Shown here one piece after another: positions 1-64,000 of a stretch of DNA of 64,000 nucleotides. This DNA comes from an uncultured virus (IMG/VR IMGVR_UViG_3300008964_000003). Lineage: Duplodnaviria > Heunggongvirae > Uroviricota > Caudoviricetes. The translations under genes were made by a program, and so were the position numbers. Numbering within the stretch: the first letter of the stretch is position 1; the number at the start of each line of letters is the position of its first letter. Under the pieces are notes generated by a model. The model did not search any database and had not been told where the DNA came from. It saw only the letters and a program-made list of their open reading frames with translations. The DNA lies in IMG/VR virus record IMGVR_UViG_3300008964_000003; one strand, 5' to 3'.

Positions 1-867
1 AAAAAGGTAGTTTATAGCGTATTCATTGATATTCCAGAAGATAAGTTAGATAATCCTGGCTGGTTTGAAAATGACGTTCAAGTAAAAACTGATAAGAGTC
101 TTCAAACCAAAAATGCGCTTAAGGAAAACTATGACGGAATTGTAGCAAGACAGAAACAATACGCAGAATCGATTGGTGCCGATTATCATCTATATGAAAT
201 GGATGATTACTATAAGGATTTTGTTGCCACTTTTGAACAAGAATATCCAGAAGTTTCACACTATGATATAGTTAATTTCTATAAGCATTGGACCATGGCA
301 GATATGGCAGTATTATATGATGCAGTATGTTATATTGACTTTGACGTAATCCCAAACACAACAGACGATATTTTTGAAGCGCATGATTTGACTAAGTTTG
401 GTTGTGCCCATTCCAATAAACTAGCAGAATGGGGTAAGTCCGTATCTCCTAAAGATTATAACACTTGCATTCGTAACCCATCTACAAAATATTGGAATAC
501 CCACGCAATGTTGCTTGAGGATGGTCTAGATCCAGATAATGATGTATTTAATACCGGAATTATGGTAGCTGGATCGGATGTTATTAAGAAGTTGGGTTAC
601 TTTAGAAATATCAGAGCCAATCTAGATTTTATGACCGAGCTTAAAGAAGATCCAGTTTCAATGTATCCTCACAACATTCAACGTGTATTTGGATATGATA
701 ATGAAACTCTGTTTTCATATTTGGTTCATTCAAAGTCTATCGATATTCAATATCTCAACGGCCCTTGGCATTACATTATTGATGAAAAATTCGATAGTAT
801 GAAGCGAGCGGATCCTAGTGCTAAGATGTATCACTTCATTAATAAGAAAATGGAATGGGTTCTGTGA
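1..867 (+). CDS. Glycosyltransferase-like protein (GT-A fold), 5'-truncated by window
   Basis: Frame 1 is open from base 1 (KKVVYSVFID...); DxD motif YIDFDV, VFNTGIM, YDNETLFSY and a C-terminal HFINK resemble GT8-like enzymes. Confidence 0.6.
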   Translation, partial: KKVVYSVFIDIPEDKLDNPGWFENDVQVKTDKSLQTKNALKENYDGIVARQKQYAESIGADYHLYEMDDYYKDFVATFEQEYPEVSHYDIVNFYKHWTMADMAVLYDAVCYIDFDVIPNTTDDIFEAHDLTKFGCAHSNKLAEWGKSVSPKDYNTCIRNPSTKYWNTHAMLLEDGLDPDNDVFNTGIMVAGSDVIKKLGYFRNIRANLDFMTELKEDPVSMYPHNIQRVFGYDNETLFSYLVHSKSIDIQYLNGPWHYIIDEKFDSMKRADPSAKMYHFINKKMEWVL

Positions 868-1535
868 AGATATTCTGCGTAAGAATAGGAAACAAATATG
901 GACCTGAGTACGAAGATTATATTAACTCAAAGCTAAGCAAGCATGAGGTAACCTGGATTCGTGAGCCTTTTCACCCGCACGTTCCTTTGCAGTGGAATAA
1001 GCTTCAAGTGTTTAATATGGATATCTATGAACCCGTAATTGTTATGGACATCGATAAACTGCTTATTAACGACTATGAGGACGTAATCAACTATCCATGC
1101 GAGAAGAATGAATTTGTTTCTATTCCATACTGGTGGAATTTTAATGGCACCCCATTTAAGATGAGTGGTGGATTCTATAAGTTTTGGCCTTCAAGAACAA
1201 AACACATTTATCAAAAGTTTATGAGTGATATATCTTATTATACAAACTACTATATCAAAGCTGGATTAACAAATGGTCCAGTGAATGGCGAGTTTATGTT
1301 CGTTCAAGACAGTCTATATGGAATGGATCTAAAACTCATGCCCGATGCTTGGTTTACCCGCTGGCTAAGTTCAGATGATAAAGAAATGTGCGCTAAACTA
1401 ACTGATAGATATTATGAGGTTACTGGTAATGAATACATCTATAATGGACAGTTTCATCCTGACTTAAAGATTGTTCACTTTACAAATAGTATGAACAAGC
1501 CGCATGAATGGAAAGATTATGACAGATTTATCTGA
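855..1535 (+). CDS. Glycosyltransferase-like protein
   Basis: N-terminal CVRIGNKYGPEY, WNKLQVF, DxD (MDID), C-terminal IVHFT; pattern of phage GT-A proteins. Confidence 0.55.
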   Translation: MGSVKIFCVRIGNKYGPEYEDYINSKLSKHEVTWIREPFHPHVPLQWNKLQVFNMDIYEPVIVMDIDKLLINDYEDVINYPCEKNEFVSIPYWWNFNGTPFKMSGGFYKFWPSRTKHIYQKFMSDISYYTNYYIKAGLTNGPVNGEFMFVQDSLYGMDLKLMPDAWFTRWLSSDDKEMCAKLTDRYYEVTGNEYIYNGQFHPDLKIVHFTNSMNKPHEWKDYDRFI

Positions 1536-1929
1536 TAATAAATTGGGCATAAAATGCCAATGGATGGAAATTAAACGCGCATTAATAAATCATGAAGGTC
1601 AAGTTTTTCCATGCTGTTACTTTGCTAATATAGAATATACCATATCAATTTTGGGAGATGATCCGAATGTATGGGATATTGAGCACTACGGCATTTGGCG
1701 GAAGGGTGACTATGTTGCTAAAAAAAATTATAAAACTTCTCTGCATGAATATATGGAAACTAAAGAAGACCATAATGTTTTTAACCATACGTTAGAAGAA
1801 ATATTAAACAATGAATGGTTTACTAAAACCCTTCCAGAGTCTTGGAATGATGAAGATAAATGCCACAGATTATGCAAAAAGTTCTGTTCAGTAAAATCTG
1901 ATCATAGAGTTGGTTTAAAAAATGAGTAG
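1522..1929 (+). CDS. Stand-alone SPASM/twitch-like Fe-S domain protein
   Basis: C...INHEGQVFPCC...CxxxC at C-terminus; paralog of 3476-3871; start uncertain (1504 or 1522). Confidence 0.7.
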   Translation, partial: TDLSDNKLGIKCQWMEIKRALINHEGQVFPCCYFANIEYTISILGDDPNVWDIEHYGIWRKGDYVAKKNYKTSLHEYMETKEDHNVFNHTLEEILNNEWFTKTLPESWNDEDKCHRLCKKFCSVKSDHRVGLKNE

Positions 1930-2704
1930 CGGCATTTCAAATTTTAATAAACATTATAGCAATAAAGAATCAGTGATATTTTTTGAACTGACAACCCACT
2001 GTAATGCGGGATGCCCACAATGCCATAGAACGAATAGAGATGGTTTGGGAAAGGCAGAATGGATCCCATTAAAACAGTGGACATTAGATAAATTTAAAAA
2101 AGCATTTCCGCCAGAAACGTTAGATAATATTAAATGCATGGAGTTTTGTGGAACGTGGGGTGATCCCATGATGTGCAAAGACGTATTTGAAATTACTGAA
2201 TATATTTTAAATGAATCAAATGCAAATGTATTGTTCAATACCAATGGTAGCATTAGAAATCCAGATTGGTGGTGGAAATTTGGTTTATTAGGCAAAGATC
2301 GTATGACCGTTGTTTGGGCTATCGATGGTTCTACTCAAGAAATGCATAACAAATATAGACAAAACACAAATTTAAGCTTAATTATGGAAAATATGCAATC
2401 ATTCACTGCAGCTGGCGGCATAAGTGTAACATTTACCATCGTGTTTAAACATAATCAAGCGCATTTATATGATATAGCAACTCTAGCAAAAAATAATGGC
2501 GCAGTGTCAGCAACATTTGTGCAATCAAATCGATTCCGGGAGGGAGAGCCCCAATATCATTTTATAGATAGTAAAGGTGAAAGTGATTATTTAGAACAAT
2601 CTTCGCTGAAAAATGACAGGGATTTTTATTGGCAAAATTTTAATTTAAATAATGAAGATGACATTAAAAAAATAAAACAAGAATCTAAAGATGGTATATC
2701 ATGA
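1922..2704 (+). CDS. Radical SAM protein (no fused SPASM)
   Basis: CxxxCxxC (CNAGCPQC), GTWGDP, NTNGS, AIDG. Confidence 0.9.
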   Translation: MSSGISNFNKHYSNKESVIFFELTTHCNAGCPQCHRTNRDGLGKAEWIPLKQWTLDKFKKAFPPETLDNIKCMEFCGTWGDPMMCKDVFEITEYILNESNANVLFNTNGSIRNPDWWWKFGLLGKDRMTVVWAIDGSTQEMHNKYRQNTNLSLIMENMQSFTAAGGISVTFTIVFKHNQAHLYDIATLAKNNGAVSATFVQSNRFREGEPQYHFIDSKGESDYLEQSSLKNDRDFYWQNFNLNNEDDIKKIKQESKDGIS

Positions 2705-3492
2705 GACTCATATCAGATGAACAATTTTATAACTATGATGAGTTATATAATAAAAATGAGTTAAGTCTGTGGCTCGACATTTCTACACACTGTAATGCTA
2801 AATGTCCTCAATGCCATAGAACGGATGCTAATGGCTTACAAAAAGTCGATTGGTTACCTGTTATTCAATGGTCAACTGAAGAGTTTAAAAAAGCGTTTAC
2901 TCCTAAAAACTTAAGCCATATCGACAGGATTGATATTTGTGGTACATGGGGAGATCCCATGATGAATAAAGATATATTTGAAATTGTAAAATATATCATG
3001 AATAATTCTAAATGTAAAATATTAATTAATACCAATGGTAGTATTAGGAATGCTGATTGGTGGTGGAAATTTGGTTTATTAGGCAGAGAAAGAATCACCG
3101 TTATGTGGGCAATTGATGGTGTTACACAGGATCAGCATTCACTATATCGACAGGATACTAACTTACAGACAGTTCTAGATAATATGGAAACATTTACTGC
3201 TGCCGGAGGTATATCTCAAGTGTTTACCGTTGTGTTTAAACACAATGAAAAAGATATCTACAATCTAGCTTCATTGGTAAAAGAAAAAGGAGCGCAGGAT
3301 ATTTTTTACGTGCCTTCAAATAGATTTAAGAGAGATTCTAATAAATTTGAATTTATCGATAAAGTGGGTGAACTTAAATTTTTAGAAAAATCTTCTTTAG
3401 ATGAAACTAATTCCCCTGGACTTTTTTGGAAAACATTATTCCTTGAAGAAGAGGATAAAATGGAAGTGATACTCAATGCAACACCAAAATAA
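2701..3492 (+). CDS. Radical SAM protein, paralog of 1922-2704
   Basis: CNAKCPQC, GTWGDP, NTNGSIRN.DWWWKFGLLG shared with the preceding ORF. Confidence 0.9.
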   Translation: MRLISDEQFYNYDELYNKNELSLWLDISTHCNAKCPQCHRTDANGLQKVDWLPVIQWSTEEFKKAFTPKNLSHIDRIDICGTWGDPMMNKDIFEIVKYIMNNSKCKILINTNGSIRNADWWWKFGLLGRERITVMWAIDGVTQDQHSLYRQDTNLQTVLDNMETFTAAGGISQVFTVVFKHNEKDIYNLASLVKEKGAQDIFYVPSNRFKRDSNKFEFIDKVGELKFLEKSSLDETNSPGLFWKTLFLEEEDKMEVILNATPK

Positions 3493-3871
3493 ATGTAATA
3501 TTAAATGTGAATGGATGCAGACAAAAAGGGTATTAGTAAATCCTGATGGACAAGTTTTGCCGTGTTGTTTTTTTGCTAATGTTATTTACATGTATGATAG
3601 AATGGGCGCACCGGAAGAATGGACTCCAAAGGCTGAATATGGTATTTCAGATCAATTAATGGATGTTCCAAGAGTCGCACACGAAACTAGCCAAGAAACA
3701 ATTCTTATGGATTATTATAAAAATCGTGAAGAGTATAACATATTCGATAATGACCTAGAAGATATTTTGAACAGTGATTGGTTTAAAAAAACATTACCTG
3801 AATCATGGGAAGATGAAAGTAAACTAGCCAGACAGTGCAAAACATATTGCCAAGTAAAAGATGAAGAGTAA
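3476..3871 (+). CDS. Stand-alone SPASM/twitch-like Fe-S domain protein
   Basis: IKCEW...VNPDGQVLPCC...WFKKTLPESW...QCKTYC; paralog of 1522-1929. Confidence 0.7.
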   Translation: MQHQNKCNIKCEWMQTKRVLVNPDGQVLPCCFFANVIYMYDRMGAPEEWTPKAEYGISDQLMDVPRVAHETSQETILMDYYKNREEYNIFDNDLEDILNSDWFKKTLPESWEDESKLARQCKTYCQVKDEE

Positions 3872-5024
3872 CTTTTGTATTATACCGTGGATCTCAATCA
3901 CATCAGATAATGCTGGATTAGTAAGACCGTGTTGTAAGTTTGCTGAAAAAGATGTTCAAGGAGAATATCAAACACCTAGCCTTAAAGATTATTCGTATGA
4001 GGACATATGGAATGGTCCAGAAATGCAGGCAATTAGGCAAGCATTTTTAGATGATAAAAAGATTCCAGAGTGTTCCTCGTGCTGGAAAGAAGAAGCGGCT
4101 GGATTGACCAGCTATAGAAACCAATATAACTACACCTTTCTTCGACAAATTGATCCAAAAGACTATTCTACAACCTATGCTGAACCACCTAGAGTTGTAG
4201 ATTTAAAACTTAGTAATGTGTGTAATTTTAAATGCCGTATGTGTGATTTTTCATACAGCAGTCTCATACTAAAAGAAGATAAAGCATTTAGAGGTTATGA
4301 TATACCAGATGAATCATATTACCTTTCTAATAAAATATTAAATACTGAAAATGAAGATTACTTCTTTGAAAAAATAGTTCCGAATCTTATTCAGATCGAG
4401 TTTACTGGTGGCGAACCATTTGTAAGTCCCGAAGCTAGGAAGCTAATTGATATATTATCACAATCAGAATATGCTAAAAATATTGCAATCAATATAACAA
4501 CAAATGGTAGTAAAGTAAATACATCAATCTTAAGCCAACTAGAGAAATTTAAATTTGTTAGAATCGGATTAAGTGTTGACGATATTGGCTCTAGAGCGGA
4601 ATACCAAAGGAAAGGTACTGTTTGGGAAACTGTAAGTCATAATTGCAAACTCTTTAATGATAACCAAAAGTTTTATGTAAATCTACATCCAACAGTAAAC
4701 AACTATAGCATATGGAACTTTGATAAAACTTTGGAATGGGCAAAAGAAAACAACATAAGGGTTGTTACAAATATTTTACATGGGCCTGAACGATTGTGCA
4801 TAAAAAATCTTAGTGCGTATAGTAAGTCTAAGGTTTATGAGAAACATAAAGATAATAAATCTATGGTTAACATTCTTTCATATATGATGCAAGATGGCGA
4901 GGATCTTACTGAAGATTTTATTCAAGAAACCACATTGGTAGATAGTATTAGAAATGAAAGCTTTAAGGAAGTTTTTCCTGATTGGAGTGAGATAATTTAT
5001 GGCTCTTTGCAAAGCCCCAGTTAA
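3861..5024 (+). CDS. Radical SAM protein with N-terminal twitch/SPASM-like domain
   Basis: FCIIPW...GLVRPCC...CSSCW, then CNFKCRMC, GGEPF, TTNGS. Confidence 0.9.
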   Translation: MKSNFCIIPWISITSDNAGLVRPCCKFAEKDVQGEYQTPSLKDYSYEDIWNGPEMQAIRQAFLDDKKIPECSSCWKEEAAGLTSYRNQYNYTFLRQIDPKDYSTTYAEPPRVVDLKLSNVCNFKCRMCDFSYSSLILKEDKAFRGYDIPDESYYLSNKILNTENEDYFFEKIVPNLIQIEFTGGEPFVSPEARKLIDILSQSEYAKNIAINITTNGSKVNTSILSQLEKFKFVRIGLSVDDIGSRAEYQRKGTVWETVSHNCKLFNDNQKFYVNLHPTVNNYSIWNFDKTLEWAKENNIRVVTNILHGPERLCIKNLSAYSKSKVYEKHKDNKSMVNILSYMMQDGEDLTEDFIQETTLVDSIRNESFKEVFPDWSEIIYGSLQSPS

Positions 5025-6000
5025 CAATATGTACTTTACTGTCCATGGAACGGTAGCGCCGTGCTGGTTAACGGTGGGAGCTATTGATCGTTGGAGCCCT
5101 ACTCATTCTATAAGCGATATTTGGTTTGGTGAAAAATACCAACAGATTAGAGACAATATTGCTAACGATATTTTTAAAGGTAAATGTGCTGAGTGTAAAA
5201 AAGATATTGATAATGGTGTTTGGCCATTAGCTAAAGCATACGACCAATTTACAGTAAAAAAATATCCAAGCCTGATGGAACTTGAGTTAAGTAATCAATG
5301 TAATCTCGAATGTGTAATGTGTTCTGGAACTTTAAGTTCTGGTATTCGCAAGAACCGTGATAAGCTTCCGCCTCTTCCACAAATTTATACAGATGAATTT
5401 AGACAACAGCTTAGGGAGTTTATTCCTCATCTCGAAGAGCTACGATTTAATGGTGGTGAACCATTTGCACAAAAGATTGTTCTTGATATTTGTGAAGACG
5501 TTGCAGAACTAAATCCTGGTCTAAAAGTAAACATTGCTACAAATGGTACAGTGTACAATAAGCGTGTTCAAAAAATTATGGATATGTGCAACATTCATAT
5601 TAATATTTCTATCGACAGTCTCTTACACGACCGCTATAGCGAAATCAGAATTAATGGTGACCTGTCAGTCCTTATGAAGAACTTTGAAATCTTTAATAAA
5701 TATTGTAAAGATGGAAATCGAGACTTGTCTATCATGGTTAACCCAATGAGACAAAATTGGGATGAAATGGTAGAATTTGTTAAATGGACCGATAAACATC
5801 ATGTGAAGTTGTGGTATAATACTATTCGTTATCCTGCCGATTGCGCTATATGGAATTTGCCGTCGGAAAAGTTAAAGGAGATTCATACTAGTCTTCAGGC
5901 AGAACTTGATAGCATTCCGATGACAACCTATAATTATGATAAAGCTGATCATTTGATCAATAGACAGATAGCCAATTGGTTATTAGAAAGTTATGAGTAG
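4999..6000 (+). CDS. Radical SAM protein with N-terminal twitch/SPASM-like domain
   Basis: LCKAP...GTVAPC...CAEC, then CNLECVMC, GGEPF, ATNGT, SIDS. Confidence 0.9.
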   Translation: MALCKAPVNNMYFTVHGTVAPCWLTVGAIDRWSPTHSISDIWFGEKYQQIRDNIANDIFKGKCAECKKDIDNGVWPLAKAYDQFTVKKYPSLMELELSNQCNLECVMCSGTLSSGIRKNRDKLPPLPQIYTDEFRQQLREFIPHLEELRFNGGEPFAQKIVLDICEDVAELNPGLKVNIATNGTVYNKRVQKIMDMCNIHINISIDSLLHDRYSEIRINGDLSVLMKNFEIFNKYCKDGNRDLSIMVNPMRQNWDEMVEFVKWTDKHHVKLWYNTIRYPADCAIWNLPSEKLKEIHTSLQAELDSIPMTTYNYDKADHLINRQIANWLLESYE

Positions 6001-6042
6001 TATACCTCTCCTCCCCCAGAAGTGATACTTCTATTATACACA
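5998..6042. repeat. 45-bp dispersed repeat, copy 1 (copy 2 at 29499-29543)
   Basis: tagtatacYtctcctcccccagaagtNNtacttctattatacaca; 42/45 identical by manual alignment. Confidence 0.9.
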
Positions 6043-6060
6043 GATTTTTAGGATTGTAAA
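6033..6060 (-). promoter_or_regulatory. Early/sigma70-like promoter, leftward
   Basis: Minus strand TTTACA-N16-TATAAT, the same motif found upstream of replication genes. Confidence 0.65.
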
Positions 6061-6066
6061 CAGAAA

Positions 6067-7155
6067 ATGTTATGTCATGCGCCATTTTTAGGAATTACCG
6101 TAGATCCATCTGGATTATTGACATTATGCTGTGCAACAAGTGATAGGGAATATTTTAAAACACATATAGATGATGTAGATGATTTACAAGAATTCTTTTT
6201 GGGTGACAAGTATACTCATGTCAGAAATATTATGAAATCCGAAGGTATAAAAAAACTTCCTCAGTGTTTGCACTGCTGGAAAGCTATAGATGGATATTGG
6301 ACAGAAATTAATAATTATAATGAGAAACAAATACATGATACGCTTCAAGTTTCATATCTAGAATTAACCACAAGCAACACATGTAATCAAACATGCGTCA
6401 CATGTTCCAGTTATTTTAGCTCTAAGTGGAGAAAGATAGAATCTAAATTTGACAGACAGATTCACTCATCATTTCAATTATCAGATTCGGCTATTGATAA
6501 AGTTATTAAAGTCTTACCTGGATTGAAATATCTTCAAATTAAAGGCGGGGAACCGTTTGCTGATAAAAATAATCTTAAAATTTTAAAAGCGCTATCTAAA
6601 GTAAATCCTAAATGCGAAGTTATTATAACAAGCAATTTTCAAAGAATATCCGATGAATGGTATGAAGTGTTAAAACTTCTTCCAAATATAAAGGCTGGCG
6701 CTAGTATTGATGGTATAGATAAAACTTATGACTGGATCCGAGGAGGGTCATTTGAAGATACTATACAAAACTTAGAGAATTTCTATAAAAAAACTGGAAA
6801 TAAAGTTGTTATAAATGTATGCGTTTCTTTGTATAACATATTTCTTTTATCTGATATATTAGATTATTTTAAAAATAAAGAATATGTTTCAGTCACAATA
6901 TTCAATAATATCTTAAACTACCCCAATGAACAATCAATACAATCTTTAGATCCTTTAACTTTGAAAAAAATAGCATTTTCTGAACTTCCTTTTTGGCATA
7001 ACGACTTTGAAAATATAAGAAAAGTAGAATCATTTCCAGAAGATATTAGATTAGGTCTGACAAATAAGTTTATATCACATACGGAAATAATGAATTCAAT
7101 TAGAGGTTTTAATATTTTCGATATTCAACCTAAATTAGCTAATATTTATAAATAA
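6067..7155 (+). CDS. Radical SAM protein with N-terminal twitch/SPASM-like domain
   Basis: LCHAPF...TLCC...CLHCW, then CNQTCVTC, GGEPF, SIDG. Confidence 0.9.
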   Translation: MLCHAPFLGITVDPSGLLTLCCATSDREYFKTHIDDVDDLQEFFLGDKYTHVRNIMKSEGIKKLPQCLHCWKAIDGYWTEINNYNEKQIHDTLQVSYLELTTSNTCNQTCVTCSSYFSSKWRKIESKFDRQIHSSFQLSDSAIDKVIKVLPGLKYLQIKGGEPFADKNNLKILKALSKVNPKCEVIITSNFQRISDEWYEVLKLLPNIKAGASIDGIDKTYDWIRGGSFEDTIQNLENFYKKTGNKVVINVCVSLYNIFLLSDILDYFKNKEYVSVTIFNNILNYPNEQSIQSLDPLTLKKIAFSELPFWHNDFENIRKVESFPEDIRLGLTNKFISHTEIMNSIRGFNIFDIQPKLANIYK

Positions 7156-7169
7156 AACTCCTATAAATA
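7147..7169 (+). promoter_or_regulatory. Two tandem T4-type late promoters
   Basis: TATAAATA at 7147-7154 and 7162-7169, upstream of structural genes; gp55 is encoded in this window. Confidence 0.8.
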
Positions 7170-7203
7170 AGACTAACACAAACTATTAACGGCGGATAAC
7201 ATT

Positions 7204-7539
7204 ATGGCAATCTATGCAAATCTTACAGTAGACCAAGGGTCTGAATTCGAAGCGTCTGTAGATGTTATAGATGGCGATGGTAATGCCGTTGACCTGTCGA
7301 CATTCACATACCACGGACAGATAAGAAAAACCTATAACTCCCTTACTGCAGTAGATTTTACTGTAGAATTGGATGTATCACAGCTATATACTTTAAATAT
7401 TTCTTTATCCGCAGCACAATCGAATGCGATGAAAGCTGGAAGATATGTTTACGATGTAGAAGTTGTCAGCCCATCCGGAACAGTTACTAGAGTTATTGAA
7501 GGCCAAGTTGAATTAACCCCAAGCGTGACTAGAATCTGA
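7204..7539 (+). CDS. Putative virion structural protein
   Basis: ANLTVDQGS...GRYVYDVEV...RVIEG pattern typical of marine T4-like phages; late promoter upstream. Confidence 0.65.
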   Translation: MAIYANLTVDQGSEFEASVDVIDGDGNAVDLSTFTYHGQIRKTYNSLTAVDFTVELDVSQLYTLNISLSAAQSNAMKAGRYVYDVEVVSPSGTVTRVIEGQVELTPSVTRI

Positions 7540-7540
7540 T

Positions 7541-8086
7541 ATGGCAAAGTTAACAGGCTCTCTTAGAACTAAAACATCTATACAGGCGAAGTCTGTTACT
7601 CTTGGTACAATTTCTGCCAATGACCTAAAGAATGCTGATCAGGCTTTCTCTATAAATCTGTCGGCTGATCAGGGAACAGATTTACTTAAACTTCTTACTA
7701 ATAATAACTTATCTATTCTTGGTGCTGATGGTATTAGCACAAGTATAGATGCTGATAATAACGCTTTAACAATAACTCTAGTTCCTGCCAGTACTACTGA
7801 GCTCGGGGGCGCACAATTCGATGCTACGTATTTTATAGTAGATAGTGACGGGATAGTATCAATAAAACCCGGTGGTATTCAAGCTGGTTTGCAGGATAAT
7901 GCAGAAGCTATATCTCCGGCTAATGGTGGTACAGGAATAGTATCATATACTAAGGGCGATATGATCTTTGCTTCGGACTCAGACGAAGTGATTGTATTAC
8001 CTATAGGCACTGCAGGTCAATCTTTAATGGTATCAGAAGACGGTATACCTTACTGGTCAAATGTTTATGACGGCGGCGAATTCTAA
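7541..8086 (+). CDS. Putative fibre/baseplate-associated protein
   Basis: NGGTG..SYTKGD, LPIGTAGQSL and terminal DGGEF motifs typical of phage fibre proteins. Confidence 0.55.
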   Translation: MAKLTGSLRTKTSIQAKSVTLGTISANDLKNADQAFSINLSADQGTDLLKLLTNNNLSILGADGISTSIDADNNALTITLVPASTTELGGAQFDATYFIVDSDGIVSIKPGGIQAGLQDNAEAISPANGGTGIVSYTKGDMIFASDSDEVIVLPIGTAGQSLMVSEDGIPYWSNVYDGGEF

Positions 8087-8114
8087 ATACGCCACTTTAT
8101 ATTAGATATATAAT

Positions 8115-8136
8115 CTATATTCTATATAGAATATAG
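8115..8136. repeat. Perfect 22-bp AT-rich palindrome
   Basis: ctatattctatatagaatatag is its own reverse complement. Confidence 0.85.
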
Positions 8137-8174
8137 TTTTGCAAATAATGAAGTATATACTTTAGGACTAAATC

Positions 8175-8663
8175 ATGTCAGAATTAATTATTAAACTAAA
8201 ACGTAGTAACGTTCCAGGGAAAATTCCCGACCCAGAAGTACTAGAAGTCGGGGAAGTAGCGCTTAATATGGCCGACTCCCTACTATATTTCAAGAGGCCA
8301 AGCGGGGAAGTTAAACCTTTAACTGCATCCAACGTTATACAACTAAACAACCAGACCGAATATGCACCTACGGATGACTATCATCCGGCTACTAAAGCCT
8401 ATGTGGACTTAAAAGTTCTACAAAGTTTAATTACTACAAAGACTATTGAAAGAACGGCAATACTTAATAATGAGATTACTCTACCTAGTTCTGCGGTGGG
8501 TGATATAATTTTTAATATGGCTCAGATTTATGATAGCATTCATACGAATGTTTTTTACGAAGTCACATGTACATTGTCTGAGGATAAAACTAAGGTTTTG
8601 TTTGACGCGGAAGATAACTTAGATTATAATTATTGTGTACTATCTTATATCACTTTAGCTTAG
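8175..8663 (+). CDS. Putative fibre-associated protein
   Basis: IKLKRS.VPGKIP...GEVALN N-terminus, HPATKAYVD motif; C-terminal domain resembles 8931 and 10722 ORFs. Confidence 0.6.
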   Translation: MSELIIKLKRSNVPGKIPDPEVLEVGEVALNMADSLLYFKRPSGEVKPLTASNVIQLNNQTEYAPTDDYHPATKAYVDLKVLQSLITTKTIERTAILNNEITLPSSAVGDIIFNMAQIYDSIHTNVFYEVTCTLSEDKTKVLFDAEDNLDYNYCVLSYITLA

Positions 8664-8676
8664 GTGGTATGATCTT

Positions 8677-8892
8677 ATGATTCTTTTAAGGGATCACTAC
8701 TTTATTGCATGGCTAAAAGTGGTGAAGAAATATAATATAATTAAAAAGAAAGACAAAATTTTTATTGACATAAATAAGACTGAATATGATGAAGCTTTGA
8801 ATGAATATAATAATAATATGAAGCCTATCATGAAAGAAATACGTTGTCTGGTTAAGGAATTAGCCATCAATTCCTCTAACTTGAGCAAATAG
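8677..8892 (+). CDS. Small hypothetical protein
   Basis: ORF with AGGTGG upstream, between fibre genes. Confidence 0.45.
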   Translation: MILLRDHYFIAWLKVVKKYNIIKKKDKIFIDINKTEYDEALNEYNNNMKPIMKEIRCLVKELAINSSNLSK

Positions 8893-8930
8893 CTCTTGCA
8901 GTTAATACAATATTCTTAGGAGAAGAATAA

Positions 8931-10319
8931 ATGGCCGTTTTACAAAGACATAAGAATACCATCTACGGACTGGTAACAGACCTAGCCCAAATCACTACAA
9001 GTGTTACTAATGAAGCAACTGCTCGCGCAGCTGCTGACGTCGTATTACAGGGTAACATCGATGCAGAAGCCACCCGCGCAACTGCTGCAGAAGGTGTAAA
9101 TGCTACTGCAATCACCAATGAAGCAACAGCTCGTGCGGCTGCCGATACTACACTTCAGTCAAACATCACTGCAGAAGCCACCCGCGCGACTGCGGCAGAA
9201 GGCGTAAATGCTGCTGCAATTACCGCTGAAGCTTCTACCGCACGTGCCGCTGAAGCTGCAAATGCCTCTGCAATTACTGCCGAGACTACTCGTGCAACTG
9301 CTGCTGAAGGTGTCAATGCAACAGCAATCTCAACAGAAACAGCTGCTCGTATTGCTGGTGATACCGCTGCTCAGTCATATGCTGACGGCATTCTTGCTGC
9401 CTTCGAAGCAGGTGACTTCCAGACACTTGAAGACTTAGTTGCAGTAATCAACTCTGATTCATCTACAGTTGGTTCGTTCCGTAAAGAGATCGCAGACATC
9501 ATCGATTCTGCACCAGAAGCTCTTAACACACTCAACGAAATTGCTACTTACATCAACGTAAATGGCACTGGCGATGACGTTCTTACAGCTATCACTAACA
9601 GCGTAACTGCAGCTAAAGCAGAAATTCGCGGTGAAGTTACTGCTGCATACGATACGCTTGCTGAAGTTGAAGATGCACTTGATATCATTAACGGTTCTGG
9701 TGTAGGTTCTATTGCTAAAGTTGCAGCTGACTTCGCAGCAGCTGATACAACACTGCAGTCCAACATTACTGCAGAAGCAACAGCTCGTGCTGCCGCAGAC
9801 GTTACATTGCAGTCCAACATCGGTGCAGAAGCAACTACTCGTGCTGCCGGCGACGTTACATTGCAGGGCAATATCGATGCAGAAGCAACAGCGCGTGCTG
9901 CTGCAGATACTACACTTCAGTCTAACATTACTGCAGAAGCTACAGCTCGTACGAATGCTGATGAAACACTCACAACTGGCTTAGGTAACCTTTCCGGTGT
10001 TACTGATGCTGGTACTGCTCGTACAAACCTTGCTGTTTACAGTAAAACAGAAATGGATGCGGCGCTGCTCCTTGCCGGTGCAAGATTCATCACTGAGATC
10101 CTTACGGTCACAGCCGATGCAATCACGTTGACACATGCTCCTAAAGATGGTGTATTGTTCAACTTCGGTACAGTACGTCACACAGATGCTAACTTTGTAT
10201 CTTACGACATTCCTGCAACAGTTGGTGGATCTGCCACTGTATACAACCTTGCCCCGAACGCTTCTGGCGACTTCGACGGTAAAGCAGTTGTTGTACAGTA
10301 CGCATACACACCTGCATAA
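8931..10319 (+). CDS. Ala/Thr-rich coiled-coil fibre protein
   Basis: AGGAG RBS; about 18-aa repeats (TLQSNITAEATARAAADT); APEALNTLNEIA motif. Confidence 0.7.
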   Translation: MAVLQRHKNTIYGLVTDLAQITTSVTNEATARAAADVVLQGNIDAEATRATAAEGVNATAITNEATARAAADTTLQSNITAEATRATAAEGVNAAAITAEASTARAAEAANASAITAETTRATAAEGVNATAISTETAARIAGDTAAQSYADGILAAFEAGDFQTLEDLVAVINSDSSTVGSFRKEIADIIDSAPEALNTLNEIATYINVNGTGDDVLTAITNSVTAAKAEIRGEVTAAYDTLAEVEDALDIINGSGVGSIAKVAADFAAADTTLQSNITAEATARAAADVTLQSNIGAEATTRAAGDVTLQGNIDAEATARAAADTTLQSNITAEATARTNADETLTTGLGNLSGVTDAGTARTNLAVYSKTEMDAALLLAGARFITEILTVTADAITLTHAPKDGVLFNFGTVRHTDANFVSYDIPATVGGSATVYNLAPNASGDFDGKAVVVQYAYTPA

Positions 10320-10327
10320 TTGAAGCA

Positions 10328-10355
10328 TTATCAGGGGGCTTAGGTCCCCTGATAA
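10328..10355 (+). terminator. Stem-loop after fibre gene
   Basis: ttatcagggg...cccctgataa inverted repeat; weak U-tract. Confidence 0.55.
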
Positions 10356-10395
10356 CTCATTGATGAATACCGATGAGGTTAAATAGGATTATAAA

Positions 10396-10710
10396 ATGGC
10401 TATAGTAAAAAGACAGGCAGATGTTCAATTAACACAGTTGACAACAGGCGCGCCTGTGGAGTATGATACGTTTGCAGAAGTAGCTACAGCACTTTCAAAT
10501 ATTGTGTCAAAACTCGATCTGATTACTGTTACGTCCGATATAAACCTTGATAATATTAACCTTGATAATCTTACGGAGGCACTTAGCGCAGGTACTGTAG
10601 AAGATTTTGAAATAGCTTTGGTTACAGCAGCTTCTGAATTACCTGATGGGACATTCTCGCTAACCAATATTGGCGACATCGATGATTTTGAAATGTCTTT
10701 AATTAACTAA
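10396..10710 (+). CDS. Putative fibre/decoration protein
   Basis: YDTFAEVA and GTVEDFE motifs shared with neighbouring ORFs. Confidence 0.45.
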   Translation: MAIVKRQADVQLTQLTTGAPVEYDTFAEVATALSNIVSKLDLITVTSDINLDNINLDNLTEALSAGTVEDFEIALVTAASELPDGTFSLTNIGDIDDFEMSLIN

Positions 10711-10721
10711 GGAAAGAAAAA

Positions 10722-11246
10722 ATGGCAGTTATTTTATACAAAGGCCCAAACAAGACTGTTGCTACCATAGCAGCTAGAAATGCAATTGCAGTTAAACATG
10801 ACAGTATGGTTGTTACCGTACTTGATGCAATAGCAGATCCTGCCGCCGGTGCTGGGATTGCAACGTTTCGTTGGGTAGAATCCACATCGGCATGGATTTT
10901 AGTTTCAAAGTCTGGTGTCGAAAGTATTAACTTTGAAACAGAAGAGTTACTAATCTCTAACGGATCGGTAACACCTTCAAACGTTGCTATAAGCGGCAAT
11001 TACTGGAATATAGTAGTTGTTAATGGCGATGTTATTCAGGCAGAACTCAAACTAGAAAATCTCACATCAAATCTAAATAGCATTTCGGGACTAGATGATT
11101 ACAATGGTTTATCTTTAAGAGTAACGTATGCTTACGGTACAGTAGGTCAACAGGTAACTGACTATGTTGATTTTAAAGCAGCGGAAATCCAAGCAAACCT
11201 TGACGGCTTTTCAGGTACCGTCGCAGAATTTGAGGCAGAACTATAA
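10722..11246 (+). CDS. Putative fibre-associated structural protein
   Basis: TVATIAARNAI N-terminus; C-terminal domain paralogous to 8175 and 8931 ORFs. Confidence 0.5.
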   Translation: MAVILYKGPNKTVATIAARNAIAVKHDSMVVTVLDAIADPAAGAGIATFRWVESTSAWILVSKSGVESINFETEELLISNGSVTPSNVAISGNYWNIVVVNGDVIQAELKLENLTSNLNSISGLDDYNGLSLRVTYAYGTVGQQVTDYVDFKAAEIQANLDGFSGTVAEFEAEL

Positions 11247-12130
11247 TGGTAAATTTAGCACAACGAATTGGTCAAGAATTTAAAAGTGTTCGTGATAACG
11301 AAATCACAAATCTCCAGGCAGCAGATGTTACCCTTCAAGGTAATATTGATACCGAAGCTTCTACAAGAGCAACTGCAGACTCCACACTACAGGCCAACAT
11401 TGTTGCAGCAGAAGCAGCAGCAATTGCAACAGCAGCAGCAGATGCAACTTCAAAAGCAAATGCAGCCGAAGCAGCAGCTACAGCAGCAGCAGCAACAGAC
11501 GCAACTTCAAAAGCAAATGCAGCAGTAGCAGCGGCAAACAGCAACACAGGGGATCGCGAATCAGCTATCACCACAGCATACCAGACTTACGCAGACGCGG
11601 CAGAAGCAGCTGCGAATACGTATGCAGACGGTGCCGTTGCGACTGAAGCTAGCGCTCGCGCTGCTGCAGATACCGCATTGCAGAACAGCATAGATGCTGA
11701 AAATGCAAGAATTGATGCTATCCTCAATGCCTCTACTGCTGATAAAGACACCTTTGCAGAAATCGTTTCATTCATCAATGCAGTTGATACAACAAATGAT
11801 ACAGCTCTAGGTACTGAAATTACTACAAGAGCAGCTGCAGATACTACTCTTCAAGGTAATATTGATGCTGAAGCTAGTGCAAGAGCATCCGCTGATACTA
11901 CGCTGCAAAATAACATCAACACAAAACTTGATGCATCTCATGATATGACTTTGACATTGTCTGGTGATGATTCTGGATCTGCAACATTTACTAATATGGC
12001 TGATGCCACTCTTAGTGTTGCACTAGGCGCAAATACTGTAACGTCAAGTGAACTATCTGGTGCTACTTCTCTTGTAATTTATAACTCTGCTGGTACTGCA
12101 TTAAAAACTCTGTTCGGCGCAGGATCATAA
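11246..12130 (+). CDS. Ala-rich coiled-coil fibre/whisker-like protein
   Basis: Same TLQGNIDAEA..RA.AD repeats, DATSKANAA repeats; sits just before gp13, the position of T4 wac. Confidence 0.6.
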   Translation: MVNLAQRIGQEFKSVRDNEITNLQAADVTLQGNIDTEASTRATADSTLQANIVAAEAAAIATAAADATSKANAAEAAATAAAATDATSKANAAVAAANSNTGDRESAITTAYQTYADAAEAAANTYADGAVATEASARAAADTALQNSIDAENARIDAILNASTADKDTFAEIVSFINAVDTTNDTALGTEITTRAAADTTLQGNIDAEASARASADTTLQNNINTKLDASHDMTLTLSGDDSGSATFTNMADATLSVALGANTVTSSELSGATSLVIYNSAGTALKTLFGAGS

Positions 12131-12153
12131 ATAAAAGAAAATAGGAATTTAAC

Positions 12154-12909
12154 ATGGCAAACCCAACTACCAGACAAGGACTTATTGATTATTGTTTAAG
12201 ACGACTAGGTGAGCCTGTTATAGAAATCAACGTCGACCCTGACCAATTAGAGGATAGGGTCGACGAAGCAATTCAATATTGGCAAGAGTTTCACGCCGAC
12301 GCGACATATAGAACATATGTTGCACACCTCGTAGGTGACAGCGATGTATCAAGAGAATACATTGAAACAACCGACGATGTTCTATTTGTATCAAAATTAT
12401 TCCGAATTTCTTCTTCATTTAACAATTCAATGAATTTCTTTGATATTAAATATCAAATGATGCTAAACGATATCGCTGATATGCAAAACTTCGCCGGTGA
12501 TCTTGCATATTACGACCAATTAAATCAATATCTTTCTATGCTTGATATGAAATTAAACGGTGAGCCACAGACTACATATTCGCGTAGTATGAATCGCCTC
12601 TATATTCACGGAGATTTTTCCGATAAAGACATTCAAGCCGGCTCATATATAATTTATGAAGCATATAAAACTGTAGATCCAGGAACATTTGGTAAAGTTT
12701 ATAACGACATGTGGCTTAAAGAATATACCACAGAGCTTATTAAACAACAATGGGGATCTAATCTGAGTAAATTTGAAGGCATGCAAATGCCTGGAGGTGT
12801 CACTCTTAATGGTAGACAATTGTATGATGATGCCACTGCCCAAATAGAAAGACTCAGGGAAAAGATTCGCACTGACTTTGAAATGCCGACGGATTTCTTT
12901 GTAGGATAA
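12154..12909 (+). CDS. gp13: Neck protein gp13
   Basis: LIDYCLRRLGEPVIEINV...QLED; MPGGVTLNG; synteny. Confidence 0.93.
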   Translation: MANPTTRQGLIDYCLRRLGEPVIEINVDPDQLEDRVDEAIQYWQEFHADATYRTYVAHLVGDSDVSREYIETTDDVLFVSKLFRISSSFNNSMNFFDIKYQMMLNDIADMQNFAGDLAYYDQLNQYLSMLDMKLNGEPQTTYSRSMNRLYIHGDFSDKDIQAGSYIIYEAYKTVDPGTFGKVYNDMWLKEYTTELIKQQWGSNLSKFEGMQMPGGVTLNGRQLYDDATAQIERLREKIRTDFEMPTDFFVG

Positions 12910-12913
12910 TATA

Positions 12914-13795
12914 ATGGCAACTAGTGTATATTTCAGTCAAAGAGTCAAATCCGAACAAAATTTATATGAAGATATAATTATTGAATCTTTAAAAATTTAC
13001 GGCCAAGACGTATATTACCTTCCCAGAACTATCGTCAATGAAGATAAAATTCTCGGTGAAGATGTTCCATCAAAATTTAGTGCGGCATACCAAATTGAAA
13101 TGTATGTTGAAAACATTGAAGGCTTTGATGGTGAAGGTGATATTTTTGCCAAGTTCGGCGTTGAAATACGAGATACTGCTACATTCGTTGTATCACGAAG
13201 ACGGTGGGAAAGTACTGTAGCTCGAATTGACAATATCTTAGAAACATCTAGACCAAACGAGGGAGATATCATTTATCTTCCTCTATCAAATTCAATGTTT
13301 CAAATTATGGCAGTCGAGCATGAATCCCCATTTTACCAGTTAAGCAACCTACCTACATATAAGCTACGTTGTGAACTCTTCGAGTATTCTGGCGAAGATT
13401 TTGACACAGCCGTTGCGGCGATTGACGATATTGAGCGTAGGTATGCTTACAAGTATCTTACTACCCTTGATAGTGCATCTGCAGGTTGGATTGTAGGAGA
13501 AACTGTTAATCAAACTCTATCAACCGGTACGGTTATATCAGGAGAAGTTGCTGGATTCTCTGCTTCAGACAATGTCTTACAACTTATTCATGTCGGTGCA
13601 GATGATGGCAATTATCATAGCTTTATAATAGGTGAGCAGATTACCAGTACTAGGGGATCTACTGCGTTGGTTACTGCAGTAGCTGAGGATAACCAGTTAT
13701 CCGAAACTGAAGATAATGACTTTTTTGATACCACTGAAACAGATCTTGAATTCTTAGATTTCAGTGAAACTAATCCGTTTGGAGATCCACAGTAA
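12914..13795 (+). CDS. gp14: Neck protein gp14
   Basis: EQNLYEDIIIESLKIYG, RPNEGDIIY, FSETNPFG. Confidence 0.93.
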   Translation: MATSVYFSQRVKSEQNLYEDIIIESLKIYGQDVYYLPRTIVNEDKILGEDVPSKFSAAYQIEMYVENIEGFDGEGDIFAKFGVEIRDTATFVVSRRRWESTVARIDNILETSRPNEGDIIYLPLSNSMFQIMAVEHESPFYQLSNLPTYKLRCELFEYSGEDFDTAVAAIDDIERRYAYKYLTTLDSASAGWIVGETVNQTLSTGTVISGEVAGFSASDNVLQLIHVGADDGNYHSFIIGEQITSTRGSTALVTAVAEDNQLSETEDNDFFDTTETDLEFLDFSETNPFGDPQ

Positions 13796-14592
13796 TGTTA
13801 GGTAATCATTTTTATCACGAACGCATTAGAAAAAGCGTTGCCATGTTTGGCTCTCTTTTTAATAACATTTACGTTGTTCGTACAGATTCTTCAAATAAGG
13901 TTATAAGCCAGGCAAGAGTTCCTTTGTCATATGCTCCTGCTACAAGCTTTTTAGACAGAATAAGAGAAAATCCTGACTTAGAACAAGATACTAAAGTTGC
14001 CATTAAACTTCCTCGTATGTCATTTGAGATTATTTCATATCAGTATGATTCACAGAGGCAGCTTCAAAAAACAAATAATATTAACCGAACTTCTGGTGAC
14101 TCTACTACGCGCAATAAGTTTTATGCGTCTACTCCTTATATAATTGGATTTCAGCTTAACGTCTATACTAAAACCCAAGATGATGCTTTACAAATCATTG
14201 AACAAATTCTGCCATACTTTGGTCCTCAGTATACGTTAACTATTAAACCATTCGCAGATTTTAGTGATATTAAAGAAGATGTTCCTATCACGCTTAACGG
14301 TATTTCTTATACTGATGCCTACGAAGGTGCTTTAGATAGTAGACGTATTATTCAGTATACATTAGACTTCCAAATGAATGCGAACTTCTATGGAGCAGTT
14401 CAAGAAGCAAGTATTATTAGGAAACCTATTGTTGATATATATTCTGGTAGAACTGAAATAGATTCCGATGGTGCATTTGATCTTTATAGCCCATCAGTAA
14501 GAATTGAAGTAAATCCAAACCCTCTTAATGCAAGTCCAGATAGCGACTACGGGTTTACTACTACAATTTATAGTTATGAGGATAGTGCATAA
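13795..14592 (+). CDS. gp15: Tail sheath stabilizer/terminator gp15
   Basis: FYHERIRK...FGSLFNNI, LPRMSFE, QIIEQILPYF. Confidence 0.93.
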   Translation: MLGNHFYHERIRKSVAMFGSLFNNIYVVRTDSSNKVISQARVPLSYAPATSFLDRIRENPDLEQDTKVAIKLPRMSFEIISYQYDSQRQLQKTNNINRTSGDSTTRNKFYASTPYIIGFQLNVYTKTQDDALQIIEQILPYFGPQYTLTIKPFADFSDIKEDVPITLNGISYTDAYEGALDSRRIIQYTLDFQMNANFYGAVQEASIIRKPIVDIYSGRTEIDSDGAFDLYSPSVRIEVNPNPLNASPDSDYGFTTTIYSYEDSA

Positions 14593-14972
14593 TGGATGAA
14601 GAAAAAAACAAACATTATCAAAACGATTATGAATATTCCAGAACCGTTTTATACGATTTAATTTCAAAGGGTACTGATGCTCTTGAAAATATGATTGAAG
14701 TGGCTAGAGAAAGCGAGCATCCTAGAGCTTACGAGGTTCTTGCCACATTAATTAAAAATACGGCTGACGTTAATGATAAATTAGTCGACCTAAATAAAAA
14801 GCACAAAGATATCAACTCAAAATCAGCTCCTACACCTATTGAAGGTGGATCAACGACTAATAATGTTTTTATCGGCTCAACAACAGATCTACAACGTATG
14901 CTTCAAGATGTGCATGCTAAACAGGTGGAGAGTAACGTGGTGGATATTACACCACATTTAAAAGATGAATAA
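14592..14972 (+). CDS. gp16: Terminase small subunit gp16
   Basis: DYEYSR, SEHPRAYEV, VFIGSTTDLQ. Confidence 0.92.
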   Translation: MDEEKNKHYQNDYEYSRTVLYDLISKGTDALENMIEVARESEHPRAYEVLATLIKNTADVNDKLVDLNKKHKDINSKSAPTPIEGGSTTNNVFIGSTTDLQRMLQDVHAKQVESNVVDITPHLKDE

Positions 14973-16572
14973 TATTGTAAATGGCAATGAGGGCTACTTA
15001 GGTAATCCGAATGTGAAACGTGACGGAATTGTTCAAGGTTGGACTCAAGAAAATATTCTTGAATACCAAAAGTGCATGAACGATCCCGCATATTTTGCTA
15101 TAACATATTGTAAGGTTATTTCACTTGATAAAGGTCTAGTTCCTTTTAAGCTTTATCCGTATCAAGAAGAAATGTTCGACCACTTTAACGAGAATCGATT
15201 TTCTATCGTTCTTGCTTGCCGGCAATCAGGTAAATCTATTTCATCGGTAGCGTATCTCCTTTGGTACGCAGTATTCCATTCTGAAAAGAATATTGCTATT
15301 CTAGCAAATAAAGGTGCTACTGCTAGAGAGATGCTAGCCCGCGTTACATTGATGTTGGAAAACCTACCGTTCTTTCTACAACCAGGGACTAAAGCGCTAA
15401 ACAAAGGTTCTATTGAGTTTAGTAACAACTCTAAGATTCTTGCTGCAGCAACATCTGGTTCATCTATTCGTGGTTTGTCTATTAACCTTCTATTCCTTGA
15501 CGAATTTGCTTTTGTTGAAAATGCAACACAATTCTATACGTCGACATATCCGGTTGTTTCATCAGGTAAAGATACAAAGGTTATTATTACTTCAACGGCT
15601 AATGGTATTGGTAACCAATTCTATAGTATTTGGCAAGGTGCTTTACAAAGCACAAATGCATATAAACCATTTCGCGTCGATTGGTGGGATGTTCCAGGCC
15701 GTGATGAAGCTTGGAAAATAGAAACAATTGGCAATACATCACAATTGCAGTTTGACCAAGAATTTGGTAATGCGTTTTTTGGACGAGGTGATACTCTAAT
15801 CAACGCCGAAACCCTTATGAGGTTAAAGGCTGTAGAACCTATTCGAATTCTTGAAGCCGGTGATATGCTTGTTTATGAGGAAACAAAGGATGATCACCAA
15901 TATATTATTTTAGTTGATGTTGCGAAGGGAAGAGGACAGGACTATTCTACTTTTAATGTGATCGACATAACTGAGCATCCATTTAAGCAAGTTGCAGTTT
16001 ATCGATGTAATACTATCTCGCCTATTCTCTTCCCCGATATTATTTATAAGTATGCGATTTCCTATAATAATGCGTATGTTATTGTTGAATCAAATGATCA
16101 GGGCACTCTAGTAACAAGAGGGTTATATCACGACTTAGAATATGAGAATATTCACGTCAGTTCCGTAAGTAAATCGGATGGTGTTGGTATTAGTATGGAT
16201 CGTAAAGTGAAAAGACTTGGCTGTTCTGGTATTAAAGATATTATTGAAAATGATAAATTAGTTATTAATGATACTAATACAATTATGGAAATTTCTACCT
16301 TTATAGCTAAAGGACAATCATATGAAGCGAGTGACGGAAACCATGATGACTTAATGATGAACTTAGTAATGTTTGGATATTTTGCGCTATCAGAAATGTT
16401 CCAAGACATGACTGACATTAATTTAAAGCAAATGTTACATAATGAAAGAATGAGATCAATTGAGGATGACTTGGTGCCATTTGGCTTCATTGATGATGGT
16501 AGTGACGCTATAAATACGATTGAAAGGGAAGATCATCCATGGGCAGTCGACTACGCCCATCAAGACTTCTAA
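14965..16572 (+). CDS. gp17: Terminase large subunit gp17
   Basis: RQSGKS Walker A, LFLDEFAF Walker B, TSTANG, DVAKG, HDDL nuclease motif. Confidence 0.97.
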   Translation: MNNIVNGNEGYLGNPNVKRDGIVQGWTQENILEYQKCMNDPAYFAITYCKVISLDKGLVPFKLYPYQEEMFDHFNENRFSIVLACRQSGKSISSVAYLLWYAVFHSEKNIAILANKGATAREMLARVTLMLENLPFFLQPGTKALNKGSIEFSNNSKILAAATSGSSIRGLSINLLFLDEFAFVENATQFYTSTYPVVSSGKDTKVIITSTANGIGNQFYSIWQGALQSTNAYKPFRVDWWDVPGRDEAWKIETIGNTSQLQFDQEFGNAFFGRGDTLINAETLMRLKAVEPIRILEAGDMLVYEETKDDHQYIILVDVAKGRGQDYSTFNVIDITEHPFKQVAVYRCNTISPILFPDIIYKYAISYNNAYVIVESNDQGTLVTRGLYHDLEYENIHVSSVSKSDGVGISMDRKVKRLGCSGIKDIIENDKLVINDTNTIMEISTFIAKGQSYEASDGNHDDLMMNLVMFGYFALSEMFQDMTDINLKQMLHNERMRSIEDDLVPFGFIDDGSDAINTIEREDHPWAVDYAHQDF

Positions 16573-16583
16573 ATAAGCTTTAG

Positions 16584-16591
16584 TATAAATA
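16584..16591 (+). promoter_or_regulatory. T4-type late promoter
   Basis: TATAAATA upstream of the sheath gene. Confidence 0.8.
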
Positions 16592-16655
16592 CACATAGTA
16601 TTTGAAAATAAACGTATTATGACAAGCTTATAATTTAACTCAAAGGAAAAGAGTC

Positions 16656-18389
16656 ATGGCAGTATCAGAATCTCCAGCGATTACCGTTAAAGAGATCGAT
16701 CTTACCGGCGTTGTCCCAAATGTCGGATCCACTACTGGTGCTTTTGTAGGTAATTTCAACTGGGGTCCAGTTGATAGTGTTACATTAGTATCGGATGAGG
16801 CAGGATTGGTATCGGTCTTCGGTAGTCCAGATAAAACAAATTCAATTGATTTTCACTCAGCAGCATACTTCTTACGTTATGCAAGCTCTCTCTATATTGT
16901 ACGAGAAGCAACACAAGGTTCAGGCGAAAGCTTAAATGGTGGTGATTCCGACGCAACATTCACAGCTAGAGTAAAAAATCAGGTTTCATTCGATTTCCAA
17001 GAAGATGCTTTGGATTCAGATGGACACACATTCATCGCTAAATATCCAGGAGCTCTTGGCAATTCATTAAAAGTTTCATTCTTAGGCGCAGTTGATAGCG
17101 CTGATGATGTTGCGTTTACTGGTTGGACGTACGAAGATAACTTTGACGCGGCTCCAACAACATCCGCGTATGCTGCAGCCAGAAATGCTTCTGGTGATGA
17201 AATGCACGTAGTAGTTATTGATCAAGACGGTGCTTTCACGGGCGCACGTGGAACTGTTCTAGAAACATTCCCATTCGTTTCTCTTGCGGCAGATGCAAAA
17301 GCTGCTGATGGAACTTCAAACTACATTAAAGACGTAATCAATTCAAGATCTAACTACGTGTGGTTAGCTGGTTTTGGTACAGCAAGTAAGTTTGATGCCG
17401 ATGCAGGTACAAATGCTACTTCGGGTAAAGACTATAAATTGGCTTCTCCGGCGGCTGTAGAAATTTCGTTTGTTAATGGCTCAAATTCTGCGGCACTAAC
17501 AACATCAGAATATGCAACAGGCTTTGATAGATTTGAAGACGCTGATAATATTCAGGTAGATTTCTTAATTGCGCCTGGCATGGTAAGCCGAACAGATCAA
17601 ACGGCAGTAGTTAATGATCTTATTGCAATTGCTCAAGGCACTCGTAAAGACTGTGTTGTTGTTGCATCCCCTGCTCGTTCTGATGTTGTTACATCAAATG
17701 ATGTTAATAACGATATTATCACAACAGCTAAAACGTTTACATACTCTTCTTACTTATTCATGGATAACAACTATCTTAAAGTATATGATAAGTATAACGA
17801 TCAATACATCAAAATTCCTGCTGCTTCTTCAACTGCCGGTATTATGGCGGCATCTGACAATGATCAAGCTGCGTGGTATTCACCAGCCGGTCAGAGACGT
17901 GGTGTTTATTTAGGTGTAACCGGTCTAGAGTACTCACCAAATAAATCCGAGCGCGATCTGTTATATCGTAATAGCATTAACCCAATTGCTAACCTTCCTG
18001 GTCAAGGTATCCTACTTTACGGTGATAAAACACACATGGCTCGTCCAAGTGCATTTGATCGTATCAACGTACGTAGACTCTTCCTCGTCCTTGAAAGAGC
18101 AATTGCTCTTGCCGCACGTAACGTGATGTTCGAATTCAACGATGAGTTTACTCGCGCAGAATTCACGAACATTGTTGAGCCATTCCTTAGAGAAATCCAA
18201 GGTAGACGTGGTATCACTGACTTCCGTGTTGTATGTGACGAAACAAATAACACAGCAGCAGTCATTGATAGAAACGAATTCATCGCAAGCATCTTCATCA
18301 AACCAGCACGTTCAATTAACTTCGTAACGCTTAACTTCGTTGCAGTTAGAACCGGTGTTGAATTTGAAGAAGTTGTTGGCTCAGTATAA
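16656..18389 (+). CDS. gp18: Tail sheath protein gp18
   Basis: SPAITVKEIDLT, WYSPAG..RG, FDRINVRRLF, IKPARSINF. Confidence 0.97.
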   Translation: MAVSESPAITVKEIDLTGVVPNVGSTTGAFVGNFNWGPVDSVTLVSDEAGLVSVFGSPDKTNSIDFHSAAYFLRYASSLYIVREATQGSGESLNGGDSDATFTARVKNQVSFDFQEDALDSDGHTFIAKYPGALGNSLKVSFLGAVDSADDVAFTGWTYEDNFDAAPTTSAYAAARNASGDEMHVVVIDQDGAFTGARGTVLETFPFVSLAADAKAADGTSNYIKDVINSRSNYVWLAGFGTASKFDADAGTNATSGKDYKLASPAAVEISFVNGSNSAALTTSEYATGFDRFEDADNIQVDFLIAPGMVSRTDQTAVVNDLIAIAQGTRKDCVVVASPARSDVVTSNDVNNDIITTAKTFTYSSYLFMDNNYLKVYDKYNDQYIKIPAASSTAGIMAASDNDQAAWYSPAGQRRGVYLGVTGLEYSPNKSERDLLYRNSINPIANLPGQGILLYGDKTHMARPSAFDRINVRRLFLVLERAIALAARNVMFEFNDEFTRAEFTNIVEPFLREIQGRRGITDFRVVCDETNNTAAVIDRNEFIASIFIKPARSINFVTLNFVAVRTGVEFEEVVGSV

Positions 18390-18409
18390 TAGACGTTAGG
18401 AGAAAATAA

Positions 18410-18937
18410 ATGGCTATTCTTGGAGTAGACGATTTTAAAGCCAAATTAAAAGGTGGTGGCGCACGTCCTAACCTCTTTAAGGCGACAATCAACTTTCCGG
18501 CTTATGCAGGTGGAGATGTAGAACTTACATCTTTCATGTGTGAAGCTGCACAACTTCCTGGATCAATTATGGGTGTAGTTACTATCCCATTCCGCGGAAG
18601 ACAACTTAAAATTGCTGGCGATCGTACGTTTGATACGTGGACGCCAACAATCATTAACGATACTGATTTTGCAGTTCGTAACGCGATGGAGCGTTGGATG
18701 AATGGTATTAATGCCCACAAGGCAAATACCGGTCTTACAGCTCCAGTAGATTACAATGCCGACCTATTGGTTGAGCAATTGGATAGAGACGAAAGTGTTC
18801 TGAAGACATACAACTTCCGTGGTTGCTTCCCAACAAACATCTCGCCAGTTGATTTGAGCTATGGCGCAAACGACGATATCGAAAGATTCCAAGTTGAGTT
18901 CCAAGTTCAGTATTGGGAATCAAACACGACTTCTTAA
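18410..18937 (+). CDS. gp19: Tail tube protein gp19
   Basis: GGARPNLF, GRQLKIAGDRTF, follows sheath. Confidence 0.95.
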   Translation: MAILGVDDFKAKLKGGGARPNLFKATINFPAYAGGDVELTSFMCEAAQLPGSIMGVVTIPFRGRQLKIAGDRTFDTWTPTIINDTDFAVRNAMERWMNGINAHKANTGLTAPVDYNADLLVEQLDRDESVLKTYNFRGCFPTNISPVDLSYGANDDIERFQVEFQVQYWESNTTS

Positions 18938-18957
18938 TAAGATCATATATACTACTG

Positions 18958-18981
18958 GACCAGGCCTTAATTGGCCTGGTC
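18958..18981 (+). terminator. Stem-loop between gp19 and gp20
   Basis: gaccaggcc-ttaatt-ggcctggtc. Confidence 0.5.
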
Positions 18982-19003
18982 TTAACTAATAATAGGATTT
19001 AAT

Positions 19004-20584
19004 ATGGCCGATAATTCGTTGAAACTTTTTGGGTTTGAGATTGCAAGATCTAAAACTAAAGAGAAAGAAGAAAAGAAACTGAAGTCTATTGTACCAACAG
19101 TAGATGAGGACGGAGCAGGATATGTTTCGGCCGCAGGTGCTCATTACGGTCAATATGTAGATTTAGATGGCGATAAGTCTAAAGACAACGCAACATTAAT
19201 TCACAAATATCGTGGCGTGGCAATGCATCCTGAAGTTGATGCGGCTATCGAAGATATTGTGAATGAAGCGGTATCGGGTGGAGATGAGATTGCTGTTAGC
19301 CTTAATATGGATAACATTGAGGTCTCAAAGGGAATTAAAAGTAAAGTAATTGAAGAATTCGACCATATTTTGTATATGCTCAAATTTAATGATTTGGGTC
19401 ATGATATTTTTAGAAAATGGTATGTTGATGGAAGATTAAACTTTCACGCTGTAGTTGATGAGTCAAACTTAAAGGCCGGTATTCAAGATATTAGACCTAT
19501 TGATTCCGCTAAAATGCGTAAAGTAAAAGAAGTTAAAAAGACAAAAGATCCTATTACAGGCGCAAGCTTAGTTGAAGGTTCTACGGAATACTACATTTAT
19601 CAAGAAAAACCTGGAGAACAGAATAGCGGAATCAAATTAACAAAAGATTCAGTTGTTTACGTCACATCGGGTTTGCTAGATGCTACTCAAAAGAAAGTAG
19701 TATCTTATATACATAAAGCTCTTAAACCAATTAATCAATTGCGGATGATGGAAGATTCTCTTGTAATCTATCGTCTAGCAAGAGCACCAGAACGCAGAAT
19801 TTTCTATATCGATGTAGGCAATATGCCTAAGGGCAAATCTGAAGAGTATATGAAAGGTATCATGGCAAGATACCGTAATAAACTTGTATATGATGCTTCA
19901 ACTGGTGAAGTTAAAGATGATCGTAAGCATATGTCTATGCTTGAGGATTTTTGGCTACCTCGTAAAGAGGGTGGAAGAGGAACTGAGATTAGTACTCTTC
20001 CGGGAGGTGAAAACCTCGGTCAGATTGATGATATTATTTATTTCCAAAAACGTCTTTATAGATCACTTAACGTTCCGATTGCTAGATTAGAACAGGAACA
20101 ACAGTTTTCATTAGGAAGATCTACTGAAATTTCTAGAGATGAACTTAAGTTCCAAAAGTTTATTGATAGATTGCGTAAACGTTTCTCTATGTTATTTAGA
20201 GAACTTCTTAAGAAACAACTTCTTCTTAAAAATATCATTACCGAAGATGATTGGGAAACCTGGTCAAATGATATTATTTTTGAATTTGCTAGAGATAACC
20301 ATTTCTCAGAATTAAAAGATGCAGAAATGTTAAGAGAAAAACTACAATCTCTAGATCAAGTACAAAATTATGTTGGCGAGTACTTTTCTAAAGAGTGGGT
20401 AATGAAAAACATTCTTAAATTTGATGATGATGAAATTTCACTTATGACAAAGCAAATCAACAAAGAGATGCCTGAAAATGATGAAGTTGAGGCTCACAAC
20501 ACTGAAGTTAATGACCAAATTCAAGCCGATCGAGATGCCGCTGCGGCTGACCGTGAAGCTAAAGCTGCAAAGTCAGCTCAATAA
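19004..20584 (+). CDS. gp20: Portal protein gp20
   Basis: YRLARAPERRIFYIDVGN, EDFWLPR.EGGRGTEI. Confidence 0.97.
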   Translation: MADNSLKLFGFEIARSKTKEKEEKKLKSIVPTVDEDGAGYVSAAGAHYGQYVDLDGDKSKDNATLIHKYRGVAMHPEVDAAIEDIVNEAVSGGDEIAVSLNMDNIEVSKGIKSKVIEEFDHILYMLKFNDLGHDIFRKWYVDGRLNFHAVVDESNLKAGIQDIRPIDSAKMRKVKEVKKTKDPITGASLVEGSTEYYIYQEKPGEQNSGIKLTKDSVVYVTSGLLDATQKKVVSYIHKALKPINQLRMMEDSLVIYRLARAPERRIFYIDVGNMPKGKSEEYMKGIMARYRNKLVYDASTGEVKDDRKHMSMLEDFWLPRKEGGRGTEISTLPGGENLGQIDDIIYFQKRLYRSLNVPIARLEQEQQFSLGRSTEISRDELKFQKFIDRLRKRFSMLFRELLKKQLLLKNIITEDDWETWSNDIIFEFARDNHFSELKDAEMLREKLQSLDQVQNYVGEYFSKEWVMKNILKFDDDEISLMTKQINKEMPENDEVEAHNTEVNDQIQADRDAAAADREAKAAKSAQ

Positions 20585-20622
20585 TAATTTATATATAATC
20601 ACAGCGAAATACAGGAGTTATT

Positions 20623-20886
20623 ATGTCTGAAGTAGAAGAAAGAAATCCATTAGAGAATATGATTGACTTTGCATCAAACGCAGAGTTTAATAAAGCTAAT
20701 GACGTTTTTGATGATGTTCTGAGACAAAAAGTATCAGATGCACTTGAACAAGAAAAGGTTGCATTATCACAAGAAATGTGGGGCAATGCATCTGCTGAAC
20801 AAGAAGCTATGGAAGTTGATTTAGATATTACCGATGAAGATCTAGATGCAGCTGCTGAAGAATATGTTGAAGAAGACGAAGATTAA
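20623..20886 (+). CDS. Prohead core protein (gp67-like)
   Basis: Small acidic ORF directly after portal; positional call. Confidence 0.55.
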   Translation: MSEVEERNPLENMIDFASNAEFNKANDVFDDVLRQKVSDALEQEKVALSQEMWGNASAEQEAMEVDLDITDEDLDAAAEEYVEEDED

Positions 20887-20903
20887 GTTAAAAGTTTAAA
20901 ACA

Positions 20904-20911
20904 TATAAATA
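20904..20911 (+). promoter_or_regulatory. T4-type late promoter
   Basis: TATAAATA. Confidence 0.8.
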
Positions 20912-20935
20912 CATTAGAATATAAAAAGTGTATCC

Positions 20936-21151
20936 ATGAAAACATTTAGACAAATACGTGAAGCTAAAAATACTATGCCACCTGGTGAGCACGTGTTTGA
21001 CGCTAAAGTAAAAGGCTATAAGGTCATGGTGCATAAACAAAAGAATAAGTTTGTAGCTTATGTAGACAATGAGAAACTAGACGAATATTCGTCACTCAAT
21101 GACGCTAAAAGGGCTGCTAACGAGTTTATAAAAATGGCAGGGGCTAAGTAA
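20936..21151 (+). CDS. Small prohead-associated protein (gp68 position)
   Basis: MKTF.QIRE N-terminus typical of gp21-processed head proteins; synteny. Confidence 0.5.
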   Translation: MKTFRQIREAKNTMPPGEHVFDAKVKGYKVMVHKQKNKFVAYVDNEKLDEYSSLNDAKRAANEFIKMAGAK

Positions 21152-21807
21152 TGAAGCTTATTACAGAGTATACCGAGACAGACGTTCAATGTCTTGTTGA
21201 GAAAAAAGAAGACGGTTCGAAGAACTATGTCATTGAAGGTATCTTTGCCCAGGCTGAAGGTAAAAACAGAAATGGTCGCATCTATCCAAAGAACGTTATG
21301 GAAGGTGCAGTAAACAAGTATTACACAGACCAAGTTAAAACTAAGCGCGCAGTTGGGGAACTAAATCATCCCGATGGTCCAACTGTAAACTTAGATAAAG
21401 TATCCCATCTTATCACAGACCTCAGAATTGAGGGAAATGATGTGATGGGTAAAGCACGTATTTTGGATACTCCAATGGGTCAAATTGTAAAAGGTTTGCT
21501 TGAGGGCGGTGTTCAACTAGGTGTTTCAACTCGTGGTATGGGAAGCCTTGAGAATAGAAACGGCGTTATGTATGTCAAAGAAGACTTTATGTTAAACACG
21601 ATTGACATCGTCCAAGATCCATCTGCACCGAATGCTTTTGTTAATGGTATTATGGAAGGCGTAGACTGGGTATGGAATAATGGCGTTATCGAATCTAGGG
21701 AAATTGAAAGAATAGAGACTGAAATTAAGAAAGCTCCGAGAACTGATCTTTATGAGACACAGGTTCGCGAGTTCAAGAATTTCCTCTCGTTGATGAAAAA
21801 CAAATAA
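21151..21807 (+). CDS. gp21: Prohead protease gp21
   Basis: NRNGRIYP, GELNHP, GVSTRGMGS, DIVQDPSAP. Confidence 0.96.
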   Translation: MKLITEYTETDVQCLVEKKEDGSKNYVIEGIFAQAEGKNRNGRIYPKNVMEGAVNKYYTDQVKTKRAVGELNHPDGPTVNLDKVSHLITDLRIEGNDVMGKARILDTPMGQIVKGLLEGGVQLGVSTRGMGSLENRNGVMYVKEDFMLNTIDIVQDPSAPNAFVNGIMEGVDWVWNNGVIESREIERIETEIKKAPRTDLYETQVREFKNFLSLMKNK

Positions 21808-21817
21808 GGAGTCAATT

Positions 21818-22756
21818 ATGACTGATCAAGTAAATCAGGATATTGAGCTCGATGATGACGAGAATGTTGTTGAGGCTCACGATCCGAAAAATGCAGAAGA
21901 TCAATCTGTTAAATCTGTAAAAGGCGCAGAAGCCGCAGGTAAAACAGCTCCAGCTCGCAAGGGTGACAAGAAAAACTCTGATAAATCAGATCTAACAGCT
22001 ACTGCTAAACCATCTGGTTTACAAGCTGAAGATTACGATTTCTCGGGCGATCTTGACGCACTTGTAAACGAAGAAGCTACTCTTTCAGAGGGTTTCAGAA
22101 ATAAAGCTGGTATAATCTTCGAAGCTGCACTTAAGTCTAAGTTAAGTGAAGAAGTTGAACGCATGGAAGCAAATTATGCTGAAGCGCTTCAAGAGGAAAT
22201 CGAAACAACTAAAGCCGACCTAGTCGAAAAAGTTGATGGTTACCTAAACTACGTAGTTGAAAATTGGATGGAAGAAAACCGTCTTGCAATTCACAACGGT
22301 CTCCGTACTGAAATTGCAGAAGGTTTCATGGAAAAGCTTAAAGATCTCTTCACAGAATCTTATATTGAAGTTCCAGATTCCAAAGTCGACCTAGTTGACG
22401 ATTTAGCTGAACAAGTTGCATCTCTTGAAGAGAAACTTGACGCAACTACAGCTAATGCAATCGAAATGGCAGAAGAGCTTAACTTGTATAAGCGCTACGA
22501 CGTCATTCGTGAAGCCGCGCGCGGCCTCGCAGAAACAGAAATTGAAAAGCTAGCAAATCTAGCTGAAGATCTTGACTTTGAATCAGAAGAAGCTTTCGCT
22601 GCGAAAGTGAAAACTATCAAAGAATCATACTTCACTAAAAAATCATCTTCTGAATCTATCGCAGAATCATTTGAAGAAGATACTGACGACGATACAGTCG
22701 AAGTTTCTGGCGCAATGGCTGCATATGTTAATGCAATTAAGAAAAACCAAAAATAA
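21818..22756 (+). CDS. gp22: Prohead scaffold gp22
   Basis: IFEAAL, VDGYLNYVVENWM; acidic coiled coil. Confidence 0.93.
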   Translation: MTDQVNQDIELDDDENVVEAHDPKNAEDQSVKSVKGAEAAGKTAPARKGDKKNSDKSDLTATAKPSGLQAEDYDFSGDLDALVNEEATLSEGFRNKAGIIFEAALKSKLSEEVERMEANYAEALQEEIETTKADLVEKVDGYLNYVVENWMEENRLAIHNGLRTEIAEGFMEKLKDLFTESYIEVPDSKVDLVDDLAEQVASLEEKLDATTANAIEMAEELNLYKRYDVIREAARGLAETEIEKLANLAEDLDFESEEAFAAKVKTIKESYFTKKSSSESIAESFEEDTDDDTVEVSGAMAAYVNAIKKNQK

Positions 22757-22768
22757 GGAAATCCAATT

Positions 22769-24085
22769 ATGGAAACATATGATCGTTTAACAGAGAAATG
22801 GGCTCCAGTTCTCAACGAAGGCGCAGACATCAAAGATGCTCACCGTCGTGCCGTAACGGCTGTTGTTCTTGAGAACCAAGAAAAAGAGTTTGCTTCACAA
22901 GCTGCTCAAAACAACATGCTCACAGAAGCTGCTCCAGGCAACAACACTGGTTCAGCGTCTAACTGGAACCCAGTTCTTATCTCACTTGTTCGCCGCGCTA
23001 TGCCGAACATGATGGCGTATGACGTTGCTGGTGTTCAGCCGATGACTGGCCCAACAGGCTTGATCTTCGCAATGAAATCACGCTACGGTGCTGGTTCAAC
23101 TGGTTCGACTGAAGCTCTCTTCAACGAAGCAAACACAGCATTCTCAGGTGACTCATCTGTAACACAAACTGGCGGTCCATCAGGTCTTGCTGGTCTTACA
23201 GACGCTGGCGCAGATAGCTCGATCGACAACGACCGTACAGGTCCATCGGTTGCTTCTGGTATGCCAACTGCAGATGCTGAAGCACTTGGTTCAACAGGTG
23301 GTTCGTCTTTCAATGAAATGGGTTTCACCATCGAAAAAGCGACCGTGACTGCGAAATCACGCGCGTTGAAAGCTGAGTACAGCCTTGAGCTTGCACAAGA
23401 CCTTAAAGCGATTCACGGTCTTGACGCTGAAACAGAGCTTGCGAACATCCTTTCAACTGAGATCCTTGCGGAAATCAACCGTGAAGTTATTCGCACAATC
23501 AATAGCCAAGCTAAGACTGGTGCTTCTACTGCAAACACAGCAATCAACGGTATCTTTGACCTTTCAACAGATGCTGATGGTCGTTGGAGCGTAGAGAAGA
23601 TCAAAGGTCTTATTCTTCAGCTCGAGCGTGAAGCGAACGTAATCGCAAAAGAAACACGTCGTGGTAAAGGTAACTTTGCTATCGTGTCTTCAGACGTAGC
23701 TTCTGCACTTGCAGCTTCAGGTATGCTTGACTATGCTCCTGCAATGTCAACTGCTCTTAACGTAGACGACACAGGCAACACATTCGCTGGTGTACTTAAC
23801 GGTCGCATGAAGATCTACATCGACCCATATGCTGCTACAGACTACATCAACGTTGGTTATAAGGGCACAAACCCATATGACGCCGGTGTGTTCTACTGCC
23901 CATATGTACCGCTTACAATGGTTCGCGCCGTTTCTGAGGACACGTTCCAGCCTAAAATTGGTTTCAAGACACGCTACGGCATGGCTTCTAACCCATTCGT
24001 TGGTTCAACTCCTGCTGATGGTCTTGCAACTGCTAAGACTAACCAGTACTACAGAATCTTCCGCGTGGATAATATCCTGGCGTAA
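22769..24085 (+). CDS. gp23: Major capsid protein gp23
   Basis: GVQPMTGPTGLIFAM, AKSRALKAEYS.ELAQDLKAIHGLDAE, FQPKIGFKTRYG. Confidence 0.99.
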   Translation: METYDRLTEKWAPVLNEGADIKDAHRRAVTAVVLENQEKEFASQAAQNNMLTEAAPGNNTGSASNWNPVLISLVRRAMPNMMAYDVAGVQPMTGPTGLIFAMKSRYGAGSTGSTEALFNEANTAFSGDSSVTQTGGPSGLAGLTDAGADSSIDNDRTGPSVASGMPTADAEALGSTGGSSFNEMGFTIEKATVTAKSRALKAEYSLELAQDLKAIHGLDAETELANILSTEILAEINREVIRTINSQAKTGASTANTAINGIFDLSTDADGRWSVEKIKGLILQLEREANVIAKETRRGKGNFAIVSSDVASALAASGMLDYAPAMSTALNVDDTGNTFAGVLNGRMKIYIDPYAATDYINVGYKGTNPYDAGVFYCPYVPLTMVRAVSEDTFQPKIGFKTRYGMASNPFVGSTPADGLATAKTNQYYRIFRVDNILA

Positions 24086-24098
24086 GTCATATAAAAAA

Positions 24099-24157
24099 GG
24101 GAGGGGAACCAACCCCTCCCAACTTAAGGAGCACTGGAGGACGGTGCTCCTTTTTTT
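24099..24157 (+). terminator. Two tandem hairpins; intrinsic terminator after gp23, possibly bidirectional
   Basis: gggagggg/cccctccc preceded by an A-run; aaggagcac/gtgctcctt followed by a T-run. Confidence 0.8.
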
Positions 24158-24452
24158 ATGCGATCCTCCAAGGATCTAGATCTTCAGTAACCAAACTTTC
24201 AGATCCATCGTATTCGTCAATGCGAAACTTAGTCCCTTCCGGCACCCAACGAATAACAACATCGTAAGCACCGTTGGCGTAACCCAAACCCAATTGCTCA
24301 CAGAGATCTGCGGCTTTTTTATACTCTTCATCCAGAAACAGCTGGTTGAACCGAGCATCCATAGGATCAACATCATTCCAGGTTGACCAACCAGCGCCGA
24401 AGCCAGACGATACTGCCACTGCTACCATTTCATCACGAACAATCTTTTCCAT
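24156..24452 (-). CDS. Conserved phage hypothetical protein
   Basis: GGAGA RBS; GFGAGWSTWN...FRIDEYDGSE motif. Confidence 0.7.
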   Translation of the reverse strand: MEKIVRDEMVAVAVSSGFGAGWSTWNDVDPMDARFNQLFLDEEYKKAADLCEQLGLGYANGAYDVVIRWVPEGTKFRIDEYDGSESLVTEDLDPWRIA

Positions 24453-24466
24453 TTTATATCTCCATT

Positions 24467-24676
24467 TCAATCAGTGTATTGACTAGGAACTGCACTTGCA
24501 TCCCAAACATATTTGTTATAAGTTGGATCATCAACGACTACCACATCGTCAGGACCAACCTCAGTCCAAACCCGGTCGTCCATCCACCTGTGGTAGTATG
24601 CAGGACCACCCCAAACGCGTCGTGCACGTTCGTAAGTGGCCTGATCCATACCTACATAGTGGATAGTGCGATTCAT
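24467..24676 (-). CDS. Hypothetical protein (early island)
   Basis: Stop/start coupled to upstream ORF. Confidence 0.6.
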   Translation of the reverse strand: MNRTIHYVGMDQATYERARRVWGGPAYYHRWMDDRVWTEVGPDDVVVVDDPTYNKYVWDASAVPSQYTD

Positions 24677-24915
24677 TAAAAATCTTCCCAGTTCATCTTC
24701 ATGCCTACGTTCATTTCTGCGTTACGCTTAGCCGATTCGAAATCTACGAAAGGACCAGCAGAAGTGAAGTCATCCAAGAGGCGGCCTTCAGGTGTATAAA
24801 CCATCCAGTGATTACGATCAAAATTGATGGTATCAACAAACCGTTCAATGCGCACCTCTTTGATCGAGTTGGTGGCGATTGCGATGATTTCGTTAATAGC
24901 GTTGAACTGCATCAT
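24676..24915 (-). CDS. Hypothetical protein (early island)
   Basis: AAGGAGA RBS. Confidence 0.65.
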   Translation of the reverse strand: MMQFNAINEIIAIATNSIKEVRIERFVDTINFDRNHWMVYTPEGRLLDDFTSAGPFVDFESAKRNAEMNVGMKMNWEDF

Positions 24916-24928
24916 AGCGTATATCTCC

Positions 24929-25123
24929 TTAGTTAGTTACTGGGAAGTTGTGAAAGTGGACGCCAGCTTGTAATGCTTCTTCTCCAATGAAGATTGGATA
25001 AAAACGGCCTTCTTCTGTTACAGACACCACATAGCGACATTCTTCGAATTTTTCAACTGCTTTTTTGAGGTTCTTGATGGTTGAGTATGATTTGATGTAG
25101 CGAGTATCGAATGTGATTTGCAT
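24929..25123 (-). CDS. Hypothetical protein (early island)
   Basis: AAGGAGA RBS before ATG at 25123. Confidence 0.65.
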   Translation of the reverse strand: MQITFDTRYIKSYSTIKNLKKAVEKFEECRYVVSVTEEGRFYPIFIGEEALQAGVHFHNFPVTN

Positions 25124-25147
25124 TGTGTATCTCCTTTTGATGTATTC

Positions 25148-25176
25148 TTTATACGAATAAACCAAACCCATGTAAA
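25148..25176 (-). promoter_or_regulatory. Early promoter driving the minus-strand island
   Basis: TTTACA-N17-TATAAA on minus strand. Confidence 0.65.
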
Positions 25177-25209
25177 CAGCTAATTTAGATTTTTTTCAGA
25201 TTTTTTTCA

Positions 25210-25217
25210 TATAAATA
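25210..25217 (+). promoter_or_regulatory. T4-type late promoter
   Basis: TATAAATA upstream of gp3. Confidence 0.8.
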
Positions 25218-25241
25218 CACGTAAGCAACAGAGGATTAGTT

Positions 25242-25754
25242 ATGGCTACCACAGAATCTACATTAGAATCCCAGAACTTCTTACAACCTAATGGGTTTAA
25301 ACTTGTAATTTTAAGGAAGCGTTTCAAGAACTTAGAGTTCTTTGCGCAATCAGTCCAGCATCCAGATGTATCAGTAGCGCCTACGATTGTACAATTCCGT
25401 GGAACAAACTTACTAACTCCAGGAGACAAAATTGAATATGGTCAATTGACTGTAGATGCTATTGTAGATGAGAATATGAATGTATACAAAGAAATGCTCA
25501 ATTGGGTCAAATCTGGCGCTACTATGAAAAACAAGTTAGCAAGCGGAGTTAGAGACGCCGATGAAGATTTGCCGATGTATGATATCACGCTATCAGTCTT
25601 GAGTAGCCATAATAATCAGATAGATAAGATTGTATATCAGGGAGCATTCCCGATCAACGTAGGAACTATCAACTTCCAATCTACGGTTGATAATGTACAG
25701 TACATCACATTCCCAGTCACGTTTGCTTATACGACATTTACAATCACTGACTAA
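25242..25754 (+). CDS. gp3: Tail completion/tube terminator gp3
   Basis: NFLQPNGF, PGDKIEYG.L, VDENM..YKE. Confidence 0.85.
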   Translation: MATTESTLESQNFLQPNGFKLVILRKRFKNLEFFAQSVQHPDVSVAPTIVQFRGTNLLTPGDKIEYGQLTVDAIVDENMNVYKEMLNWVKSGATMKNKLASGVRDADEDLPMYDITLSVLSSHNNQIDKIVYQGAFPINVGTINFQSTVDNVQYITFPVTFAYTTFTITD

Positions 25755-25790
25755 TTTGATATAATGCTATAAAAGCATTAGGAGTATACT

Positions 25791-26237
25791 ATGAAATACC
25801 TTGAACCAGTTATTACTATGTGGGAAAAAGACTGTATTATCAATAATGCGTCATTAGATGAGGCATCTAGGCAGACACCTATGCTTCATGCAAAATACCT
25901 TCCCATGCACGCTGAAGCTAAAATGATGCTTCGTCGAGCACAAATGTCGCAAAAAACTCTATTGAAAGACAAGTGGCTTTACTATAACGGTAAAATGACT
26001 AAAGAAGAAATTGAAGCTAAAGGCTGGGAATTTGATCCGTTTAAAGGACTTAAAGTTCTTAAAGGGGAAATGGATTACTACTATGATGCTGATACTGATA
26101 TTCAGAAATCAGAAGACGAAATTCAGCAATTAAAAGTGTTAGTAGAGACACTACAGGAAATTGTAGATAATATAAAATGGCGCCACCAAACCATAGGTAA
26201 TATGATTAAGTGGCGCATGTTTGAAGCTGGGGGTTAA
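25791..26237 (+). CDS. uvsY: Recombination mediator UvsY
   Basis: P.LHAKYL, KWLYYNGK, YYDADTDI, I.WR; upstream of uvsW. Confidence 0.85.
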   Translation: MKYLEPVITMWEKDCIINNASLDEASRQTPMLHAKYLPMHAEAKMMLRRAQMSQKTLLKDKWLYYNGKMTKEEIEAKGWEFDPFKGLKVLKGEMDYYYDADTDIQKSEDEIQQLKVLVETLQEIVDNIKWRHQTIGNMIKWRMFEAGG

Positions 26238-26602
26238 ACCTGTTCCGCAAAATAATACTTACTTAAGTACTCGTGGTTTTGCTGTAGGTTTGCGTAGTTT
26301 ACACAACTAGAATATTCATACCACTGATCAAAACTTTCCCAAGTTCTGGTAACAGTGTATTCTTTTGTCACATCATCAAAAGATTCAGTTTTATTACTTC
26401 TGGCTGCAATGAAGCCGGCCTCTTTTTCATTCCAACCAGGGATATTGGCAGCTCTTAACAGTTCGATATAATAATCTTCACCCCTTTCGCCATTAGCGCC
26501 CTGTTGTAATACATGTGCTTTGAACTCTTCTATAGTCGAGTGGGGAATTTCATCCACATACTGGGGTTTGATTCTAAATATTTTAGTTACGGCATAAGTC
26601 AT
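26234..26602 (-). CDS. Hypothetical protein with its own late promoter
   Basis: AAGGAGA RBS; TATAAATA on minus strand at 26620-26627. Confidence 0.7.
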   Translation of the reverse strand: MTYAVTKIFRIKPQYVDEIPHSTIEEFKAHVLQQGANGERGEDYYIELLRAANIPGWNEKEAGFIAARSNKTESFDDVTKEYTVTRTWESFDQWYEYSSCVNYANLQQNHEYLSKYYFAEQV

Positions 26603-26622
26603 TAATTTCTCCTTTTATATAT

Positions 26623-27510
26623 TTATAGTCTTTGCAAATCTAATGTTACGCAGTGGTGACCACCCATAAACATTTTTGCATGCGGCAAATTAACGCCTAT
26701 TGTTTCTATTCCATATTTATCAAATTTTTTTCTTAGAATGGTCTGATTAGAATCGCAGAATATAGTATTTTCATCATAGCTTAAAACATTCATTCCTATC
26801 CAATTACTAGTCATATGATCCCAACCCTTCGGTTGAATCAAGTCTTCTTGTTTTATCCAAATCTTATCCCAAGATTTCATAAAATCTGGTAACTGATATT
26901 CTTTAATTCTTTCTGAATTTAACATGACTAAACCATCTCTAAGAGGAACTATAGTACTATCTAGATGCATTCCCTGATATACTGCATTTAGTCGATGCAC
27001 AATATATTCTGGTCCCAAATAATTTTCTAGCCAATCCGCTCCAGCTTCATTTCCAGAATAGCTTATTAGATATAAAATATCCTTTCCGCATCTAATTATA
27101 TTGGCAGCATCAAATACTGCCGCTGGATCATCAACAGTTGTGACATTGTCTCCTAAAGCAGCGCGGATCGCTTTCCATTCAATTCGGCGATTTGGCCATA
27201 CAGTAGGCGTAAGAATTACTTTATCGCCAATAACTAATGTGGTATCTCTAGGGCAATAACATCCAAAACCGTCTTCTTTTACATAATCAATAGGCTTTGG
27301 TCTAATAACCTCTACTCCTAATTTTTCTAATTCAGCTTGAAATAAATTTAAAGCTTCTTGAGTTTCATGTATGGCGATTGGAGACGCAGGACCAATAGGT
27401 GCCTCATCCCAAGTAGAGTATTCTGGATCATTTTTTGGAAAATTAAAATTTTCGGCTGAACCAAGTATTACTCTTTTTAACCGTGACCATTCGTTATCGC
27501 TACGGATCAT
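26623..27510 (-). CDS. Amidinotransferase (glycine/inosamine-phosphate amidinotransferase family)
   Basis: NEWSRLKRVILG, CPRD, FDAAN, HLDST, GGHHCVTLDL (catalytic Asp/His/Cys); AGGAGA RBS before 27510. Confidence 0.9.
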   Translation of the reverse strand: MIRSDNEWSRLKRVILGSAENFNFPKNDPEYSTWDEAPIGPASPIAIHETQEALNLFQAELEKLGVEVIRPKPIDYVKEDGFGCYCPRDTTLVIGDKVILTPTVWPNRRIEWKAIRAALGDNVTTVDDPAAVFDAANIIRCGKDILYLISYSGNEAGADWLENYLGPEYIVHRLNAVYQGMHLDSTIVPLRDGLVMLNSERIKEYQLPDFMKSWDKIWIKQEDLIQPKGWDHMTSNWIGMNVLSYDENTIFCDSNQTILRKKFDKYGIETIGVNLPHAKMFMGGHHCVTLDLQRL

Positions 27511-27566
27511 ATTATCTCCTATTTCCAACATATATATCTATGAATATAATTTAATAGAGTATTGTT

Positions 27567-29069
27567 ATGGAAATCATTAAAGTTAAAAATAAAAACCACT
27601 CTTTTATGGAAATTACCTGCGATTATGGTATTGCCAATGAGCTTACTGATTTCTTTTCATTTTTTGTGCCTGGCTATAAATTTATGCCGGCGTACAAAAA
27701 TAAAGTCTGGGACGGTAAGATCCGACTATTTAATATTCATAAAATGGAACTACCTGTTGGATTATTTCCATTCTTAGCTGAATTCTCCAAACCTAGAAAA
27801 TATACTATTGAAGTAGAACATAATAATTTTTATGGTCGACCGGATAGTCAAATAGATATTGATCCAAATGAAATTAAAGCATTTGTTGATAGACTAGAGT
27901 TACAATCAAGAGGTAAACCAATTGAAATACGAGACTACCAATTTGACGCAGTTTGCGAAGGACTCCACAGAAAAAGAGCAGTACTTATTTCACCAACGGG
28001 CTCTGGCAAGTCTCTTATCATCTACACACTCGTCCAAAGATATTTACTTTCTCTTAGGAAGGCAAACAGGAAAGTCTTGGTTATTGTACCAACGACTTCG
28101 CTGGTTGAGCAAATGTATAACGACTTCGCAGATTATGGAATGCCTGTCGAAGACTGCGTCCACAGGATTTATTCTGGACGAGATAAAGAGACCGATAAAG
28201 AAATTATCATTTCAACCTGGCAGTCAATTTACAAACTGCCACCGAAATGGTTTGAACAATTCGGTGCTGTCATTGGTGACGAATGTCATGGCTTTAAATC
28301 AAAGTCTCTCACCACTATTATGGATAAATGCAAAGAAGCCGAATATCGTTGGGGAACAACAGGTACACTTGACGGTTCTCAAACCCATGAACTCGTATTA
28401 CAAGGGCTTTTTGGGAAGATATATAATGTAACAACAACAAAGAAACTTCAAGATGAAGATACACTTGCTAAACTCAAGATCTCTATACTTTTACTCAAAT
28501 ATGATGAAGAGATCCGTCGAAATTGGGGTAAACAAGATTATCAAGCTGAACTGGATTTCATTGTTCGAAACGAGTCTCGTAATAAGCTCATTTCTAATCT
28601 CGCTTTGGATCTTGATGGCAATACTCTCGTACTATTTAATTTTGTAGAAAAACATGGTAAACCTTTGTTTGAAATGATTCGAGACAAAGCCCATGAAAAC
28701 AGAAAAATCTTTTTTGTATCTGGTGAAACCGCCACGAGTGACCGTGAAGCAATTCGTAAGATCGTAGAAGGACAAAAGAATGCTATCATTGTTGCTAGTC
28801 TTGGCACTTTCTCCACTGGGATTAATATTAGGAATTTGCATAATATCGTATTTGCATCCCCATCCAAGTCTCAAATCAGAGTTCTCCAATCAATTGGACG
28901 AGGACTCAGAAAATCAGACGACGGATCTATAGCACAACTTTACGATATTGCTGATGACTTACATTGGGGACATAGGAAGAATTACACATTAGAACACTCA
29001 GCAGAACGTGTTAAGATGTATGCTAAACAAGAATTTGACTACAAAATTTACGAGATAGATATAAAGTAA
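27567..29069 (+). CDS. uvsW: UvsW helicase
   Basis: SPTGSGKS, DECH, QSIGRGLR; WDGKIRLF N-terminus. Confidence 0.96.
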   Translation: MEIIKVKNKNHSFMEITCDYGIANELTDFFSFFVPGYKFMPAYKNKVWDGKIRLFNIHKMELPVGLFPFLAEFSKPRKYTIEVEHNNFYGRPDSQIDIDPNEIKAFVDRLELQSRGKPIEIRDYQFDAVCEGLHRKRAVLISPTGSGKSLIIYTLVQRYLLSLRKANRKVLVIVPTTSLVEQMYNDFADYGMPVEDCVHRIYSGRDKETDKEIIISTWQSIYKLPPKWFEQFGAVIGDECHGFKSKSLTTIMDKCKEAEYRWGTTGTLDGSQTHELVLQGLFGKIYNVTTTKKLQDEDTLAKLKISILLLKYDEEIRRNWGKQDYQAELDFIVRNESRNKLISNLALDLDGNTLVLFNFVEKHGKPLFEMIRDKAHENRKIFFVSGETATSDREAIRKIVEGQKNAIIVASLGTFSTGINIRNLHNIVFASPSKSQIRVLQSIGRGLRKSDDGSIAQLYDIADDLHWGHRKNYTLEHSAERVKMYAKQEFDYKIYEIDIK

Positions 29070-29087
29070 TCAACAGGAAAATAATTA

Positions 29088-29498
29088 ATGGTAGCTAACG
29101 TAAAACAAATGAAGCTTATCACTGGAGAAGAAATTCTTTGCGATTTGACTGAAGCTTTATACGATGAGGAAGATGGAATTGAGCATACGTTACTTCTCAG
29201 ATCAGCTTATACATTAGTATCCCACGAAGATTTTGAGAATCAAATAAGGTATTATACCTTTAAACCTTTCATGATGCATTTGTATGAGCCAAATAAAGTA
29301 TTAGCTCTTAATGCACATTCAGTTATTTGTATGGTTCAGCCGGATAAAAAAGTGATTGATCAGTATGATGAACATATTTCACAGTTTAATTTCGATGAAA
29401 GCGCTGAAGAAGACGAAGATCCATTAGCGGTACCGGAAGATGATGAACCGACGAATAATAAAGTCCTAAAGTTTAAGCCAAAGGATAAGCTGCATTAA
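29088..29498 (+). CDS. Conserved T4-like hypothetical protein (Sm-like?)
   Basis: KLITGEEILC N-terminus; lies between uvsW and gp55. Confidence 0.55.
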   Translation: MVANVKQMKLITGEEILCDLTEALYDEEDGIEHTLLLRSAYTLVSHEDFENQIRYYTFKPFMMHLYEPNKVLALNAHSVICMVQPDKKVIDQYDEHISQFNFDESAEEDEDPLAVPEDDEPTNNKVLKFKPKDKLH

Positions 29499-29543
29499 TA
29501 GTATACTTCTCCTCCCCCAGAAGTATTACTTCTATTATACACA
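29499..29543. repeat. 45-bp dispersed repeat, copy 2
   Basis: Near-identical to 5998-6042; overlaps a minus-strand TGTACA-N16-TATAAT at 29534-29561. Confidence 0.9.
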
Positions 29544-29594
29544 CATTACCAGATATGTACACATAAAAATGCGCATATCATTAAAATAATTTGA

Positions 29595-29623
29595 TTTACT
29601 TACCCTAAGAGCTGATGTATAAT
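29595..29623 (+). promoter_or_regulatory. Early/middle promoter for gp55
   Basis: TTTACT-N17-TATAAT. Confidence 0.65.
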
Positions 29624-29648
29624 CAGTAATATATGCTAGGAATATAAT

Positions 29649-30254
29649 ATGAAACCTAAAGATAGACCACACTACGTTAATAATAAAGAGTTTTCACTTG
29701 CAGTCGTTGACTATGTCAAGAGTGTAACTGAAGCAAAGGAAGCTGGAACAGAGATTCCGAAGGTGACTAACTACATTGCACAGTCATTTCTACGAATAGC
29801 TGAAGGACTTTCACACAGGGCAAATTTCATCAGATACACATACCGAGATGAGATGGTAATGGATGCTGTTGAAAATTGTCTTAAAGCAATTAATAACTAT
29901 AATATTGATGCACCTACACGCACGGGTATGCCTAATGCGTTTTCCTATTTTACACAAATTTCTTGGTATGCTTTCTTGCATCGTATTGCAAAGGAAAAGA
30001 AGCAACAAGATATTAAGATGAAATACATTTCACAATCCCCATTTGAAGACTTTGCAGTTGAAGGCGCTGATGAAGCCAGTATTCAAGCAGGGCATGCTTT
30101 CATCGATCAGCTAAAAGGCAAGATTGATCAGTTGAAAGAAAAAGATACTTACTTTGATGTGAAGTATAAAGAAGAGGCCAAAGCAGCAAAGTTGCGCAAA
30201 AAGCGCGTGGTGAGCTCTAACGACTCTGATCTTAGCACCATTTTTGGAGACTAA
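29649..30254 (+). CDS. gp55: Late sigma factor gp55
   Basis: HYVNNKEF, NFIRYTYRDEMVMD, NAFSYFTQI. Confidence 0.96.
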   Translation: MKPKDRPHYVNNKEFSLAVVDYVKSVTEAKEAGTEIPKVTNYIAQSFLRIAEGLSHRANFIRYTYRDEMVMDAVENCLKAINNYNIDAPTRTGMPNAFSYFTQISWYAFLHRIAKEKKQQDIKMKYISQSPFEDFAVEGADEASIQAGHAFIDQLKGKIDQLKEKDTYFDVKYKEEAKAAKLRKKRVVSSNDSDLSTIFGD

Positions 30255-30257
30255 ATT

Positions 30258-31010
30258 ATGAGAATTTTGATGACAGGTGAAGAAGGTATGGTTGGCACCT
30301 ACCTTACAAAATATCTTACTGACCGTGGATATGATATTATTCCATTTGGCGGCGAATTTGGCAAAGGTAGTGATATTACCAAAGCTGAAGATTGGAATAA
30401 GCTACTTGATTTGACTCCTTTTGATGGCATTATTCATCTAGCCGCATTAGCTGGTGTAAGGCCATCTATTGAAGATCCTGAGCTTTATTACAATAATAAT
30501 GTCGGCGGAACGAAACTTATGTTGGAGTTTGCTGAACGATGTGGGATTAAAAGAGTTCTATATGCATCCTCATCTAATGCCGCTGAATGGTGGACTAATC
30601 CATATGGCACGACTAAAAAGATGAATGAAATTCAAGCTGAAAATTATAGCTCCATCGGTATGCGTTTCCATACTATATGGCCAGGTCGTGATGATATGCT
30701 TTATAAAAAGCTTGAACGAGGTGAAGTTTCTTTTATCAATGCTAATCACTTTCGTGATATGATTCATGTTGAAGATATCTCAAGCGCTATTAAACTTTTA
30801 CTTGAGAACTTCGAAGCACTTGCTTTCCTTAAAGCTGTTGATATTGGCACAGGTGAAACTATTTCTGTTGCTGATATTGCAAAGGCATATGGATACGAAG
30901 GTGAGTATATTGAAGAAAATCCTGAAGGGGAACGTGTAGTCACTAAAGCTGATATTAAGTGGCTTACAGATCTCGGTTGGAAACCTAAGTGGAATATTTT
31001 GGATGTCTAA
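30258..31010 (+). CDS. NAD-dependent epimerase/dehydratase
   Basis: TGxxGxxG, HLAALAGVRPS, YASSS, YxxxK (YGTTK). Confidence 0.9.
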   Translation: MRILMTGEEGMVGTYLTKYLTDRGYDIIPFGGEFGKGSDITKAEDWNKLLDLTPFDGIIHLAALAGVRPSIEDPELYYNNNVGGTKLMLEFAERCGIKRVLYASSSNAAEWWTNPYGTTKKMNEIQAENYSSIGMRFHTIWPGRDDMLYKKLERGEVSFINANHFRDMIHVEDISSAIKLLLENFEALAFLKAVDIGTGETISVADIAKAYGYEGEYIEENPEGERVVTKADIKWLTDLGWKPKWNILDV

Positions 31011-32067
31011 AGTTGCTATTATTAATGATACTCATTGTGGTGTTAGGAATTCTTCTGACATTTTTGCCGATAATGCTGACCTTTTTTATAACGATGTTTT
31101 CTTTCCTTATCTCGTTGATAATGGAATTAAGCGTATTATTCATTTGGGTGACGTGTTTGATAATCGTAAGTTTATTAATTTTAAATCTCTACATAAGTTC
31201 AGGAAATCTTTTCTTGCCAATCTGAGAAAACACCACATCCATATGGATGTAATTCCAGGTAATCACGATACATTCTATAAGAATACTAATGATCTAAATG
31301 CTTTGAAAGAGTTGCTCGGCCACTATATGGGTGAAGTTACTATCCATATGGATCCTACTGTTCTTAATCTAAATGGATTTAAGCTTGCGTTGTTGCCATG
31401 GGTTTGTTCCGAAAACTATGATAAATCTCTTGAGTTTATTAAGACATGTAAAGCTGATTGGCTTGGAGGTCACCTAGAACTTCAGGGATTTGATGTTCTT
31501 AAAGGCGTGCAAGCACATGCTGGTATGGATCATAAAATCTTTTCACGGTTTGAAAAGGTTATTTCAGGTCACTTCCATACAGCATCTCAACAAGATAACG
31601 TAGAATATCTTGGAACTCAACTTGAGTTTACTTGGTCAGATGCTCATGATCCTAAGAAATTTCATATCCTCGATACAGCTACACGTGAACTAACCTCTGT
31701 TACAAATCCCCATACATTGTTCGAACGTATTAACTACGACGATACAAAAATGGATTATCAAATGTATGATACCACGCATTTGGATGGTAAGTTTGTTAAA
31801 GTGGTTGTAATTAATAAAACTGACCTGTTTACATTTGACAAGTTTATTGATAGAATACAATCACAGAAGATCCACGAACTCAAGATCGCTGAAAACTTCA
31901 ATGAATTCTTAGGTGAAAACGTAGAAGATGAAGCAGTATCAGTCGAAGAAACGACTGAGCTACTTGATAGTTACGTGGATGCTGTTGACACTGATTTGGA
32001 TAAAGACAAACTAAAAGTCTCTATGCGTAATCTTCTCACTGAAGCCCAAGCTATGGAAATTGCATGA
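31003..32067 (+). CDS. gp47: Recombination endonuclease gp47 (Mre11-like)
   Basis: DTH, LGDVFD, GNHD, GHLE, SGHFH. Confidence 0.96.
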   Translation: MSKVAIINDTHCGVRNSSDIFADNADLFYNDVFFPYLVDNGIKRIIHLGDVFDNRKFINFKSLHKFRKSFLANLRKHHIHMDVIPGNHDTFYKNTNDLNALKELLGHYMGEVTIHMDPTVLNLNGFKLALLPWVCSENYDKSLEFIKTCKADWLGGHLELQGFDVLKGVQAHAGMDHKIFSRFEKVISGHFHTASQQDNVEYLGTQLEFTWSDAHDPKKFHILDTATRELTSVTNPHTLFERINYDDTKMDYQMYDTTHLDGKFVKVVVINKTDLFTFDKFIDRIQSQKIHELKIAENFNEFLGENVEDEAVSVEETTELLDSYVDAVDTDLDKDKLKVSMRNLLTEAQAMEIA

Positions 32068-33800
32068 TCAGGTTTAAAACCCTTCGCTGGAAAAACTTTA
32101 TGTCTACCGGCGATACCTTCACCAAAATTGAATTAAATAAAACTAGTTCCACTTTGATCGTAGGTCAGAATGGTGCTGGTAAATCTACTATGTTGGATGC
32201 AATGTCATTTGTTCTATTTGGCAAGCCTCACCGTAATATCAATAAACCACAACTTGTTAATAGTATTAATAATAAAGCATGTCTGGTTGAAATTGAATTT
32301 GGTGTTGGTTCATCACAATATAAGGTTGTTCGTGGTATCAAGCCTCAGGTATTTGAGATCTGGAAAAATGGTATTATGATTAACCAAGACTCGCATGCTA
32401 AAGAATATCAGAAGCTATTAGAACAAAATATTATTAAGCTTAATCATAAAAGCTTTCACCAAATTGTTGTTCTAGGCTCTTCGTCGTTTATTCCGTTTAT
32501 GCAGTTACCAGCACAACATCGTCGTGATGTTATCGAAGATCTTCTGGATATTAATGTGTTTTCTAAAATGAATACACTTATCAAAGAGAAGAATTCTGTC
32601 CTCAAAGATCGGCTTAAAGATATTGCATATCAACTTGATTTGAAAAAGAATTCTGTTGAATCTCAGAAGAAGTATATTCGTGATATCACTCAGATGAATG
32701 AAGAAGAAATCAATTCTAAGCATACGCAAATCAAAGCTATCGAAGAAGAGATTTCTCAAATCCAATCTGAAAATGGTATTGCTAGTGCCTTTATTGAAGC
32801 ACAAAGCGAAAAAACGCAAGCTGGACTAAATGCGGCACTTGATAAACGTCAAGCGTTGCTTCAGTATAAAGCACAATTTAATGCTCAGATTAAAGGTGTA
32901 GTAGGTGATGCTAAGTTCTATGAAGAGAATGACAATTGCCCTACATGCACGCAATCGATTGAAGAAGATCTCAGAGCTACTAAACTTCAAGCTGCAAAGT
33001 CTAAAGCATCTGAACTTCAAAGTGCATTGAATAAGATTGCGGACGAAGCTTCAGGTATTGAAGAATCTATTGCTAAATTTACAGATGCATATGAACTTAT
33101 TCGTCAGCGTCAATCTGAAATTAATAGCAATAACCAGACTATCAATAGACTTCATAGCAGTATTTCTTCGTTGAATACCGACATTAGTAGATTGACTGCC
33201 CGTGAAGGCGATCTTGGTAGAGCTAATGAAGAATTATCTGAGATGAAATCTGAGCAAAATGCTTTGATGGAAAACAGACTTATCCTAAATGAAGAAATGT
33301 CATATAATGCTGTTATGGGAGAGATGCTAAAAGATACCGGCATTAAAACTAAAGTTATTAAACAGTATATTCCTATTATCAACAACCTTGTTAATCAGTA
33401 TTTACAAATCCTTGACTTCTTTGTACACTTCAACTTGGATGAAGAGTTTAGAGAGACTATTCGTTCACGCCACCGTGATGCTTTCTCATATGACTCATTC
33501 TCTGAGGGTGAGAAGCAGCGCATTGACTTGGCGCTTCTATTCACATGGCGTCAAATTGCTAAGATGAAAAATAGCGTTGCGACTAATCTTTTGGTTCTTG
33601 ATGAAACGTTTGATTCATCTCTTGATCACGATGGTGTTGATAACCTTATGAAAATCCTTTATACACTAGGCGATGATACTAATGTATTTGTTATCAGTCA
33701 TAAGGGTGAAATTCTTGAAGGCAAATTCAAAAACAAGATTGAATTCTACAAAGATAAAAACTTTTCAAAGATGAAAGATTTTAGTTTACAATCTGCTTAA
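32064..33800 (+). CDS. gp46: Recombination ATPase gp46 (Rad50-like)
   Basis: GQNGAGKS, CPTC zinc hook, FSEGEK, LDE, ISH. Confidence 0.97.
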   Translation: MIRFKTLRWKNFMSTGDTFTKIELNKTSSTLIVGQNGAGKSTMLDAMSFVLFGKPHRNINKPQLVNSINNKACLVEIEFGVGSSQYKVVRGIKPQVFEIWKNGIMINQDSHAKEYQKLLEQNIIKLNHKSFHQIVVLGSSSFIPFMQLPAQHRRDVIEDLLDINVFSKMNTLIKEKNSVLKDRLKDIAYQLDLKKNSVESQKKYIRDITQMNEEEINSKHTQIKAIEEEISQIQSENGIASAFIEAQSEKTQAGLNAALDKRQALLQYKAQFNAQIKGVVGDAKFYEENDNCPTCTQSIEEDLRATKLQAAKSKASELQSALNKIADEASGIEESIAKFTDAYELIRQRQSEINSNNQTINRLHSSISSLNTDISRLTAREGDLGRANEELSEMKSEQNALMENRLILNEEMSYNAVMGEMLKDTGIKTKVIKQYIPIINNLVNQYLQILDFFVHFNLDEEFRETIRSRHRDAFSYDSFSEGEKQRIDLALLFTWRQIAKMKNSVATNLLVLDETFDSSLDHDGVDNLMKILYTLGDDTNVFVISHKGEILEGKFKNKIEFYKDKNFSKMKDFSLQSA

Positions 33801-33813
33801 TATTATGTACAAT
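33785..33813 (+). promoter_or_regulatory. Early/middle promoter
   Basis: TTTACA-N17-TACAAT. Confidence 0.7.
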
Positions 33814-33842
33814 ATACAAATGCGAAACGAAAGCGAGACATT

Positions 33843-34532
33843 ATGAAACTATCTGACTCAACCACACAAATCCTTAAGAACTATGCTGGTATTAATTCCA
33901 ACATCGTTTTCAATGCAGGTTCACGTATCTGCACCATCTCTGAAGCACGTAATATTCTATCTGCTGCTTCTGTTGACGCTGAATTTCCATCTACATTCGG
34001 CGTATATGACTTGAATGAATTCTTGGGTGTTCTTTCACTTGTTGATGAACCTCAAGTTAAATTTGAAGAAAAGTTTGCTGTTATTGCTGACTCAACTGGT
34101 CGTTCAAAGATTAAATACTTCTTCACTGATACTGATATGCTCACATCGCCTAATGGTACTATGCTAGATAAAGCTATGGAAATGAATAGCTTCCAAGTAG
34201 AGTTTGAGTTTGATCAGGATACACTAAACAAAATCAAACGTGCAGCATCAGCTCTTGGACATTCTCTTGTGTCAGTTACTGCGGCTAATGGATCATTGGT
34301 TCTTACCGTGTTTGACCCAGAAAATCCAACATCAAATACATTCAGCCTTGATATTGCTGGAACGTATGAGCATGAAAACTTCTCATTGGTATTTGGTATC
34401 CCAAACCTAAAAATCATTCCAGGCACGTACAAGGTCGGGCTTTCATCTAAACTCATGTCTCGCTTTACTCATACTGAGCAAGATATCGTTTACTGGATTG
34501 CACTAGAAAAATCCTCAACTTACGGAGCCTAA
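33843..34532 (+). CDS. gp45: Sliding clamp gp45
   Basis: MKLS..T..ILKNYA.IN, FGVYDLNEFL, YWIALE. Confidence 0.95.
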   Translation: MKLSDSTTQILKNYAGINSNIVFNAGSRICTISEARNILSAASVDAEFPSTFGVYDLNEFLGVLSLVDEPQVKFEEKFAVIADSTGRSKIKYFFTDTDMLTSPNGTMLDKAMEMNSFQVEFEFDQDTLNKIKRAASALGHSLVSVTAANGSLVLTVFDPENPTSNTFSLDIAGTYEHENFSLVFGIPNLKIIPGTYKVGLSSKLMSRFTHTEQDIVYWIALEKSSTYGA

Positions 34533-34533
34533 A

Positions 34534-34722
34534 ATGGACAAACAAATTATTGAAATCTCTGCACGAGTAGCACGTAGCACAATGGCAGTAATCGACACTG
34601 TTGTACAACGTGGCGGATTCCGCGGTGAAGAACTTACTACAATCGGCCAGCTCCGTGACCAATGTGTTCAACTCATTGCTATGTCAGAAGCCTCCGCCCA
34701 AGAGGCTGCAGCACAGGAATAA
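34534..34722 (+). CDS. Small hypothetical protein
   Basis: IDTVVQRGGFRGEEL..IG motif. Confidence 0.65.
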   Translation: MDKQIIEISARVARSTMAVIDTVVQRGGFRGEELTTIGQLRDQCVQLIAMSEASAQEAAAQE

Positions 34723-34725
34723 TAG

Positions 34726-34754
34726 TTTACATTATACTCCTAATATATTATAAT
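34726..34754 (+). promoter_or_regulatory. Early/middle promoter
   Basis: TTTACA-N17-TATAAT. Confidence 0.75.
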
Positions 34755-34779
34755 GAACAAACCTTGAATTGGAGTTATT

Positions 34780-35718
34780 ATGTCTAAAGACTTTCTATGG
34801 GTAGAGAAATATCGCCCAAAAACAATCTCTGAAACTATTCTGCCTACGGCACTCAAGAAGACACTTCAGAATATGGTAGATACCGGTGAATTGCAGAATA
34901 TGCTTTTCACCGGTACTGCTGGATTAGGCAAGACCACGGCAGCTAAGGCTTTGTGTAATGAGTTGGGTCTTGACTATATCGTAATCAATGGATCTGAAGA
35001 AGGTAACATTGATACGCTTCGTGGTAAAATTAAACAGTTTGCTTCTACTGTCAGCTTTGCCGGTGGATATAAAGTTGTTATTCTAGACGAAGCTGACTAT
35101 ATGAATGCTCAGTCCACACAACCTGCGTTGCGTGGTTTTATTGAGCAATTCTCTGATAACTGTCGCTTTATTCTCACTTGTAACTTTAAGAACCGTATTA
35201 TTGAACCACTTCATTCACGTTGTGGTGTATACGAATTCAACACGACCAAAAAGGATACTGCGCCACTTGCTGCTCAGATGATGAAGCGTCTTCAAACTAT
35301 TCTTGATACTGAGAACGTTACATATCAGGATAAAGATCTTGCAGAAGTCATTATGAAATACACTCCAGACTGGCGTCGTGTTATTAATGAAATCCAACGT
35401 AATAGTAATGGCGGTGAACTTAATATTGCTACGGCTATGGCAGGAACTGCTGGACAATTTGATGAACTCTTTAATCACATCAAAGCCAAAGACTTTAAGA
35501 ATATGCGGCAATGGATCGTAAACAATATGGATCTTGATACAACAGCTATTATTCGTGGCGTATATGATCGCATTTACGATAAAGTTGCCCCTGCTAGCAT
35601 TCCACAAATCGTTCTTATCCTTGCTGACTATCAGTATAAAGCAGCATTCGTTGCAGACCATGAACTCAATCTTGTGGCTTGTATGACCGAAATTATGTCT
35701 GAGGTACAAATCCAATGA
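34780..35718 (+). CDS. gp44: Clamp loader large subunit gp44
   Basis: LWVEKYRP, GTAGLGKTT, LDEAD, SRC. Confidence 0.97.
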   Translation: MSKDFLWVEKYRPKTISETILPTALKKTLQNMVDTGELQNMLFTGTAGLGKTTAAKALCNELGLDYIVINGSEEGNIDTLRGKIKQFASTVSFAGGYKVVILDEADYMNAQSTQPALRGFIEQFSDNCRFILTCNFKNRIIEPLHSRCGVYEFNTTKKDTAPLAAQMMKRLQTILDTENVTYQDKDLAEVIMKYTPDWRRVINEIQRNSNGGELNIATAMAGTAGQFDELFNHIKAKDFKNMRQWIVNNMDLDTTAIIRGVYDRIYDKVAPASIPQIVLILADYQYKAAFVADHELNLVACMTEIMSEVQIQ

Positions 35719-36305
35719 ATACAATCTATGACTTTGAGACCATGTCACAGGATCCAGTTAACGGTGTAGTAGTATCCTTTGCTATGCTTAACTTCGACCC
35801 TAAACGTTTTACATCAAATCCGTATACATATAACGAGTTGGTTGATAATGCCAAGTTTATGAAGTTTGATGTTGTAGATCAGGTTAAAAATTACGGCCGT
35901 ACAATTTGTAAAGATACCGTTGAGTGGTGGGGTAATCAGAGTAAAGAAGCCCAAAAGTCTATTGCTCCTAACCCATCACTTGACCGACCTATCTCTGAAC
36001 TGTATTCGTTTTATAGAGAAAATATGCCGGATTATCCCGGATTAACATATACACGCCGAAATACATTTGATCCGGTGTTTATGACTTCTCTTATGAAAGC
36101 AACTGGTAACCCAGAGCCATATGCGTGGTGGGATGTTCGTGATACAATCAGTTACATCGAAGGTCTAGCTATTACTGGCTATATCAAAAACAACTTTGTT
36201 CCAGATGATTTGGCTGAACACTTTATTGCTCACGATCCTCGTCATGATATTGCTATGGACACTATGCGTCTTCAAATTCTGGTAGACGCAGTAACATCAT
36301 TTTAG
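35715..36305 (+). CDS. dexA: DEDDh 3'-5' exonuclease (DexA-like)
   Basis: DFET, TVEWW..Q, FD, RD, H.P.HD..MD. Confidence 0.75.
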   Translation: MNTIYDFETMSQDPVNGVVVSFAMLNFDPKRFTSNPYTYNELVDNAKFMKFDVVDQVKNYGRTICKDTVEWWGNQSKEAQKSIAPNPSLDRPISELYSFYRENMPDYPGLTYTRRNTFDPVFMTSLMKATGNPEPYAWWDVRDTISYIEGLAITGYIKNNFVPDDLAEHFIAHDPRHDIAMDTMRLQILVDAVTSF

Positions 36306-36313
36306 GAGATAAT

Positions 36314-36601
36314 ATGCTAACAATTTATACTAAAGATGAATGCTTTTACTGTAAGAACCTAAAGAAGAACCTTGAAAAGTGGGGTTTCTCTTATCAAGAG
36401 GTTAACATTTCTAATAGTGATACTGCTATGGAATGGTTTAAAAAACAAGGTTATAAAACAGTCCCTCAGCTTTACTTTGATACCGTTAATGTTCAGAAGG
36501 GGGAATCTACAGCTCTTACTAAACAAAAACTTGAAGAGAGAATTGAACGCGTTATGTGGCCTTCTATTGATGGTGGTATCGAATGTGATGAAATGGGATA
36601 G
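36314..36601 (+). CDS. Glutaredoxin (NrdH/NrdC-like)
   Basis: TIYTK..CFYC, TVPQ. Confidence 0.88.
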   Translation: MLTIYTKDECFYCKNLKKNLEKWGFSYQEVNISNSDTAMEWFKKQGYKTVPQLYFDTVNVQKGESTALTKQKLEERIERVMWPSIDGGIECDEMG

Positions 36602-37127
36602 GTTTGTACATCCGGATCCTAACATTGGAAGAGTTGCTTCGGTTTATTTAAGCGAAGACAGAAGATTTATAAAAAAATACTATAATCCCGATAACATTAC
36701 TGTTTCGGGAGAACAGACTATACAAACGCCTGAATATATAAATCAGAAATGGGAAGCTGAAGTCGCTAGTCAAATACAATTGCATGGTTTGCCTTGGGTG
36801 CCAAAACTCGTTGAAATTAATGTGAATGAGAAATCCGTTACTCAAGAATATTACGGTCCGGATCTTTTAATTCAAGGTTATGATGACATACCGGATATTG
36901 AAGATCAAATAGTTGAGATATATAAGTATTTCAAAGAGATTGATGTGTATAAATTGAATGGCGCGTTATCGAATATGACTAAGCTTGACGGTAAAGTTAT
37001 TATGTTTGATTTTAAATATATGCGCCGCAGGACCGATGATCTTAAACCATATGCTTTATATGAAATTAACGAATGGCTTTCAAAGATTAGTCCTACACTT
37101 GCTCCTAGATTGAAAGAACTGATATGA
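36588..37127 (+). CDS. Protein-kinase-like fold enzyme
   Basis: FIKKYY, E helix, VPKLVE, QEYYGPDL, N...DF motif; likely start ATG 36588. Confidence 0.6.
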   Translation: MKWDRFVHPDPNIGRVASVYLSEDRRFIKKYYNPDNITVSGEQTIQTPEYINQKWEAEVASQIQLHGLPWVPKLVEINVNEKSVTQEYYGPDLLIQGYDDIPDIEDQIVEIYKYFKEIDVYKLNGALSNMTKLDGKVIMFDFKYMRRRTDDLKPYALYEINEWLSKISPTLAPRLKELI

Positions 37128-37960
37128 CGGTGTATAGTTTTTTACCATACCAAATCTCTGAGGTTTTGGCAAAAACACCTATAAAAAATAAAGGCAATTT
37201 TGACGATTTAGTTGAGTGTAAAGAAGCTTGGGTTGAATGGATATCAAAGTTTTCAGGTGCTGAAAATAAAAAAGAGTGGGCAATTACTAATGGCATCCAT
37301 GAGGCTTTAACGCACCAGTTAGCACATGTATATAACAAGTATGATAAAATATACTGGTTTGATACTGATTATAAATTTTACAAAGTGCTCTGTATGTCGT
37401 ATAATAACGTAGGTATCAGTAGCGCTAGATTGGATTTGATTGAGCCAAACAGTTATGTTATAGTTAGTCAACCTAATCACGAAGGTGGTATTACTCCATG
37501 GCTAAAAGATCTTATTTCCATATGTCAAAATAATGGATCTAAGATCTTTTTAGATTGCGCTTTTTATGGAACTACATTCGATACACTTGACACAAGCCTA
37601 GAAGTATTTGATGCTGTTGCATTCAGTATGAGTAAGAATTTTCTTTTAGGTGGTATCAGGTCGGGTATAGTGTTTTCGGATAGTCTGCCGATGACATTAA
37701 CTGTTCCTATATCAGAACATTTTGGATATAGTTATTACAATATATTTGCAACAGAAGTAGCCAAAAATATCCTTCCTCTTTTTGATTGCAACTATATAAC
37801 TCGTCACGCGAAACCTATTCAGGCACAGTATTGCCTAGAGAATAATCTTAAACCTGCTGATATATGGATGTGGGCTTTTGATAATGATGGAAACAAAATT
37901 TGTATAACTGATGAGATATCTCACCTTATACAAAAGGAATTAGATAATGAACCCATTTGA
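37124..37960 (+). CDS. PLP-dependent enzyme (aminotransferase class I/II-like)
   Basis: TNGIHEA, SQPN, FLDCAF, FSMSK.F..GGIRSG (PLP lysine). Confidence 0.75.
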   Translation: MTVYSFLPYQISEVLAKTPIKNKGNFDDLVECKEAWVEWISKFSGAENKKEWAITNGIHEALTHQLAHVYNKYDKIYWFDTDYKFYKVLCMSYNNVGISSARLDLIEPNSYVIVSQPNHEGGITPWLKDLISICQNNGSKIFLDCAFYGTTFDTLDTSLEVFDAVAFSMSKNFLLGGIRSGIVFSDSLPMTLTVPISEHFGYSYYNIFATEVAKNILPLFDCNYITRHAKPIQAQYCLENNLKPADIWMWAFDNDGNKICITDEISHLIQKELDNEPI

Positions 37961-38330
37961 ATATGTGAACTCTATTAATACCACTAAACAAGATTTAATG
38001 ATAGATGATTTGGCAGAAAAGGCATACATTCCTTTTACTGTAAATCGTTCACTCTCATACTTTAATGATACCGTATTAATGGTCAATGAGATGAATAAAC
38101 ATGCCAGTTTAGACAAAAAACTACAATATCATTTTCTCATAAATATTGTCAGAAAGCGAAAACGCTTTTCTAAATGGAATAAACCTGAATTGGTTAATGA
38201 TGTTGAAGTGGTAAAAGAATATTATGGCTATAGTAATGAAAAAGCCCGACAAGTTTTGCCCCTTCTCTCATCCGACCAAATAATGAATTTGAGAGAAAAG
38301 GTGAACAAAGGTGGTAGAACAAAAAAATAA
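37947..38330 (+). CDS. gp62: Clamp loader small subunit gp62
   Basis: PFEYVNSIN, Y.PF.VNRSLS, RKRKRFSKW, EYYGYS. Confidence 0.93.
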   Translation: MNPFEYVNSINTTKQDLMIDDLAEKAYIPFTVNRSLSYFNDTVLMVNEMNKHASLDKKLQYHFLINIVRKRKRFSKWNKPELVNDVEVVKEYYGYSNEKARQVLPLLSSDQIMNLREKVNKGGRTKK

Positions 38331-38724
38331 TGTCCAATGGACACCATCTGACATGCTTGAAGTTACATTGAATGAACCCGATGACTTCCTAAAGGTTAGA
38401 GAAACACTAACACGAATCGGTGTAGCATCCCGTAAAGATAAGAAATTGTATCAATCTTGCCATATCTTGCATAAGCAGGGTAGGTATTTTATTGTGCATT
38501 TTAAAGAGTTATTTCTTCTCGATGGTAAAAAATCCAATCTTGAAGTAAATGATATCCAACGTAGAAATAGTATTGCTATGCTTTTAAGTGACTGGGGGCT
38601 AATTCAGTTTGCTAAAAAGGGTGATACATTACAATTGGCGCCTCTTCGTCAAATTAAAATTATCCCATTCAAAGAAAAAGAGCAATGGGAACTCTGCCCG
38701 AAATATAACATCGGTAATAAATAA
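38311..38724 (+). CDS. regA: Translational repressor RegA
   Basis: DDFLKVRETLTRIG, LYQSCHILHKQG.Y.IVHFKELF. Confidence 0.96.
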   Translation: MVEQKNNVQWTPSDMLEVTLNEPDDFLKVRETLTRIGVASRKDKKLYQSCHILHKQGRYFIVHFKELFLLDGKKSNLEVNDIQRRNSIAMLLSDWGLIQFAKKGDTLQLAPLRQIKIIPFKEKEQWELCPKYNIGNK

Positions 38725-38725
38725 T

Positions 38726-38791
38726 TTTATCCTAAAAGGTAATACCAGGTATTCTGTAATGGTATAGCTTATTTTTGCCTTTTAGGATAAA
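38726..38791. repeat. 14-bp perfect inverted repeat between regA and hsp20
   Basis: tttatcctaaaagg (38726-38739) / ccttttaggataaa (38778-38791). Confidence 0.8.
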
Positions 38792-38798
38792 TACACTT

Positions 38799-38850
38799 GA
38801 GCGCAGGAGAACCTGGCTCTTAATATTCTTGCTTGAAAAAGGAGAACACA
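38799..38850 (+). promoter_or_regulatory. ROSE-like RNA thermometer in hsp20 leader
   Basis: UUCUU-G-CUU gaaa AAGGAGAA hairpin sequesters the SD with a bulged G; a second hairpin lies upstream. Confidence 0.65.
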
Positions 38851-39327
38851 ATGACAAGCAGACGAATCAACACAACTTCATTTCCACCTGCAGCCTTTGT
38901 AGGATTTGATCACCTCTTTAAAGAACTTGATCACGTTACAAAGCATGCCTACGATAACTATCCTCCTCATAATATCCTTAAAACAGGTGAATCGGATTAT
39001 CTAATTGAACTGGCAGTAGCTGGTTTCAGTAAAGATGGTATCGATATTGAGCTACACGATAGAACCCTTACCGTAACAGGTGATCATGTTTCCAAAGGTC
39101 GCGAGTATATTCACCGTGGTATTTCTACGAAGAAATTCAAACGCACCTTTAGATTGTCTGAACACGTGCAAGTGCACGGAGCAGATATTCAAGACGGCAT
39201 ACTAGCAATTGAGTTGAAGTATGTAGTCCCAGAAGATCAGCGTCCTCGTAAAATTTCAATTGGAAACAACGAGGTCTCAAATGACACACTTAATACACAA
39301 ACTAAACAGTTTCTTACAGAAGATTAA
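38851..39327 (+). CDS. hsp20: Small heat shock protein Hsp20 (IbpA-like)
   Basis: GFDHLF, NYPPHNI, IELAVAGF, HRGIS..KF.RTF.L, DGIL.I. Confidence 0.95.
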   Translation: MTSRRINTTSFPPAAFVGFDHLFKELDHVTKHAYDNYPPHNILKTGESDYLIELAVAGFSKDGIDIELHDRTLTVTGDHVSKGREYIHRGISTKKFKRTFRLSEHVQVHGADIQDGILAIELKYVVPEDQRPRKISIGNNEVSNDTLNTQTKQFLTED

Positions 39328-39499
39328 AGAACTAAAAGATATTAGAATTACCGAAAACTCGTTATACAAACTATCCGATAGAGAGTTAAACGATATTGGT
39401 ATTTCTAGAGGTGATATTCACGCTTTAGCAAGAGGTGATAAAGATCATAAAAGATCCTATAAATTAGAGATTAACCCGAACTTGAAAGGGTGGATCTGA
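39281..39499 (+). CDS. DUF1127 (YjiS-like) small protein
   Basis: L..LSDRELNDIGISRGDI signature; GAGG RBS. Confidence 0.85.
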   Translation: MTHLIHKLNSFLQKIKELKDIRITENSLYKLSDRELNDIGISRGDIHALARGDKDHKRSYKLEINPNLKGWI

Positions 39500-39675
39500 T
39501 GAATGTTATGGTGCTTAACACTACTACTAGTATTGGGTCTTGGTTTAATGATCTTTTTGCAAAAGTTAATCGTAGTTTCTATAAAATCGGATATTACCGA
39601 GCTGCAACAGAACTTACGAGACTTGGGTACGTCGAAGAAGCCAGACAATGTTTAAAAGAGCTTAATCGCTCATAA
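39499..39675 (+). CDS. Small hypothetical protein
   Basis: Coupled to the DUF1127 stop; GYYRAATELTRLGY motif. Confidence 0.6.
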   Translation: MNVMVLNTTTSIGSWFNDLFAKVNRSFYKIGYYRAATELTRLGYVEEARQCLKELNRS

Positions 39676-39722
39676 AAAAGTCCTAGCCACAAGTGGCTAG
39701 GATTTACATACTAGAAGATGAA

Positions 39723-39974
39723 ATGGTAAAGCCTAATACAAGTTTTAACTTAACTGTTAATGATGTTTATTTAATTGAAGAGGCTTTAAATCACTATATC
39801 GGTAGATTACAGGAACGTAGAAAAACACACGTTGAAAGTACTATTATTCCTGAAAGCCAATTGGAACCAGTTCGTCAAATTGATAATGAAATTCGTAAGG
39901 TAATTAGTTTACTTGGTAGTTTACACAATCAGAAAAACTGGTATAGACCTAATGGAATATACATTTCTGGATAA
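39723..39974 (+). CDS. Hypothetical protein, paralog of 49930-50157
   Basis: KPNT.F.LTVND..IE.AL...LG..HNQK.WYRP. Confidence 0.7.
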   Translation: MVKPNTSFNLTVNDVYLIEEALNHYIGRLQERRKTHVESTIIPESQLEPVRQIDNEIRKVISLLGSLHNQKNWYRPNGIYISG

Positions 39975-39992
39975 CACACACAGGAGAAGAAA

Positions 39993-40202
39993 ATGAATAA
40001 CGATTATATGACAAACATGTTTATTGACACAATCCAAAACGCAAAGAAAACTTGGGTTGACACATGGGTTAAAGATGAGGCGATTAGCAAACCGCTTAAT
40101 GACTTCATTAAAACACAAACAGAATATACAAAAGATGTAATGAAGCAAACCAACGCATTTGCCAATGCAGTAGGTGAAGCTATGGCAAAGGTGACAAAAT
40201 GA
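39993..40202 (+). CDS. Small helical hypothetical protein
   Basis: AGGAGA RBS; amphipathic helices. Confidence 0.65.
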   Translation: MNNDYMTNMFIDTIQNAKKTWVDTWVKDEAISKPLNDFIKTQTEYTKDVMKQTNAFANAVGEAMAKVTK

Positions 40203-40432
40203 GCAATAAGAATCCATTCGAAATCCGTGCAGATATGTTGCAACTAGCCAAAGAATATTTGGATCAGCAATATCATATGAACATCCAGTTCTATGAAAAC
40301 ATGGTTGCTGAAGGCAACAAAGCTCGTACGGACATTGAAGATAAGTTGAAAGAAGCTTATAAGATGTATTCCACTGAAGATCTAATGGCAAAAGCCAAAG
40401 AGATGTATTCATTCGTTTCTACAAAAGATTAA
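40199..40432 (+). CDS. Hypothetical protein
   Basis: NPFEIR...LAKEY motif; ATGA coupling. Confidence 0.65.
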   Translation: MSNKNPFEIRADMLQLAKEYLDQQYHMNIQFYENMVAEGNKARTDIEDKLKEAYKMYSTEDLMAKAKEMYSFVSTKD

Positions 40433-40445
40433 GTAAAATATAATA

Positions 40446-40477
40446 AATACCTCTGTAGCAATACGGAGGTATTTTTT
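40446..40477 (+). terminator. Intrinsic terminator
   Basis: aatacctctgta-gcaa-tacggaggtatt followed by a T-run. Confidence 0.7.
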
Positions 40478-40714
40478 ATGGCTAAAGAGAACGAAGACGA
40501 TCTTTACGGCGACCTAACCGAATTTGATTTCATGATGGCGGCAATGTCAATATATTGCATGACTTCTATGGATAAAGAACAATTCTGGACAATTATTAAT
40601 CACGTCAATGACGGTTTTGAGTTTGATACAGCAGTAGCAGCTCAAGAAGAACTCATGAATATTGTTGAGAGGCATAACGATATGAATAGGTATTTTAATA
40701 ATGGCAAACTTTGA
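40478..40714 (+). CDS. Hypothetical protein
   Basis: GGAGG RBS inside the terminator stem. Confidence 0.55.
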   Translation: MAKENEDDLYGDLTEFDFMMAAMSIYCMTSMDKEQFWTIINHVNDGFEFDTAVAAQEELMNIVERHNDMNRYFNNGKL

Positions 40715-41231
40715 AGAATTATACGACCTTCCAGTATATGAAAATCTTCTAGAAGAATTAAAGTCCATATGTGAATATGATAATGTGTGCTTAAATTATC
40801 CTGTTGGATATGAAGACAATTGTCAGATTGGCGTGGGAAGCATGGTATGGGATTGGGTATTATGTGATAATGGCGAAAAAATTAAAACGCCAAAACCAAA
40901 CAGGTTACACGAAAAAGATTTTACTGAATTATGTGCTATATTTAAAGGCACATCATTTGAGAAAATATATAATGCTCTTTCTGAAAAATATAGTTTAGGA
41001 AGGGTTAGAATTATGAAATCTAAACCTCATACATGTTTATCCTGGCATACCGACTTTAGTAAAAGAATACATTTTCCAATAAAAACGCAAGAGGGGTGCT
41101 TTATGGTAATCGATGATGAGATTAAGCACCTAAAACAAAATCAATGGTATATGACAGATACATCTAAAATGCATACCGCATTTAATGCATCCAGCGAAAC
41201 TAGATACCATTTGGTAGGAGTGATTAGATGA
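40701..41231 (+). CDS. 2OG-Fe(II) oxygenase (Asp/Asn beta-hydroxylase-like)
   Basis: GRVRIM, HxD (WHTD), RIHFPIKT, HTAFN, RYHLV. Confidence 0.8.
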   Translation: MANFEELYDLPVYENLLEELKSICEYDNVCLNYPVGYEDNCQIGVGSMVWDWVLCDNGEKIKTPKPNRLHEKDFTELCAIFKGTSFEKIYNALSEKYSLGRVRIMKSKPHTCLSWHTDFSKRIHFPIKTQEGCFMVIDDEIKHLKQNQWYMTDTSKMHTAFNASSETRYHLVGVIR

Positions 41232-41902
41232 TTTTAGAATATGATGGGGTTGTAGTAGACTTCTTTGAAAAATTTCCAGCTCATTGGAAAAATATTGGAA
41301 TTCACGTTTCAGGCGGAGCTGATTCCGCCTTAATTTTGTATTGTACGGCTCTTATGATACATAGTAGGGATCAATTGAATGAAGTAAAAATTTGGCCAAC
41401 TATATCATACGATGCAGCTGCGCCCAATTGCAAAGTTCACAATATCGGAAAGGATGTTGTAAAATATATCCAAGACTTGCCTATAGGAAAAAGTATTCAA
41501 AATCCGTACTTACATACCTATCACCAAACGGATATTGACACCGAAAGTAAAAACACTTATCTTAGAGAAGCCAGAAAATACTTATTTAATATTATCGGTT
41601 GTGATACCGTTTTAGATGGAACTACTCGCGGCATGCCAGGACTTCCTCGACCTACCGGATCGTATGATCCAAATGAGGAAGAGCTAATTGCAATGACTAA
41701 ACAACCTGGTATAGAATTTGTTTTTCCCTTTGCCACAGTTAATAAAAAATTCATAGCAGCTCAATATAACCATTTTGGTTTAAAAGACTTATCTAATATG
41801 ACATCTAGTTGTGTTATAAGTTCAGCGTCTCCTTGTAAAGAATGCTGGTGGTGCAAAGAAAGATATTGGGCATTTGGCTCTTACGATGGGGGTGTACAAT
41901 AA
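41228..41902 (+). CDS. PP-loop ATPase, QueC-like
   Basis: SGGADS; C-terminal SC...PCKECWWCKER zinc motif. Confidence 0.75.
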   Translation: MILEYDGVVVDFFEKFPAHWKNIGIHVSGGADSALILYCTALMIHSRDQLNEVKIWPTISYDAAAPNCKVHNIGKDVVKYIQDLPIGKSIQNPYLHTYHQTDIDTESKNTYLREARKYLFNIIGCDTVLDGTTRGMPGLPRPTGSYDPNEEELIAMTKQPGIEFVFPFATVNKKFIAAQYNHFGLKDLSNMTSSCVISSASPCKECWWCKERYWAFGSYDGGVQ

Positions 41903-41921
41903 CCTCAAACTGTGATACTAT
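41893..41921 (+). promoter_or_regulatory. Early/middle promoter for gp43
   Basis: TGTACA-N17-TACTAT. Confidence 0.5.
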
Positions 41922-41942
41922 ATTTTAGATTATGGAGGTAAT

Positions 41943-44447
41943 ATGAGCTTTTACACAAACGTTTCCCGTTATGGGAATAGTATCCTATATCGTGGATACA
42001 CTGACAACGGCACTGCTGTTGAACACCGATACAAATTTAAACCCACAATGTATGTCACGTCTCAGATAGACACCGGCTGGAAAACCCTACAAGGTCGACC
42101 AGTTGCTCCTGTCAAGTTTGACTCTATGTCCGAAGCACTTGACTTTTGTAAGCGTTATGAAGAAATTGATAACGCTGAAGTATATGGCACGTCCAATTTC
42201 ATTCATCAGTTTATTACTGATAAGTTTCCAGGTGATATTAAATTTGACCGCTCAATGGTCAATGTCGCTAATATCGATATCGAAGTCCATTCTGAAGATG
42301 GTTTCCCTCTTCCTGATGAAGCTGCACATCCTATCACAGCTATTACGCATAAGTCAAGTAAGTCTGCCGTATATCACGTTTTCCACTTCGGTGACTGGGA
42401 TAAAGATAAATCTATCCTGAAAGACGTGATTGTCCAAGAGCATCGTGGTAAAAGCGAAGTAGAAATGCTTGCGATGTATATCAAGTTCTGGAAAGACAAT
42501 TACCCAGACATTATTACAGGCTGGAATATCAGATTCTTCGACGTTCCTTATATTTTAAATCGCATTGCTCGACTCGGTGCTGAAGAAGCGGTTAAAGCTT
42601 TCTCTCCATGGAATATGGTAGATCGCCAAGAAATTACCGTAAATGGTTCACCACAGTGTGCTTTTGATATCAAAGGTATTACTCAGATGGACTACATCGA
42701 GCTGTTTAAAAAGTTTGGTTATTCATACGGCGCTCAAGAGTCATATAAACTTGATCATATTGCATATGTAGTTCTTGGAGAACGTAAGCTATCATATGAA
42801 GAATATGGTAACCTACAAAACCTTTATAAAGAAAACTATCAGCTTTATATCGATTATAACATCAAAGACGTTATGCTTGTGGAACGTATTGACGAAAAGA
42901 TGGATCTTATTACACTTGCTATGACTATGGCATATCGTGGAGGTGTTAACTATCAAGACACAATGGGAACCACTGCAATCTGGGACTCAATCATTTACCG
43001 TGAGTTGAGTAAATCCAAGATCGCAGTTCCGCCGAATGATCCAAAGGTTAAGAACCCCTATCCAGGCGGATACGTGAAAGAACCTCATGTTGGAGCACAC
43101 GATTGGGTCGTATCATTTGACCTTAACTCGCTGTATCCTAACTTGATTGTTCAATATAATATGTCACCCGAGACTTTGGTCACATCTATGGAAGGTCGTT
43201 TCCAAGAAGGCGTTGAGCATTATATGAACACGCCAGTTGATCCTCGCGCTAGAGATATGAATGTCGCTGTTGCTATTAACGGATCTTCATATCGTAAAGA
43301 TAAGCAAGGATTCTTGCCTAAGCTTATTGTCGATTACTATAGTGAACGTAAAGCTGTCAAGAAAGAAATGCTTGCGCGTGAACAAGAGTATCAAAAGAAT
43401 AAAACAGTAGAACTCGAACGGCAAATTAACCAGCTTGAAAACCGTCAGATGGCTATTAAAATTCTTCTTAACTCTTTGTATGGAGCTTTGGGTAATAAGT
43501 ATTTCCGTTACTTTGATATGCGTATGGCAGAAGGCATCACACTGTCAGGTCAGCTTACTATCCAATGGGCAGAACGTGCTATCAATGCTGAGATGAACCG
43601 TATTCTTCAGACTAACGACCGTGATTATGTTATTGCTATCGATACTGACTCGGTTTATGTTAACTTTGGCGCGTTTGTTAAAAAGCTTAAACCTGAAGAT
43701 CCGGTCAAAGCACTTGATAAGATTTGTGAAGAACATTTCATCCCATTGCTAGAGAAATCATATGACAACTTGTATGATCACATGAACGCATTTGACAAAC
43801 GTATGGTTATGGCACGTGAGGTTATTGCTGACCGTGGTATTTGGACTGCTAAGAAACGATACATTCTCAATGTTCATAACTCTGAAGGTGTGCAATACGC
43901 AGAGCCTAAGATGAAGATTATGGGCATTGAAGCTATCAAGTCTTCTACTCCTGAGGTTGTTCGTGACAAGTTTAAGGCGGCGTTTAAGATGATGCTTACT
44001 GGCGATCGTCATGGTACTCAAGACTTTATTGCAAGGTTTAAGAAAGACTTTAAACAGCTTCCTCCCGAGAAAGTTGCCTTCCCTCGTGGAGTAAGTGATC
44101 TTAAGAAATGGGAACGTCGTAAAACCGTCTATGCAAAAGGCACGCCCATTCACGTACGTGGGAGTTTGCTTTATAATCACCATCTAAAGATAAACGGGTT
44201 GTCTTCAACATATGAAACTATTAAGGCTGGTGAGAAAGTAAAATTCTGTTATCTTAAGATGCCTAATCCAGTCAAAGAGAATGTCATTGCATTTCCAGAG
44301 TATTTGCCTGAAGAATTGAAGCTACATAAGCATGTCAATTATGACCTTCAGTTTCAAAAAACATTCCTAGATCCACTTGAGCCAATTCTGGATGCTATCG
44401 GCTGGAGTGCTGAAGAGAAAATTACAATGGATGATATTTTCGGATGA
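41943..44447 (+). CDS. gp43: Family B DNA polymerase gp43
   Basis: DIE exo [26 protein letters not shown]; no intein visible. Confidence 0.98.
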
Positions 44448-45106
44448 TACCAAAAAACATATTAATATATGCTAATCCTAGAACAGCATCATCAAATCTA
44501 CAGAAATTGCTATCGCAGGACAGCAATTTCTTATTTGAAGAATTGTTTACATATATGAAACCAGAAGATACTGAAAAAATAAACATGTATATTAATTATT
44601 GTAGAAAAAAAGCAAGATCTAATGATAATGTTGTTTTTAAAGTTCTGCATACCGATATAGCAAATAATTTAAATTTAGACGATATTGAAAAATTTAAATG
44701 CATGTTAATAGAAGAAAATTTTTATGTTATTAGATTAAGTAGGAATAATTTCAAAGATCAATTATTTAGTACTGTTATAGCTGAAACTTCTAAGGAATAC
44801 GGTGTCCAATCTAGCAAATCAATAACGATTGATTATAATAATTTTAAAGATCATTTTTATTACTGTTATGATAAAAATGCTGAACATAATAATAACATTT
44901 ATGGATTCCCAATCCATCAGGATATAAAATTTGAAGATGTTATAAATGATGATGTTGTAATTTGCGGCCAAAAAATTCTCCGTGATACAAATAAAATAAC
45001 AATAAATGTATCTGCTAACAAAACAGATAAGGTTATCAACTTGTTTGATATGAACGCGTGGTATGATGAATTAATACATTTACAAAATAAGAAATATGAA
45101 GTATAA
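44444..45106 (+). CDS. Sulfotransferase-like protein
   Basis: PRTASS 5'-PSB-like loop, E.F, FK, L.R.N...Q..S..IA, I.FED. Confidence 0.6.
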
Positions 45107-45107
45107 T
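45079..45107 (+). promoter_or_regulatory. Early/middle promoter
   Basis: TTTACA-N17-TATAAT. Confidence 0.75.
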
Positions 45108-45133
45108 AATGAAGTTAACAATTGGAGTATAAT

Positions 45134-45547
45134 ATGAGCGACTGGCCTAATGATATCCGCATGATGCACCACAAGTTTGGTGTTACTGATTGGATGGAAA
45201 AGAATAAACACGATAAAGAACTTATGCAGAAGTATCTACGCTTCCGTCTTAAAATGTGTATGGAAGAAATGAATGAAACTATTGATGCTGCACTCTTTGA
45301 CCGTGATGCTGAAGAAGTTGTTGATGGCCTGATTGACCTTTGCGTCTTTGCGATTGGAACACTAGATGTATTCGGCGTAGATCCTAATGAAGCATGGGAT
45401 CGTGTATACGAAGCGAATATGACAAAATCGCCTGGTGTAAAGCCTGGCCGGCCAAACCCATTTGGACTTCCAGATCTTCTTAAGCCATCTGGATGGACAC
45501 CACCAACACATAAGGATAATCACGGTGCTATCCCTAACGCTGTTTAA
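45134..45547 (+). CDS. MazG/PRA-PH-like NTP pyrophosphohydrolase
   Basis: EEMNE, EVVDGLIDL, V..ANM.K, KP.GW..P. Confidence 0.8.
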   Translation: MSDWPNDIRMMHHKFGVTDWMEKNKHDKELMQKYLRFRLKMCMEEMNETIDAALFDRDAEEVVDGLIDLCVFAIGTLDVFGVDPNEAWDRVYEANMTKSPGVKPGRPNPFGLPDLLKPSGWTPPTHKDNHGAIPNAV

Positions 45548-46484
45548 ACCACCTCGCTGGTGGGAAGAACAACAAAGATATGCCTATGACAACAAAACTC
45601 ATCGGCGAATGGATTTCTCTAGCTTTGACGAGCTAGAGAAACTCCTGTATGAATTGTCTAAGCAACCTAAGAAAGGAAAAGTAGATGCTGAATTATTTTC
45701 GCCAGCTATATATAAACCAGATACTACTCGAGCCAATAAGAATGTTGTTGCTTGGGCAGGTTGGGCAGCTGTTGACGTTGATGACATTGAGATTGATGGA
45801 AACCTAAATGATTTTGTACGTAAACTTGCTGGTGATTGGCGCTTTGTTTGCTACAGCACTGCAAGCAGTCGCCCTACTAAGAAAAAGTTCCGACTCGTAT
45901 TCGAACTTGATCGCCATATACCAGTGGCAGAAATCAAACACTTTTGGTTCGCACTCCAATCTCACCTTGACGAGTCAGGAGATAAACAATGTAAAGACCT
46001 CAGCCGAATGTATTACATCCCTGCAACATATGACGAGGCTGATAATTTTATATTCAGTGGGAGTGGCAATCCTATTGATGTTGACAATCTTCTTGCCCGT
46101 TACCCCTACGTAGATAGGGCTAAGAGTGGTAACACGTTTCTCGATCGACTACCTCCTGAACTCGTAGAACAAGTAGTCAATCATCGTAAGTCGATGATGC
46201 AAAATACCAACATTATTTGGTCAAGTTATCATGATTGCCCGTTTTGGCCTAAGAAGCTTGCTGCTGAATATTCTACTATTACCGAAACCGGTTGGTATCA
46301 TAAGATGTATCAAATCATGGTAGCAATATCGGCTAGAGCAATTGATAAGGAATATCCTATTCAAGCTTCTCAAATCGCTGAACTATGTAAGCAATTTGAT
46401 ATGGAAAATGGTGGTTGGTATGAAAACCGACCAATTGAAATCGAGGCTGACAGAGCCTTGGAATATGCTTATAAAAAGGTATGA
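45525..46484 (+). CDS. AEP-type primase/primase-like protein
   Basis: SPAIY...RAN.NV, DVD, YSTAS, KFRLVF, KDLSRMYYIP; probable GTG start after AAGGA. Confidence 0.7.
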   Translation: MLSLTLFKPPRWWEEQQRYAYDNKTHRRMDFSSFDELEKLLYELSKQPKKGKVDAELFSPAIYKPDTTRANKNVVAWAGWAAVDVDDIEIDGNLNDFVRKLAGDWRFVCYSTASSRPTKKKFRLVFELDRHIPVAEIKHFWFALQSHLDESGDKQCKDLSRMYYIPATYDEADNFIFSGSGNPIDVDNLLARYPYVDRAKSGNTFLDRLPPELVEQVVNHRKSMMQNTNIIWSSYHDCPFWPKKLAAEYSTITETGWYHKMYQIMVAISARAIDKEYPIQASQIAELCKQFDMENGGWYENRPIEIEADRALEYAYKKV

Positions 46485-46606
46485 ACATGGCAAAACAATC
46501 TAGACTAGTAAAAACTAAATCTGGTGCAATTCGTGAAAACAAAAGCTTAAAGAAAAAAGCAAAGGCTCTTAAGCCGATCAAATATAAGGCAAGTGGAAAA
46601 AAATGA
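46481..46606 (+). CDS. Very basic 41-aa protein (below ORF-track cutoff)
   Basis: MNMAKQSRLVKTKSGAIRENKSLKKKAKALKPIKYKASGKK; ATGA-coupled on both sides. Confidence 0.55.
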   Translation: MNMAKQSRLVKTKSGAIRENKSLKKKAKALKPIKYKASGKK

Positions 46607-46713
46607 GACTTAATTTTAGACTAGGCTGGTTTAGAATTGAAATTCTTCCACTATTTAAAATAGTTTTTGATGTTCGTCGAACAGTTAATAAAAAACGTAG
46701 ACGTAAAAAATAG
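46603..46713 (+). CDS. 36-aa protein with basic tail (below cutoff)
   Basis: MRLNFRLGWFRIEILPLFKIVFDVRRTVNKKRRRKK; fills the gap exactly. Confidence 0.45.
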   Translation: MRLNFRLGWFRIEILPLFKIVFDVRRTVNKKRRRKK

Positions 46714-46720
46714 GATAAAC

Positions 46721-47140
46721 ATGAAAGTTGGATTTACTTGTAGCACATTTGACTTGCTTCACGCCGGGCATATTATGATGCTGCGCGAAGCCAAGGCTCA
46801 ATGTGATTATCTTATTTGCGGACTACAGGTCGATCCGAGTTACGATAGACCTGAGAAGAATAAACCCGTTCAGACTATTGTAGAAAGATACGCACAACTA
46901 TCGGCAGTGAAATATGTTGATGAGATTGTAGTATATCATTCTGAACAAGATCTCCTAGATATTCTAGAAATGTATCCAATTAATATTCGTATTCTAGGAG
47001 AAGAATATAAAGAAAAAGAGTTTACAGGCAAAGATATTTGTCGTAAAATAGGTATTGAGTTCCACTTCAACAAACGGAACCATAGATTTTCATCATCTGG
47101 ACTTAGAAAGAGAGTAGCTGATAATGCTAAAAGTGACTGA
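46721..47140 (+). CDS. Cytidylyltransferase (TagD/glycerol-3-phosphate CT-like)
   Basis: FDLLHAGH, LICGLQ.DP, VKYVDEI, R.H.FSSS; AGGA RBS before 46721. Confidence 0.88.
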   Translation: MKVGFTCSTFDLLHAGHIMMLREAKAQCDYLICGLQVDPSYDRPEKNKPVQTIVERYAQLSAVKYVDEIVVYHSEQDLLDILEMYPINIRILGEEYKEKEFTGKDICRKIGIEFHFNKRNHRFSSSGLRKRVADNAKSD

Positions 47141-47798
47141 TATTCGTGACCACTTCTTTGACGAACTGGACGCCCAGCGATATACCATTGATAAAACTGG
47201 TGCCAAGACTATTGAGATGCTAGGTGCATCATTCATCGCCGATGAACCATCCATCTTCGGCATTCCTAATCAAGAATACATTGATAAAGAGATTGCTTGG
47301 TACGAGTCTCAGTCTACTAACATCTACGATATTAACACAGAGTCCGGTGCTGATGCTCCTGCTGCTTGGAAGTATTCAGCAGATAAGTATGGTAATATCA
47401 ATTCAAACTACGGATATCTTGTAGACTCTCCAAAGTTTTATAATCAGTACTATAACGCCATTGCCGAGTTGATTGCGAATCCAGATAGCCGGCGTGCTCA
47501 GATGATTTATAATCGTCCCTCTATTTGGGCTGAGTACAACGAAAATGGTAAATCTGATTTTATCTGTACTAATGCTCAAACATTTTATATTCGTGATAAT
47601 AAACTGCATATGGTATCGCAAATGCGTTCTAATGATGTAGTATTTGGCTATAAGAATGATTACGCTTGGGCACAACATCTTATGGATCGTGCTATTGATA
47701 ATCTAAATGAAGAAGGTTATGAACTTACAAAAGGTGACCTGATCTGGCAAGTAATGAACTTGCATGTATATGAAAGACATTTTAATTTAGTAGTTTAA
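47124..47798 (+). CDS. gp42: dCMP hydroxymethylase-like (T4 gp42 family)
   Basis: NSNYG, DSRRA, DFICT, MRSNDVVFGYKNDYAW, LHVYERHF; Asp at the cytosine-specificity position. Confidence 0.85.
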   Translation: MLKVTDIRDHFFDELDAQRYTIDKTGAKTIEMLGASFIADEPSIFGIPNQEYIDKEIAWYESQSTNIYDINTESGADAPAAWKYSADKYGNINSNYGYLVDSPKFYNQYYNAIAELIANPDSRRAQMIYNRPSIWAEYNENGKSDFICTNAQTFYIRDNKLHMVSQMRSNDVVFGYKNDYAWAQHLMDRAIDNLNEEGYELTKGDLIWQVMNLHVYERHFNLVV

Positions 47799-47811
47799 GG
47801 GGATTTATATT

Positions 47812-48759
47812 ATGGCAAGGATAGTTGGAACATTTGCTAAAATACCTAAAAAAGAAACGAGCCACAGCTTTGGCTATGCTCGTACGTGGTCAGAGAACCT
47901 TGAGATTGATTTAGACCATAAAAATTCATTTCATAAGGATATTTACGTATTACCTGGCGCTAACTTTGGTGGTACAATTAATCTTATGGGTGGGTTTAAT
48001 GACTTTCTGAAATCAAGCGTAGATAATTTTCTTAATGCAGAAAATATTACTTTTCTAGATGGTCCTCCTGTTGCTTATGGTGAACAGCTAAAAAAGAGAA
48101 AAGACGTAGAAGATAAGGGCTGGTGTGATGCCATTACTCAAAAACTGTCTGAAGCAAAAAGCATAGTAGGTTCTGATCTTAAGCATGAATGGTTAGCTAT
48201 TGGTGATAGTCACACGTGTGCCTATGCACCTTTAAATAGTTCAACTGTCAAACAAGATGGAACTACTCTAAATAATCAAATTAATACGGATTTTGAATAT
48301 ATTCGTTCTCATATTAAATCTTATCATAAAGGCTTAACTATATCACTTGGTAATATTGATATTCGCCATCATATTGTTCGTCTCAATGCTGATGTTGAGA
48401 CCATGATAAGTAGCCTTAACGATTTTGGTAAAAGCACTGGTCTTGAAGTAGAGTATGGATTGCCATGGCCTATCGAGTTTGAAGGTCGCAAGTTGCCAAA
48501 GACTGGATACTATGACAAGCGCCCATTTACGGGTTCTAGAGAAGAACGTTCTGCTGTAGTCAAGCTTATGGAGCGATGCATGACTGATCTTGGCATGAGC
48601 ATTGTCAAATGTCCTAACCAATGGTACGATATGGATCCAGAAATCTATGCAACTGGAAACATGGAACGACCACAATCGGTTCACCTAAATCCTATGAAGT
48701 ATCGTAGGAAGAATTGGGGTGAGCTAACACACGACCCACTGGAGATATTCATGTCATGA
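47812..48759 (+). CDS. Hypothetical protein, SGNH-hydrolase-like motifs; candidate DNA-modification enzyme
   Basis: IGDSH, GNID, SVHL; adjacent to gp42-like gene. Confidence 0.45.
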   Translation: MARIVGTFAKIPKKETSHSFGYARTWSENLEIDLDHKNSFHKDIYVLPGANFGGTINLMGGFNDFLKSSVDNFLNAENITFLDGPPVAYGEQLKKRKDVEDKGWCDAITQKLSEAKSIVGSDLKHEWLAIGDSHTCAYAPLNSSTVKQDGTTLNNQINTDFEYIRSHIKSYHKGLTISLGNIDIRHHIVRLNADVETMISSLNDFGKSTGLEVEYGLPWPIEFEGRKLPKTGYYDKRPFTGSREERSAVVKLMERCMTDLGMSIVKCPNQWYDMDPEIYATGNMERPQSVHLNPMKYRRKNWGELTHDPLEIFMS

Positions 48760-49838
48760 CAGCACTTGAAACAAGACCAAACTATGATTGTTACGTAAAT
48801 TACTTCTGGCCAAAGTCCGCTTGGCTAGAAGAGAACTGTCTAATCGGCGACCTAGATTATCTTGGCCCTGAGGCCAATAAGCATGTCAACGACCCGCTGA
48901 TGCAAAACATTCCTGCTTACAATTGTGTATCTCGTACGTATGAAGGTTTCAATAATGTCAATCAGGATTTAAATTACGGCACTGATCAGCGAGTATTTAA
49001 GAAGCGACCAGTAGCCGTGCAAGAACGCGTTAAAAAATATGTGACAGATAAGTGGTCTTTATTAGAACACGTTTATGCCTACTACGTTCATCGTAGTACT
49101 GGTTCAGGGTTTTATGCTGGCAAGGATTGGCACGGTTATCACCATTCAGTGGTAACGCATTTTGGGTTATATGAGACTGCAGATGAAATGGCTAACCTTA
49201 TGAAGGAATGGAAAGCCGCAGACCGCAAAATGTTTTCTACTATCGGAAACCAAAATCCTACACCGATAAAGGGCTTGAATCTGACACAGCACATTACTAC
49301 CTTTGGTCTAGAGTTGATGAAGGAATTGACTGGCTGGTTAGAAGAAAATCTTGCTATGAATAACGCCGCGCCTTTAGATCAAAAGAAATTGACTGACAGG
49401 CTTAATCAAAAGAATATTGATAGAGGTGTACGTCGCTGGAACTTTCCTTATGCACAAATGATTGCTGACATCGCTACGTACCATCCACAGTATGTTGATC
49501 CAAATTCTAGTTTGTATTGTGGCAATAATGCAAGACAGGCAATCGAGCAAATGTTTCGCAGACCTAAGGGCATGAGCGAACACGAATATCATGACGCGGC
49601 ATTAGCAAATCTTACTGAACGCCTAGGTACTAATGCTGTTGCACATGAAGATACATTATGCATCTATGTTAGATTTTTGAATAACCTTGACCGTTCAGGT
49701 CGTGGTCTTACTAATGCTTCTGGTTATTATATGATGAACGAAGATGATACGCCTATGTATCCAGATATTTGGAGGCCTGTTGCATATCAAAAGAAAGTAA
49801 ATAATAGTACACACTCACTAACGGAGCTACTAGCATGA
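48756..49838 (+). CDS. Candidate aGPT-pyrophosphorylase/amino-acid:DNA transferase-like protein
   Basis: F.YAQ.IAD, G.NA, EDTLC motifs resemble aGPT-Pplase family; context. Confidence 0.45.
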   Translation: MTALETRPNYDCYVNYFWPKSAWLEENCLIGDLDYLGPEANKHVNDPLMQNIPAYNCVSRTYEGFNNVNQDLNYGTDQRVFKKRPVAVQERVKKYVTDKWSLLEHVYAYYVHRSTGSGFYAGKDWHGYHHSVVTHFGLYETADEMANLMKEWKAADRKMFSTIGNQNPTPIKGLNLTQHITTFGLELMKELTGWLEENLAMNNAAPLDQKKLTDRLNQKNIDRGVRRWNFPYAQMIADIATYHPQYVDPNSSLYCGNNARQAIEQMFRRPKGMSEHEYHDAALANLTERLGTNAVAHEDTLCIYVRFLNNLDRSGRGLTNASGYYMMNEDDTPMYPDIWRPVAYQKKVNNSTHSLTELLA

Positions 49839-49933
49839 CAAAGACATTCGCGCAAGTTGTACAAGAATACAGACAACATAGGCTTTATATTCTTGCGGCC
49901 TTAAGAGCACAAAAGGAAAAAGAAACCCGATGA
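49835..49933 (+). CDS. 32-aa hypothetical protein
   Basis: GGAG RBS; ATGA coupling on both ends. Confidence 0.5.
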   Translation: MTKTFAQVVQEYRQHRLYILAALRAQKEKETR

Positions 49934-50157
49934 AACCTAATACAAACTTCACTCTTACTGTAAATGATATCTCACATATTGAGAAGGCACTATATACTCG
50001 TCTTGCTGAACTATCGGGGCTGTGTCAGACTCCTAGCACTGCTAAAAAGATTCTAGAGCTATCAGAAGAAACATCGCAAATTTATAACCTGCTTGGTCGT
50101 ATTCATAATCAAAAAGTTTGGTATCGTCCAGAAATGGATGTTTACATTGGCGGATAA
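49930..50157 (+). CDS. Hypothetical protein, paralog of 39723-39974
   Basis: MKPNTNFTLTVND...LLGRIHNQKVWYRP. Confidence 0.7.
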   Translation: MKPNTNFTLTVNDISHIEKALYTRLAELSGLCQTPSTAKKILELSEETSQIYNLLGRIHNQKVWYRPEMDVYIGG

Positions 50158-50169
50158 CTTTGCTATAAT
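50141..50169 (+). promoter_or_regulatory. Early/middle promoter
   Basis: TTTACA-N17-TATAAT. Confidence 0.75.
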
Positions 50170-50196
50170 TAATCATCCACAACATTAGGAAAAGAT

Positions 50197-50634
50197 ATGT
50201 CTCGCAAATGGGATCTTCGCTATATTAAGATGGCACAACAGGTTAGTTCCTGGTCTAAAGATCCATCAACACAGGTAGGTGCAGTGGCGGTTAGCGATAA
50301 AGGCCAAGTCTTATGCACTGGTTATAATGGCTTTCCTCGTGGTATAGATGATGCTGATTATCGCTATAATAATCGTGAACTTAAATATGAATTAATCGTT
50401 CATGCAGAAATGAATGCTATTTACAACGCTACATATAATGGAGTATCACTTGATGGTGCTACAATGTACGTATCGGGATTGCCTTGCTGCAACAGGTGTG
50501 CACTTGGTTTAATTCAAACTGGAATAAAACGTGTAGTCATGCAAGGTAATCCTGATGATCCACGTTGGGCTGACTCATGGAAAATGTCTATGGATCTGTT
50601 TAATGAAACAAATATCGAATGGGAATTTATTTAA
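50197..50634 (+). CDS. cd: dCMP deaminase
   Basis: SKDPSTQVGA, GYNGFP, HAEMNAI, PCCNRC. Confidence 0.93.
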   Translation: MSRKWDLRYIKMAQQVSSWSKDPSTQVGAVAVSDKGQVLCTGYNGFPRGIDDADYRYNNRELKYELIVHAEMNAIYNATYNGVSLDGATMYVSGLPCCNRCALGLIQTGIKRVVMQGNPDDPRWADSWKMSMDLFNETNIEWEFI

Positions 50635-51692
50635 TGTCTTCAATTATGGACAGATTGAAAAAGAACTCTAAGCTTAAGACGACTGAAGTATTGTCTGAGT
50701 CAAAGTTCTTCAATGAAAAAGATATGGTGCAAACTGACGTTCCGATGGTGAACGTTGCACTATCAGGTGATCCAGATGGAGGTCTTACTCCTGGACTTAC
50801 TGTTCTCGCTGGCCCTTCAAAGCACTTTAAGACTTCATTTGCTCTTCTTATGGCAGGTGCATATCTAAAGAAATACGATGATGCAGTGATTCTATTCTAT
50901 GACTCAGAATTTGGCTCACCTCAGTCATACTTCAAGCAGTTTGGTATTGATCCTGCTCGGGTTCTTCATACTCCTATTATGAATGTTGAAGAACTTAAGT
51001 TTGATCTTATTGGCCAGCTCGAGCAACTTGATCGTAAGGATAATGTAATTGTTGTTATTGACTCTATTGGTAACCTTGCATCGAAGAAAGAAATGGAAGA
51101 TGCTCTGAATGAAAAGTCAGTAGCAGATATGTCACGAGCCAAAGCATTGAAAGGTTTGTTCCGTATGGCAACACCATATCTTGCTATGAAGAATATTCCT
51201 ATGTTGGCTATTAACCATACATATCAAGAAATTGGGCTGTTTCCTAAAGCTATTGTATCTGGTGGCACTGGGATTTATTACTCTGCAGATAATATCTGGA
51301 TCCTCGGTCGTCAACAAGATAAAGTTGGTACTGAGATTAAAGGTTATCACTTTGTTATCAATGTTGAGAAGTCTCGCTTTGTTAAAGAAAAGTCCAAGAT
51401 CCCTATTTCGGTATCATGGGAAGGTGGCGTAGAGAAATGGTCAGGTCTTCTTGATGTTGCTCTTGCTGGTAACTATGCTGCTAAACCGTCGAATGGATGG
51501 TTCTGTCATGTAGATCAAGAAACAGGCGAATTGGTAGATACTAAATATCGTGCAAAGGATACACTAACAGAAGAATTCTGGAAACCTATCTTTGAGAACA
51601 CCGACTTTAAAGAATTCTTGAAAAAACAATATCAAATTGGACATGAGTCTCTTGTTAATATGGATGATATTGTACTAGAAAGCGAGGAATAA
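50634..51692 (+). CDS. uvsX: RecA-like recombinase UvsX
   Basis: AGPSKHFKT, YDSEFG, DSIGNLAS, DMSRAK. Confidence 0.96.
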   Translation: MSSIMDRLKKNSKLKTTEVLSESKFFNEKDMVQTDVPMVNVALSGDPDGGLTPGLTVLAGPSKHFKTSFALLMAGAYLKKYDDAVILFYDSEFGSPQSYFKQFGIDPARVLHTPIMNVEELKFDLIGQLEQLDRKDNVIVVIDSIGNLASKKEMEDALNEKSVADMSRAKALKGLFRMATPYLAMKNIPMLAINHTYQEIGLFPKAIVSGGTGIYYSADNIWILGRQQDKVGTEIKGYHFVINVEKSRFVKEKSKIPISVSWEGGVEKWSGLLDVALAGNYAAKPSNGWFCHVDQETGELVDTKYRAKDTLTEEFWKPIFENTDFKEFLKKQYQIGHESLVNMDDIVLESEE

Positions 51693-51695
51693 CAA

Positions 51696-52616
51696 TTGGC
51701 ATTAGAATATTCGTTTTTGGAAAATGGTTGGGTTGTTAGAATACATAACCGAATTCAGGATATGTCTTTAGAAGATAAGCTTGAAGCACTTGAATTGTTG
51801 CGCAAAAACGTTGTTGTTGTGTGGAAAAATCAAAAGCTAACTCCCAGAGAGGAGTTAGACTTTTGTGGATCATTTGGTAGTTATGATTTTGCAGATGTTG
51901 CCGAATATTGGGATAATCTACCGTCCGATCAACAGGATATCTTTATTAAAGAATATCCGGGAATTTTAAGAGTTACAGCAAAACCTGGTACAAATGGTGG
52001 ACCTGGACATTTTAGTCATAAAACTGAATTAAAATGGCACAGTGATAGGATTGGGCATCCTGATAGAAGACCTTGTGTTTGGCTGTATGGCATTACTGAT
52101 ACTACTGGATCAGTAACAAATTTTACCAATAATTTTCTTGCATATAATGCCCTTTCTGAAGAAGAAAAGAATTTCTATGGCGGATTAAGGGTTTCCCATT
52201 ATAATACACGATACCAACAAGATAGCGATAGGAGCACTCATGCATGGCGCATCGAAGAAAATCTTATCATAAAAAATATGGGTATATGGGACAATATTAT
52301 CGTAGAAAACGATTTTGGGGATAAATCATTTTTCTTTTCCCCATTGCAAGTCGGTTGCATTGAAGGTATGAGCGAAGAAAAATCTTTAGAAATCGCTGAT
52401 GAGCTTTTACAATATCTGACTCAACCACAATTCGTGTATTCTCACCAATGGGAAGATGGAGATGTGGTTATTAGTGAACAAACGTTTAGCATGCATTCTA
52501 GAGACGCTTTTAATGATATGGAAAAACGATATTTACACCATATACAATTTAACGTAGAAAAAATTCTGCCAGATTTAAAATATCCTGGCTACAACGATAG
52601 AGGGCATTTAGTATGA
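51696..52616 (+). CDS. TauD/TfdA-family 2OG dioxygenase
   Basis: WHSD, G..TNF.N...AY..L, HQWEDGDVVI, H.R; TTG start. Confidence 0.85.
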   Translation: MALEYSFLENGWVVRIHNRIQDMSLEDKLEALELLRKNVVVVWKNQKLTPREELDFCGSFGSYDFADVAEYWDNLPSDQQDIFIKEYPGILRVTAKPGTNGGPGHFSHKTELKWHSDRIGHPDRRPCVWLYGITDTTGSVTNFTNNFLAYNALSEEEKNFYGGLRVSHYNTRYQQDSDRSTHAWRIEENLIIKNMGIWDNIIVENDFGDKSFFFSPLQVGCIEGMSEEKSLEIADELLQYLTQPQFVYSHQWEDGDVVISEQTFSMHSRDAFNDMEKRYLHHIQFNVEKILPDLKYPGYNDRGHLV

Positions 52617-52915
52617 GCGCATTTGATTTAGAAGGTAAACCGTTGCTTAATGAAAACGTAGATTATGAACTTGTTCCCTCAGAAGGTGAAAATTGGGATA
52701 TTCGTATTCTATCTGGAGCTTTTACTGAAACGATTCTCAAGTTCACTAAACTTAAAGTGTCAGATGATGAAGAATATATGACATTTAACTTTGACGTCGT
52801 ATCATCCCCTGACGATGAATTGAGTGATTCAAATACTGATTTACAAGACCATGCAAGTATGATATTAGATTCAATATTAGAGAATGCAGCGCGCGCGCTT
52901 GAAAATAAAAAATAA
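52613..52915 (+). CDS. Probable head vertex assembly chaperone (gp40-like)
   Basis: Size and position between uvsX and gp41. Confidence 0.5.
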   Translation: MSAFDLEGKPLLNENVDYELVPSEGENWDIRILSGAFTETILKFTKLKVSDDEEYMTFNFDVVSSPDDELSDSNTDLQDHASMILDSILENAARALENKK

Positions 52916-53334
52916 TGAAAATCTTGATCTGCGGTCTACCAGGCAGTGGTAAGACCTATCTAGCCCAGCGACTACAGAAACAGCTAGAGTGTGCGTGGTA
53001 CAACGCAGACAGTATTCGTAACATGGCGAACGACTGGGACTTCAGTGGTCCTGGTCGCCGCCGGCAGGCGGAACGTATGAACACCTTCGCTAACTTCGAA
53101 CACAAGCGGGGGCGAACAGTTATCTGTGACTTCGTGTGCCCTACGTGTGAAACCCGTAAAGAGTTTGACGCGGATATTACTATTTGGATGGACACTATTA
53201 CCACCGGGCGATTTGAAGACACAAACAAGATCTTCGAGAATCCCAAGGACTGGGATATTCGCGTGGATAAGTTTGAAACAGAAGAAGCGATCGAAGAAAT
53301 AGCAAGAGTGCTAAAGGAAGAATATAATGTTTGA
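52915..53334 (+). CDS. Adenylylsulfate kinase-like (CysC-like) P-loop kinase
   Basis: GLPGSGKT, NAD.IR, DFS..GR.RQA.R, DFVCP, FE.P. Confidence 0.8.
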   Translation: MKILICGLPGSGKTYLAQRLQKQLECAWYNADSIRNMANDWDFSGPGRRRQAERMNTFANFEHKRGRTVICDFVCPTCETRKEFDADITIWMDTITTGRFEDTNKIFENPKDWDIRVDKFETEEAIEEIARVLKEEYNV

Positions 53335-53737
53335 TTGGAAGAAGCCCACAGCAGAAATGCTTGGTCGTTGGCAGCCATGGCATGACGGGCACACCGAGCT
53401 ATTTAAGAAAGCGCATGCAGATGTAGGCCAAGTGGTTATTATGGTACGTGACGTCGAAGGCATTGTTGGTGAAGATGCCGGAGGTGGACGTACTGCAACC
53501 CAAGATGATAATCCATTTTATTACGATTATGTTTGTGATGCTATTGAAGATGGATTGCGAGAAGAGGGGTTTACACCGGGCTCTGAATATGTTATTATGA
53601 AAGTACCAAACATCGTAGACATTAGCTACGGTCGAGGTGTTGGTTACACATTCACGCAACACGATCTTGGAGAAGAGACACATAGTATCTCAGCAACTAA
53701 GATCCGTGCTGCAATGCGAGAAAAGGGTGAACTTTGA
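53327..53737 (+). CDS. HxGH nucleotidyltransferase
   Basis: GRWQPWHDGH, DNPF, ISATKIR. Confidence 0.8.
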   Translation: MFDWKKPTAEMLGRWQPWHDGHTELFKKAHADVGQVVIMVRDVEGIVGEDAGGGRTATQDDNPFYYDYVCDAIEDGLREEGFTPGSEYVIMKVPNIVDISYGRGVGYTFTQHDLGEETHSISATKIRAAMREKGEL

Positions 53738-55110
53738 TTAATGCAAACATAGAACAAACTGTTCTAAGAAACCTATTGGTGAATGATGAGTATATGAGGC
53801 GTGTACTCCCTTTCATCCAACCCGAATATTTTGAAGGAGTATATCAACAACTATTTCGTGAAGTAGCCAAGTTTGTTGCCAAGTATAATAAACTGCCTAC
53901 AGCTGAAGCATTTAAGATTGAACTTGATGATAATCAAACTATGTCTGATGAGCACTATCGTCATGCAGTAGAAATCATCCCAGAAATCTTTAAGATTGAA
54001 GATATTGATGATGAATGGCTTTATAATAAAACAGAGAAGTGGTGTCAAGATCGTGCACTATTCAATGCTGTTATGGAGTCTATTAGCATTATTGATGGTA
54101 AGCATAAGACCCTCACAAAAAATGCTTTGCCTGATATCCTACAAAAAGCTTTGGCGGTTACATTTGATACAAATATTGGTCATGACTATCTTGAGAATGT
54201 TAATGAACGATATGAATTTTATCATTCACAGGAAGAAAAGATCCCATTTGATATCGAATATTTCAATCTAATTACTAAAGGCGGCCTTGCTAATAAATCA
54301 CTGAACATTGCTCTTGCTGGCACTGGCGTAGGTAAGTCTCTGTTTATGTGCCATGTTGCAGCTGCAGCCTTGAATGAAGGCAGAAATGTTCTATATATAT
54401 CCATGGAGATGAGTGAAGAACGTGTAGCTGAACGTATCGACGCCAACTTGCTTGACATTCCTATCGAACAAATTGATAGTATGGATGAGCAGATGTTTAA
54501 AGATCGTGTAAACAGTCTTAAGACTAAAACTAATGGTAAACTTATTGTTAAAGAGTATCCAACCGGTTCGGCTAATGCTAATCACTTCAGAGCATTGTTG
54601 AATGAATTGAAACTTAAAAAAGCCTTTGTTCCAGATATTATCTTTGTAGATTATCTTAATATCTGTGCATCAGCAAGAATGAAAATGGGAGGATCAGTAA
54701 ACAGCTATGCATACATTAAAGCCATTGCTGAAGAACTACGTGGCCTTGCCGTCGAATTCGACTTACCGATCGTCTCTGCAACCCAAACGACTCGTACTGG
54801 TTATTCTAGTTCGGATCCTGGGCTTGAAGATACCTCCGAGTCTTTTGGACTACCCGCTACCGCAGACCTAATGTTCGCTTTGGTATCCAGCGAAGAGTTA
54901 GATGCACAAGGCCAGATTATGGTCAAACAATTGAAGAATAGATACAACGACCCAAATAAAAACAAACGCTTTGTTGTTGGTATTGATAGATCTAAGATGA
55001 GATTGTTTGATGCTGATGATACTAGCCAAAACTTAATGAAAGACACACCAATGTTTGATCGAACCAATCAGGGTGAAGATCAGAAAAAATTTGAAGACTT
55101 TAAATTCTAG
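53734..55110 (+). CDS. gp41: Replicative helicase gp41
   Basis: AGTGVGKS, MEMSEE, VDYLNIC, SESFGLPATAD, KQLKNRY. Confidence 0.97.
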   Translation: MINANIEQTVLRNLLVNDEYMRRVLPFIQPEYFEGVYQQLFREVAKFVAKYNKLPTAEAFKIELDDNQTMSDEHYRHAVEIIPEIFKIEDIDDEWLYNKTEKWCQDRALFNAVMESISIIDGKHKTLTKNALPDILQKALAVTFDTNIGHDYLENVNERYEFYHSQEEKIPFDIEYFNLITKGGLANKSLNIALAGTGVGKSLFMCHVAAAALNEGRNVLYISMEMSEERVAERIDANLLDIPIEQIDSMDEQMFKDRVNSLKTKTNGKLIVKEYPTGSANANHFRALLNELKLKKAFVPDIIFVDYLNICASARMKMGGSVNSYAYIKAIAEELRGLAVEFDLPIVSATQTTRTGYSSSDPGLEDTSESFGLPATADLMFALVSSEELDAQGQIMVKQLKNRYNDPNKNKRFVVGIDRSKMRLFDADDTSQNLMKDTPMFDRTNQGEDQKKFEDFKF

Positions 55111-55119
55111 GAGAATATT

Positions 55120-55404
55120 ATGGGAAAGAAAAGACAGAGCACTGGCAACGTATCAAAGGGTGAGCGTCGTTCATCCATTGGATACGGCAGTCAAGGCGTA
55201 ACAAACGCAGACAAAATGCTTCGGAAGCTCGATGCACTTGCAAAGGGTAAAGATATTACTATTACCCTCGAAAATCCTAACAAAGAGGAAACCAATCGTA
55301 GGTTTATTAAATATAAAGTTAGCGGTAAGGCCTATGTGAAATACATTCAAGGCGGGTCTGAAATGAAAGGCGCTCGTAATCCTCTTCTTTCGCTGGGAGA
55401 ATAA
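55120..55404 (+). CDS. Basic hypothetical protein
   Basis: AGGAG RBS; SKGERRS, NPNKEETNRRFI. Confidence 0.65.
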   Translation: MGKKRQSTGNVSKGERRSSIGYGSQGVTNADKMLRKLDALAKGKDITITLENPNKEETNRRFIKYKVSGKAYVKYIQGGSEMKGARNPLLSLGE

Positions 55405-55405
55405 T

Positions 55406-56098
55406 ATGAAATTTGCAAATGAGGCTATGAAAGCCTATTTGGTTGTGCAACCAGCACCAGCAGAAGAATTTAAGGAGCACTTCAATGACGCACTCGAGCT
55501 TATTGCCTACTGTGCCAGAGTATCTAACCCAGCTAACCAGTTCAACAAAGACACCGGAGAAAGACTTGTCCGATATCTCGTCAAGCACAAACACTGGTCA
55601 CCACTCGAAATGTGCAACGCCACAATCGGGATCGACACAACGCGGGACATCGCGCGGCAAATCCTCCGACACAGAAGCTTCTACTTTCAGGAATTTAGCC
55701 AGCGCTACGCCGATCCTAACGACCTTGATGTTTCCTTTGTTCTAAGAGAAGCGCGTCTACAAGATCCGAAGAATCGTCAGAATAGTATTGAAAGTGACGA
55801 TCTTGAATTGCAAAAAGCTTGGGTAATGAAACAAACCCAGATTATTCATGAAGCAAAACTAGCGTATCAATGGGCAATTATGAATGGTATTGCAAAAGAA
55901 CAGGCACGTTGTGTTCTTCCTGAAGGCAATACTGTAAGCAAGGTGTATATGAATGGAACACTTCGTTCTTGGGTTCATTACATTGAACTACGCTCAGGTA
56001 ACGGAACACAGAAAGAACACATTGAAGTTGCGCGTGAAGTTGCTAAGGCAATCGCTAAGATCTTCCCAATGGTAGAGGAATTTGTACATGATGAATAG
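55406..56098 (+). CDS. thyX: Flavin-dependent thymidylate synthase
   Basis: HWSPLE, QILRHRSF.FQEFSQRY, EQAR.VLP, R...TQKEH. Confidence 0.95.
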   Translation: MKFANEAMKAYLVVQPAPAEEFKEHFNDALELIAYCARVSNPANQFNKDTGERLVRYLVKHKHWSPLEMCNATIGIDTTRDIARQILRHRSFYFQEFSQRYADPNDLDVSFVLREARLQDPKNRQNSIESDDLELQKAWVMKQTQIIHEAKLAYQWAIMNGIAKEQARCVLPEGNTVSKVYMNGTLRSWVHYIELRSGNGTQKEHIEVAREVAKAIAKIFPMVEEFVHDE

Positions 56099-56300
56099 AA
56101 AAATCTCAACGTATTATGCTGATCCTCCTGGCCGAGGTCATTGTGAAGTCCATATGGATTTAAAAGAAGAAATGACCTATATCAAGTACTTTGATGATAA
56201 CGGTAGAATGTTTTTTACAGAGGATTTCCCTAACAAATCTTTGCGGTATGTCGAGGATGCTGCAGAGAACTGGGCCCTTGGCATAAAAAAACTAGATTAA
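56088..56300 (+). CDS. Hypothetical protein
   Basis: KSLRYVEDAAENWALG motif; start uncertain. Confidence 0.6.
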   Translation: MMNRKISTYYADPPGRGHCEVHMDLKEEMTYIKYFDDNGRMFFTEDFPNKSLRYVEDAAENWALGIKKLD

Positions 56301-56313
56301 GCGAAAATAGTTG

Positions 56314-56342
56314 TTTACACTCCTTTTCATATATGGTATAAC
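56314..56342 (+). promoter_or_regulatory. Early/middle promoter
   Basis: TTTACA-N17-TATAAC. Confidence 0.65.
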
Positions 56343-56377
56343 AGTTGTAATAATGTAATAATTAATGAGGCAGAACA

Positions 56378-56845
56378 ATGAAAATCACTAACGCACTATC
56401 ATTTATGATGACAGTAGCTATAGTAGTTGGTTTTATTATAGGCTGTACATCAGAAGAAGCAAAGGCCAAGGCAGTAAAGGATAAAACCTGCCTCGCGCTT
56501 AACATCTACCACGAAGCACGTGGTGAACCAATTGCTGGCCAAATCGCAGTTGCACAGGTTACGATGAACCGTGTAGCGCATAAAAGCTGGCCAAATAATG
56601 TATGTAAAGTAGTATATCAGCGTAAGCAATTTAGCTGGACCCATACGATTAAAGACCATACTCCAAAAGAAACCGAGCAGTGGGAAATTGCCAAAGATAT
56701 TGCTGAAAGGGTATATAAAAATGAAGAAGATGACTTTGTACACGGTGCAGTGTTTTACCACGCTGACTACGTAAATCCTTCGTGGGCAAATGCTTATACT
56801 GAAGTAACTAAAATTGGCGCTCACATTTTTTATAAGAAAGACTAA
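56378..56845 (+). CDS. Cell wall hydrolase (SleB/Hydrolase_2) with N-terminal TM/signal
   Basis: CLALNIYHEARGE, VAQVTMNRV, QFSW, YHADYV.P.W, IGAHIFY. Confidence 0.93.
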   Translation: MKITNALSFMMTVAIVVGFIIGCTSEEAKAKAVKDKTCLALNIYHEARGEPIAGQIAVAQVTMNRVAHKSWPNNVCKVVYQRKQFSWTHTIKDHTPKETEQWEIAKDIAERVYKNEEDDFVHGAVFYHADYVNPSWANAYTEVTKIGAHIFYKKD

Positions 56846-56847
56846 TA

Positions 56848-57381
56848 ATGAAACTATTGATTGTCGGACATGCTCGACACGGTAAAGATACTGTAGCAGA
56901 ATACTTTGAATCAAAATACGGATTGCAGTTTGCATCTTCAAGTATGCATAATGCAGAGCATACTGTATTTCCTGTATTGGCACCACTATATGGTTATAAG
57001 ACTGTACAAGAATGTTTTGAAGATCGTGGTAACCATAGATCAGAATGGTATGATCTTATTGCTGCACGCTGTAAAGACGATCCTGCTACCATTGGCCGTG
57101 AGATCTTTGAGATTTCTGACATCTATGCAGGTCTTCGTAATAAACGTGAATTCCATGGTATCAAGAATGCTGGCTTGATTGATTGTGCTATTTGGGTAGA
57201 TCGCTCAGACCATCTTCCACCTGAAGATAAGTCGTCTATGAGTCTAGAACCATGGATGACTGATTATGTTATTGATAATAATGGCACTCTAGAACAATTG
57301 TATCAAGCCATTGATGCTTTGTATTACACTCTAGCCTATCGTTTTGACGGCTTAGGTCATGAATATGAAATGTATCCTTAA
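56848..57381 (+). CDS. dNMP kinase-like P-loop protein
   Basis: GHARHGKDT, R...E, IDNNGTLEQL. Confidence 0.7.
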   Translation: MKLLIVGHARHGKDTVAEYFESKYGLQFASSSMHNAEHTVFPVLAPLYGYKTVQECFEDRGNHRSEWYDLIAARCKDDPATIGREIFEISDIYAGLRNKREFHGIKNAGLIDCAIWVDRSDHLPPEDKSSMSLEPWMTDYVIDNNGTLEQLYQAIDALYYTLAYRFDGLGHEYEMYP

Positions 57382-57613
57382 AAAAGCTATTAATTGGTGG
57401 CGGATGACTGACCACAAGAATAAGATGGAACAGCGTCAAAAAGAGGTAGAATCTATCTATGAAAAAACCAATAATATACGGAAAAGAATCTCCGCTCTTA
57501 GAAGCAGCCATGGATGGGATAAGAAACCCACTGAAGCTGTACCGGTACCGGAATCCAAACCGTACGTCAAACCCGGACTCGAGGATATCAAAGCAAAGCT
57601 TCGTAAAAAGTGA
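57359..57613 (+). CDS. Hypothetical protein
   Basis: ORF; start uncertain. Confidence 0.45.
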   Translation: MNMKCILKKAINWWRMTDHKNKMEQRQKEVESIYEKTNNIRKRISALRSSHGWDKKPTEAVPVPESKPYVKPGLEDIKAKLRKK

Positions 57614-57649
57614 TTTAAAAGTCACAGTATTAAAACTATAATATAGGGG

Positions 57650-57678
57650 TTTACTTAATCCATCCTTTATGTTAATAT
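57650..57678 (+). promoter_or_regulatory. Putative promoter of the tmRNA gene
   Basis: TTTACT-N17-TAATAT. Confidence 0.5.
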
Positions 57679-57684
57679 ATAACC

Positions 57685-58070
57685 TGTAAACGTTGAAGCA
57701 ACGTGGACACATTCTGGACCTGGGGGCGGTACCCAGCGACTCCACCATAAGGATACACAATGAAACAATATTCAAAAGAATATTTAGAGTTTGAACTGAA
57801 ACACACTAAAGAGTTGGTAGAACTTCATCATAACACAAGAGATGAAGAATTGAGACTTCAAATTTTAGAAGTTAGAAAAACTCTTGAGCGTATCTTTTTG
57901 ATGGGGTCGAAATTAGGATCGACAGGTGTGAAAGTGAAAGTGGAGTTTACCGGATGACTGCGTTATTGGTCAATTAAACTAAATGCAAATGAAAATTTCG
58001 CACCTACAGGTTACGCCCTAGCGGCATAATGCTGGTGGGTATGAGCACCACCTAGAAACAGAACGGACTC
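57685..58070 (+). ncRNA. ssrA: Circularly permuted two-piece tmRNA (alphaproteobacterial type)
   Basis: Acceptor piece first: T-arm CTGGG-GGCGGTA-CCCAG, CGACTCC-A-CCA ending at 57747. Coding piece from GGGGTCG at 57903 gives a 7-bp stem with G3.U70. Tag ANENFAPTGYALAA* at 57985-58029. Outer ends approximate. Confidence 0.92.
57760..57957 (+). CDS. ORF in tmRNA intervening segment, reading into the tmRNA 5' end
   Basis: AAGGA RBS directly after the CCA; 65 codons. Confidence 0.5.
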   Translation: MKQYSKEYLEFELKHTKELVELHHNTRDEELRLQILEVRKTLERIFLMGSKLGSTGVKVKVEFTG

Positions 58071-58099
58071 GCAACAACTTTAATTTTATAGGACTAAAA

Positions 58100-58435
58100 A
58101 TGAAAAATATTCTCTTGGCAACAGCCGCAACATTCGCTCTTACAACTTCTGCATTTGCAGCTGATCTAGGCTATGCCGGTGACGTTGAATATGATATTGA
58201 AACAGAAACAGCTGCACTTGAATTTGGACCAGCACTTTCAATGGCCGGTTTCCTAGTTGAACCAAAAATGCACGCAGGTGCTACATTTACAGACGGCGCA
58301 ACAGTAAACTTTACTGGTGTATCTGCAAAAGCAACATACGGCGTAACTGCTAATGTTTCTGTATATGGTACAGTATCAGCTGACAAAGACTTTAAATACG
58401 ACACAGCAACAGTTGGTGTTGGCTTTAACTTCTAA
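58100..58435 (+). CDS. Small outer-membrane beta-barrel/porin-like protein
   Basis: Signal peptide (SAFA|AD), alternating beta strands, C-terminal VGVGFNF. Confidence 0.7.
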   Translation: MKNILLATAATFALTTSAFAADLGYAGDVEYDIETETAALEFGPALSMAGFLVEPKMHAGATFTDGATVNFTGVSAKATYGVTANVSVYGTVSADKDFKYDTATVGVGFNF

Positions 58436-58478
58436 TAACTGCCTTTGGCACAGGGATAGGCTATACGCCATCCGAATT

Positions 58479-58508
58479 AAAAGAGCGTCCTTGTGGCGCT
58501 CTTTTTTT
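58479..58508 (+). terminator. Intrinsic terminator
   Basis: aaagagcg.c/g.cgctcttt plus T-run. Confidence 0.8.
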
Positions 58509-58546
58509 ACATAAATATGAATGTTATTATATTATAGGACTATGCT

Positions 58547-59104
58547 ATGTTTAAAAAATTACTAATTGCAGTGCCATTGATTCTTGCTTACTCTTTAGCA
58601 GTTGCTGAACCAATTGTTACTGAATCCACAACTGATAGTACTGTTACTTCGAATTCGAATTCAACTACAACTGTCAAAACTGCACCACCATCAGCAATTT
58701 CACCTTCGATCAATACATCGAATAGTGACACATGTACGATCGGTGTTTCAGGCGCGGTTCAAACACAAATTCTTGGTATCTCTGCTGGTAAAACAGTTCG
58801 TGATATGAATTGTGAACGACTCAAAAATGCAAAAACTTTATATGACATGGGCATGAAAGTTGCTGCCGTGTCTGTTATGTGTCAAGATTCTAGAATCTTT
58901 GATGCTATGATGGATGCTGGCACACCTTGCCCATATGATGGAATGATTGGCGATGCTGCTAAGGAAGCTTGGAAACTAGATGAGGGTAAACAACCATCAA
59001 ATGTAAAACGAAGCACTATTCTGAAAGATATGGATGAAGATGATAAAAGCACTCTTAAAGGTGCCGCTGGTGTTGGTGGCCTCTTACTCTTATTGCTACT
59101 CTGA
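58547..59104 (+). CDS. Secreted Cys-containing protein with C-terminal hydrophobic tail
   Basis: Signal peptide, Ser/Thr linker, four Cys, GGLLLLLLL end. Confidence 0.65.
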   Translation: MFKKLLIAVPLILAYSLAVAEPIVTESTTDSTVTSNSNSTTTVKTAPPSAISPSINTSNSDTCTIGVSGAVQTQILGISAGKTVRDMNCERLKNAKTLYDMGMKVAAVSVMCQDSRIFDAMMDAGTPCPYDGMIGDAAKEAWKLDEGKQPSNVKRSTILKDMDEDDKSTLKGAAGVGGLLLLLLL

Positions 59105-59927
59105 AGTCATAACCGGACAAACCAATAACGCTACTAGCAATGGTTACAGTTGGAATATGGCTGATATATTACCGCCCGAGGCTGGTATAGAGGTTAGTGG
59201 TGTATTTCATCGTTATACTATAACGAAAGATCCATCTACTGATGCCACTGTTGTTATTCGTAATGAAGACGCAATAAATGGTGGTTATGTATACGAGAGA
59301 AACGATAGCTGGGATCAGTTACCCGGAAATACTAAAGTTGGATTTGATCCGATGATTACTAACATTCCAGGTAATAGATGGGGGCCTGGGGAAATATTTG
59401 TGAATGGTGATGGCACAATTAGTGATGCCAATATATCATACACATATCAGTTTGATACTTGTTACAATCCTTTATTAGATCCAAGCTGTGATGGATATTT
59501 TGATTCTATGTATCAATATTTGTTAGATAATGGGCTTTTAGGCACTATTGATTATGATGATCCATATTATGATGAATTCGTACAAAGATATTTAGAAGAA
59601 AATGCAGAAACCGACCTTGAAGAAACTGAAATTCAAGAAGAAGTGATTACCGAAGAAGAAGAAACTGAAGAAAGATCGTTGGAAGAGGTGTTAGCTATTA
59701 CAGGCGCTGCAGAATCGATCGGCGATGCAGCTCAGCAACAAGCTGCTATGGCACAATTAACTAATAGTATTCAATTTACTCCTTATTATAGCGTCACTAT
59801 TCAAGGAGGAAAATACGAAGATTCTTTATCATTTGAAGATAAAGATATTCCCGACAACAGAAAAGCATTGAGCAATTTGGCAAGTCAACAATTGCATAGG
59901 GATATGGTTCGTTTACAATATGATTAA
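59034..59927 (+). CDS. Secreted protein with acidic linker
   Basis: Hydrophobic N-terminus, CYNPLLDPSC, Glu-rich segment. Confidence 0.6.
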   Translation: MKMIKALLKVPLVLVASYSYCYSEVITGQTNNATSNGYSWNMADILPPEAGIEVSGVFHRYTITKDPSTDATVVIRNEDAINGGYVYERNDSWDQLPGNTKVGFDPMITNIPGNRWGPGEIFVNGDGTISDANISYTYQFDTCYNPLLDPSCDGYFDSMYQYLLDNGLLGTIDYDDPYYDEFVQRYLEENAETDLEETEIQEEVITEEEETEERSLEEVLAITGAAESIGDAAQQQAAMAQLTNSIQFTPYYSVTIQGGKYEDSLSFEDKDIPDNRKALSNLASQQLHRDMVRLQYD

Positions 59928-59952
59928 TAAGATAAACAATCGGAGAACTAAA

Positions 59953-60450
59953 ATGTTCAATACAAAAACACTTACAGTGGCGTTTTCGCTATTAGCATCT
60001 GCAAGCTTTGCAAATGTTAATATTACGGGCACAGTTCAGTCTAAATGTTCTGTTCATACTGAAACTCAGGGCGTATATGGTAACCCTACCGCCGACAAAC
60101 TAAGCACTGCATCTGCAGATGGCGGCGTTGTTCCTCGTATTCGCTACGATGTTTCATTAGCTGATAGCTATATCGCAAAAATCTCGTACCCGACATCATT
60201 CTCATCATCACCAACTTTGAATGATGTTGTTAACTGGACTGGTACTGTTGCGGTAGATAAAGTTACAGATCCATTAATGTCAGCATATGAAACAAATAAA
60301 GTCGTATACGATAGCACAACCGAATACGATATGACAATTGCCGGTAGCACATGGTTCACTATTGAATCCTCTGCCGAATACGGATATAATCAGGCTCTTC
60401 CAGGCGGTAACTATACTGCTATCGTAGAAGCCGAATGTATCGCAAAGTAA
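59953..60450 (+). CDS. Secreted pilin-like (Ig-fold) protein
   Basis: GGAG RBS, signal peptide, VNITGTVQSKC N-terminal strand, GGNYTAIVEAEC C-terminal strand. Confidence 0.5.
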   Translation: MFNTKTLTVAFSLLASASFANVNITGTVQSKCSVHTETQGVYGNPTADKLSTASADGGVVPRIRYDVSLADSYIAKISYPTSFSSSPTLNDVVNWTGTVAVDKVTDPLMSAYETNKVVYDSTTEYDMTIAGSTWFTIESSAEYGYNQALPGGNYTAIVEAECIAK

Positions 60451-60451
60451 T

Positions 60452-60823
60452 ATGAAGTATGTGATAGGGATATTGTTGGGGCTGTCTGGTGCAGCAAATG
60501 CTCATGAGATGGTTCCAGCTTATCCTACTATGAAACCGTCTTATATATCAGGCGTGTCAGTAACAAGTATGAAATTATTTAATAGAAGAGATGATGTTAG
60601 ATATTATGAGATTGGTGTGTTTACGAGTGAATGGAAGCCAATTGCGTTTGCTTCAGAAGAAAAGATTATAAAGTTAGAGTATTTAGGAAAAAAGACCTTT
60701 GAGGTTTATATCCGCAATAGTGATTTAGATGATGCTACCTATATTTGCACCTTATCTAAATTAGAAAAGGACAATGTTCGAACTACAGGAGTATCCTCTA
60801 AAATATGTTCGAAAATAAAGTGA
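60452..60823 (+). CDS. Secreted fimbrial-chaperone-like protein
   Basis: Signal peptide (ANA|HEM), beta-rich, LFN motif, two Cys. Confidence 0.45.
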   Translation: MKYVIGILLGLSGAANAHEMVPAYPTMKPSYISGVSVTSMKLFNRRDDVRYYEIGVFTSEWKPIAFASEEKIIKLEYLGKKTFEVYIRNSDLDDATYICTLSKLEKDNVRTTGVSSKICSKIK

Positions 60824-60832
60824 GGCAAAAAT

Positions 60833-61219
60833 GTGAGATATTTTATTATTTTTATGTTAATGGCAACATGCGCATATGGTGATTCAAGTTCAATAAGTTT
60901 AGGCTTACCTTCAATGCCACAAAACTATCAATCTGATAAGTTTAGGGCCGGAGAACTTGATTGCTCAAATGCTATTGGGTCAGCAACTAATATGGAATTT
61001 GGCGTGACTGGTACTGTTGAACAAGGCGGAGCCTTTGGAAATGATACGCCCGGTGATGTTGGAGTCTATGCCAGAATTGTCATACCTCTTGGCAAAAGAG
61101 TTAAGAGTAGAATTGATTGTAATAGACTATATGAATTAGAACTAAAAAAGAAACAACTCGAAGTTTTAAAACTCGAAGCAGAGTTAAAACAACTTAGAGA
61201 ATTACAATTTGAAAATTAA
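60833..61219 (+). CDS. Secreted protein with C-terminal coiled coil
   Basis: Signal peptide, two further Cys, LELKKKQLEVLKLEAEL. Confidence 0.55.
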   Translation: MRYFIIFMLMATCAYGDSSSISLGLPSMPQNYQSDKFRAGELDCSNAIGSATNMEFGVTGTVEQGGAFGNDTPGDVGVYARIVIPLGKRVKSRIDCNRLYELELKKKQLEVLKLEAELKQLRELQFEN

Positions 61220-61267
61220 TTATTAAAATAGTGACATATATCATGGAAACCAAACAAAGGGTTAGAC

Positions 61268-61984
61268 ATGACTATAGATCGCTCAGCACACTTTGCCCAT
61301 ATGGCAGAGCTTGCGTATAAAGATGGTAAAGAAGCCAAACCTAATTTTAAAAAGTTAGGCTACACCTATCATAAGTTCATCGACATTGACTGCGCACAGG
61401 TACATGTGTGCTGGAACAAAACTGAAATGGTTCTTGCTTTCCGTGGCACAGAACCGGGCGAGTTTTCTGATATTAAAGCAGATCTCAACGCATTCCCAGA
61501 CCGAGCCCAAGTTGGTGGTTGGGTACACAACGGATTTCAAACTGAATTAGAAAAAGTATGGCAAGATGTTTTAAAAGTTATGGGTGACAAACTTGGTTCC
61601 CGTAAACTATACATCTGTGGACATTCGTTAGGCGGCGCAATGGCAACTATTGCGGCTTCTCGACTAAATCCACATGCGTTGTACACATATGGATCACCTA
61701 GAGTGGGAACTAAAAAGTTCGTTAAGAATATTACATGCAAGCATTACAGGCATGTTAATAATAATGATATTGTTCCAAAGGTTCCATTTGCTTTTCTTGG
61801 TTATAGACATCATGGAGAGCTTCAATATATTAATTTCTACGGTAACATCCGTAAAATGACATCATGGCAGAGATTCAAAGACGGTTTCAGAGGACGTCGC
61901 GCTGCTTGGAAAAATAAACAACCATTTGATGGCGCCCGTGATCACGGCATGTCCAATTATATAAAATACTTGGAGAAAGAATAA
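61268..61984 (+). CDS. Class 3 lipase
   Basis: LAFRGT, VHNGF, GHSLGGA, TYGSPRVG, DIVPKVP. Confidence 0.92.
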   Translation: MTIDRSAHFAHMAELAYKDGKEAKPNFKKLGYTYHKFIDIDCAQVHVCWNKTEMVLAFRGTEPGEFSDIKADLNAFPDRAQVGGWVHNGFQTELEKVWQDVLKVMGDKLGSRKLYICGHSLGGAMATIAASRLNPHALYTYGSPRVGTKKFVKNITCKHYRHVNNNDIVPKVPFAFLGYRHHGELQYINFYGNIRKMTSWQRFKDGFRGRRAAWKNKQPFDGARDHGMSNYIKYLEKE

Positions 61985-62436
61985 TGCCTAACGAGTATAA
62001 AGTAAAAGTTTTAAAGATCGTCGACGGCGACACTGTAGACGTGGATATTGATCTTGGGTTCGGTATCGTGCTCACGGACGAGCGCGTACGAATAGTTGGC
62101 ATCGACACCCCAGAATCACGTACGTCAAATAAAGTTGAGAAGATCTTTGGACTTGTATCAAAGAATAGATTGAAGCAGCTATTAGAAAAAGAAGCAATCC
62201 TAATCACATTCGATGATAAGAATGGTGAAGACATGAAGGGTAAGTTTGGTCGTGTGCTCGGTGACTTTAAATGCGGTGACACTACTGTATCTAAAGTGCT
62301 GATTGAAGAAGGACACGCTGTTCCATATCACGGTCAAAACAAAGCAGATGTTGAAATTGCTCACCTTGCAAACCGTAACAGACTAATGCAAGAAGGTGTA
62401 GTTGATCCTGCGGAAGTACAGGCGGCTGACAAATGA
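61984..62436 (+). CDS. Thermonuclease (SNase-like)
   Basis: VDGDT, RIVGIDTPE, GKFGRVLG. Confidence 0.92.
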   Translation: MPNEYKVKVLKIVDGDTVDVDIDLGFGIVLTDERVRIVGIDTPESRTSNKVEKIFGLVSKNRLKQLLEKEAILITFDDKNGEDMKGKFGRVLGDFKCGDTTVSKVLIEEGHAVPYHGQNKADVEIAHLANRNRLMQEGVVDPAEVQAADK

Positions 62437-62714
62437 TTTGGGATATGGTAGAAAGGATGGCTAGTGACAGATTATGGATCTATACAAGCATTGCTGGCAG
62501 TATTGCTGGTGCTATGGTATTGGCTTATCTTAGCACTACACGAATCGGGTTATGGGGATATGCTCAATTCGATAGAGCAGTGGATTATCTCGTGGATCGT
62601 TGGGGACTAACTTGGTTAGAACAACCTGAAGATGCATGGAGAAAGAAATACCCAAAGATAACAAAGAAAATAGATGAATTGGAGGCAAGAATCAATGAAC
62701 TGGATAAAAAGTAG
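62433..62714 (+). CDS. Small membrane protein
   Basis: One TM segment plus C-terminal coiled coil. Confidence 0.6.
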   Translation: MIWDMVERMASDRLWIYTSIAGSIAGAMVLAYLSTTRIGLWGYAQFDRAVDYLVDRWGLTWLEQPEDAWRKKYPKITKKIDELEARINELDKK

Positions 62715-62850
62715 ATTAGTAGAAAGAACGTCTCTGGATGGCGTAGTGTTGATCGGATGTGGTATCGCTATGATCCTAGCACCCCTTAATCTTATCGCGT
62801 ATGGCATGATCGCATACGGCGCTTGGACACTGTTGAAAGGTGAGAAGTAA
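62695..62850 (+). CDS. Small membrane protein, holin-like (below cutoff)
   Basis: GGAGG RBS; MNWIKSRLVERTSLDG plus hydrophobic core. Confidence 0.6.
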   Translation: MNWIKSRLVERTSLDGVVLIGCGIAMILAPLNLIAYGMIAYGAWTLLKGEK

Positions 62851-63194
62851 TGACTGAGGAAACAAAGGTCGCAAAAGAATATCATCCGGCTGACACCAAC
62901 GGAGACGGTCATGTGTCTGCTGAAGAAGAAGCAATGTATCTTGAGTTCAAACGAAAGGAACTTGAAGATGCTGATGCTATGCGTGATGCCCAAAGAAACA
63001 TGACATGGTTTGCTCTAGGCGGACTATTACTATATCCATTTGCTGTTGTTCTTGCTTACATGGTGGGACTTGACTCGGCTGGTCAAATATTAGGCAATAT
63101 GGCAGCAACATACTTTGTTTCGGTTGCTGGTATCGTGGCAGCATTCTTTGGCTCACAAGCATATGCTAAAAGCTCAGCTTCAAAACCTAAGTAA
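62850..63194 (+). CDS. Two-TM membrane protein with EF-hand-like loop, holin-like
   Basis: DTNGDGHVSAEE, two TM helices. Confidence 0.6.
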   Translation: MTEETKVAKEYHPADTNGDGHVSAEEEAMYLEFKRKELEDADAMRDAQRNMTWFALGGLLLYPFAVVLAYMVGLDSAGQILGNMAATYFVSVAGIVAAFFGSQAYAKSSASKPK

Positions 63195-63203
63195 GGAAAG
63201 AAC

Positions 63204-63758
63204 ATGGCAGAGTTTGAATTTGGCGGAATGACTTTTCGAGGTGGTAAGATGGCGGTTGTACTAACGGCGCTGTCTACTGCAGGTGGAGCTTTGTGGGGTG
63301 GTTTTGAGTTCTATAAAGACTATGTTGATATGAAAGAAGTCGTACAGAATATCGACATAGATAAAATTAAAGCAGAGAATGCATTAGTGCAAACAAAACT
63401 TGACGGAGCAATTGACTATACTCGCGATATTAAAGATGGCTTGCGTGATGATTTACTTAAGCTTGAACAAGCAGTAGATCGCATGGAAGATAAAGTAGAC
63501 GAATCTGAAAATCGCGTTAAAGATGCCCAAGATAATATTGAACAAACGCTTGAAGGTATTCGCACTGAAATGAATCAGGTACAAAAAGATGTAACAGCAT
63601 CTATACGAGAAGTAGAAAAGACTATTAGAGAGTCAGAAAAAGATGTTCGTGACACAATGCGTGAGACGGAAACTCGTATAGATACTGATATGAGACAGCT
63701 TGATAAAGATATAAAAGAAGTCTTACAGGAAGCATTAGATAACCCATTGAACAATTAA
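63204..63758 (+). CDS. Membrane-anchored coiled-coil protein
   Basis: N-terminal TM, long heptad/11-mer repeats. Confidence 0.6.
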   Translation: MAEFEFGGMTFRGGKMAVVLTALSTAGGALWGGFEFYKDYVDMKEVVQNIDIDKIKAENALVQTKLDGAIDYTRDIKDGLRDDLLKLEQAVDRMEDKVDESENRVKDAQDNIEQTLEGIRTEMNQVQKDVTASIREVEKTIRESEKDVRDTMRETETRIDTDMRQLDKDIKEVLQEALDNPLNN

Positions 63759-63761
63759 CTG

Positions 63762-63789
63762 TTTACAAATGGGTATATAGTGGTATAAT
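63762..63789 (+). promoter_or_regulatory. Early/middle promoter
   Basis: TTTACA-N16-TATAAT. Confidence 0.7.
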
Positions 63790-63822
63790 ATAAAAGATTC
63801 TTTTATCAATGGGTAGTATACT

Positions 63823-64000
63823 ATGAGAATTTTGGGTGTTAGTGAAGGTTTCCATGATGCAGGTGTTGCATTAGTGGATAAAGGTGAGATCTTATATGCT
63901 GGTCATTCTGAGCGGTATTCTAAGATTAAGAATGACCCTAGGATTCATCCTGATCAGTATTTTGATCATGATCTATACGCATATTATGAAAAGAATTGGC
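63823..64000 (+). CDS. Carbamoyltransferase (NodU/CmcH family), 3'-truncated by window
   Basis: MRILGVSEGFHDAGVALV..GEIL...HSERYSKIKND. Confidence 0.85.
   Translation, partial: MRILGVSEGFHDAGVALVDKGEILYAGHSERYSKIKNDPRIHPDQYFDHDLYAYYEKNW

Follow-up and report, generated by a model that had tools for sequence, protein, structure and literature searches.

A Backward-Facing Promoter with an Inverted Repeat Across Its Predicted Start Site Behind the uvsW Unit of T4-like Phages, and Its Possible Role as a Replication Origin

Why would a phage place a consensus host promoter at the end of a gene, facing back into that gene and with no gene of its own behind it, and do so at two distant sites? The question was raised by a sequence-only reading of the window, which is the whole 64,000-nucleotide stretch of DNA analyzed here, from an uncultured virus of the Caudoviricetes. 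That reading offered three options: a promoter-primed R-loop origin of replication, a decoy for small RNAs, or antisense control of the upstream gene.

Two copies of the element in one phage

The window was found to encode a T4-like phage, with neck, tail, and head genes, uvsY, uvsW, gp55, gp47/46, and the T4-type replisome genes gp43, gp45, gp44/62, gp41, primase, UvsX, UvsY, and UvsW. A permuted tmRNA of the alphaproteobacterial type (57647-58073, tag ANENFAPTGYALAA) suggests an alphaproteobacterial host group. The features that concern the two copies are as follows.

4999-6000, plus strand: radical SAM/SPASM gene, with copy 1 directly at its stop codon
5998-6060, minus strand: element copy 1, whole, between two co-oriented radical SAM genes
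5999-6017, minus strand: G-clustered block GGGGGAGGAG, then (A)GGTATACT, the first ~20 nt of the predicted RNA of copy 1
6018-6032, no strand assigned: inverted repeat AGAAGT-n3-ACTTCT of copy 1, its first base directly after the -10 and its loop over the predicted start
6033-6038, minus strand: -10 TATAAT of copy 1, with a 16-nt spacer from the -35
6055-6060, minus strand: -35 TTTACA of copy 1
6067-7155, plus strand: radical SAM/SPASM gene, starting 6 nt from the -35 of copy 1
25791-26237, plus strand: UvsY gene, with its own early promoter at 25737-25765
27567-29069, plus strand: UvsW helicase gene
29088-29498, plus strand: Sm-like protein gene, a relative of PDB 3BY7 (E 0.018; profile E 1e-13)
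29499-29561, minus strand: element copy 2, whole, at the site past uvsW and the Sm-like gene that is shared across the family
29509-29518, minus strand: G block of copy 2
29519-29533, minus strand: inverted repeat of copy 2, in the same order as in copy 1
29534-29539, minus strand: -10 of copy 2
29556-29561, minus strand: -35 TGTACA of copy 2, with a 16-nt spacer
29595-29623, plus strand: gp55 promoter of the sigma70 type, set back to back with copy 2
29649-30254, plus strand: gp55 late sigma factor gene, downstream of the copy 2 site

The alignment of 5998-6042 with 29499-29543 matched 42 of 45 bases, which agrees with the initial description of a 45-bp repeat with three mismatches, 23.5 kb apart and at a plus-strand stop each time. 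About 2e-11 such pairs would be expected by chance in 64 kb. Both copies also have the minus-strand order that had been described, -35, N16, TATAAT, AGAAGT-n3-ACTTCT, and GGGGGAGGAG; (A/G)GTATACT and the stop codon of the plus-strand gene come next. Two of the mismatches fall in the 3-nt loop and the third (G/A) past the G block. Copy 1 begins within the TAG of its upstream ORF, and copy 2 begins one base past the TAA of the Sm-like ORF. Transcription from copy 1 would start near 6026, as judged from the spacing and from a conserved TGT at positions 6-8 in named phages. The claim that no start codon follows the Shine-Dalgarno (SD)-like run at copy 1 was borne out. At copy 2, an ATG lies 13 nt past GGAG, but it is the complement of the last His codon of the upstream gene and opens a frame of only nine codons.

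A promoter scan of the copy 1 site found no adjoining forward promoter. No third copy was found in 132 kb of this phage (G001 and G002; genome estimated at 170 kb), nor among 37 sequence-collection matches to the -10 plus inverted repeat. An intrinsic terminator (GC-rich stem plus U tract) was not called at either copy on either strand, and an Rfam gathering-score scan of the window returned two tmRNA models only, leaving the element unmatched. Four RNA sequencing runs, which consist of assembled contigs without strand, end, or expression information, included near-identical pieces over the head genes at 21-24 kb; among the pieces listed, 29.5 kb was uncovered, and these runs are silent on strand and expression.

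Several other observations were made in the window. In comparisons with sister strains (29499-29530 with locus L267, and 5935-6062 with L249), the copies lie at the border of near-identical and more diverged blocks, as if recombination tracts stop there. The tail-fibre region at 1504-7155 contains a cluster of radical SAM and free-standing SPASM genes. Between uvsY and uvsW, a minus-strand gene (26623-27531) has a weak arginine deiminase-like match, and a late promoter in front of it was not found; a resembling gene is headed directly by the element in locus L019, and the backward promoter might also feed the gene in the window through a 2-kb leader. The Sm-like gene is labelled "methylamine utilization" in cyanophage records, and 3BY7 is described as a pentameric Sm-like protein (PMC3710371). 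The Sm-like core gene has an acidic tail and, in members from proteobacterial phages, a conserved C-terminal ..(L/I/V/F)H motif. Additionally, the intervening segment of the tmRNA includes a 65-codon ORF (57760-57957) without a Pfam match, and two different thymidylate synthase-like genes are present (47124-47798 and 55406-56098).

Conservation behind the uvsW and Sm-like genes

An exact-motif search of viral contigs returned 13 matches, all of this phage population and with identical flanks save in one strain, and therefore yielded no covariation. A blastn search of the element against cultured phages gave chance matches only. Exact searches reached only this population; the family was found only via synteny, in a set of 80 gp55 loci (57-73% identity, the best 80 of 592) plus C48C1, of which 74 have the Sm-like gene. 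Within these 74 loci, a reverse promoter was found behind the uvsW and Sm-like unit in 71, so that the architecture is conserved in relatives and the letters are not; absence of conservation was one of the findings that the sequence-only reading had named as counting against the element. The promoter ends 27-40 nt from the Sm-like stop codon in 62 of the 74 and lies behind an inserted gene in a further nine. The misses at the fixed site were L041 and L088, which lack the element, and L030, where it was recognized by eye only and has a weak -35. With three -35 variants allowed, the -35/17/-10 score was perfect in 47 of the same 74 loci; both the score and the distance limits were fixed after the list of loci had been inspected. 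The spacer is 17 nt in 58 of 62 related elements, and the 16-nt spacer of the window was accordingly rejected as a family trait.

Sixteen named phage records were considered: a set of 12 (ten Kyanoviridae isolates including S-PM2, P-SSM4, and HTVC008M, one single-cell genome, and Cygsa01) together with Syn9, DLP6, phiM12, and Cr30. The element was present in 15 of them, including Syn9, S-PM2, HTVC008M, phiM12, Cr30, and DLP6. The sole miss was Pseudomonas phage Cygsa01, which has a different gene order and no clear element before gp55. In Cr30 the element is still behind the Sm-like gene with gp55 3.6 kb off, and an adjoining forward promoter is absent at 20 of 85 elements; hence the element belongs to the end of the uvsW unit rather than to gp55. 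Where both promoters occur, they overlap in eight of 65 loci.

In whole-contig scans, nearly all consensus promoters among those listed head genes. The recurring exception, a gene-less reverse promoter with a GC block, is this element in each of the nine scanned sequences that could be scored from the promoters listed. It was not seen among the promoters listed for G007, the contig that holds the missing locus L041. The copy 1 site is occupied in one relative as well (L251 in contig G011, radical SAM gene 47% identical), and G011 has the element at both sites. For the radical SAM gene at 6067, 15 related loci were identified, six of them from this phage or a sister strain; of the nine distant ones, only L251 has the element among the seven listed. 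Taken together, this sequence conservation marks a real cis element that is family-wide. A separate observation was made about 2 kb upstream of gp55 in three loci (L043, L051, and L070), where a second consensus reverse promoter lies inside the uvsW coding sequence; its -10 coincides with the codons that follow Walker A, and it may be due to chance.

Inverted repeat, G-clustered block, and additional copies

The conserved core of the element is a predicted promoter plus an inverted repeat across the putative start site, with letters that differ between phages. The first base of the repeat directly follows the -10, and its loop covers the predicted start. For example, the arms are AGAAGT/ACTTCT in this phage, ATAAAA/TTTTAT in G011, TCAGG/CCTGA in DLP6, CAGGA/TCCTG in phiM12, AGGC/GCCT in HTVC008M, and AACC/GGTT in S-RIM2. 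At least four Watson-Crick pairs were found in 17 of 56 non-redundant uncultured elements and in seven of 13 named ones, in contrast to 11 of 122 ordinary forward promoters; shuffling gave 5%, and none of 200 shuffles matched the observed values. Strand-wise folding favored neither strand, and RNA folding was weak on both, with a z of only -0.1 to -0.4 for the transcribed part. A fold in DNA rather than RNA is indicated because the arms differ between phages and no strand is preferred. In addition, the left arm consists of the six bases that separate the -10 from the start site, and the promoter's own RNA cannot hold it because it lies upstream of the start. A DNA fold or a bound protein would thus be the simpler reading of the repeat.

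If a protein is bound, the element could be an operator for a dimeric phage protein, or its fold could park the sigma70 holoenzyme, so that one to three promoters are switched together and the backward one competes with the gp55 promoter. This is improbable. Such a regulon would fit the repeat's lack of strand preference and the conservation between copies of ~20 nt after the -10 while spacers drift (seven of 14 genomes; G011, Syn9, phiM12, and Cr30), and in three contigs of another phage group (L444, L446, and L453) a forward promoter with the same AGAAGT-n3-ACTTCT after its -10 heads an ORF beside gp55/gp47. Gene conversion could equally keep copies alike, however, and no candidate binding protein was found. 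The repeat is also 12-17 bp in total length with the -10, not a centre, as its anchor, and most operators are not of variable length anchored in this way.

The block that follows the repeat is usually G-clustered: GGGG occurs in 32 of 56 uncultured elements versus none of 122 control promoters. For SD matches the excess over controls is modest (43 of 56 elements versus 77 of 122). The block is C-rich instead in eight of the 56, and it is absent in DLP6 and phiM12. As far as its distribution can tell, neither a ribosome site nor an sRNA decoy is conserved in the block. An ATG or GTG is within reach in 67 of 85 elements, but it comes from the C-terminal His codon of the Sm-like gene, which is retained even where the element has moved behind another gene. 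The resulting antisense ORFs (1-299 codons, median 11) are short and unrelated, and an antisense ORF from the His codon was rejected. Long-range pairing with the gp55 ribosome site was also rejected, as the spacers are not complementary and 20 of the 85 elements have no forward promoter. In locus L019 the copy on the uvsW side heads a captured 299-codon gene, and the element can therefore act as a normal leader.

The decoy option, in which the RNA would act in trans on anti-SD sequences or on CCUCCUCCC-motif sRNAs, perhaps with the Sm-like protein, is the least probable of the readings weighed here. The Cuckoo/CcsR family, which carries CCUCCUCCC, is an sRNA system of alphaproteobacteria, the host group to which the tmRNA points, and the G block of this phage is complementary to it at eight of nine bases. 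An Sm-like gene lies upstream, a possible fold of the minus-strand RNA has GGGGGAGG in its loop, and the G/A difference between the copies preserves pairing on the minus strand. The complement is not conserved in the family, however: at least seven of the nine bases are complementary in only seven of 56 uncultured elements and in none of 13 named ones, the sister strain at L267 breaks it (GGGGGTGGAG), and the C-rich variants and the phages without a G block count against a decoy as well. The hairpin with GGGGGAGG in its loop was not general across elements. Moreover, the folding scores are near zero, no terminator delimits an RNA, no Rfam model matches at the gathering score, and the element is present in cyanophages too.

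It is also very improbable that the element is a signal at the 3' end of the plus-strand mRNA (for termination, Rho loading, or processing) or the vestigial leader of a lost gene or tiny antisense ORF. Its distance of 27-40 nt from the stop codon, its likeness to ordinary early leaders minus the ATG, and the ATG/GTG within reach in 67 of 85 would agree with this. The U tract expected after a hairpin is absent, and the perfect -35/17/-10 kept in 47 of the 74 loci (from the best 80 of 592) is unneeded for decay or a 3'-end signal. A vestige is further opposed by the unrelated antisense ORFs and by the origin of their ATG/GTG in the His codon.

The number of copies per genome ranges from one to three and is often two or three. 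Of 14 genomes or contigs, seven had a second or third promoter sharing ~20 nt after the -10, with scores of 8-20 (background near -4, sd 3), and Syn9, G011, phiM12, and Cr30 were further multi-copy cases. A paralog was absent in the other seven of the 14, including the complete C48C1 and HTVC008M. Copies within a genome are alike and those between genomes are different, with a drifting spacer. The 14 extra copies occur in either orientation to genes, and ten run with their neighbouring genes. Four face a gene end and are gene-less (in the window, G011, and two in phiM12), seven head an ORF 24-59 nt downstream (S-PM2, two in S-RIM2, P-SSM4, Syn9, G004, and G006), and three run with genes but have at least 150 nt of non-coding DNA behind them (S-SKS1 and two in Cr30). 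In S-SKS1, the second copy (minus strand, near 169,865) has behind it a further -10 and an ORF resembling the start of a superfamily 2 helicase.

The 194.7-kb genome of phiM12 has its copies at 22.2, 84.4, and 156.3 kb, where they stand back to back with gp55, the gp33-gp59-gp32 cluster, and nrdJ; phiM7, phiM19, and phiN3 likewise have them at three places. Those of Cr30 are at 25.1, 75.3, and 118.9 kb of 156 kb. The near-thirds spacing of the three gene-less copies gave P values of 0.004 (phiM12) and 0.026 (Cr30) against random points in a test devised after the positions had been seen; S-RIM2 gave 0.16. In six two-copy phages the copies are 0.35-0.42 genome apart, largely via shared gene order, and in the window and G011 they are only 0.14 genome apart.

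Both phiM12 and Cr30 have 140-230 nt of non-coding, hairpin-rich DNA between promoter and gene. The motif GAGCG(A/T)AGCGA is on the non-template strand of all six of their copies and nowhere else in both genomes (three in phiM12, where 0.17 are expected, and three in Cr30). Mini-hairpins of the GCGNAGC type sit at the priming sites of G4, St-1, and RSF1010 ssiA (PMC13037366). Neither this phage nor any of the marine elements examined has the motif, which is common in unrelated phages, with only four of 121 loci near a T4 core gene; it therefore supports an origin only for the phiM12 and Cr30 groups. As a marker of T4-like phages, its occurrence near TATAAT was rejected for lack of specificity. 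In 19 of the 121 viral loci (L305, L324, L326, L334, L347, and others) the motif lies exactly 2 nt past TATAAT with GC-rich hairpins following and no T4 core gene nearby, possibly another promoter-plus-hairpin family. Additionally, three ~130-nt non-coding, hairpin-rich repeats behind the Cr30 copies (L300, L302, and L303) could be a structured RNA or a single-strand DNA signal.

The orientation of the copies bears on antisense or collision control, the last of the three initial options. An early backward transcript would dampen uvsW and the Sm-like gene (at copy 1, the radical SAM operon) or block read-through into gp55, and the inverted repeat would only tune or time the promoter. For the copy behind uvsW and the Sm-like gene this is a serious rival, and overall the main one, though well short of an even chance. 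In every case the fixed copy is directed at the 3' end of the uvsW unit, which it follows also where genes are inserted, the two promoters overlap in the eight of 65 loci, and no terminator-like site was found between uvsW and gp55 on either strand of the window. T4 is described as keeping UvsW late (PMC3016281), whereas uvsY and uvsW carry early-type promoters in the window. Productive transcription is possible, as in L019, and a cyanomyovirus antisense RNA, CfrI, provides a precedent (PMC2984593). Antisense control leaves unexplained the ten of 14 extra copies that run with their neighbouring genes, the G clusters beyond SD needs, and the even spacing, and it is opposed by the 20 of 85 elements without a forward promoter beside them and by the long non-coding DNA before the gene in phiM12 and Cr30. 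The antisense and origin readings need not exclude each other, because the primer of T4 oriF is also an mRNA.

A candidate origin and its relation to known systems

The element is best read, at somewhat short of an even chance, as a replication origin primed from a promoter, akin to T4 oriF/oriG but adapted to phages without MotA. Support for this reading is circumstantial. In the parts of PMC3016281 consulted, oriF and oriG are described as combining a promoter with an unwinding element, with RNA that enters an R-loop and primes leading-strand synthesis; oriE is described as running from an early promoter, and late UvsW as dismantling origin R-loops. In the T4 record, oriF lies ~880 bp behind uvsW on the opposite strand and faces it, with the uvsY transcript as primer. 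In the branch studied here uvsY is in front of uvsW, yet the gene-less backward promoter stays behind the unit, the pattern that would be expected if it were retained for a role in cis.

On this reading, host RNA polymerase would open the element's promoter right after injection. After ~10 nt of RNA the non-template strand would fold on the inverted repeat and block re-annealing, and the untranslated G-rich RNA would remain paired to the template as a short R-loop. Then gp43/gp45 would extend the primer leftwards and gp59/gp41/gp61 would load on the displaced strand, with late shut-off through the gp55 switch and UvsW, which is encoded next to the element; copy 1 would be a second origin of the same phage. 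The sequence itself provides the consensus sigma70 promoter (matched at both copies and family-wide), the lack of a gene behind it, the inverted repeat, the G clusters, and the fixed place facing uvsW, and the steps beyond the promoter are conjectural. A short R-loop with a non-template hairpin is proposed because untranslated G-rich nascent RNA is reported to favor R-loops (PMC3977913) and because the first 20 nt favor an RNA:DNA hybrid (at or below the 5th percentile) in 16 of 23 copies, both window copies included, as computed from energy tables and without a control promoter set. The region from +20 to +120 mostly disfavors a long hybrid in the 23 copies.

Several results count against an origin. 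None of 12 sequences had a turn in cumulative GC/AT skew or four-fold-site skew at the element, and a fork primed there would run against most transcription, which is itself a point against. An A+T-rich unwinding element downstream was not consistent across the 23 copies: six had +20 to +120 in the top AT decile, and the window copies were at percentiles 0.45 and 0.82. Transcription can run on, as seven of the 14 extra copies and L019 head ORFs. The C-rich block in eight of 56 elements, the missing G block in phiM12 and DLP6, and the presence of at least four pairs in only a third of uncultured elements count against it as well.

A more specific proposal is that these one to three sites are the unmapped origins of a T4-like branch (cyanomyoviruses, pelagimyophages, phiM12, Cr30, and DLP6) and rely on a type of fold that has no description in T4, in which the discriminator strand would pair with +5 to +10 in initial transcription, lock the bubble, and leave a ~20-nt primer, with no activator or long unwinding element. 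This is tentative and rather doubtful as it stands.

A literature search, which extended to the accessible parts of PMC2984593, PMC3037559, PMC7029224, PMC5349666, PMC5082946, PMC5931967, and PMC12152347, found no description of the element there. Published work on the Syn9 genome and its start sites may already mark the element as a start site or predicted origin, and the supplements of PMC5082946 and PMC5931967 could bear on antisense transcription. A single theta origin is predicted for Syn9, its place not given in the text consulted (PMC2984593), and promoters were predicted by software only in what was seen of PMC3037559 and PMC7029224. T4-like marine phages lack the MotA system needed by T4's best-known origins, and their replication start sites are unmapped. 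The element gives exact coordinates in cultured phages with workable hosts (Syn9, S-PM2, S-RIM2, phiM12, and Cr30); in Syn9 the copies are at ~123.7 and ~52.8 kb, and in S-PM2 at ~84.4 and ~162.8 kb. If antisense control were true, it would be a conserved timing device for UvsW or gp55 in one of the most abundant phage groups, and either outcome bears on whether an inverted repeat at the start site alters the behaviour of a sigma70 promoter.

Among known systems, CfrI of cyanophage S-PM2 resembles what the element would give: in a T4-like marine phage, transcription that starts past the 3' end of a gene and runs back into it. CfrI is a 225-nt RNA at psbA/F-CphI, whereas the element is at uvsW/Sm-like/gp55 and at the radical SAM cluster; unlike CfrI, it is family-wide and has sense-oriented paralogs. 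The origins of G4, St-1, and alpha3, RSF1010 ssiA, and the N4 virion promoters have a likeness in the GCGNAGC or CCGAAGG-type mini-hairpins on the would-be displaced strand of phiM12 and Cr30. Unlike in those priming signals, such hairpins are absent from this phage and other marine members, and the element is tied to a double-stranded sigma70 promoter. The PeSL cassettes of T4-type phages are numerous duplicated early-promoter units with an upstream stem-loop, which head genes at several places. Duplication of early-promoter units within one genome is a shared trait, but the element has only one to three copies, the fixed one is gene-less, and its repeat lies over the start site.

The element resembles T4 oriF, oriG, and oriE in the predicted host RNA polymerase promoter at its core, the several copies around a circularly permuted genome, and the encoded UvsW. 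Like oriF, the fixed copy faces uvsW from just downstream, and like oriE it has an early promoter. Unlike oriF and oriG, it has no MotA-type middle promoter, and a full -35 hexamer stands where the MotA box would be; cyanomyoviruses are described as lacking motA and asiA (PMC2984593). It further differs from T4 origins in being usually a gene-less promoter and in lacking a consistent A+T-rich unwinding element. Neither an inverted repeat across the start nor G clusters are among the features described for T4 origins in the parts of PMC3016281 consulted, and the copies share sequence, whereas T4 origins are described there as sharing no motif. The element is thus not of the MotA-dependent oriF/oriG class in the strict sense, and as a candidate origin it can work like oriF or oriE without being one.

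What the first reader, a model, noticed from the sequence alone, without database searches (positions are those of the whole stretch)
57748..57957. Protein-coding ORF inside the tmRNA intervening segment: maturation would create a non-stop mRNA
Seen: the 155-nt spacer between the CCA and the tmRNA 5' end starts with an AAGGA RBS and ATG (57760), stays open across the whole spacer, and stops only at 57957, 55 nt inside the tmRNA coding piece. Known: this spacer is excised (RNase P at the 5' G, 3' trimming at CCA) and is normally short and non-coding. Inference: cleavage at 57903 leaves a 47-codon stop-less mRNA, itself a tmRNA substrate, while ribosomes reading the precursor would unfold the acceptor stem. 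This could be an autoregulatory or tmRNA-activity-sensing circuit, analogous in logic to arfA.
Basis: partly seen in the sequence, partly recalled or inferred. Interest (0 to 1): 0.85.

Follow-up and report, generated by a model that had tools for sequence, protein, structure and literature searches.

The report
Stop-less gene inside phage tmRNA spacer
A marine phage keeps a real small-protein gene inside the spacer that is cut out when its ribosome-rescue RNA (tmRNA) matures, and in this gene family the stop codon lies beyond the cut, so the processed message would itself need rescue by tmRNA; whether that serves as a sensor is not shown.

Summary
Observation confirmed. The 155-nt intervening segment (IVS, 57748-57902) of a permuted alpha-type tmRNA gene of a T4-like phage holds an ORF from ATG 57760 that crosses the predicted RNase P site. 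It is a real gene: dN/dS 0.12-0.15 in the closer pairs, homologues at 42-72% identity, predicted helical-hairpin homodimer. The read-through is old: it is kept in alpha-type and, in another frame, beta-type tmRNA genes; 0 of 54 protein records end within 2 residues of the conserved core. The 65-aa length is not conserved (tails 3-30 aa). But a sensor is not shown: the closing stem and UGAU leader are fixed in register (205 of 214 IVS), the last needed codons are the stem arm, 12 of 31 unrelated IVS ORF families also read through (chance-like), and 2 of 9 DNA contexts have an ordinary stop. Best reading: cargo gene made from the nascent precursor and shut off by maturation (0.55); arfA-like sensor 0.3. 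The scan noted IVS genes before on other DNA (14 notes), not this family.

The parts
57614..57642 (+). sigma-70-like promoter candidate upstream of the tmRNA gene
   Evidence: 10 of 12; 7 sites found against 3.1 expected, so weak. A second candidate at 57650-57678 was seen by eye only.
57686..57747 (+). acceptor piece of the two-piece tmRNA (T-arm 57720-57736, acceptor 3' strand 57737-57743, ACCA 57744-57747); 5' limit approximate
57748..57902 (+). intervening segment (IVS), 155 nt, an exchangeable stem-closed cassette
   Evidence: fold of 57710-57930 z = -4.3
57749..57756 (+). 5' arm of the closing stem; contains the SD-like AAGGA (57749-57753)
57760..57957 (+). ORF, 65 aa as read on the precursor; conserved core = codons 1-46 (57760-57897), two helices 6-26 and 29-49, predicted homodimer
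57890..57898 (+). 3' arm of the closing stem, doubling as codons 44-47 (R-I-F-L)
57899..57902 (+). conserved TGAT leader facing ACCA, directly 5' of the predicted RNase P cut (57902/57903); its TGA is out of frame with this ORF
   Evidence: T 98%, G 93%, A 93%, T 94% of 214 viral IVS; the cut itself is inferred
57903..58073 (+). coding piece of the tmRNA (acceptor 5' strand 57903-57909 with G3:U70; extra T at 57913; 3' limit approximate)
57985..58029 (+). tag reading frame ANENFAPTGYALAA*

Best explanation
The IVS is a stem-closed, exchangeable cassette that these phages use to carry small genes; this one encodes a 46-47-residue helical hairpin that probably acts as a homodimer (four-helix bundle) binding a protein partner, target unknown. 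It is made in a short window from the nascent or still uncut tmRNA precursor: the ribosome loads before the 3' arm is transcribed, runs through the arm and the acceptor 5' strand and stops at whatever stop the tmRNA body offers, so the tail is arbitrary. Stem closure buries the RBS, and the RNase P cut turns what is left into a non-stop message that trans-translation tags and clears. Maturation of the tmRNA therefore switches the gene off. The stop cannot easily move in front of the cut because the last needed codons are the stem arm and arm and leader are fixed in register. Shown: gene, selection, old read-through, fixed register. Predicted by models: fold, dimer, buried RBS. Inferred: translation, cut site, tagging, timing.
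For: dN/dS window vs L248 0.13 (p 0.0014), vs L253 0.12 (p 1e-4), L625 vs L631 0.14, L627 vs L631 0.15. 11 invariant residues in 27 aligned homologues, all within residues 8-42. AlphaFold2 hairpin, pLDDT 91.5. Homodimer score 0.73 against best control 0.02; the mark was reached by 20 of 30 proteins solved as pairs of one chain and 1 of 23 solved as single chains; runs agree in 100% of contacts, partner pLDDT at least 88; residues 44-45, coded by the stem arm, are in the interface. Closing stem has exactly 4 unpaired 3' nt in 205 of 214 viral IVS; none of 18 multi-member IVS ORF families mixes stop and read-through; among 31 strong families 11 stop at the leader TGA, 8 earlier, 12 read through (p 0.18 against one third). 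Same cassette sits in tmRNA bodies with different tags and tails of 3-30 aa. L251/P0013 (50 contigs) and L628 carry the gene with an ordinary stop and no downstream cut site. SD unpaired probability about 0 for GGA in precursor and excised IVS, partly open in the nascent RNA.
Against: No translation data. The family changed register between alpha (cut after 47 codons + 2 nt) and beta (47 + 0) copies and skipped the register that gives a stop with the full core; residue 43, one base from a stop in 49 of 54 records (E, Q, K), changes but never to a stop; this fits selection for non-stop equally well. Some pairs give weak dN/dS (window vs L625 0.39, p 0.054; L625 vs L627 0.45, p 0.1). Beta-type copies lack AAGGA, so the buried-RBS step is not general. 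The protein's target is not known.
Confidence: 0.55

Rival explanations
1. Selected non-stop sensor, arfA logic: the main message is the RNase P-cut intermediate (acceptor piece + IVS). While trans-translation is ample the protein is tagged and destroyed; when it is saturated or blocked, the untagged 47-aa dimer is released by a back-up factor and acts, and stalled ribosomes also delay 3' trimming of the acceptor piece.
For: Read-through in 7 of 9 distinct DNA contexts (window, L247, L248, L253, L625, L627, L631) and in an RNA-run variant with 13 substitutions and no gap (X5); two frames used, stop frame never; 0 of 54 records end within 2 residues of position 46; 16 of 35 tails match translated tmRNA/tRNA 5' ends at empirical p <= 0.05, P0026 best matching a tRNA-Cys; conserved core ends flush with the cut and the tail is unconserved, as described for arfA (PMC8012679 passages); no selection for a near stop (window +55, L631 30-aa tail).
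Against: Register lock explains persistence; read-through is chance-like across families; only one frame switch is certain, the tree is unresolved (3 of 26 inner branches starred); stop-bearing copies exist and one is common; no ArfA homology, core not basic (net charge -4 to +5); 16 tails stay unassigned without DNA.
Confidence: 0.3
2. The tagged, short-lived product or the act of translation is what matters: ribosomes crossing the arm and acceptor strand delay folding and RNase P cleavage, so the ORF times or damps tmRNA maturation; or the non-stop message is a decoy that loads the host's trans-translation.
For: Every IVS ORF class ends on or beyond the 3' arm, so a ribosome must melt the stem; fold.
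Against: Residue-level conservation and a defined dimer interface are not needed for a pure translation effect; many IVS have no ORF.
Confidence: 0.1
3. The ORF is an untranslated relic or hitch-hiker, like S23p of Coxiella, reported not to be made in vivo.
For: RBS buried or absent; PMC4990558 abstract.
Against: dN/dS 0.12-0.15 between copies that both sit in IVSs, no frame breaks over about 50% protein divergence.
Confidence: 0.05

Closest known systems
Permuted two-piece tmRNA genes (Rfam RF01849 alpha, RF01850 beta, RF04321), incl. phage Melnitz (PMC9004378)
   Same: Gene order acceptor piece - IVS - coding piece, Ala acceptor stem, tag frame; common in aquatic phages (passages).
   Different: IVS is 155 nt and protein-coding. 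PMC9004378 has 0 hits for 'intervening'; PMC11915505 has 0 hits for 'ORF' and names only a tRNA-Ala gene and a repeat inside IVSs (passages and part 1 of 2 of Results; supplements not read).
arfA (E. coli) and brfA (B. subtilis): genes expressed as non-stop mRNA and held down by trans-translation
   Same: Stop codon lies beyond a processing site; conserved part ends before it; tail unconserved (PMC8012679 and PMC3985003 passages).
   Different: Cut would be by RNase P at a tmRNA 5' end, not RNase III or a terminator; gene is nested in the tmRNA precursor; no homology, helical hairpin, not basic; rescue activity and regulation untested.
23S rRNA intervening sequences with an S23p ORF (Coxiella, PMC4990558)
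   Same: ORF inside a segment excised from a stable-RNA precursor.
   Different: Those are cut out by RNase III, the ORF is complete, and in Coxiella reported not to be made and decaying (abstract only); here the ORF is under purifying selection and lacks its stop.
tRNA punctuation of animal mitochondrial mRNAs with stops completed by poly(A) (recalled, no call)
   Same: Message end made by RNase P at the next tRNA-like RNA.
   Different: The cut leaves AU (alpha) or a whole GAU codon (beta); added A residues would not give UAA.

Membership tests
permuted two-piece tmRNA | T-arm, acceptor 3' strand and CCA upstream of the acceptor 5' strand, G3:U70 pair | tested here: met
permuted two-piece tmRNA | tag reading frame ending in Ala-Ala | tested here: met
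   ANENFAPTGYALAA*
permuted two-piece tmRNA | IVS removed in vivo, two pieces function | tested here: inconclusive
   Only assembled contigs of RNA runs were available; one covers 57912-58090 at 100%, but contigs show no ends
ArfA/BrfA-type non-stop-regulated genes | processing site upstream of the stop codon | tested here: inconclusive
   Position fits in 7 of 9 DNA contexts; cleavage on a translated message is inferred
ArfA/BrfA-type non-stop-regulated genes | unconserved, dispensable tail beyond the site | tested here: met
   3-30 residues of unrelated sequence after position 46
ArfA/BrfA-type non-stop-regulated genes | sequence family ArfA (PF03889) or basic C-terminal segment for the mRNA channel | tested here: not met
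   No ArfA hit at E 0.1 for the ORF or 27 members; core net charge -4 to +5
ArfA/BrfA-type non-stop-regulated genes | untagged product builds up when trans-translation fails and rescues ribosomes with a release factor | not testable with these tools
   needs genetics and biochemistry
rRNA IVS with S23p | located in 23S rRNA, S23p homology, complete ORF | tested here: not met
group I introns of tmRNA | insertion in the T-loop, intron core | tested here: not met
   T-loop intact, no intron family among the 2 Rfam hits of the window; site definition from PMC11915505

The most novel reading that the evidence does not exclude
An old family of phage genes is kept stop-less on purpose at RNase P sites of tmRNA (and some tRNA) precursors: maturation of the tmRNA makes its own substrate, so the small dimeric protein appears only when trans-translation is exhausted and reports or corrects the rescue capacity of the infected cell. 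It would be the first non-stop sensor made by RNase P and nested in the tmRNA gene itself, with up to a third of phage IVS gene families using the same logic.
Probability: 0.3. Interest if true: 0.9.

Novelty: new variant of a known kind. Interest (0 to 1): 0.66.

Why it matters
The IVS of two-piece tmRNA is treated as discarded spacer. Here it carries a selected protein gene whose expression must compete with RNase P processing and whose processed message is a tmRNA substrate. Even as a frozen arrangement this is a new way to gate a gene; as a sensor it would tie phage-encoded tmRNA, whose purpose is open, to a testable feedback loop. It also means gene callers give these proteins false tails read from tmRNA or tRNA.

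Tried and rejected
Sequencing slip in the T run: rejected. 65-aa protein as the functional unit: rejected, tails vary. Stop completed by polyadenylation: rejected by frame. Fusion to long proteins: P0007, P0009, P0015 in the cluster listing are unrelated sequences. Family or fold assignment: no useful hit in Pfam, PHROGs, NCBIfam, PDB sequences, ESM Atlas (best 0.77, 0.78), Foldseek PDB/BFVD (0 at E <= 0.001), VIA-align (best Z 6.2, generic helices). A conserved K14-H15 recalls the KH motif of ArfA/BrfA, but it lies in the predicted dimer interface of a non-basic helix: not pursued. No homologue in 50,697 cultured-phage records or in 401 sampled bacterial genomes. No SmpB, RF-1 domain or ArfA in 5 phage records, only 1 of them complete. 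L637 was a false pattern hit. Tail test had only 11 tRNAs in its library, so tRNA-like tails other than P0026 stay unassigned; my by-eye readings of P0023, P0033, P0037, P0039 as tRNA 5' ends rest on recalled tRNA positions and are not counted. Tree unresolved. The L625 row was mis-parsed and is not used. RNA run X1 had no contig over the IVS, which proves nothing. Rfam found no known RNA family inside 19 structured non-coding IVSs. Literature searches without a paper on IVS ORFs: 9 papers; 0; the library lacks most subscription journals, and Keiler 2000, Sharkady 2004 and Mao 2009 were seen only as references.

Full report
1. Observation. The window is a T4-like aquatic phage (replicative helicase 67% to phage C48C1, about 60% to cyanomyoviruses; nearest held record G001 is a 114-kb virus contig). 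ARAGORN and Rfam place a permuted alpha-type tmRNA gene at about 57650-58075. The segment between CCA (57747) and the 5' G (57903) is 155 nt and holds AAGGA, ATG 57760 and an open frame to 57957. Such a frame arises in 2.1% of 20,000 shuffles, 0.12% with an SD-like word. Six IMG/VR contigs and two metagenome contigs carry the same ORF in the same tmRNA, and the 65-aa protein is recorded on 95 contigs, so the T run before the cut is not an error.

2. The slot. With one pattern, 112 of 120 viral and 112 of 120 bacterial loci could be parsed: IVS median 56.5 nt against 29 nt; 34 against 2 of at least 90 nt. Pooling these with three scans that asked for AAGGA after the CCA (biased towards ORFs, each cut at 120 rows), 152 of 163 unique long viral IVS hold an ORF of at least 20 codons filling 60% or more, in 46 clusters. 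IVS ends form a stem in a fixed register: 205 of 214 leave exactly four 3' bases, nearly always TGAT, opposite ACCA. The window's cassette occurs in tmRNA bodies with different tags (ANENFAPTGYALAA, ANTNAAPKALALAA), so cassettes are exchanged. Earlier notes of this scan describe the slot on other genomes; none matched this family by sequence.

3. The gene is real. Over codons 2-42, dN/dS is 0.13 and 0.12 to the two alpha-type relatives and 0.14-0.15 for two of three beta-type pairs; distant pairs give 0.11-0.46, some not significant (28 pairs). A profile search of 1.84 billion proteins gave 15 hits, 13 of them short homologues; two further searches added more. In 27 aligned sequences (42-88% to the window) 11 positions from Y8 to L42 are invariant with no gap in the core. 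AlphaFold2 gives two helices, pLDDT 91.5. A homodimer is supported by the model, not shown: 0.73 against best control 0.02; 20 of 30 solved pairs and 1 of 23 single chains reach that mark; 100% contact agreement, pLDDT at least 88; interface includes residues 44-45. No family or fold match was found (see Tried and rejected).

4. The read-through is old. Alpha-type copies L248 and L253 read through and stop at +13; the window reaches +55 only through one extra T, seen in 4 of 249 junctions. L625, L627 and L631 (46-54% identity class) lie in the IVS of beta-type permuted tmRNA genes (RF01850) and read through in the other open frame, the cut falling after a whole codon, with tails of 4, 9 and 30 residues. 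An RNA-run contig with 13 substitutions keeps the frame (X5). Of 54 stored protein records with the family motif (redundant), none ends within 2 residues of position 46; tails are 3-30 residues, although the searches covered lengths from 26 aa. 16 of 35 tails match translated tmRNA/tRNA 5' ends better than 95% of 75 control C-termini; P0026 matches tRNA-Cys; 2 more are shown by DNA, 1 (P0013) is shown not to be at a junction and 16 stay open. Against: in L251 the cassette lost its downstream cut site and ends at a stop inside the next promoter (P0013, 50 contigs), and L628 is a free-standing copy with a stop after 51 codons and no tRNA or tmRNA. So 7 of 9 DNA contexts read through.

5. Design or lock? 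For design: both open frames are used and the stop frame is not; residue 43 varies among E, Q, K, H, T, D but is never a stop; the core ends flush with the cut and the tail is free, as in arfA (PMC8012679, passages). For lock: codons 44-46 are the stem arm, I45 is in the predicted dimer interface, and the leader bases that could become a stop are 93-98% fixed, so a stop before the cut needs paired changes on both arms or costs needed residues. None of 18 multi-member families mixes stop and read-through, and among 31 strong families 11 stop at the leader TGA, 8 earlier and 12 read through, not different from a random frame for those reaching the arm (p 0.18). Only one frame switch is certain and the tree is unresolved. 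The data show that the non-stop state is at least tolerated for a selected protein over long times; they do not show it is favoured.

6. Mechanism. Two-piece tmRNA is thought to be matured by RNase P and a 3' nuclease (PMC3985003, passages: 'probably'). Folding puts the GGA of the RBS in the closing stem in precursor, cut intermediate and excised IVS (unpaired probability about 0), partly open before the 3' arm is made. Most likely, then, ribosomes load on the nascent precursor, cross the acceptor 5' strand and stop in the tmRNA body; closure and cleavage end expression, and ribosomes caught on the cut RNA stall and are tagged. This coupling follows from the layout whether or not it was selected; its use as a sensor is the rival (0.3). 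Beta-type copies have no AAGGA. The phage records searched have no SmpB, RF-1 domain or ArfA (0 of 5, one complete), so rescue would rely on host factors. RNA-run contigs cover the IVS of relatives at depth 3-11 in 3 of 4 runs laid, which cannot show ends or levels. The protein's target is unknown; the neutral dimeric bundle suits a protein-binding module better than an mRNA-channel factor (inference).

7. Known and new. It is a member of permuted tmRNA genes; it works like arfA in layout but is not an ArfA; it resembles S23p-bearing rRNA IVSs in position only. No paper on protein-coding tmRNA IVSs turned up; PMC11915505 (passages, part 1 of 2 of Results; supplements not read) and PMC9004378 (passages) do not mention one. 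PMC3978253 (passages) added nothing. Verdict: real, new variant; interest 0.66.

Noticed in passing
L247:1346-1680; L250; L251:190-480; runs X2, X3: Upstream of an intact tmRNA gene, two IVS cassettes in tandem are joined by a 19-nt acceptor-stem-only unit with G3:U70 and ACCA (alanine microhelix-like); cassette 1 is a tRNA-like RNA (RF00005, 44 bits), cassette 2 is the window's ORF. Seen in 2 independent contigs and in loose ends of 2 RNA runs. Suggests cassette arrays punctuated by minimal RNase P sites.
   Followed up: partly
L285:626-1093: A 482-nt IVS encodes an HNH homing-endonuclease-like protein (phrog_655, E 7e-15), a possible driver of cassette exchange.
   Followed up: partly
L028:747-917 and L269, L286, L325, L341, L352, L478: A second old read-through family (7 sequences, down to 57% identity, varied tmRNA types) with a very basic C-terminal half; its last four residues are unconserved and a stop is one base away, yet none has it. 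A better candidate for an ArfA-like rescue factor; no Pfam, PHROG or cultured-phage hit.
   Followed up: partly
L004:746-934: IVS ORF family matches DUF6356 (PF19883, E 4e-11).
   Followed up: no
L145, L182, L141, L173 and others: The largest IVS family (56 sequences) has two overlapping ORFs: a short one after the RBS and a membrane peptide ending at the leader TGA.
   Followed up: no
L006, L009, L049, L066, L084, L094, L099 and others: Many 60-110-nt viral IVS are structured non-coding RNAs with no Rfam match of their own.
   Followed up: partly
L068, L115: Two IVS share a similar peptide in a frame with no clear ATG start, reading through the cut (seen by eye).
   Followed up: no
P0055 / P0026: A homologue is fused behind a 65-residue domain and its tail reads as tRNA-Cys; no DNA available.
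   Followed up: partly
window:58100-58435: Directly downstream lies a 111-aa signal-peptide protein ending in Phe, like an outer-membrane beta-barrel; similar genes flank the tmRNA in L247 and L248; no family hit.
   Followed up: no
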